Origin: Orbicella franksi
Lineage: Eukaryota
Direction: 5' to 3'
DNA: 64,000 nt
NCBI GenBank assembly: GCA_964199315.1
Contig: OZ116700.1
Coordinates: 14,570,001-14,634,000 of the forward strand
In this document: positions 1-64,000 of the stretch, one piece after another
Numbering within the stretch: the first letter of the stretch is position 1
Layout: the number at the start of each line of letters is the position of its first letter
Translations under genes and position numbers: made by a program
Notes under the pieces: generated by a model
The model's input: only the letters and a program-made list of their open reading frames with translations
Told to the model about the DNA's origin: nothing
Databases searched by the model: none

Positions 1-24552: not shown

Positions 24553-24870
24553 TACAGTCGAACCTTCTGTAAGCGACCACCCAAAATGTCAATTCTAGGT
24601 GGTTGCTTACGAGAGCTTATACCATGCACATTGGGTCGATATTTTGCCACATTAGCATATGGTAAATGCAGGGAAATACTGGCCCCATGCACCAATGCCG
24701 ATGCAATGTTTTATTCACAAGAAAAGTCAATTTTGTGAAAAAAAAAATACGGATTTTCCCACTGAGAAATTTCCGTCTCTTTCACTAGCCAGGGGTATGA
24801 TAATGTTGCAACACCTGATTATCCAAGTGTCTCCTAAATTATCTGTTAAGTGGTCGTTTACGAGAGGTTC
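24553..24870. mobile_element. Tc1/mariner-type MITE
   Basis: Left end TACAGTCGAACCTTCTGTAAGCGACCAC; right end GTGGTCGTTTACGAGAGGTTC (inverted match, last terminal bases missing). Confidence 0.65.
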
Positions 24871-26582
24871 TGTTTTTATCTTTGCTATTTCCATCTTTAT
24901 GGTATACATCTTGGTTACCTGTTGTGTTCTGACTGTCGATTTCCTCTTGAGTTTTCTTAATCCAATCTTCCCACTCCTCAGTACACTCATCTGGCATCCA
25001 ATTAGAATAAGTATCCCTCAGGTGTCTGCTAAACAGAGGAACTTTCATTTCCTCAAATGACGATGCGACCATTCCCGATTGACCAGTTGGAAGATCTTCA
25101 AAGATGGAGAATCTTGATTGATCAACCGAGATCCACTCTGTCGATGTGGATCTCTTCTTGTACGAAAATTGCACTCCTTCCCCTTCAACTTTGAAGTTAA
25201 ATTGGTATGACTTTAGGTGCCCGTGAAGGTCAGGAATGAACCCATCTATCCAGTCTCGTACATTGTAAAGATGGTCAAGCATTTCTGTGTCAACGGGGTC
25301 TTTTCTATTAACTTGCTTGACTTTCTAAAGCAGTTGTGATAGCGTGAGGACTTTGAACTTGTTTAGGATTCTTGCAGTGCAGGAGAACAATTGGTCGATA
25401 TCCTCATGAGTGTGTCCCACCATTAAAAATCCAATTTTAATCTGGAAACAAACAAACACACAAATAAGCAAATGAAAATCAACAGAAATGTCCTTTTTTA
25501 AGGAACGTATGTGAATAAGCCGAAAGGAAAGGTCTTATTGCAATAAAGACATTTTTTTATCACAGCTATTAAATGGAGCAACGTTAGCACATGCCAGCAA
25601 AGTCACAATAAATTTTACAGACCATCCTAATGCAATTTTTTTTTTGGAGGGGGGGAGGTGGTCAATTTCCTTTTAATTGGATGGCTTTTATCCTGTAGGT
25701 TGCCATTAAATAGCAATAAATTGCAGTAGTAATGGAAAAGCCAATGAAAGTTTAAGAAGTAATTAGCAGGTATTTCTACTGCTTACATTTTAAAGAGCTT
25801 CATTTTCACAAGTAGGAAACAAAAGCAAAGGACCCACTTATTCTTGTTCTCTCTGCAACAGTTGTCCATTTGCAGGTAGATTACATCCTGTGTAGTCTTG
25901 TGTTTAGCGATTACCTTGAGCAGCACAGTAAGTGTTAAGGCGGGGGTATACCTGAAAAAATGCAACTTTTTTGAACTCTTATACCAGTCAGGATATAATT
26001 CCAAACCACAGACAACTATATATCATTGGAAAGCTATTTAATCAAAGATTATAAAATTTGCTGTTTTAGTGACACCCCTTGCATGTATCACGTGACACGG
26101 GCTGGTCAAACTGCCGCCTGCTGTGCATGACTGATGTGTAGTTGAGCAAAGATATCTCATTCTGGGCTACAGAAAACTGTGTGTTTTTCATATTATCTTA
26201 CAGAATACATACTGTTAGTGGTAATAAGCGATGGGATTTGCTCAGTTGTAAATTTGCACAAAAAAGCAATAGTATCAAGTTACAAGATCAAAATTAGGTA
26301 AAATTTGAATTTTTGATGCTCAACAATTTCTTTACTTTAACTCCTACCACAAAATCCATCGCTTATTACCATCAACACACTAAGAAGTATTTACCTTGAA
26401 AATTTCAGCTCAATATCTCAAATCCATCTTGAGATATCTTTGCTCAAAGGCAGAATATCGACATTTTAAGAAATAGTGCTTTAAAGTCAATAAACACAAA
26501 TAAAAGACAGTATCAATCAAACTGTGTTCCCAATAAGTGTCAAACAGTACATGTTCTCATTATTTGAGTCTGGGGAAGTAAA

Positions 26583-28156
26583 TTAAAAGCCACTGGCCTC
26601 ATAAGTGATGCCCTCCATCTCACGGAGGGCTTCTTCCCGCCTTGTGCGAACAAGTGATAGGCCCTGGCGACGCTTCTTCTCTTTTGTTGTTGCCTGGCTA
26701 TCAGCCTTACAAAGTCTCTTCTTGTCCTTGATGTGTATTAAGCTGCTTGTATAGGACCCATGTGGAATAGAAAGTCTTTCCATAATTTTCTTTCTGCTTT
26801 CTGCTCCTTTATGGAAGTGACATACTGCAGATGCAGCTGCACAGCGCACCACTTTGGCTCCATGGTGCTTATGTTTCGGGCACCTGACCCAAACCATTGA
26901 GTTAATGCACTCATTGGGGTTTTGGGTTGTTCCCCTTACACATCTCTCAAGAAGCTTGGAGTCACTGAGAGTAAGAAATGTTGGTTTCAACAGTTCCAAA
27001 AACACCACTGGCAAACAGTCATCCCCTTTGTATGTTTTTGTGCCTGTTGCCTGGTCCTGTTGCCACTTGCACCATGAGTTCTCTCCCACTGGACAGAATC
27101 TATGTTGCTTTGTAGGATTGTCTGATTTGACACTGTGATGTAGTATGGCAACAATGTTCTTTTTCATTGCATACACAGCAACATCTACTTCCCTTTCTGA
27201 GGGATTTGCTTTTGAGAGAGTGTTTTGATGGATAGCCAAGCCATAATACTTTTGAAGTTGTTTTATCTTGCCTTCAGTCAGTCGGCCATGACCACCAATG
27301 GGCTTTCCATCCTCAAGTTTTCCTTTTGTTCGAGATTTTAGGTTCAGGAGGTGTTTTCCCATCCTCTTTTGGACATGGCCTACACAGTCAAGCTTTACAA
27401 CTTTGCAATCACTGCTGTACAAATTCTCAACAGCATTGAACGCTTTACTGTCCCCATCTGATACCATCCATTTGTACCGAATGTTATGCAGCTCTATGGA
27501 TCTCTTCCACAGAATTTCAGCTCCCTCAGCTTCCATTGCTGGTGAACTCCCTTTAAAATTTATATCGCATTCCCCGGATGCCAAATGTTCTCTTCTCCAC
27601 TCTTCAAATCGCTCATTGTCGTCTTCACACTGACTTTTCTTCGATGCACACTTTTGACATGCTTTTGACAAAACATGGTAATCTAGTACCTCACCTGTGT
27701 CCACTGAAACCACAAAAACCACACCTGTCAATGAGGTGAAGCCCCTTTTGGCCCACGTGCCATCAAAACTTACTGCCGCATCTATAACATTTCCAGTATC
27801 AGACTCTCCATTCTCCTCCGTGATAAGCTTTCGAAGCTTCTGGCCTGCACTCAAGAGTTCTTCTTTGGTCACGCTTTCTAAGACATCTAAAATAGTCTCC
27901 ACCTGCTTGTAATAGGCCCTCTTAGACAGACATGGCATGTTCATAATACTGCAGAATGATGCAAATCCTTCGTAACCACAACCAGTCTCAATTGAGTGGT
28001 AGACAGCCCTTCTGTTTACGTCAAATGACTTTCCTCTTTTGGAGATGTTGACTGAGGTGTGTAATGTGGTGTCTTCATCACAACCATCACAGCATATGGA
28101 AAGATCAGACATCAGCCCTGCACGCCTACCAGTGTTCTCTTGAATAGTCAGATTCC
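26583..28156 (-). CDS. Kolobok transposase, exon 2 (catalytic DDE domain; Mutator-like transposase family)
   Basis: Open frame with SFDGTWAKRG (D), VSDGDSK (D), LDCVGH (CxxH) and NPNECIN (E). Acceptor TTTTAG at 28157. Confidence 0.9.
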
Positions 28157-28386
28157 CTAAAACCAATTATAGTGTATTTGAAAAATAGATACATTCTTCA
28201 AAAATGTAAAAGCAACCAAAAATTTTATTGTCATATACCCCCTATACCCACTGCCCCCACAATACTAATGCACAATAATTTTTAAAATATATAAAATTTG
28301 CTTACATACATTTATATTTATAATTTCAATTTCAAACACATTTGGTTAAATAAACTGTCCTACAAGTTTCATGTTGCTTTACTCAC

Positions 28387-28774
28387 CTTCCTCGCATCTG
28401 TGCACATTGGAAAGGACTGAAGATAAGTTCTTCAAATGGACCAGTCTGTAACCATCCTCTGCCTCCACTAATTTAGTTTTCTTAGTTTCTGTTTCGCTTT
28501 CTGAGCTTTCAGAACTGTCATCTTCGGAGTTGTACAGCTTCATCTTCTTTCTAGATGCACTCTCTGGTTGATCAAGCTCCGTGTCTGAGCCTTCCATGTC
28601 ACTTGTTTCCAATAACTCTTCGTGACTGTCGTGGGGCATCTCCGGTTTTGAGCGAGCAATTTCATCCTCTTCCAACACTGGTTTTTCCAGCAATTTTGCA
28701 TACCAAGGAACCCCACTAAACCCTTTTCCTTTCCGTGTTTTTCTGAAACGACTTCTATGCCTTTTCCCAGCCAT
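28387..28774 (-). CDS. Kolobok transposase, exon 1
   Basis: ATG at 28774 (MAGKRHRSRFRK...), donor GTGAGT at 28386. The phase-1 splice gives EE|GNLTIQ. 388+1574 nt = 654 codons, i.e. 653 aa with no internal stop. Confidence 0.82.
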
Positions 28775-29852
28775 ATTCAACCAAAAATATTCCTATATGT
28801 CTATACTCTGACCTCCAATGCTCCCACAGCTAAAATTCTATACCATAATGCAATTGGCAATACCCCACTTCATGTAAGAGGTAACAGAATGCCCTATTTG
28901 ACAGTGGTTCGATTTTCGCGCTTTCTTGGGGATTCAAGAGGTAGTAAACAAGAGAAAAACAAAAGTTATCATTCCCGTTGCCATGGCAACATGATTTTTA
29001 TAGATCACCTTGTCCAATAAAGTGCCTCGCTGACGTTAAATTATTAAAAATAGTCAAAAAATTCATTTGTCAATGGAAAGGTAAATAGTAAAAGATGTGT
29101 ATTCCAACGAAAAATTTTTTTCCATTTTTCCACCAAATTTCAGGTGGACCCCCGCCTTAAGTTGGTGTCTTGGGGCCATCGCTGTCCTTCAGCTACATAA
29201 GTTTCAGTTCCTTTCCCATGTACAATCACTCCTACGATATGAGTCCTCAGCTGATGTAGAGATCCCAGCACTTTTGGTACCACGGAAATGAGGAATACTA
29301 GTTTTATTATGGTCCATTCCTACAAAGAGAAAAACACCTTATTTGTACGTAATGTATGTGTGTCTCTAAGCTAGGCCTGAAAGCGTTAAAGTTATCATGA
29401 TTATTTCCACTTCATCATCTGGTTTTGTAACAGAACATCATATTGATCTTAGTTTTTTGAATGACAATTATCACTTGATGCTTGTTGGAATAATAATCAT
29501 GTCAAACTAACATATATCTTACTGGTAATACTTACACAATAATTGACATATACTTTGTGGGATTATTCCTGGCTTTGTTACCATGTTTGTAGTACTTCTC
29601 TCTCTTGCATCTTAACATGTGAACATTGAATGCCAATAATAAAAATAGTAATTATTATTATTATTATTATTCATTATTATTATTAGGGAACTTAAGCATA
29701 GACAATGAATTGGACGACGACGTTCCATATCCAAGAAAGACTGGGGAGACGTTTTCTTTTTCGGTGGGAAAACTGAAAGTCAAGCAGCCGTGTTCTTTTG
29801 CTAGACGACGACATTTTTACTCACGATAAATCAGGATACGTTTTGTCGCTTT

Positions 29853-31320
29853 ATGGCATTCAAAGATGTTTGCAATTTGCTTCTTATCAGCCATGACGAT
29901 GGTTTGATTGATGATGAAGAACTTATTGTTCTTTATGACCTTTATTCTTTGAGAGACCCGGATTTTCCATACGATTGTTACACAGCCTTTGACCTGGATG
30001 AGCTCGATGAATCAGAAAGTGTGTCAGACTTCCGTTTTCGTAAACGAGATGTACGAGCTTTATCAAACGTTCTACAGATTCCAGACACCATAACCTGCAA
30101 CCAACGGTCTGTTTGTGATGGCATTGAAGCCCTTTGCATGCTACTCAAGCGCATGTCTTATCCTTGTAGATATGGAGATATGATTTACAGGTTTGCTAAA
30201 CCAGTGCCAGTTGTCAGTATGATTACCAACCAAATGCTTAACTACATTTATGATACCCATGGACACAAGCTACTGAACTGGAATCATGATATTCTTAGTC
30301 ATGCGAACCTCCAAACCTATGTTGATGCAAAAACAGCCAAGGGGACTCTGTTGGAAAACTGCTTTGGGTTTATTGATGGCACGGTCAGACCCATTGCGCG
30401 CCCTGGAGAACACCAAGGGATTCTTTACAATGGGCATAAGCGGGTCCACACCCTTAAGTTTCAAAGCATTGCACTGCCTAACCGTATGATAGGAAATTTA
30501 TATGGCCCAGTTGGTAAGTTATTTAAAATTAGCTTATATTACTGAAGACAATTTTGACTGCTTAGGATGCTTGTTACTTCTGTTTATTTTACATGCAACT
30601 CCCAGGGTGGAGGCTTCACTTGCTTTGAAACTTCATTTTCCCCTCATGTAGGGCATATCCTCTTTATTGTAAAAGTAATTTGACCAAGAATAATGTTAGA
30701 AAATAAAAGTTCCCTTGAATGCAAATATTTTGCAAGTCCCCCATGCATAGACGTCCACCCCCTCTGCCTGCAACAGTTAACAAAATCACCCTCAAATCCT
30801 GACTCTAGTCCATACCCCCTCCCTCCTTGACTAAAATATACCTCGATGTTTTATCTATTCATCTATTTCACACAACAGCTGATATAATCATAATCTGTCT
30901 CGTTTTAGAAGGGAGAAAACATGATGCTGGCATGGCTCGCTGACTCAAGATTACTTCATGACTTAGAGCAGTTTGCCTTTAATCCAGCTGGCCAGCCACT
31001 CTGTGTCTATGGCGACCCAGCTTATCTGCTCAGAATACACCTTCAAGGACCCTTCGAGTATGGTGTGCTCACTCCTCAAATGGAAGAATACAATCGTAGA
31101 ATGAGTGCCATTAGGAGCTCAGTAGAGTGGCTATTTGGAGATGTAGTAAACTCCTTTAAATTCAATGACTTCAAAAAAAATTTGAAACTTTTTCTAAACA
31201 GTGTTGGGAAAATGTATGTAGTTTCCGTGATACTTCGAAATGCACTGACATGTTTGTATGGAAACCTGACAAACTTTTTTTGATCTCATACCACCAAGAC
31301 TTGAGGATTATTTTGCTTAG
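29853..31320 (+). pseudogene. HARBI1-like DDE_Tnp_4 nuclease; two exons (intron ~30514-30908), frameshifted
   Basis: CFGFIDGTVRPIARP...YNGHKRVHTLKFQS...YGPV|EGRKHDAGM...YGDPAY...VEWLFGDV. Frameshifts at ~30933 and ~31280. Confidence 0.88.
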
Positions 31321-32139
31321 GAAATGGTGTGAACAGGTTACTAGCAACTGTGGCTGATACTATAAGATATGAAGCCAATGTTAACTGTTTTGGAATAAAT
31401 TGGGTTCTTTTACAAAAGAAATACCTATTTTCATTTCTTTTGCTGGATTCTTATTTATCTACTTGCATTGTAGTTGTCCAAAGTTGACAATAGGTAATGG
31501 ATCACATGCATCAAAACAGGTCTTTTTGAATGGTTCCAATTCATTAGCTAATTAAGCCAGTTTTGTTCAAAACACGACTTAATTGTACATGTATGAAGTT
31601 CAGAAAGATGCTTATGAACTGAGTACTAGATATAAAAAGGAAATGAAGAATTGTGAAATTTTCAATAAAGGAAAAACATTACTGAATGCAGTGCAGAGTC
31701 AAAAGCAATGTATTTAATGGCACCTCTCAGAATTTGGCCTCTCCCCCAGTTTTAAATGAGAAAAGTCACTGATTTAAGGCACAAACAGCCAATACAAATG
31801 TAAAAAACAACTTTATTATCAAAACTTTCAAATACATACAACACTGCAAGCACTTCCGTGCAATAACCTTAATCTATAACAAAATGCAACCTTTGGACCC
31901 AAAATGGGATGCATGGGTAAACTAAATTGTCCTTAACCAACAACTGTTTCCTTGTTTAGTTCATTTAACACAATTCATATCTAACTGCCAGCAAAGCCCA
32001 CCATTCCTGATAGTAAAATGTAAAACTATAAAAAGAGACCCCTGCTAGTAGGGGTTCAACTCAGTGCAATGTAACTCAATGTTTACAAAATGGCTCATGA
32101 CGAAATGTTACTCACAGCCTTGAACTAAGTTTAAAGAGT

Positions 32140-32900
32140 TCATTCTTTCTTGTTGTTTTCCATGAATGCCATCAGAAGCTTGCTTTGCTGCTGCTGTTGT
32201 GCCACTAACAATGCTTGCAAATTCTGCTGGCTCTGTTGCTGCTGCTTGTGAGCCATCATTGCTGAAAACATAGTCTGCTGTTGTTTGGAAGCTTGATGTT
32301 GCTTTTCAGCTTGCACCTGTATTTCTCTCATCTTGACTTCTAATTCCTGTTTCCTGTACTCGCTTTTGTTGTCCGATCTCTCTCTCAAGTAATCAATAGC
32401 ATCAAGAGTGCTTCGTTTGACCTTTGGTTTCTTTTGTTTGTTCTCCTGATCATCAATTTAGGGCTTAGCCATTCTCTCCATTGGTCGCTTCCTCACTTCC
32501 TCTGCTGTGGCTTTTTCCTTGTCTGCCTTACTCTTCTTTTCAAGGTCTTTTGAGTCTAATTCCTTCTTGGCGTCATTTTCTTGCTCCAAAATTTCCTCCA
32601 ACAGGTTATCGAGCTCCATCTGCTCCACTTCAACACGCAAAGCCCTCTCTTCCATTCTCAATTTTTATGCATATTTTGTCGATAGCAGTGAAAACGATCA
32701 TGTATGGATCTGGTGGTGACTCTAAAGCTCGGCTGATGGATGCCGTTGAGCTGCTGGGCAAGGGATTCCCATGACTGCCCTCTTTCAGGGGTCCTCACCT
32801 TGAATTTGTAGGGTTCACTCAGAAGCACTTCCCTGCACATGATTACATCGTGGTCTGTCATCCACTGAAAGTACTTGCCTCTACACACAAGATAAAGGAA
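32140..32900 (-). pseudogene. Harbinger accessory Myb/SANT-like protein with Q-rich coiled-coil tail
   Basis: [14 protein letters not shown]...[13 protein letters not shown]...TTRSIHDRF, then ORFs 32458-32661 and 32140-32388 in shifted frames. Confidence 0.75.
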
Positions 32901-33100
32901 TAGCAAGTCACAAGAAAGTTCCAACTTAGCGTAAAAATGCAATTACGGCGCTCAATGCGATAGGAAGAGTGTACTAAGATCTGCAATTGTTTTCTCAGTT
33001 TCCTCCTGAGGCATATATCTCAACGGAACGGACTGGATGACCTGGAGAGGCCGAAATATGACTGTCGATCTTTCTAAAACATCTGGATTCAAACTAGTGC

Positions 33101-33152
33101 TAGCCTGCAAATACAGCCACCCCTCATTCGTACCCGCTGTATTTACAGGCTA
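33101..33152. mobile_element. 52-bp hairpin mini-transposon with 9-10-bp TSD (AcademH-like, non-autonomous)
   Basis: 17-bp TIR TAGCCTGCAAATACAGC / GCTGTATTTACAGGCTA (1 mismatch), flanked by AACTAGTGC at 33092-33100 and 33153-33161. Confidence 0.75.
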
Positions 33153-36100
33153 AACTAGTGCATTTCCTGATCATTGCGAACATTCTGTACCAATATATGA
33201 CTGAATATATGAAAAATGTGTCAAGACTTTACACGAATTATAAAAATTTTATAATTAAAAGAGCAGTGAAAACCTGTTGTAGAGAAATGTACCCTTGATA
33301 AAGATCCATTGAATATCAGTAAAGTATCCTATTTTGAAGTACTCACTTTTGTTTTTTTAAATGTTTATCGTGTTTTTGACGTGTGTTCTGTCGCTCCTTT
33401 TTATCTGCAGATTTTTGCAGCTCTTCTTTGAACTTAAACACTTTGTACACTTTGTAAACCTGTTTTCCTGTGAAAAGTAAAATAACTAATAAACACGTTA
33501 TTTAAAACTGCCTTTCCAGTAATGCGGTCATGGTCATTGCATGCACCAAATAAAAACATAAGAAATGGAATGCAAGTTGTAAACTGAACAAAAAACTGAG
33601 AACATCAACTTCAGATAATTCCGCTCAGGACTGTAGTTACCTTTCCAGTTATTGTTTACTCTTTGTTAACCGGAGAACTATAGTTACCTTTCTGATTTTA
33701 ACATTTTTTGGCCATACTCGCCTAAAATGAGAGAAAGAGCATGGTTTTATGTCCCTTGACTTCAGAGTTTCACACATTTCATTGTAAATGTCTTCTTTCT
33801 TAAGGCAAGTTGGCAGATGTACCTAAATGAGACGTAGCAAACGAGGGTTTAAATTTTGTCTGATCTAGTAGTATAGTGAATGAATGAATGTTTTATATAT
33901 AGTTTTACTAGGAATTTATGCGTTTCTCAGAAACGGGTAGAAAAAAAATTGGTCTCAATTTTGGCTTTGTGTGCAAGTTTAAAATGGGTGGAAGTATACA
34001 ATAATCATATTTACCATACGCACGCATCAGCAAAAGTTCGCAGTGTGTCTACACTCTACCAAAGTGAAAATAATACTTACGCCCCTAATTTGTACATATC
34101 TCATTGCTGTCTGGCATCATGTCTCCCAGGGTGTGCATATAATTAGACAGAAAGGCTCTAGCTTCTTGGACATGAATTTGTGTATTAAGGCCCATACCCT
34201 TATTACCATGCTCAATGAAAACAGACCTCCGTATCCTCAAAATAGCAAAGTATCTGTAGGCGTTAATTTTTGGAAAACAAAGAACAAAACGTTAATAATC
34301 ATCAAAACAAAACTTTTCGACGGATCAATACAATACTGAGGATGCTTAATTTATCTTTCATCTTAATATATTGGAACATAATTTTGTACAGCAATCAAGT
34401 CACAATTAAACCAAGTGGTGAACATGTCATGATCAGTAAACCTGCATTCCAAATATGGAATGGTTGCTATGGGAAAAACAGTTCCCACTGTTTGCCATGT
34501 CTGTTTGGCTTGTCTGGATGTTTGTTGTTTCTGTTTGTTTGCTTCTCATGTAGAAGGCAACTCCTGGTTCAGATGGGATAATGTAATCAACAAGAAAAAT
34601 GCTGTATACGATTCTGTTTTCAGAGGATGGAGTCTGAAAATGTACTTTCTGGTACCTTGTACGAGCGAGAGCTAGACAATTTCTCCACGCCTTTTCACAG
34701 AGGCTGCTGTCTTTTCCAATGATATAAATAACTGTCTTCCCTTCCTTGTGGGTGTTCAAATAATCTAGAACCCATTGTCTCTGATCCACAGAACACTTTG
34801 AAGTGAACATCGCTCTGGCTGATCGGACCTGCTCCCCTGGAAGTTTACTAAAACAACGTTTAGTGCAACAGTCGATTTTCGCCAGAATGATATCTTCCAC
34901 AGCTGGCACATGAGAGGGGACTGTTGACATAAAATTGTGTGAACTTCCCTGAGACTCGGAGATTACAGTAGTAATATACATGGGTATTAAGTACGTGTAT
35001 GTAACCAAGACAAAGTCAACCTATCAAACTGTAAAATGAAAAAAAAACAACAACAACGACAACTATATCCGGTGGAAAAAAAAAATGACACGAAGCTTTA
35101 TTTTGTTTTACTTTGTAGCAGTGCTGCTTGCCAGGTTAGACTCACATTTCTTGGTTGATTGGTTTTGATTGTTTTCTGCTAACTTCGTCTGTGCAGCCTG
35201 GTTATTGAAGTCAGAGAGTTAGAATAATATTCAACGGGCTGAGATACTTTGAACTAAAGACAATCTGATTTATTCAGTTCAACTGATATTTACACTCACA
35301 CAGATACGTACATTTTCTTACTTGAACTATCATTCAGTTTAGCATAGAAATGAATATCATGGCAGGATGGCTAACGATGATATACATCATTTTGTTACAT
35401 TTGTAGGATACTGTAGTAATGCACTTGTACGGTAAAATCAATAGCTGTGGTTTTGGGTTGATCTTTTTAAATTTGAAAAAAAATGCCTACAAGCCCCCTT
35501 TGTCATTTTTATACCGTAACGATAAGTTAACGAGGATCGATGCGTGATTTAAATCATATTTATCTTCCACTCGGCGCTAATCAGATAATTTTTTCAAAAG
35601 TGTCTCAAATGAAAATCGGTTAATCTTTGCTTTCCGCGGTTGTCGTCAGACATTCTAATCTGTTCGCCTTTTGATAGTGTCCTCCACAAACTCATTCAGT
35701 GAACGTCCTCTCTTAATTAATTTGTCGATGGCCTCATAGTTTTCATCGTTTTGTGCAAAAGATCTATGTTCCTAAAAATTGGTACCCCATTCCTTGGAAC
35801 CCCAATATAAACAATTTTATCTGAGAAACACATACCTGATCCTGCTAGAGAAATTCCTCCTGTCTGCTGCCAAAATCTCTTGTGAACTTATTACTTGAAA
35901 TGACATCTTCAAAATACTAGAAAATAAATAAAAGAAAATGAAATACTTAAATATGCAATTCTCATTATTTACTAGTTGATAATTATAATTATTATTAGCA
36001 ATTATTGTTAAATTCAAGCTGTAAAATAATTAATTGAATTACAGTTACCTTAATCATTCACTGCAGAAGGTAACCTTGTTCAGCAAAGCCAGCTTGGCAA

Positions 36101-36562
36101 CTTCAGGATCATGGTAAAATGTCTTGTGCTTCTCATGTAGCAATGAGTTTCTGACAATTGACTCAAAGTTTGCCAAGAATTCCCTTTTAATGTTGCCATT
36201 CGGGAGTAAATAAATAGCATGAGTATGGTTTGGAACATTGAAATCCAACATTTTGGTTCAATTTGTTGACCAGTTATCATGGTGGCATGTCAGTACTATC
36301 AGGTATTTTTTTTTTTAATAATTTTAATTTACAAAACACAGTTCTACAATACTTACGTTACTTACAATACGGGTCACTTATGCTGGCAATACAATACTCA
36401 ATACAGTTCCTTACAGAAAATTTACTTGCAATACGGGCTACTTACACTGCTGACAATATAATACTCTACTTACGTTACTTGCTGTACATACAGTTACTTA
36501 CAATACGTTATACTGTGTATTGACTTTGAGGAGGGAGGAGTACTTCTCACTAAAACATTTAA

Positions 36563-39500
36563 TTAAGACAAATTTTCAAGCTTGTATTTAATGTGTAGCT
36601 TACTGATAAAATCCTGAATGGAGATGGCCAGGCTATTTAACTTGCTTGAATAAATATAATGGCGCATAAATAAGGTGGTGTAGTTGAATTTCCGTATTAT
36701 TGCTATGTCGTGGGAGCTTAAAGTAATACCGAACAAGGTCTCCTCTGTGGTAGGAGAAATTTGACACGCATTCACTTGGTTGAACCAGCTCAAGACTTTT
36801 TGGGTAAACAATTTGGTAAACATACATTCGATAAAAGAGTGCTCAATTGAATCTTTATCTCCACAGTATAGACATTCATCGTCCGCCTTAATACCAAATC
36901 TGAATAGTTCTTTCTTAGTTACTATCGTTCTATGGATTAATTTAAATTGAAACTCTTTGAGTTTAGTTTCCTTACAAATATTTTTTAGTGATTTAAAGAT
37001 CTTAGTCCACACGTCCCTTTTTAAAGAGAGTGTTTCGCTCCAACGTTTAGGGCCCGTTTGATCTTCGGTGTGAATCTTGACGTTAAGCAAACTATAAAAG
37101 TCCTTTGACTTAGCCTTGTGCAGATTAATTTGTGTCGATTCGTTGAGGGAAAAGATATTATTATTTCCGGTAAAAAATGATTTGTTGATGATGTCGGAGC
37201 ACTTGGCTAGAGACCTTAAGCGTTTCAGAATAGCACTAACAACTTGATGATACTGTAAAAAATTGGATTCACAGGAATATTTATCCCAAAACTCGCAGAA
37301 TGTTAAAAAATTGCCACCTTCATTCAATAGGTCATTAATTGATAGAATACCCTTTTTAAACCATTCACTAAGGAAGATGGGTTTCCTGTCCACGAATATA
37401 TCTTTGTTATTAAACAATACTAACTCCTGCTTTTGATCATACAAGTAAAGAGTTTTTAATTCGTTGAAGAAGTCTAGTATTTTCTTATAGAAGGGAGGGA
37501 GATCTTTAGAATAATTTGTGTTGTAGTTGCACCTTAGTAGAAAGTTTAACCCTCCCTTTCTTCTGAAATAGTGCTCTGGAATAATACACCAATTACTATT
37601 GTCCGAAGTCCGCAACAGTCTCGGGATCCAGGCGAGTTTTAGGGCTTTTAACATAATATCAAAGTCGGTCATGCGTATTCCACCGTTGTCTGGATCCTGG
37701 TAAAGGCCTGATCTTTTTATTTTATCTTTTTTGTTTTTCCAGAGGAACTTAAAAGATTTTGTTCTTACAATTTCCACAATTCCTTTGGGAACATCCAGAT
37801 TAGAGGCCGAATAAATAAGTTGCGATATGCCCAAGGTTTTAATTAACATGGCTCTTCCAAATATTGTCAAGTCCCGTGAACTCCACATATCCAGCTTGAT
37901 TTGCAACTTTTGGATCTTTTTGTCGAAGTTGAGCTCGTTATTCTCTTTAATATTATATACGAAAAATATATCCCCAATATCTTAACGGGGCTGTGGAACC
38001 ATTTTAAATCCAGAGGCTTACTTCTATTACTTTTCCATTTCCCCAACCAAAGCGCCTTCGTTTTCTTTACATTTAAGGACAGGCCAGCAATTCGTTCGAA
38101 ATCCCCAACAATTTTCAAGGCCATTTCTAAAGATTCTATGTCCACATTGAATAGAGTTGTATCATCAGCGAATTGGGACAGCTTGATTTCCTTACCGAAG
38201 ACTTTGATTCCTCTCACATTGGAATCCTGACGTATCTTATTTGAGAGTACCTCTGCAGAAAGAATAAACAAATAAGGGGAGAGTGGGCAACCTTGTCGAA
38301 CTCCTTTTGGTTGTTTAAACCAACTGGTTATAAAACCATTGTTTTGTACCGCACTTTCTGTGTTCGTGTAGAATATCTTAATCCAGCGCTTGATGTCACT
38401 ACCAAAATTAAAATGGTCTAAAGTTTTCATTATAAAGGGCCATTCAATCGAATCAAAAGCTTTACGGAAGTCTAGGGAGGTTAGAATGCCAGGTAAGTTT
38501 TGTAGATTCGTATATTCCATTATGTCACTTATAAGTCGGATATTTTCCCCAATGTATCTCCCTTTTACGAAGCCTGTTTGGTCAGAGTGGATAAGGTTTG
38601 GTAGTGTCGGTTCAATGCGTTTTGCTATTGCTTTTGCCGCTATTTTAAGATCAACATTAAGCAAAGTAATCGGTCTCCAGTTTGAAAGATCTAGGAGTGA
38701 CCCGTCTTCTTTCGGAACTAAAGTAATTATTCCCCTTCGTTGTGAAATGGAGAGTTCACCTTTCTCGTGCGCTTCGTTAAAACTTGCTATTAAATCGTTT
38801 CCTAAAAGATCGAAAAAATAGGTATAAAATTCAACGGTAAATCCATCTTCCCCCGGTGCTTTATCATTCTGAAAGGTTTCTAGTATCTTTTTGCATTCTT
38901 CGTACGTAAGTGGACCCTCCAAGATTCCTTGCACGTCCTCTGAAAGCTTAGGTGATTCAACATTTTCAGTGAATGTGTCATAAGCTGTTTCAGAAAAGGT
39001 TAAATCCGAGGTATATAGGTTTCTATAATAATCTTCAATTTGCTCTAGAATCAGTGTCTCGTTGCGCGTAATAGAATCATTTTGTAATCGAAGTTCACTG
39101 ATAGTTTTTTTGTTGTAATTACTTTTTTCAAGATTGAAAAAAAAAATACTTTGTTGGGCGTTCACCATTTTCTATCCAGCGACATTTTGTTCTAAACATT
39201 GCCTGTTTTCCTTTTTCTTCGTAAATTGACTTAAGTTCCGTTTTCAGTCCATCATACTCCCGTAGTACTCCATCGATGTAAGGAGAAGAAAAATTATCGC
39301 AGATAATAACATCAAGTTGGTCTATTCTACATCTTAATTCCTGTTCTCGGTTGCTGATGCATTTTGCTTTATTTTTGGAAAAGGAAATAGTCGCAGATCT
39401 GATTTCCATTTTCATTAACTCCCAAAAGAGCCTCTTATCCATCACATGGCTATAATAACTGCACGCGTGAGCATATGTATCACGAACCTTTCTCACATAC

Positions 39501-40298
39501 TGCATGTCATTCAATAGGATGTTGTTAAATTTCCAGAGTCCTGGTCCCCGAGGAGGTTTGTTGGGCCAAGATAGCGAAATATAAATTGCGTTATGGTCAG
39601 GTGCGATAGCATGGTAAATTTCCGAATTCTTTACATCCCCAGAGAGATTTTTTGCAATTAAGAAAAAGTCAATCCTAGATTTAAGTTTAAGAGATTTTGA
39701 TTCGTACGTGAATTTGCGTAACTTTGGATGTCGCATTCTTTGAATATCCACTAAGTCAAACATTTCCATTGTTGTCAGAATGAGATTACGGTAACTGGAC
39801 GGTTTCCACGGTGCACCTCCGATCTTATCTTTTTTTGATAAAGTACAATTCCAGTCTCCCCCGACAATTAGCGAGGTGAGCTCTGATTTATTGATTATGC
39901 AATTGTTGAGCTCTTGCATGAATTGGAGTTGATTAGCCTGGTCATTAGGTGCGTAAATATTGCACAGTGATAGTTTTTGTCCATTAAGAGTGACTGTAAT
40001 AAGTACTATTCTGCCCGAGTCATCGGCATAAGAATAATCAACTTTTGGTTGTACAAAGGGATCAATTAAAATACACACACCTTCACTATGCGTGGTGCCA
40101 TGTGAGAAAAATAGCTCGCCACCCCATTCTTTTCTCCAAATATTTTCATCGGCTCGTGCTGAATATGTTTCTTGTAAAAAATGAATGTTTGCTTTTTGAT
40201 CTTTTAGGTATGAAAATATACTCCCTCTTGATTTGATCTCTGATTCCCCGAACGTTCAATGATAAGACATCAAATTTGGACAAACTACCCGCATTCAT
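36563..40298 (-). pseudogene. LINE ORF2 (APE endonuclease - RT - C-terminal Cys/His region), about 3 frameshifts
   Basis: LSLNVRGI, FLQET, CNIYAPN, GGDWN, RIDFFL; KAPGEDG, WRPITLLN, LDFRKAFD, GVRQGCPLSP, SQFADD; CLYCG...SIEHSFIEC. Frame changes at ~40215, ~39145 and ~37900-37960. Confidence 0.93.
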
Positions 40299-40513
40299 AT
40301 TACACGATAGAAAAGAAAAAAAGGAATTAAATGACGAGAAAAAAAAAAATACAAAAACTCATGAAAGTATAGACAATCCAGACAACGCACACAGACAAAT
40401 ACACACAACAATACAAAAGAGAACAACTAAACCTTTTTGCAAGTAGGGTAAAGAGATAAGTCACAGTTCCAAACAGAGTCCGTCCCCTCTCCCAAAATAA
40501 TTCTAAAAGCAGG

Positions 40514-40858
40514 CTACAGATTCTCGAGGTCCTCTAATTCGATGATTTTGATGGGTTTCCCGTTCGGCGAAGTCTTCACGTAAATTGTTCCGTCCATCGA
40601 CCATGCGCTCAATAGCTTGCCATCTCTACGTTTCTCGTTAGCTCTCGACATGATGCGGCGACGATAGGAAGTTAAGTTTTCGTTGATGAAGATCCTTGTC
40701 GACTGTACTTTCGTTGTGTAAGAGGAGTCGGGGAAGAGGTCGGCCAGTTTGACGTGTTTAAGTTTTGTTCTAGCTCTGTAGAGATTCGTCTTGGCTTTGT
40801 GACTAATAAATTTTGCAATTATTGCTTTGTTGCCCTGAGTATTTAATTTATGGGAAAT
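40514..40858 (-). CDS. LINE ORF1 C-terminal fragment (open frame, 5'-truncated)
   Basis: Manual translation gives ISHKL...AIIAKFISHKAK...RIFINENLTSYRR...WSMDGTIYVK...LENL*. Confidence 0.8.
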   Translation of the reverse strand: MSHKLNTQGNKAIIAKFISHKAKTNLYRARTKLKHVKLADLFPDSSYTTKVQSTRIFINENLTSYRRRIMSRANEKRRDGKLLSAWSMDGTIYVKTSPNGKPIKIIELEDLENL

Positions 40859-41239
40859 TATCAGGTATAATATTATTATAAAGGTATATTATACTATAAA
40901 GGTGAATCTTCTTGGTTCAAAAAATGTATCTGCAGTGTTTGAATACCCTTTTGGTCCAATGACACTTGTGGCCATTCAATGGATGCAGTAACAGGCTAGG
41001 TTTCCACAATATTACATGTAATAGTTGATATCATTCAGCAAATAGTTATGGAGACAAAATCGGTGAATTTAATGCTGGGGTTAACCCTGCGATGTGCTAG
41101 CATCCCATTCAGCAAGGAGTAAGAAATACTCCTAACCACTTCATTCAAAGTAAACCAGAGATAAGCTCTGGCCTGAGAGGCTACCTAGGCTTACATGCAG
41201 ACCACATCTTTTGTATGATTACCTTTCAGTGTAGGGTGT

Positions 41240-43900
41240 ACATTGTACTTGCCGGAAAATGAAGCACTCTTGATGTTATGCTTTTCCACAGCAGTTTCCT
41301 GGCCTTCCTTTAACTTCTCAGCCATTCAGCTATTGAAGTTTTCTGGCCCATACTGTGACAATTCATCATTACATTCTGGAAGAGAACCCACTTTATAGGC
41401 AAATAAACCCAATGACCATAGAAGCTGTTCTGTGTTACATAGCTCACAATGGAGAGCACACAAATTTAAAGAGGACAAATCAACTTCCAAAAGGAATGTG
41501 ATGTCGTCGCAGATACCCCTGAAACTAAAGTAGACAACACAAAATTGTTTGTCGTAACAGTAAATAAGCTGGTTACAAGTGAAAGATGTAACCTGAAAGT
41601 GTCTCTGCCAGATCTGCATGTACAGTTTATGCTTTTTCAATTTTGTAACCCTTGTCTGAGAAACATCCACCAATGATTTCATTTTGCTCAGTACATGTAA
41701 ATGACATATGAACCGACATCTTTTTCACATAGGGCAAAAATTATACATTTCTTATTATGGCCAAACCCAAAACATTTTAAGAATAAGTTTCAGATATAAA
41801 ACAACCACTTTTAGTTTCACAGACATATTCAATGTTTCAGCAGGAAGTTCTACCTTCTTTCAAGAATATCAGTGACTGAAAGTTAAAAATATCAGTGACT
41901 GAAATTATGATCTTGATTGTGAGAATCAAATTACATGGAAGATCTTTCAATGTAAAAAAAATAGAATGAGTAGTGAGGCTATATTTGTCTTCCAATGTTG
42001 GCCTTAGAGATACTAAAATGCTCTGGGCAAATAGCACGGACACCAAGATCACATGAACAATCCTGTAGGGAAAATTTTCTAAGTATTTGCATGTTGAAGA
42101 CTTGGATTTACTGGTACATGCACTAGCAGTTTTAATACACCGATCATGTTATGACAACCTGAAAAAAGATTTTTATTGGCACCTGGCATGATACATGCAT
42201 GATGCAATAGTTGACAAGCAGAAACAATTGCATCACTCTGAAGTCATCTTTCAATTAACTATAGCCCTTATTTAAATGAATAATTAAATATACAGTAAAC
42301 AAATATATTTACAATGTATCAACATCTTTGGATTTAACATTGATGTGCTAATTGGGGACACTGTAAATTAACAAACAAGGAGGATTTGAATATCCAGATT
42401 TCGAATCCAACATCTTAAGCCACTCAGCCATGCCACCTTCCAAATGCAACATTTTTGTTACTTAGTTTGTGTATATTACACAACTAACAACTACGAAAAT
42501 GAAAAAGTAATGCAAACATGCCCTCTAAGGTAAATAACTTAGTACATACCCTTAGGCATTGCATATAAAACAGAACTCAACATCAATGCCTTGTTTACCA
42601 AGTTTGAAATTCTTGTAATCATCTTTCACAAGTAGCAGATACAATGCCTTTAAGTCCGGTATGACTACAAAAATTTAATACTTGTTATGAAAATTGTTAA
42701 ATAATATTATTAATAACAAATGTTTGCTGTTCTTAGTTATCTTCACCCATCCACAAAGTGCCATTTTTCTTCAGTGCAGCCTTTTGCCTTCTTACATTCA
42801 TAATCAACTTTTTCAGGCTTGTCCTTAAGACACAAGAATAACATTGTGTTCATATTAGGAAAGCTTGCCCACAGACCTTCATTATATCAATATCGAAGTC
42901 CTGAGTGAGCTTGGGAAAACTTCTTAGGACAGTGACTACAGTATGAATTATCAATCAATTAATATCAGCTACAACACCAGATTTTCTGAGTTTCTTGGTA
43001 CTGTAAGCTATTAATCATAATAATAAGTTGTTAACTTAACACTTACAACACATGTACTACCCAGAGTTTTCTACAAGGGAATGGTTAACAAGGTGCTGCA
43101 CAGGTGACCACTCAGACACTTAACGTTGTACAAGGGTGGATAGTATTCTATGAGAGTTTGTACTAGCCTGGTTGCAAGGTGAGCTTTGACTGTAGTACCC
43201 TTTGGTCAAAGTTGATGATGACATAAAAATAGTGGTGAAATTGTTTCAACTTAGAGACTTTCTTCCCTGTTGACAGCAATGACACAATGATGGTCTACCA
43301 GTGAATGGACAGCAATGGGAAAACAAATCAAATTTGACTGTAAGAGTGAAACTACCTGTATGCTATTTAAAAAAAAGTACTAACCTGTCCTCTTTACACT
43401 TAGCAACTGCTAATTTACAACTTTGATTGGAAAGGAATGGTGTTTCCATGCTTAGGAGGACATAACCCTTTTCCACCACAGCTCCTTAGGTTCTCCACTA
43501 GCTCCTCTAAGGTTTTCCATACACCATTTCTCCCATCAAGAGTGGCCTTCTTCTGAAACAAGCAACACTGTGCTATCATTTTGCTCAATGTCTCATCATG
43601 GCCATACAGTATTGATGCTTTCCATCACAATTCCCACTTTTTTGTGATCTTCCTTTTCTTGGTTAGTGGGGCAAAGCAAGAGCATTCTATATCTGACACT
43701 GATAACAAAGAACCATCTGAAGATGACAAAGGTGAACTCAAAGTTGACAAATTACTTGTTTTGGTGGGCTTTTCAAAGAGTGATTTGAGAGATCTGCTGA
43801 GGAAGGTTCAGGCTTCGAATCAGCTGGTGGTAGATCATCCCTGGCATAGTTGCATCTGTTGCTACCTCTCATAGTAGACTCAAGAGCTCTGACATTTGCA
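41240..43900 (-). pseudogene. Decayed multi-exon transposase-like gene with D...CxxC...CxxH motifs
   Basis: The exon at ~42545-42670 reads VIPDLKALYLLL...VEFCFICN. The exon at ~41245-41520 reads ICDDITFLLEVDLSSLNLCALHCELCNTEQLL. An N-terminal basic region (TKKRKITKK) lies at ~43400-43900. The family is not established. Confidence 0.45.
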
Positions 43901-45094
43901 ATCGTCGGTTTGAGACAACCCTTTTGAGGTAAATTTAAAAATTCCTACAATTACTAAGAGTTTCCTAAGAATTCGTAGGAAAAAATTCCTAGGAATTCCA
44001 AGGAACTTAAGGTGTGAATTTTCAGGGTAATTCAGACTCGGAATTCCAAGTTTGCATAGAGCTGACTTGGAATTCCAAGGAATTCCAACTCAGATATACT
44101 CACCGTGAAATTTCCTTAAAATTCCAAAAAATTCCCAGGAATTTCAGAGAATAACTTGGAACTTGTAGGATTTTTTAAGAATAGCTTGGAATTTTTTGGA
44201 AAATCTGAATAAAACTGGGAATTTCTCATCATGTGTGGGCCAGACAAATTTTGTTGAAATGCATGGCATTAAAATAACAAATAAAGTTACTGATAACACA
44301 TCAAACAGGTTTGAAATCAATGGTTTAATTACACTGGCTTTCATGAATTTTAAAATAAGAATAATTATCCTATTTCTTTTTTATTATATCAAGAATCAAA
44401 AGTAAAACTGAAAACAGATATGAAGGTCAAACAAAACCAAATGCTACGTATAATAAAATTTCCTTGTTTAAAGAGAACTTTTTTTAGATAATTTACTTAC
44501 TTTTTTTGTTTTTTTTGGTTGTACATATCCAATAATTTTCCATAAACAAAGAATAGGAACATTTACATGTAGATCTGAAAAAAAAAATGGATAAACATTA
44601 GTGAAGTTCAATGGGACTTAGCTCTGCTTTTTCAAAAATAGTCACCAGGGCTTTTGTTGTTGCCCCGAATAAAATTGTCCACCACTGTCCTCTTGTAGTC
44701 ATATATCTTTCCCATAGTAGCTAAAAATGAGTAAATAGTAAGCACTTTGTTCAATGTTTTAAATTACACTTTAAGTGCAGGTAATCATTGCTTTGTAATA
44801 AATGATCTCCTTTCAGGAATGTTTCACCTAGAAGGTGTTTTTCTTTCACTTCTTACTTTGTTATCAAAATGAACTATCAGAATGACAGGGCTGTACTTGC
44901 TGAAACTACCATATAACTTAAATTATCACTTTTAAACCACTCAGTTTCTTAAGACTCTGCTTCCTATATATTCAATGCAAAAGGGTTTTTTCCGTGGATT
45001 CACTTCACTCAAGCGTGGAATTATTTCACTTCTGATTTCTAGAACACTTACACAATGTGTCTCAAATCTCCAACAAACTGTAACTTACAGTAGA

Positions 45095-46060
45095 TTACGT
45101 CCAGCTTCTCCCTGTCCAGGGCAATACCTTCACCACCAGATGCTGTAACAAGGCGAAATCAATGTACTCACCCGGCGAAATGTTTTCTCCAGTGCTTTCT
45201 TCCAAAGCCCTTTGGAAGCCAAGTGGCGTGGCTGCGCCAGATCTTCGCTGTTGTGGACCAGATGAGGAAGATGGAAAGGGATGAAAAGGCTGGACGGTGT
45301 CGGAAACAGCCTGAGAGCGATGACTATGTAAGGCCTTGGCGACAAATTGCTGTACGGTCTGTTGGATGGCAGCCAACTGCCCAGCCGTAAACGGCATTTC
45401 CTGTGTGTGACCATCCAGTATGATGGATTGTTCGACAGGGTCCATGTCCAGTGGCATTTCAAAGTCGTCCTCTGAACTCACAGAGGAAGAATCATCGGTG
45501 ACCTCAGTGACTGGATCGGGCTGTTCAACAGCTGGCCATGCTAAATGCGTTTTGCCCTTGCCCTTTTGGACGCAGCCAGCTGGCTGTCTTCCCACAGCCG
45601 AAGGTCTTTGCATTGGCTGGGAGGTGTTTTGTAGGCATTTAACCAGTTGAGCCTTGCTCCCGGTAATAGGGAGGTTAAGTGCCTGAAGGCGAAGACGAAG
45701 AACTTCTGAGGTAAGTGAAGCCAGGTGTTCTCCATTTTCTTGGCGACGTGGATGACAGTTGCGAGCCTGAGGTTTCGGAGCGCCATGAGGACGAGCCATA
45801 GTTACAATTTTGAGGGCTAACTAAAAGTTACAGTAGTGATATAACAAGTAAATGATGCTAAAGTCCAAGCTAAGACTCTTTTATAGGTAGACCGGTATAA
45901 AATCGTGTACCATGAAAAGTACAGAGCCCACGCGGCCTTGAACAAAACAAGAATGGAGCTATTTAAAAGACTAGCCATACAAATGCATGATATACTTAAA
46001 CCAGACGTTGTTGCAACATGCATGGGTGAAAGGCTATTGTGAGTATTGTTTAAACTAGAC
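45095..46060 (-). mobile_element. 5' portion of a DIRS/Ngaro tyrosine-recombinase retrotransposon (terminal region + gag-like ORF1)
   Basis: ORF 45095-45799 has a SAP-like N-terminus (LRLRLQALNLPITGSKAQLV) and the GEYIDFALL motif typical of DIRS/Ngaro ORF1. It is truncated afterwards; no RT or YR follows. Confidence 0.7.
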
Positions 46061-47721
46061 AAGACAGACTTCTATAATGTTCTAACGCGTAACAGTTCTA
46101 TTGCGTTACGTTTAACAATAGTAAGCTAGTGACTGTACGTAAATAGAGTCACGCTCCATTAACTGCGCTTTAACGATTGACTTTAAAGCTTTATAATCCA
46201 GTAAAACCGCTCTCTGGTGGGAGAAAATGGTGTAGTACTAGGGGTGGGAAGGGGTAACTATGATGGTTCCTACAAAATTGATGCAAACTTGTTGAATGAA
46301 TAGAAAAAAAAGCCCAATTTTTACAACTCAACTATACTTGTCTTCCATGAAAACCAATAAAAATGCTTAAATTAAAATGAGAGTTGTGATGAAAAAGTCT
46401 GTGCAAGATAAATGCTGGGTGAAGCTCACTGAATAAGGCATAAACAGGAAAATCATTAAGCTCTTGAAATCGCTTACCAGTCTAATTTTCAGTCTTCCTT
46501 GTACTTTATATTAATGAAGTATGTGTGGCTAAGGGAAAATGCTAGAAGAGGAAAGCCATAATATAAGCAAAGAAGGAAAAGTGGAGATTGATTATCTTAA
46601 TTCTGCCGAATGAGATATAAACAACTTTCTGAAGAACAACCAGGGTCGAGATTAAACGGAATTTAAACAATATTTTGACCATACAATACTCGCTTTCATC
46701 AAGCCAAAAGAGCATCAATTCCATGACTGATCTTTCCTTTTTACATTACAGCATTCAGCAATTTCTATCTCTGAGAGCAAAAATGTCAAAATTTGTTGCT
46801 TCAGACTAGTTGAGTAAAAAAGTAAAACTTTTGTGGATTGCAGAACAGCGGTCCATCCATATTTGGTAAGTACCAGGACCATTCCTTACCAGGCCCAGCA
46901 CTAAAGCAAAATGTCAGCTATTTTGACTTGTTTGTCTGCATTTTCATCCAACTAGCACGTTATTAACCTTGCAAGGTGGGTTGAATTTAACCCTTAATTT
47001 AATCCTTGGATAGTGCAAATCCAGCTTGGAGAAACAATTCAATCAAACGATAAATTTATTTCGTTGATTATGACGATTTAATTGTGAATTAAAGTAAAGT
47101 TAATGTAAAGAAAAAAGGAGTCCTCTACCGCTGAAAAAAAAACCATTATTATCCAGTATAGTCTTACCTTGACCAAAAATGGGCTGTGATCGAAACTGTT
47201 CACAAAATCTTTTGCCATTTTAGTAACCGCAAAAATAATTCAAGTCAGCTCTTAAATAACAAGTTTCCTTTTAAATTTGAGCGATTCAATCATGATTATC
47301 CAAATAAGCCCTGGGACGAGGTTGATCCAAATATGGGTGGAATCTTTCACATCAGGAGATCACAAACACATGGGCTCAATTCATGCAACAATGGCAGAAT
47401 GTCAAGGAAGGTCTGCGAAATGCCTTTTGTCTCTAAGCCCAATGTCAAGTGCGGCACGGAAGGTGGTTAGTATTTCATTCTCCTAATTACGTTAAATTTC
47501 ACTTGTGGCTTGTCGATGGCCCACTTCTCTGCAACTCAAGCCAGAAGCCTGATACAAATTTTTCACAGTTGAAAAAATTTGTATTGGTTTTTCCCACCTT
47601 TCAGGGTGGTCATGAAAAGTAATTGAGAGTGTATGTTTGCAACGTTCCCTACTTTCCCAGAATCATGGTTTCAAGGTTTGCAGACATTAATTCAGTGGAA
47701 CAATTTTATCCTACCCAGGAA

Positions 47722-48150
47722 ACGAAAATACGAGAAAGGAAACTCAACAGAATGTTGCTCTGCTTAAGGAGTTTGTGACGCTGAGTAATGAGTCAAGACT
47801 TTAGAAGCAATTCACCTGAAGGAGCTGAATGCCTACATCACTGAATTTATCATTACGGTTTGAAAGAAAGACAGCAACAAAGACTATGAATCCAGATCCT
47901 TATGTTCTTTGATGGCCAGTTTTGGACAGTATTTAACGAAGAAGAATTACGGACTCGGCATTATGAAAGACACCGCATTTGAACAGGCACGCAAAGATTT
48001 ACAATCGAAACAAAAGGATGTCAAACAGAAAAGAAAAGGAAATAAACCTAATGCTTCAGTTGCCCTCAAAGAAGAGGAAATAAAACTACTCTTGGAGAAA
48101 GAATCGTTAGGAATGTCTACTCTTGAGGCCCTGCTGAATACAATTTCATG
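47722..48150 (+). pseudogene. Crypton-type tyrosine recombinase fragment (DUF3504/ZMYM-KCTD1-like N-terminal part)
   Basis: ENTRKETQ...ELNAYITEFIITV*KKD..DYESRSL..LMASF..YL...FEQARKDLQSKQKDVKQKRKGNKPNAS.AL.EEEI..L...LG...EALLNT. Confidence 0.8.
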
Positions 48151-48989
48151 ACGAGCTTTGCCCTCTGGAAAAATTTACGCAAATTAGGCTAAGGAGGAGA
48201 AATTCTCGTCCATGGTTTATCATTAACTGAAAGAAAACACTGTATTCAACACGTTTACACTCTAGGTGTCGCCTAGGAATTTCCAGTAATTACTTTTTTC
48301 GCACTTATCAGTGTTCAAATGCATGCCAAGAGAAACACAAACCAATTTAATTAACTATCTCGTGACATGAAAACAAATGGTTTCCAGACATCAACACATG
48401 TGGCTGTAGCTGTATTTTGTGAGGAGAAATTTGGTCACATTTGTCTTCAGGGCGTTGGTGTTGCTGGATAAAACTCTCATGAACCACGTCTTATTTACTC
48501 TCTTAGTTAGTTAATGTTGCTGTTCCTCAGAGACAAATACACTGTACTAGTGGTATTAAAAGCATGTCGCTCTCTTATAAAAAGAATGTATATAATATAT
48601 CTTTACAAGTCAAATTCTAAATAACTGGAAACACTACTTTCATTGCTCAGCATGCAGCGAACTGAAAAAATCAATAGTAACGTGATGATTCTTTATTCGC
48701 AACACTAAACTGAAAGCACAGTTTTTGAAGAGAAACACAGATAATCTGCAAATATCACTATTCCAACAGTAGCATTTTCAATATGAGGTTCTTCATCTAA
48801 AAAATAAAATGTGAACTGACAAGGGCACTATAAGAGACATTTACAAAGTTACTTCATACTGACCTATTTAACTATTTGAGAACAACTGAGTTTCTTTACT
48901 TCAAGTGACAAAATCTTTAAAGGATGCTAAACAGTTCCTTTAACGAGGGACGTTGTTAAGGATCATTGTTTAAAGCTGATTTGGCCATC

Positions 48990-49765
48990 TTTGTTGATCG
49001 AACAGTTCCTCGAGCATGACATTGTTCGCTTTTAAATCGTTGTGCAGGATACTGCATGAATGTATGTGCACGAGCGCTTCAATGGCTTTCGTTAACACAC
49101 CTAGCCAACCAGGTTTGCCAGATAATTTTTTTTCTAGTGGCACTAGACAAGGTCAGGCTCCTATGGTTTCAGCCATGAAACTTTGCAATAAGCCGAAGCG
49201 GCTTGCTATTTGTTATCACCAAATAGCAAAGGCACACTGCTGTGATCTCCGAGGTAGCTGATCATTCTCACTTCCTGGCGTACTTCTCGTTTGAGGTCGT
49301 TAGTGGTCCACTTTTTCCCAGACTTGAACTCTTTTACAGCCATGAGCAGATCTCGGTAATAAGCAAGATAACAGTTTCCAAATGTTCCTGATCCAAGAAA
49401 TTTTTCTGTCTGCACCACTAACGAGGGATTGATCTCTTTAACATGGTGTTGGATGTTGACTTGTCTTGGTGGCGGGTCAGCAGGTTCGCCACGTTTCTTT
49501 TCTGCAAATAGTTCCTGAGTTCCCGGCGATGGCTGTCGCAGTTTTCATGGTTTCTTTCTTGAACCGTCTGCTCCACTACTTCTCGCACAGACGTAACTTT
49601 TTGATCTTCTTTTTTGCCAATAGTTGCCGAGTTGCCAGTGATGGCTGCCACTGCTTTCAAGGCTTTTTCTTGAGCCTTCTTCTGTCTCAACCTTTTCTTT
49701 GCTTTTTTCCAAATTTTCTTCAACTTTTCTGAATCTTTGATTGTTTTGGATTTGTTTGAAGCCAT
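48990..49765 (-). pseudogene. Intronless protein kinase pseudogene with a Lys-rich N-terminus
   Basis: FLGSGTFGNCY (Gly loop), MAVKEF, EVRQE and ILHNDLKANNV. ORF 49418-49765 joins by a frameshift (KEINPSLVVQTEKFLG). There are internal stops and the C-lobe is not recognisable. Confidence 0.8.
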
Positions 49766-52039
49766 TAAGGATGAATATGCTAAAAAATTTACAAACGCAA
49801 TAAGTTTAGGTGAGAATTTTTCTAAGCAAAAAAAACTAGCTGTGAAATTGACAAGGTAAGAAAACTATCAAAGCACAAACGCGTAGCGAAAAATTTGTTT
49901 GTATGGAATTTTTTTTGTATGATTTCATCCAGCTTGCATCAGCTATAATCAATCAACGTTTAAAAGAATTTTATAGCAAACAAAGCACGATACAAGAGTT
50001 GATAGGATGTGTTTCTCGTTTAAACAAATGAGGCATTACACAGGTTTGTGGCAAGCGTATATTTAATGACTTTTATCTTTGTTTTATCTTCTGTCAGTAC
50101 TATAATAATTACTGTTAAATACTTACGGGAAGATTAAAAAATTATCAGATAACCCACACCACCCTATTACCCGCAGCAACGGTAGTTAACTGAAAAATTA
50201 ACGCATTACCCGCTGGTAATCTGCCAGAAATTAAAAATTAAAAAATTTACAAACGCAATAAGTGGAAGGGCAAACTTATTTGCAAGATGAAAAATGTACA
50301 CAGCTACCGTGGAAAAACTGATTTCACAGGCAATCTTTCCAAAGTGAGAGACAGAATGCGTTTCGGAAGCACTTGTAATGGATATAAATGTATATGATTG
50401 GTGGAGCACAAAGAACTCAGGAAGTAGCTATATTTGCTGGAAAACCATCCCTTATTTCACACACTATTCAGCTATTCATTGTTAAAAGAGCTTTGTTCCA
50501 TAACAGCATGTCTATGTATAAATAAGTTCATGAAAAGCTATTACAAGGCTTTTAAGTCGCGGAGATTCTCACCATTCTTGCAAGCGTGGCTGTTTCTGTA
50601 GCTGTTTTTAAAACACGCTGCAATTTATGTACATCTGAATTTACAGTATTGTGCAAAAGTAATGAGAGCGTAATTCAACGAAAAATGGCGAAGTTTTGTT
50701 CACCTCGAAAGCTCGAAGAAAATTCAACAAATTTTCCTGCTGCCCATTGTTTTAGTCGACGTGAATTTTCGAGCAGTAATTATGTCTACTGATAATTTGG
50801 CCCGATTTTTCGAGCGAAAATTCGCCCTCCTCAAATTTTCCTTTGAACTTTCTAGCAAAAATTCACTCTGCTCCTTAAGTTTCCCTTTGATTCCCAGTAG
50901 TAAGATGAATTAAGCCAGAGCAAAACAAGAACGTTCGCGATAAAAACGTTATTATCATCGTGAGTGATAGTAATATCTCAAAGCCTTTTCTCACAAACTT
51001 ACCTTGCTCATGTCCAGAGATAGCTGATATAACTATTGTTACAGTCTTACAGCTCACAAGCTCAAATGGTTTGTTTGCCAACCTGTTTTCATCGAACCAG
51101 AAATGCTACTCGCGAAAGTACTCGCCGTGCAGCCACAATGAACCCAGGCTCTGCGCGACCTTGCAATATTATCATCGAAGGTTCAGGCCAGTCTCTTACA
51201 GATCTGTTTAACTCCACTGAAGACTTTTTAACTCGTAGTTTTAGTAACATTCAAGCTCTATTGATTGTTATAAACCAATGTTTAATTGTGTACTGGGTTG
51301 ATTTTACGGAATGCTGCGGTTTTTGGTTGGGTGCAAAATAATTAAATTTCAAAGACATGTATTTCATTCACTTAAAAGTACTTCGTAAAAATAATTGATT
51401 TTCACCATGTGCGAAACCTTCAAATGGATTAAGCTTCTGGTGGTTAAATCGCAGAAGAATGGTCTACAGATTCCTGTAAAAATTTCTTTGGGTGAATGAT
51501 TGTGAGCGACGGGTGAGCTTTTCAAAGTATGTTAAAAATGCAGATGTTTGACCATCCATCGTCAAATTTCAATTTACAGGTTAGACATATTTTAGCACGC
51601 GCCACATGTCTTGAGCTATATTAAGTTGAAATAGACACAGAGCTGATAATTTCGAAATGTTCTAACCTTATTTGCTGTAAAAGGCAGGTCCAAAAACCGA
51701 TTTGATGTGTTTCCGTCACCATTCGTCGCACATAAAGCAGAAGTTTGCTTTTGTTTACGTAAGGTCTGATGTACATCGCCAACTGTCAATTTATTTGATG
51801 GTCGAATACCATGAATCTATGACCCTCTTTCAACACATGCGATCACCACTGCAACTAAGTCAAAAATGGCTAAGTGATTTGTAGATAGTTGCTTGCTTTG
51901 CACTACACCAAAATATTACGTTTGATCATCATTTGATCTATTGCTGCTTGAATCCTTGCTTGCAGCAGTTTGTTGTTTGTTCACTAAACTCATACCTAGG
52001 TCTTTTTGCACTGTGCAATTATTTTTGGTTTACATATAA

Positions 52040-52482
52040 TACAGTGGGCTACCCTCGGGGAAATGGGAGGTGGCCGCTTAATAGTGGTTGGCAGCTTAAT
52101 AGAGGTTGGTGTGCCTTGAATACTTTTTCACTATCGGGTTATAAATTTAGCTAAATTACTTAGTAAACATGGAGTCAATTCAAGACAATCATGATAGACG
52201 TCATTCTTGGAGACTCTGGGGCAGTTAGTGGGGGCAGGGAAAAAGTCTGAAAGGGTCTTCACCTCAGCTTTTTTCTCACCTGTTTAGACTTTTCCCCGCT
52301 CCCAATAACTGTCCCTGGGTCCCCGAGAATGACGTCTATAATGATTGTCTCAAACTGACTTCATGCTGACTAAGAAATTTATAACCTGATGGTGAAAAAA
52401 TATTCAAGGTACACCAACCTCTATTAAGTGCCAGCCCTTATTAAGCGGCCACCTCCCATTTCCCTGAGGGTAGCCCATTGTA
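52040..52482. mobile_element. Tc1/mariner-type MITE-like segment inside the palindrome
   Basis: TACAGT...GGTGGCCGCTTAATAG and its inverse CTTATTAAGCGGCCACC...CATTGTA. Confidence 0.55.
52201..52332. mobile_element. Small hairpin MITE at the palindrome centre
   Basis: TCATTCTTGGAGACTCTGGGGCAGTTAGTGGGGGC...GCTCCCAATAACTGTCCCTGGGTCCCCGAGAATGA. It resembles a common coral MITE (from recall). Confidence 0.65.
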
Positions 52483-54340
52483 TTATATGTAAACCAAAAA
52501 TAATTGCACATTCGTTTCATTGCTTAATTTAATCTCTTCCTACTCAACAAGACTGTGCGCTCCCTGTGGTTCCAAGCCTTATGGACCCTTACGTATTAGG
52601 ATAGAAATTTTCCTACCCCTAGCCCCTAAAGTGGGATGACAGCATTGCATGACGAACAAAGAATGAACCGCTGCAAGCAAGGATTCAAGCAGCAATAGAT
52701 CAAACGATGATCAAACGTAATAATTCGGTGTAGTGAGAAGCAAGCAACTATCTACAAATCACTTAGCCATTGTTGACTTAGCTGCAGTGGTGATCGCATG
52801 TGTCGAAAGAGGGTCATAGATTCATGGTATTCGACCATTGAATAAGTTGACAGTTGGCGATGTACATCGGACGTTGTGTAAATAAAAGCAAACTTCTGCT
52901 TTATGTTTGACGAATGGTGACGGAAACACGTCAAATCAGCTTTAGGACCTGCCTTTTACAGGAAAGATGGTTAGAACATTTCGAAATTATCAGCTTTGTG
53001 TCTATTTCCACTTAATATAGCTCAAGACATGTGGCACGTGCTAAAATATGTCTAACCTGTAAATTGAAATTTGATGACGGATGGTCAAACATCTGCATTT
53101 TTAATGTACTTTGAAAAGCTCTCGTGTCGCTCACAATCATTTGCCTAGAGAAATTTTTGCAAGAATCTGTAGACCATCCTGCGATTCAACCACCAGAAGC
53201 TTAATCCATTTGAAGGTTTCGCACATGGTGAAAATCAATTATTTTTACGAAGTACTTTTAAGTGAATGGAATACATGTCTTCGAAATTTAATTATTTTGC
53301 ACCCAACAAAAACCGCAGCATTCCTTAAAATCAACCCAGTACACAATTAAACATTGCACAAAAATATTTGAGTGTTTTAAAGACGGAAGAATGATGTGGT
53401 TTTGCATGCGAGGGTCAAACTTGTTTAACAAAATGATGCGTCAAATGACGATTTTAACAGAATTTGGTAATTTGCATATTTCTTTGAAATAAAAGGATAT
53501 TTTGCCAAAAAAAGCTATCCAGTAGTTTTTGTCACATACCATAGCCTATCTACCATAGGAATATGAGCGAAATCAAATTTTTGACCCTTGCTGCGAAATT
53601 AAGAATTTGTCTGATTTTTACAGGCAGGCACTCTTAAAAGCTAATTTTGATTCTTACAGGGTTTGACTTTTTGCCATGATAAAGTCAACTAATGGCTTTT
53701 CAACTTGAACTTGTAACAAGATTATAACTTAACCTTATACGCCATTCACACCAATTTTTTGTATTCCATTTGTGCTGCATGCAATTCTTTTCTTCTGACA
53801 AGACAAGTGCTTGCAGGAAATATTTTTTCAAAATCACTCCTCCCCCCTCAAGAGTAAACTGGTCAGCCCCTTAGAACTGTCATCAATCAAGTAATTACAG
53901 TAATTCACATTTGTTGTTGTTTCGCTCCAACTTGTTACAATGCCAGTGCCTCTTTTAGAATCATTGGAACACTTGTATCTTGTGTATTTATACTGGCATT
54001 GTAATTCTTTTTTTCACTTGACAGCCAGAGATTAGCATAACTAAGAACTGCTCTATCAATGCAAAGAAAGAGCAACAAGGAAACATTAACACAAAACATA
54101 TGTCAGTGTTAAAAATCATGTTGCATTCTTCTGTAGTAACATATTACTCTTGATCAAGTTTGAGGAGAGTGCAGTGTTGATTACACACATGCACTTCATT
54201 GAATTTTTTAATGGCAGAATAAGACAAGTTTCCAGAGCAGAAGAGAATAGTGTTATCATCCACATCCCTCAAGTCTGCACTGGCTATTTCAGGATCACAA
54301 AGACCGTAACCTTTTCCTTGAATGTCCACAACCATTAGTT

Positions 54341-56960
54341 GTTTTATCTTTTTTTTTACTCTTAACAAAAAAGATCAGCAACTAAATTCTTTGTTAACAG
54401 TAAATTCGTTACGCCTACAGCTGAACAAGGGATAAAAGAAGCCAGTCTAAAAGTCTAAAATACAACTTATTTTTTGCCTTCTGTTTAATGTTACCAAAGA
54501 CACTAGACTCGCCATTTTCCAATACAAAATAATTTATCACATTCTACCCACAAATTCAACACTTTTTAGAGATTCAATCAAGGAACATGATAAATGTCAC
54601 CTCTGTGGAGAAAGACAAATGTTAGCCCATCTTTTTGTTACCTGTTCTGAAGCTCAGCTTTTTTGGTCTCTCTTTACTAATTAGTGGAGCTCCAAAAACG
54701 GAGATAGGATCACTGTCGATGAAAATGAGATAATATATGGCGTGACAGATAACTTCGCTTGTCATCTTGGCTTAAACCTCTCCATGATTATGGCCATATA
54801 TTATTTATATACTGCCTCAAGAAAAGAAGAAGAGTTTTATTTTGATGCTTTCTTGGGGATTTTGACAAACAAAATTAAAATTGAGAGACAAATCTAAATC
54901 ACAAATTAATATGCGAGAAAGCCTCCTATTGTAGCTAACCCCCAACATGAAAGATATTAACAAATTGTAATTTAAGATATTAACAAATTGTGACCTTCCA
55001 TAGGAAAACATGTCCTGTTGAAAACAGCGTTTTTAGGGCGTTTGAAACGCCTCGCAAACGGGGTTTGACAGCGTTTCAAACGCTTTGCAAACTCTTTTCA
55101 AACGCTTTGCAAACCCTTCGCGAACTCCTTACAAATGCTTTTCAAACCCTTTGCAAACGCCTGTCAAACGGTTTGCAAAGCGTGTCAAACGCTTCTCAAA
55201 CCCTTTGCAAATACTTCACAAACCCTTTGCTAACTTTTCGCAAACCCTTTGCAAACGCTTTGCAAACCCTTGGCAAACGCTTCTCTTGAGCACCGGCGGA
55301 ACCAGTCCGCAAGGAATAAAACGTGCTTAGCAATGATTAGTTTTCAATACCTTACGGTCAGTAATTAACTGTTCTTTTAACATAAGTAGCAAGATGAAAA
55401 GATTTATATATAGTTATTCAGTATGATGGGAAAGTGCAGAAATGTATTTAGAATGCACGAGCACGCGATGTGAGTTTGTGTTTTGGTCGCCTGTGTTTAC
55501 GATTTATCAGCTGATTTGACGTGAATGAAAACTTCTCGCCGGTCATACAAGCAAATGTTCGCTGCAGTTTTCTCGCAGACACAAAGAGAAAGGTAAAAGA
55601 TGAATTTTAAATTTTACATCTTAAATATTATTTGAGCATTTGTTGAAATTTCAATCCAAACATTACGCGGTGAACACAAACAACTGACAAGCCGAAATTT
55701 TCATAATAGCTCGACGGTCGTGATTGTTTACGCTTGACAGATTTCGCGAATGAACCTTGTCATGAATTCGCTACATCAAACAACCGGGTGTTATTTTTAA
55801 AATGTACTACATAAATATGTTTACAAATTCGGAAATAAGCTTGTGCCTTGCCAAAATTGTCAAAGTATGGCTGCGGTATTTACCCGGAATGTTTACTAAG
55901 CTTATCTATTGTGTCTTCTTTTTGTGCTGTGTTTGTGTCGGGAAAACATCAACTCATTCTTTGCTGGAGGAAGAAAATCTTCTGTGTCTGTGATTTGGAA
56001 TGGAATGTGTAACGGCAGTGTGTTTGTGCCGAAAGGGTTTCGATGTTCTTGAAGAGATAATTTTAAAATGAAGGGATTTCGTGTTAATATGCAGCTAGTG
56101 TAATTTTACTACCACAAGAAATGGAAGTAGTGAAGGCTTGATCATTGAGGTGAGCTTGTAACTTTAGCTAGATGATTGTCACAATTAAGTAGATCAACAA
56201 ACCGAAAGTTTGATTAATATACGAATTGTTGCATGTATGAATGACCTTATCGTTCAATTTTTATCACTCCTGTCAGCCTGATTATCGTCAGGTTCTGTCT
56301 CGCTCATTAGCGAGACATTTTTAGGGCCAGAATTTCGACCGTGTCTCGCTCAGAAGTTTTGTACGGGATCACTATTAGAAGCAAACGACCAATTGTCAAA
56401 ACCACCGAAGCTGAATAAAAACGCTCCGAAGGGTTTAATGTACTGAGCTTTTATGAAAATTATAACTAAGATGGCTTTTATTAGCATACAAACCCTTAGG
56501 CAAACGATTTCAAACTCTTTGCAAACCCTTCGCAAAGCCCATGCACACGCTTTGCAAACCCTTTGCAAACTCTTTTTAAACGCTTTACAAACTCCTTTCA
56601 AAAGGTTTACAAACTCCTTTCAAACGCTTTACAAACTCCTTCCAAACCCTTTCAAATGCTTTAGAAACTCCTTCCAAACCCTTTCAAACCCTTTTAAAAG
56701 CGTTTCAAACTTTTTCCAAACCCTTTGCAAACACCTTGCAAACGCCATTTGAGGGCGTTTGAAACACCATTTGGCCCAAATTGAAATGTTCGATAAGACC
56801 TGTTTTCCTATGGAAGGTCATAATTGTAAATAATGTTAGTACTGTAAGTTTTGTTAGTATTGTTAAATTGTAAGTTACTTCAGAATTGTAAGTAGTAGGT
56901 AATTTTTGTATGTAATGTAATATAAGATATTGTAATGAAAACAATTCTTTTGAAAAAAAA
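54341..56960 (+). mobile_element. 3' fragment of a Tx1/L1-like LINE (C-terminal Cys/His domain, 3' UTR, A-tail), split by a TIR element
   Basis: TKDTRLAIFQYKII..ILPTN...CHLCGERQMLAHLFVTC...FW...LNLS...YLY. The AT-rich UTR resumes after 56820 and ends in TGAAAAAAAAA at ~56960. Confidence 0.8.
54991..56820. mobile_element. Non-autonomous TIR element, 1830 bp
   Basis: Perfect 20-bp TIRs TGACCTTCCATAGGAAAACA at 54991-55010 and 56801-56820 (24 bp with 1 mismatch). Subterminal (CAAAC-x-CTTT)n arrays at ~55070-55285 and ~56505-56745. No long ORF. Confidence 0.88.
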
Positions 56961-57474
56961 ATGGAACTACAAACAAATGTTGTTTAGAAGATCCCATGCG
57001 CCGATTTTCCATCGAGTTATATTTGCAAGACTGGTACATGTTTACAAACCAGGAAGAAAGAAGATATTAGAAACACAAAAGCCTTTAAAAAAGGTTCCAA
57101 CATTGCTTCACATGCCTGGTTGAACGACCATTCCATCGACTTTGGCAATGCACACGTGATTGAAAAGGGAAATTTCCGTGTTAGAAAAGCTTTGGAATCC
57201 TGCCACACAGCAATTATGATCCATGCTGACAGTAATGTGAAACAATTACCAAGACAATATTCAATTTCATTTTGAACTTTACATTAGCATTTTCACTAGC
57301 ACACAAGCATTTTTATTGTTTTTATTATAATTTTGTTTTTTCACACTTTTATTAGTATATATTTTAACGTTCACGCTTTCTATCTATTACTCGTTAAAGA
57401 CCACAGACTGGTAGTCGACAGCTTGTTTTAAACAAATTTTTAACCAGAGATCGTTTTTCTATTTTTCCAAATAA
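56961..57474 (+). mobile_element. Penelope-like element C, 3' fragment (GIY-YIG tail + pLTR)
   Basis: YICKTGTCLQTRKKE...GSNIASHAWLNDHSIDF...R..LES. Degenerate hammerhead-like TTAAAGACCACAGACTGGTAGTCGACAGC near 57395-57425. Confidence 0.8.
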
Positions 57475-57870
57475 AACCATTAGTTTTTTGCCCGACTTTA
57501 CATAGGTGTAATGCGCAAAGGTCTCCGCTTTCAGACTGACTTCACTTCGGTCACGGTAGATATCTCCTGTATTGTTAACATACTTGGATAATTGGGTGGT
57601 GCTATCCAAAAAATTTTCCACAGTGACACACTCTCTATTAAGTTTGCCAAAGTACCCTTTCGTGTAGGCGAATGTCACCAAACTCCTGTAGCTTCTCCAA
57701 TTCTAAGTTCATAGCAAAATTATGGTTCAGCGAATTCATTTGAACAGCTTTACGTTCAATGTTGTGAATTTGATTTTCCTTCACCTTTTTCAATACATAC
57801 TTTCCATTCTGAATTCCGGACAGTGCATTTGCCTCGTAAGCATTGCGAAAGGTCCCACTTGCAAATTTTT

Positions 57871-58091
57871 AGTTTTTACATTTTATTTGTAGCTTAATTG
57901 TATTATATAGCGTATTTAATTCTTAGGATTTTAACTTTTAGGATTTAGGATTTTAGGTTTTTAAAGGATTAGGATTTTAATTTTAGGATTTTAAACTTAG
58001 GATTTTAATTTTAAAGTATTGTAAAGCGCCATGGACAATTAGTGGAAAATGGCGCTGTATAAATGTATATTTATTAATTTATTTTATTTTT
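57871..58091 (+). mobile_element. L2/CR1-type LINE 3' tail
   Basis: (TTTTAGGAT)n tract, then TGTAAA-GCGCCAT...ATGGCGC-TGTATAAAT stem-loop and a (TTTA)n tail. It interrupts the alpha-kinase between RLSLQK and FASG. Confidence 0.7.
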
Positions 58092-58785
58092 GTAACGAAA
58101 GCCTTACTTGAAATTGTTCGAGCCATCTCATGTCCGTGACAGAAAACTCTTCAAGTGTCAAAGTAACAACATCAGTTTTAGGAGTGATTAGCTTGCTAAG
58201 CTTTAACATTACACTTAATGGCATTGATGCAGGCATCATGGATGGTTGGGGGATTTTTACCTTCTATTCCCACAGACTTGCTTGCAGGTACTGATTGAGG
58301 ATATTTGTGAAGCCAGTCATGCTGTTGATTCGAGGCATCTGGACGTGCAATACCAGGTTCGCTAAATATGATGTGAAGCACTTTCCAATTCTTTATTTGG
58401 CTTGTCTCAGTGAAGGATGGTCCCCTCTCACCAGCAAGCAAATCACACTGCATATCGGTGAGCTGGAAATGCTTTTTGCATGCTGCTTTAATATTTTGGG
58501 GCATAGCTTCGCATTTGAGGGGAACCATGGTCAGTGGACCGATACCTAAATATTTTTGGCACGTGCCCTTAACAGATGAGGAAAGGTGTTGCACTGTTAG
58601 AAATTCCAATCCAGTTGACTCTGCTTTGTTGTTCCCTGTTCGTTTCTTGCCTACTTTCGCTCTAAATGCATCCCAATCCTGCTTTTTCTGCTTGGACATT
58701 TTGGCACATGGCATAAACACAAACCTAAAGTGCATTGTAGGATATATAAAGTTGAAATGTCTGATTGGCTATGGGCTCTGTGGGC

Positions 58786-59027
58786 CTATGGCACTCATGG
58801 GCCATGTGCATTTTTTTGTAATTTCTAAATAAAGAAATCGTCTTTTTTATTTTTTACTTTTTATTTTATTTTGTTTTTGTTTTAAAAACTAAATAGATAA
58901 AATAAAAAAAAGCTAAAAAAAAGGAAGAAATGGAAAATAAAAGGAAAAAAAGAAAAAGAAACTAAAATTAACCAAAAAAAAAACAGGAAAGATATAAAAA
59001 CTTCATGGCCCTAATGGGCCACCATAG
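58786..59027. repeat. Foldback-like element: T-rich left half, A-rich right half, GC-rich imperfect termini
   Basis: CTATGGCACTCATGGGCCATG at the left and CATGGCCCTAATGGGCCACCATAG at the right. The T-to-A polarity switches at ~58885. Confidence 0.55.
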
Positions 59028-59102
59028 AAGTTGGCTAAACAATGCGATGCAGTCTCAAAGTAAATGGAAGTGGAGAAACAACTAATAAACAATAAGATGA
59101 GA

Positions 59103-59220
59103 TGAGGTTTTTGTGATACCCAGAATAATGAAGGTTGAAGTAGTTGTTATCAGCCGAAGGTGAAGGCTGAGGCTGATAACCCTTAGCGAGACCTTGATTA
59201 TCCTGGATATCACAAGAACC
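59103..59220. repeat. Palindromic interspersed repeat (Crypton-associated type)
   Basis: TTTTGTGATA..AATAATGAAGG..TTATCAGCC / GGCTGATAA..CCTTGATTAT..TATCACAAGAA. The family assignment is from recall. Confidence 0.65.
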
Positions 59221-62200
59221 AAATCTAATAATTGTTTTATTATACATTGAATGAAAAAAAATGGTCACAACAGTGAGTGGAACTGATAATTTATTTCTAC
59301 ACGTGTGAAAATATACAAATCAGCAGCACATAATTTGATTGACAAAAAATTCTAAGCATTAGACAACATGTGAAAAATTGAACAAAAGCTGGTTGAGAAA
59401 GTAGATAGCAATAAACAAGTCCAACCAAAGAAAACATTACAATTGTAACAAGCAAAATTTTTAGGAACTTGGGAGTGAGTTGTCTGAAAGTGTAAATCTC
59501 GCATAACATGCTCTTCCTCTTAGAGAGTTAAAAGGGGAGACAAATTGATATTAGTTGTTAGGCTTTCTAAACTCACAGAGTCTTCATTGGGAACAGAGTT
59601 GCTAGCGCTGGCAGCGGTTAATGTTTCTGACATTCTCCTTGGTGGTTTGATTGGTTTTGCTGTAGGCCCTGCTTGAACTTTCATTTCTGTGCCCACTGAC
59701 AGTCATTATGTGACAAGTTTCAAACCCTGTTACAAATACACAACTGTGGATGCACTCGAACAGAAGCCTGCAGTTCAGATCATCACACACTTCGGATCAC
59801 TCCTCAGTTCACAATGCTCTACTTTTTCAAGGATTTTGGTTTGTTCACGATTTGTTTGGTTTTGTTTTCCGCCTTACCACCATATACAACACTGCCACCA
59901 ATTGTGCCAAGAAGTCAAGTCCTCATGTATTCATCTTCTCAAGAAACTCGGAACTCCATGGCCAGCCGTTGTGAACTGCTCAACTCTGCCGTCATCGCCA
60001 GATCTCTGTCTTTCTCCTTCACAAACTGTGCCTGTGTCTCTGCTTCCATCTCCTATGTTGCCTATGTATTTGCCATCTATTTTCAGTCTGCCATCCCCAC
60101 ATCGTCATTCATCCTTCTCAACAATTCATCCAACTGCCTCAATGCATTCAAGTTCTACATCCGCTTCATCAAGTTCCACGTCTGCTACTTCATTGCACTC
60201 AACAGTTAAACTGCAGATCAAGGCTCTGAGACTTACTTTTCCAAACAATGACAGTGGAAAATCCTAGATTAAATCCATGTTAAAAATGATTTTGAACTAA
60301 AAACTGACTTAGAAGCTCTTCACTCCCAAATGGCATAGCAGCAATTTGTTCAGTTGAACTATAAATAACCAATACCACTCTAGCGCTTCTTGCTACCCTC
60401 AGCTACACATGCTTCAAGACAATTATACAAATTAGTGGCAAGAATCTACTTTGCTAACTTAAACAAATTAATAACTGCACAGGTAACAACGAAAATATGT
60501 GAGAACCTTGTTCGGCAAGTTTTTGTCCTGCTGCACTGTTGGGACATGTGTTAGGGAAAAAAATGATTTCGGTCACTTAAATTTTACATTTTACTATGTC
60601 TTAGAAAAAGAACATTTGTATCGTTTCACTTTCTCTCACGAACTGTCTGCTAAACACAACGTCTGAAGTTTGCCATTAGAAAAAGAAAACAAACAACAAT
60701 AACCAACATTGTGTCACTCATGTCCACTTCATGCTTGCCTGTTGGTCAACCTGTGATAAGAATGCACTGGCCTGACCAATCATTTCAATAGTCCCGGACT
60801 ATGGGACAGCCTTTTTGACATGCCCTGACTTTTGGTTGAGCTATGGTTGCTTCGAGATGACTCAGATAGAACATGTTTCCACATAATTTAAATGAAAAAA
60901 CTGTTGTCTACATTCTAGCTGTAAGACATCTGATACTCACCATCTCTGCCGAACAACCTGAAATTTCAAGGAGTAACATTAGTACTTGATGTGCTACCTT
61001 CAACTTAAAACTAATAATGCAGGATTCAAACAGTTTTACCCAACGTGTTATCCGACGCCAGGGACTTTTTAAGGTGCAGGCCAACTCCTGTAAATGGTTT
61101 TTGACCATCTCATCAGCTATTTCGTCCTAAGTCACGACGTAAAAATTACGAGAACTTAAAAAAATGTCTTAAAAAAGACAGATTTTCTAATTTTGTCTCT
61201 CACCGTTAAGGTTGTGGACGAAGCCGCCACTTCACACTGTACAGAAAGAAACCACATGAAAGTCCAGATCCCACCGAAGAGCTCAGATTTCCTAATTAAT
61301 GCAATAACAATTGCCTTGACACCACTATCCTCTGTCAAAAGAGTAACCAAGGCAGATTTTGATGTCCTGTAAACTTTTACAGTTCATTACCTCGTTCCGC
61401 CACACATTCGATCTATACTGCATGGAAAGCTGACCATTAACTGTTACTGTCACTAAAATAACAATAACTTATGAAAAGTCAGAAGGTTGTAAAACTCACT
61501 TTTCCTCATGTATGTCTGTTTCAGTTCATTCCTTTTTAAAACGGCGGCCATGGTCAAGAAACTTGTCACGTACACTTGTCAGGTAGTTTTCTGCTTTCAT
61601 TTGATACCGGACAACCTGCGAGTTCGTAACGAAAACTGACTCTTGGTATTGAGTATCAAACTCGTGTGATCTTATTACAGTGGAACCTGTCAGTGTATTT
61701 TCCATAAACTCAAGCCTTAAACGGAAAGCTGCATAGCTTATCCATGTTTCATCTTACTCTGCTTGCTACTTCTGGAATGCTTTTGGACACTCCGTGCAAG
61801 GAGTTCAGCTAGTGATGTCATTTACAGCAAATCCGGAGATGGTTCACTCTTCAGGGGAGGGGTGCAAAACGCGTCATTTAAAAAAAATAGATAAGAGAAC
61901 CATTCAAAGAAAATCAGTTCAAGACAGCGATTGCAAAGTCCTAGTCTTACTTTTAAACCAAACAATTGTTTTCTTAAATTCTATGCTCCAGAAGGTCCAA
62001 GGTTCGATTCCAGGTGAGGCACCTTTTTTACTGTTTTTATTTTAGATGGCTCTGTTCAGTGACACGGCAAGATTTATTGTTTTTGTTTTTTTTTCAGTCT
62101 TTTTTGCTCAATATCTCGTGTTTTCTAGTTGAAAAGTCATCTTATTGATTTAGCTTTCAAAGTTTTCTACTCAGCTTACTTAAATAGACCAAGACAAGAA

Positions 62201-63717
62201 ATGCTAAGCTATCTTCACGCACTGTCTCCTGTTTCATGGATAATTCAATGATAGTATTTACGCATTTCTGATTCCAAATTCTGGCTTTCATATTTTTGAG
62301 TTCCCCTTTCGAACCTAATTTGCACTCCCTTATATAAATATGTACATACTCATAGGGCATTAGGGAACAATGGTAACTAAACCAAGTTTACGAAGAAGTT
62401 AAACGTTTGTAAGGATATATGTGTTTGGGTATGCGATTTACTTGAGATCAAACACATATTTTTTTTATTCTTGCATATTCTATTTTCCATAGACCATAGT
62501 GTATAAGGCATTGGTATTAGCTTTTTCATATCACATCTGGTTCGTGTAAAATTCTTGTTTTACCAATTTTCAATTTTTTTGTTTATCGTTTCCATGGAAA
62601 TATCGATTGCCTTAAGAAATACATAATACAATACTTCAATCCATTTCCACTTACTGGTGTAATTTTCATACCAATCCGATTTAGGAAAGACTGTTAAAAA
62701 GCTGATTGAAAATGCTTGGTATGGTCCAGAAAAAACTGTATCGAGATACCTTAAGAAAGGAAGGTAGTTTTTGTGTTAGTTTGTTAAAAGATATTGATTG
62801 TTAATATTGTAGGAAATCAAAAGACCTTGCGCAAAAATTCATTCTTGATTTACTTTGAAGCACGCCTACTGATTGTTTTAAAATTTTGTCTACAATTCAT
62901 CCATTATGGTTTGACATATTAAAAAATAAATATCAAATGTCAATCTAGATTTTGAGAAAATCGGGCTTGTTTGAAAATGAAAGAATACGATAATCATTGT
63001 TATGATAACCTCTATTGCTAAGAAACCAGTAAAAAACTAAACTATGGTCACATATGATCATTATGGTGAAGTTTTGGAAAAATCGAAGATTGGCTTCATA
63101 GTGAATTTGTAATTTCGAAATCACCACCCAGTAGCTAAAAAGCTACACCGAGCCTCCTTAAGTCAGTTTATAGACTTTCTATGGGAATTTCACTACAGTT
63201 GCCACAATGCTAAATCATACAGCCATGAATGTGGAAATGAACCTCATTTACCTCAATGTGGCATTGTTTTTCTGTCTTCTGTGCAATCCAGCATTTTAGG
63301 CAAGTTTTTGATTCAATCATTTTTCCGTGTAGATTCCTATAAGAACGAAGCAAAAGGCAGGAGACTTGACCAGTTTATCGTCCAGAGGTGAGCCTGCAAA
63401 TCAGTTTTGCATCACAAAGAAGTGCAACACGTTTTAAAATCAGTTTCCATTTTACAATGTTGTGACAAAATTTGCAAAGCAGAAGAAAAAACTATTTAGC
63501 CTTAAAAAACCTTCCTCTTTTAAGTTTTCCTTGCAAAAAGATGACTTCAGTAAACGGCCAAACTAAAAAGGCTTGCTTGGAGATATGAAATTTCTCGAAG
63601 ATGAAACCTACTAAACAGCCTCTCAAGAAACTTTTATAGCAAAAAATCATATTTTGTATAGGTAATCGTGTTTTTTCTCGTTCAATTTGGAATTAATTTG
63701 CACTTGTGAGTTTTCCG

Positions 63718-63766
63718 AAAAGCTGAAATTGCACTCACTGCTTTGGCAAGTGCAATTTCAGCTTTT
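63718..63766. repeat. Perfect 18-bp inverted repeat within a common interspersed repeat
   Basis: AAAAGCTGAAATTGCACT (63718-63735) / AGTGCAATTTCAGCTTTT (63749-63766). Confidence 0.85.
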
Positions 63767-64000
63767 TTAAAAATTAATTCCAGATTGAATAAGAAAAGCC
63801 ATATGATTACATTAATAAACATGAAAAAATTTGTGTGGAGGAAGTGCCGGAAGATTTTCCTTGAAGCTATTTTTTCACATATGAGAAAACTAATTTTTTT
63901 GAAAGTTTCCACACAATATTCTCGTCATCATTTTACGTGATATCATTGGCTTAGAAAATTTCCTTTTGTATTTCAACCAATCATAATCCAGAATTACGAT

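Follow-up and report, generated by a model that had tools for sequence, protein, structure and literature searches.

The window, as we call the whole 64-kb stretch of stony coral DNA that was analyzed, carries a 3.1-kb block within an exon of an alpha-kinase gene. The block consists of a LINE tail, a Penelope-like tail and a later DNA transposon, all enclosed in one 11-bp duplication (Table 1). The duplicated sequence AACCATTAGTT occurs in the window at 54330-54340 and 57475-57485 and at no third place, against a mean of 0.10 matches in shuffled sequence, and the insert between the two copies measures 3134 bp, as an earlier note on this DNA had described. A repeat scan also allows a possible 15-bp duplication, with the left copy extending to 54344 and with one mismatch.

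Table 1. Features of the interrupted alpha-kinase exon, in window coordinates
Feature	Position	Strand	Remarks
Downstream half of last alpha-kinase coding exon	54147..54340	-	LMVVDIQGKG...LKLDQE, then stop
Left copy of 11-bp target-site duplication	54330..54340	.	Present once in orthologous empty sites
31-bp filler at 5' junction	54341..54371	+	LINE homology starts only at 54372, in ~40 copies
5'-truncated LINE: C-terminal ORF2 remnant and first part of 3'UTR	54372..54991	+	zf-RVT domain, two in-frame stops
Non-autonomous TIR DNA transposon, nested in LINE 3'UTR	54992..56819	.	1828 bp
Rest of LINE 3'UTR, subfamily-specific end and A9 tail (56953-56961)	56820..56961	+	
Ambiguous T at LINE/Penelope junction	56962..56962	+	Filler base, or Penelope C (CpG) mutated to T
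5'-truncated Penelope-like element	56963..57472	+	C-terminal GIY-YIG endonuclease remnant (open frame 56988-57272) and 3'UTR
Two A's between Penelope end and duplication	57473..57474	+	Absent from empty target and from Penelope RNA
Right copy of target-site duplication	57475..57485	.	
Upstream half of alpha-kinase exon	57475..57690	-	Pfam Alpha_kinase profile positions 85-139, E 4.1e-10

Joining the flanks regains the minus-strand reading ...YVKSGKKLMVVDIQGKG... of the kinase. The downstream half of the exon matches positions 135-185 of the Pfam Alpha_kinase profile (E 2.4e-10) and can be aligned to contigs L085 and L086 and to protein P0121. These two contigs, from related coral metagenomes, contain the uninterrupted site base for base as predicted, and the homologous proteins P0121, P0125 and P0126 also read through it. 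The earlier proposal that removal of the insert restores the alpha-kinase reading, and the search for an empty site that was to accompany it, are thus both borne out, with the empty site coming from these contigs and proteins; DNA searches with the kinase flanks revealed no kinase paralogue in the genome. The left junction of contig L084, from an independent sample, is identical to that of the window. The host exon itself is decayed, and further upstream its alignment with L085 and L086 displays a frameshifting 2-nt deletion and a 30-nt deletion.

The LINE segment at 54372-54991 is ~92% identical to at least 40 genomic copies. Its remnant retains a zf-RVT match (E 5.9e-8), and an intact copy of the family (L038) harbors both RVT_1 (E 5.3e-28) and zf-RVT (E 1.3e-6). 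An ORF2 reverse transcriptase followed by a C-terminal zinc-binding domain suggests an L1/Tx1-like element, and the AATAAA signal, the poly(A) tail and variable duplications starting with A point to a poly(A) LINE. The resolved duplications of the family (n = 8) are 9-18 bp long, and all of them start with A, three with AA. In the window the LINE terminates at an authentic poly(A) end, A9; one other copy (L065) has the same interrupted tail motif followed by poly(A) and its own 18-bp duplication. Tails are heterogeneous in this LINE family.

The earlier note had the LINE running from the very start of the insert to an A-tail near 56960. The tail is indeed the LINE's own, but the LINE is split by a 1828-bp TIR element that had been overlooked, and it does not begin directly at the duplication, as a 31-bp filler at 54341-54371 comes first. 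The terminal inverted repeats of the TIR element match imperfectly, and 11-bp units form two arrays in subterminal position (repeat scan); canonical LINE copies have ~20 bp in its place. Nine further copies in the genome (92-97% identity) can be aligned as far as 56819, the last base of the query; this boundary was set by the TIR and the LINE alignment. The TIR element is an insertion later than the LINE. Nested insertion is demonstrably frequent at this locus, as illustrated by the TIR element inside the same LINE.

The filler is made up of fold-back copies of the adjacent LINE. Its GTTTT echoes the target, its T-run piece is the inverted complement of 54367-54375, and 54355-54369 repeats, inverted and without mismatch, canonical LINE sequence located 18-32 nt into the LINE, a 15-nt match equalled in 0 of 300 shuffles. 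The inverted repeat joining filler and LINE was also picked up by the repeat scan. Fillers at eight other LINE 5' junctions are only 0-5 nt long, versus the 31-bp double fold-back here. The 31-mer has a single occurrence in the genome when up to 3 mismatches are allowed, and its comparison with 2 kb of the Penelope-like element gave nothing significant; a Penelope origin of the filler was rejected on these grounds.

Beyond the A-tail the sequence switches, as had been claimed, to a Penelope-like 3' end in the same orientation. The segment at 56963-57472 is 88-93% identical to at least 50 genomic copies, all of which continue upstream as element sequence. A survey of 3' termini in the family revealed two, ...CCAAAT ("short") or one 29 nt further on ("tail"), and the window copy stops at the short terminus. 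All five cleanly resolved inverted pairs (6-11 bp duplication) have one short and one tail-bearing end, and such an optional tail at one end only, which in Penelope-like elements measures 30-40 bp, points to two start sites of reverse transcription. Inverted arms are present in L002, L006, L008, L009, L011, L012, L025, L028 and L083, the last being the truncated inverted pair to which P0001 led and the only one to which it led. No record was found of contigs encoding P0002 or the two junction-spanning ORFs of the window. Duplications in the family measure 6, 9, 9, 11 and 11 bp, and a further one of ~10 bp was read by eye in L003/L007. A 6-11 bp duplication accompanies five of the six cleanly resolved insertions; L025 is an insertion without one. 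Inverted 5'-truncated arms or pseudo-LTRs, together with short variable duplications, would be characteristic of Penelope-like elements; here the arms and the duplications are present, and direct pseudo-LTRs were seen in none of the copies read, none of which is full-length.

The ORF of L005 and 13 homologues retain the motifs VYKIPC..C..YIGETGR..R..EH..N. The GIY-YIG domain was missed by Pfam and PDB sequence searches and called for fold comparison. An AlphaFold model of the endonuclease domain matched best the catalytic domain of I-TevI (Z 6.3, 81/94 residues), followed by T4 EndoII and UvrC. Motifs and fold support a C-terminal GIY-YIG endonuclease in one ORF with the putative reverse transcriptase; matches to RVT_1 in a re-scan were only partial (P0010, 29.8 bits with a cut-off of 29.6; P0002, 26.6; L005 fragment, 16.4). 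Rfam identified no hammerhead ribozyme in window positions 53500-58500, a stretch without a pseudo-LTR.

Target sites of the family were also informative. GTT is found 8-11 nt from the 3' end in ~15 of 30 short ends and 11 of 17 tail ends; it lies outside the duplication in 6/6 resolved insertions, and resolved short-end junctions are flush, likewise in 6/6. Two testable rules for this coral Penelope family emerge from the survey: the two start sites are separated by 29 nt and each inverted pair uses both, and target sites tend to have GTT 9-13 nt beyond either 3' end. Recent in vitro work on an anole element agrees with the two rules.

At the junction of the two retroelements, a single T separates A9 from Penelope sequence; other copies read ...CCCGC ahead of GGAACTAC. 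The genome search for this junction that had been suggested was run, and the junction is unique in the 497-Mb assembly: there is no second occurrence at up to 2 mismatches in 25 nt, and a similarity search across it recovered no second copy. None of ~45 other Penelope 5' junctions examined adjoins a poly(A) tail. The two parts are co-oriented; the 5' partner stops at the 3' end of its RNA, and the 3' partner is 5'-truncated. One duplication encloses both, and this outer duplication is equally compatible with insertion of the LINE only. The earlier note had regarded a duplication around the LINE alone, or Penelope sequence at the left end, as evidence against a chimeric insertion. Both were looked for; the LINE has no duplication of its own, as had been reported, nor does the Penelope part, with no repeat of 6 bp or more flanking 56963-57472, and the left-end 31-mer is not repeated anywhere and so does not belong to the Penelope family. 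In a column-by-column comparison with other copies, private divergence is 31/501 in the Penelope part and 45/719 in the LINE part, and strictly unique differences are 17/501 and 22/719, an equality that discriminates only weakly given a sampling error of ~1% per part. The Penelope end does not abut the right duplication as had been thought, since two A's intervene; with these counted in, the right junction is flush and lies 10 nt from GTT. The window duplication encloses this GTT and is bounded by AAC and GTT, the target half-sites of the Penelope family, with a spacing of 5 nt versus the usual ~12.

We tentatively favor three separate transposon insertions stacked at one site, a reading to which we give somewhat less than an even chance. 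A 5'-truncated, polyadenylated L1-like LINE would have entered the last alpha-kinase coding exon by target-primed reverse transcription, its endonuclease cutting just before AACC and the T-ended primer pairing with the poly(A) tail; this step would also account for the 11-bp duplication and for the 5' filler with its fold-backs. A 510-bp 5'-truncated Penelope copy would then have inserted in the same orientation into the last bases of the LINE poly(A) tail, with priming by the Penelope enzyme at the canonical short start site, and left A9 on the left and AA on the right, without a duplication of its own. The 1.83-kb TIR transposon would later have split the LINE 3'UTR. The boundaries of every part, the empty site, the 3' ends of the families and the single occurrence of the junction are demonstrated; that the LINE and Penelope steps were separate, and that they came in this order, we infer. 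The outer duplication has the marks of the LINE family, in its initial AA and in its length. The two A's that follow Penelope are naturally taken as what is left of the tail; counting them, the right junction is flush and has the usual GTT geometry. GTT inside the duplication is expected if the LINE made it, as Penelope cuts normally leave GTT outside. The absence of poly(A) at the other Penelope 5' junctions examined suggests that the enzyme seldom, if ever, jumps onto a poly(A) RNA template. Several observations argue against sequential insertion, however. The Penelope part lacks a duplication such as most insertions of its family have, and the reading requires the coincidence of a hit in the last bases of an ~11-bp tail, in the same orientation and at nearly the same time. 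Divergence is the same in both parts, the filler with its 31 bp and double fold-back fits the self-priming reported for Penelope (PMC3846280), and an intermediate allele with the LINE and without Penelope was found in none of the three related contigs and six proteins examined.

The main rival is a single Penelope-driven retro-insertion with a template jump onto polyadenylated LINE RNA, which we consider a serious possibility, though less probable than not. A Penelope ribonucleoprotein would have nicked the kinase exon, started at the short internal site on Penelope RNA, copied 510 nt, jumped to the 3' end of a LINE RNA and copied a further ~760 nt; the cDNA end would then have folded back twice, yielding the filler, and been joined to the upstream target end, with the TIR element inserted afterwards. 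This accounts for both parts lying within one duplication and neither having its own, for the authentic LINE RNA 3' end, subfamily-specific tail included, exactly at the junction, and for a Penelope end at a start site specific to Penelope reverse transcriptase (PMC11167929). The 11-bp duplication is within the 6-11 bp range of the Penelope family and is bounded by its half-sites, AAC and GTT, the junction is unique, the divergence is equal, and the filler is consistent with Penelope self-priming (PMC3846280). Adineta vaga provides a documented precedent for foreign sequence captured in one duplication (PMC3846280). The jump is less at ease with the A's at 57473-57474, which neither Penelope RNA nor the target templates and which contrast with the flush short ends elsewhere, with a duplication starting with AA as in 3/8 LINE-made ones (A in all eight), with GTT inside it and half-sites 5 nt rather than ~12 apart, and with being a single case against ~45 other junctions. 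Such a Penelope-primed jump, proposed by the earlier note, is compatible with the anatomy; that note had overlooked the reverse nesting, of Penelope in the LINE tail, which better explains the AA start, the two trailing A's and GTT inside the duplication. On the evidence of this genome, the two-step reading is only slightly more likely than the single event.

Other routes appear much less probable. The LINE-A9-Penelope fusion could have been born at another locus, transcribed as one RNA and copied by the Penelope enzyme. Penelope enzymes can mobilize unrelated sequence upstream of their 3' cis-sequences (PMC3846280), and such a transcript, also suggested previously, would account for the single duplication and the short-site end; we nonetheless judge it improbable, as neither pattern nor similarity searches of the 497 Mb detected a second junction copy, and the source locus would itself need sequential insertion or a template jump. 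Even less credible is 3' transduction, in which a LINE upstream of a Penelope fragment read through its poly(A) signal and LINE machinery retroposed both. The LINE-like outer duplication and the heterogeneity of LINE tails favor it, but the 3' end has only AA and no second poly(A) tail, neither AATAAA nor ATTAAA occurs within 40 nt upstream of 57472, a stop of the transduced piece exactly at the canonical Penelope terminus would be a matter of chance, and no source locus was found in the assembly. No other short end of the Penelope family is followed by an A-run, which speaks against transduction as well; on the same observation, mobilization of polyadenylated Penelope RNAs by LINE machinery was rejected. 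Equally remote, and already disfavored, is an older Penelope insertion that made the duplication and into which the LINE then inserted, with loss of the Penelope 5' part as far as the left duplication. Filler and Penelope tail agree at 7/8 positions over the first 8 nt of each, yet the 31-mer is unique and unlike 2 kb of the element, tail starts are preceded by the element's own T in 21 cases and by anything else in 0, the deletion would need an endpoint only a few bases from the duplication, a LINE duplication is absent, and the filler is better accounted for by LINE sequence copied through fold-back.

If the insertion was one event, it would be a natural footprint of Penelope reverse transcriptase jumping onto polyadenylated RNA. 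Such jumping has been proposed for odd tandem and inverted Penelope structures and for host-gene capture, with little direct evidence so far. The locus would then hold a cross-class retro-chimera driven by Penelope rather than by a LINE, with Penelope making chimeric retrocopies as L1 does. Separate events would make the locus a commonplace accumulation of transposons in a dead gene. In both cases the survey yields testable rules for the coral Penelope family.

Chimeric retrogenes formed by LINE template switching are known as U6/L1 in mammals and as WEIRD, Mg-SINE and MGL combinations in Magnaporthe (PMC2104539). As in those, two co-oriented retrocopies stand head to tail with one short duplication around the whole, and the 5' partner has an intact RNA 3' end while the 3' partner is 5'-truncated. 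In those chimeras, however, the 3' partner and driving enzyme is a poly(A) LINE and recurrences are many, whereas here the 3' partner is Penelope-like and lacks poly(A), the LINE has the role of captured partner and the case is a single one. In Adineta vaga, Penelope-mediated capture and mobilization of foreign sequence has been described, with template jumps and self-priming invoked, and Penelope insertion without duplication is also known (PMC3846280). The likeness extends to unrelated sequence joined to Penelope terminal sequence in one duplication (8-10 bp there) and to the use of an empty site as proof. The captured DNA there lies between two pseudo-LTRs and keeps its introns, whereas here Penelope contributes only a 3' fragment, and the poly(A) tail that closes the captured piece points to a processed RNA or an inserted copy. 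The coral family resembles canonical Penelope-like elements, for which the anatomy of insertions (PMC8557442) and internal initiation of reverse transcription (PMC11167929) have been described, in its two 3' termini, separated by 29 nt, its 5'-truncated inverted arms and its duplications of 6-11 bp. The window copy departs from this pattern: it has neither inverted arm nor tail, and there are two extra A's after its end. Finally, the locus is like ordinary nested insertions in that one element lies in the tail of another and a third (TIR) in the LINE 3'UTR, and unlike them in that the inner Penelope has no duplication of its own and lies within two bases of the end of the outer element.

Our results support the presence of a single 11-bp duplication around the 3134-bp composite in the alpha-kinase exon. 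In the window (G000:C3:14570001-14634000, from a genome of 497 Mb; A+T content, 62%), AACCATTAGTT occurs exactly twice, against a mean of 0.10 matches after shuffling. As the earlier note had claimed, removal of the insert restores alpha-kinase codons. The joined flanks give an open minus-strand frame across ...YVKSGKKLMVVDIQGKG..., and the Pfam Alpha_kinase profile is matched at positions 85-139 to one side of the insert and at 135-185 to the other side; the profile positions common to both correspond to the duplicated codons. The empty site that was sought in relatives is present, exactly as predicted, in two coral metagenome contigs, L085 (91% DNA identity) and L086 (85%), and the kinase site is likewise uninterrupted in the proteins P0121, P0125, and P0126. 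In L084, a contig from an independent metagenome sample, the left junction is the same as in the window, with differences confined to one T in the filler T-run and a few substitutions. As this left junction is common to both, it is not an assembly artefact, and the differences within the same insertion show that the sequence of this locus is polymorphic among samples. Over window positions 54341-54470, L084 also differs by a small indel besides the one-T difference. Compared with L085, L086, and P0121, the kinase exon harbors, within 57640-57800 (minus strand), a 2-nt frameshifting deletion after ...QEFGD and a 30-nt deletion; this gene copy is decayed, a pseudogene even apart from the insertion.

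Components of the composite and its flanking duplication (window coordinates)
Feature	Position	Remarks
Left copy of the duplication	54330-54340	
Filler	54341-54371	not LINE sequence; LINE homology from 54372 only
5'-truncated LINE	54372-54991 and 56820-56961	zf-RVT remnant; homology to genomic copies
Nested non-autonomous TIR DNA transposon, 1828 bp	54992-56819	imperfect terminal inverted repeats
Penelope-like 3' end	56963-57472	every other copy extends upstream as element sequence
Two A's, then right duplication	after the Penelope end (57472)	
Right copy of the duplication	57475-57485	

The insert does not open directly in LINE coding sequence, as had been thought. Homology to about 40 genomic LINE copies begins only after the filler, and their canonical upstream sequence differs from it. 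Nor was Penelope sequence found at the left end: the filler 31-mer has no second genomic occurrence at up to 3 mismatches, and its comparison with 2 kb of the Penelope-like element gave nothing significant. The stretch 54355-54369 repeats exactly, in inverted orientation, canonical LINE sequence situated 18-32 nt inside the truncated LINE (0 of 300 shuffles were as good), another short fold-back occurs as well, and the first five filler bases repeat target sequence lying past the duplication. We favor reading the filler as two putative snap-backs of the cDNA end.

Intact copies of this LINE family harbor RVT_1 and zf-RVT, and canonical copies finish with AATAAA and poly(A). The window LINE shares with the genomic locus L065 a subfamily tail, consisting of a short interruption and then an A-run. 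This identifies the A9 at 56953-56961 as the true 3' end of the LINE RNA, and the insert does run to the A-tail of the LINE, as proposed. The nested TIR element was not found in other LINE copies at that position; it has nine other genomic copies (about 10 in all), with 92-97% identity at the right end. It contains two subterminal arrays, each with about 20 repeats of an 11-bp unit whose core, GTTTGCAAAC, is itself palindromic, and is flanked by a 6-bp repeat, AATTGT, possibly 8 bp with mismatches. Elsewhere in the genome, LINE copies with identical 3' flanks past the poly(A) tail are found on contig C5 (L043, L052, L053, and L067; 26.5-27.2 Mb), and copies with identical 3' flanks on contig C3 (L038, L046, and L047; 10.47-10.70 Mb) have a further A-run, which follows about 15 bp of common sequence. 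These groups are presumably segmental duplications or LINE 3' transductions.

GIY-YIG motifs are present in the ORF of the Penelope-like family, the best structural match of the modelled GIY-YIG domain is I-TevI (Z 6.3), and the closest named relatives of the family proteins are from the stony corals Oculina patagonica, Montipora, and Orbicella. Copies terminate at ...CCAAAT (short end) or 29 nt beyond (tail end). As the window copy terminates at the short site, its junction was made by the Penelope enzyme. The proposal that a Penelope GIY-YIG 3' end abuts the right duplication holds for the identity of the end, but two A's intervene before the duplication. Among loci L002-L030 and genome-wide pattern matches, GTT is found 9-13 nt outward of about 15 of 30 short ends and 11 of 17 tail ends (expected, 10-15%), and in resolved insertions it lies just beyond the duplication, giving targets AAC-N12-GTT. 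The family would thus follow a palindromic AAC-N12-GTT target rule, with predicted cuts just inside the half-sites. The window also harbors Penelope-like ORF remnants of other families at 13139-14050 (+) and 7275-7958 (-), with 35% and 27% amino-acid identity, respectively, to the family studied here.

A read-through LINE+Penelope transcript retroposed as a unit, also suggested in the earlier note, is without support, as no second genomic copy of the LINE/Penelope junction was found with 2 or fewer mismatches and no other locus extends across it. LINE 3' transduction is unlikely: the insert has neither a terminal poly(A) nor a poly(A) signal, it ends where the Penelope element ends, and no A-run follows a Penelope short end in the genome. 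Insertion of the LINE into an older Penelope is also unlikely. A duplication flanking the LINE alone was sought and, in agreement with the initial observation, none was found; the filler is not family sequence, and the Penelope tail start is preceded by the element's own T in 21 cases and by anything else in 0.

The composite might derive from a single event, in which Penelope-primed reverse transcription jumped onto the poly(A) end of a LINE RNA, a proposal that we consider possible but less likely than not. Both parts lie within one duplication; the Penelope part lacks a separate one, whereas 5 of 6 cleanly resolved insertions of the family have one. The flush position and common orientation of the parts would need no coincidence, and the parts are equally diverged, with private differences of 31/501 (Penelope) and 45/719 (LINE) and strictly unique differences of 17/501 and 22/719, respectively. 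The 31-bp fold-back filler differs from the fillers of 0-5 nt at eight other LINE 5' junctions and is reminiscent of the self-priming that Penelope elements are described to undergo (PMC3846280). Untemplated A's and a LINE-like duplication speak against a single event and are what would be expected if an ordinary LINE insertion came first and a Penelope fragment later struck its poly(A) tail, a sequence of events to which we assign somewhat less than an even chance, slightly ahead of the single event. The duplication opens with AA, and all eight resolved LINE duplications (9-18 bp) start with A. The two A's past the Penelope end are templated by neither Penelope RNA nor the target, and resolved short-end junctions are flush in 6 of 6 cases; taken as a remnant of the LINE tail, the A's would leave a flush junction 10 nt from GTT, the usual geometry of the family. 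This GTT is inside the duplication, whereas Penelope cuts leave GTT outside. Nesting is common at the locus, and none of about 45 other Penelope 5' junctions adjoins a poly(A) tail.

These factors roughly cancel, and the outcome therefore hinges on the rate at which the Penelope enzyme jumps to LINE RNA; by a rough estimate, a single event and sequential insertion would be equal in odds if jumps occurred about once in 3,000 to 10,000 insertions. At a second site, G000:C5:19429380-19429414 (minus strand), a Penelope short end is followed by AAAACATTAG, compared with AAAACCATTAG in the window. With 11 of 12 bases the same, the likeness exceeds what chance would give. The site was missing from similarity searches using the 3'-terminal 37-68 nt of the element, indicating that only a short piece is present there. 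It may be a tiny descendant of the window copy whose read-through took in 12 nt of the window flank, or it could hint at a source-RNA origin for the two extra A's.

No description of a Penelope/LINE template-switch chimera was found in the literature searched; the nearest parallels are chimeras driven by LINEs (PMC2104539) and the capture of foreign DNA by Penelope inside one duplication (PMC3846280). In the coral family, all five cleanly resolved inverted pairs (duplications of 6-11 bp) have one short and one tail-bearing end, consistent with the published anatomy of a tail and an inverted arm (PMC8557442) and with the two internal reverse transcription start sites, employed on both cut strands in the absence of homology, in work on the anole element, whose ORF product was purified (PMC11167929). 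At many short ends the sequence is CCAAAC and then ATT, reminiscent of the anole element, whose cleavage favors ATT.
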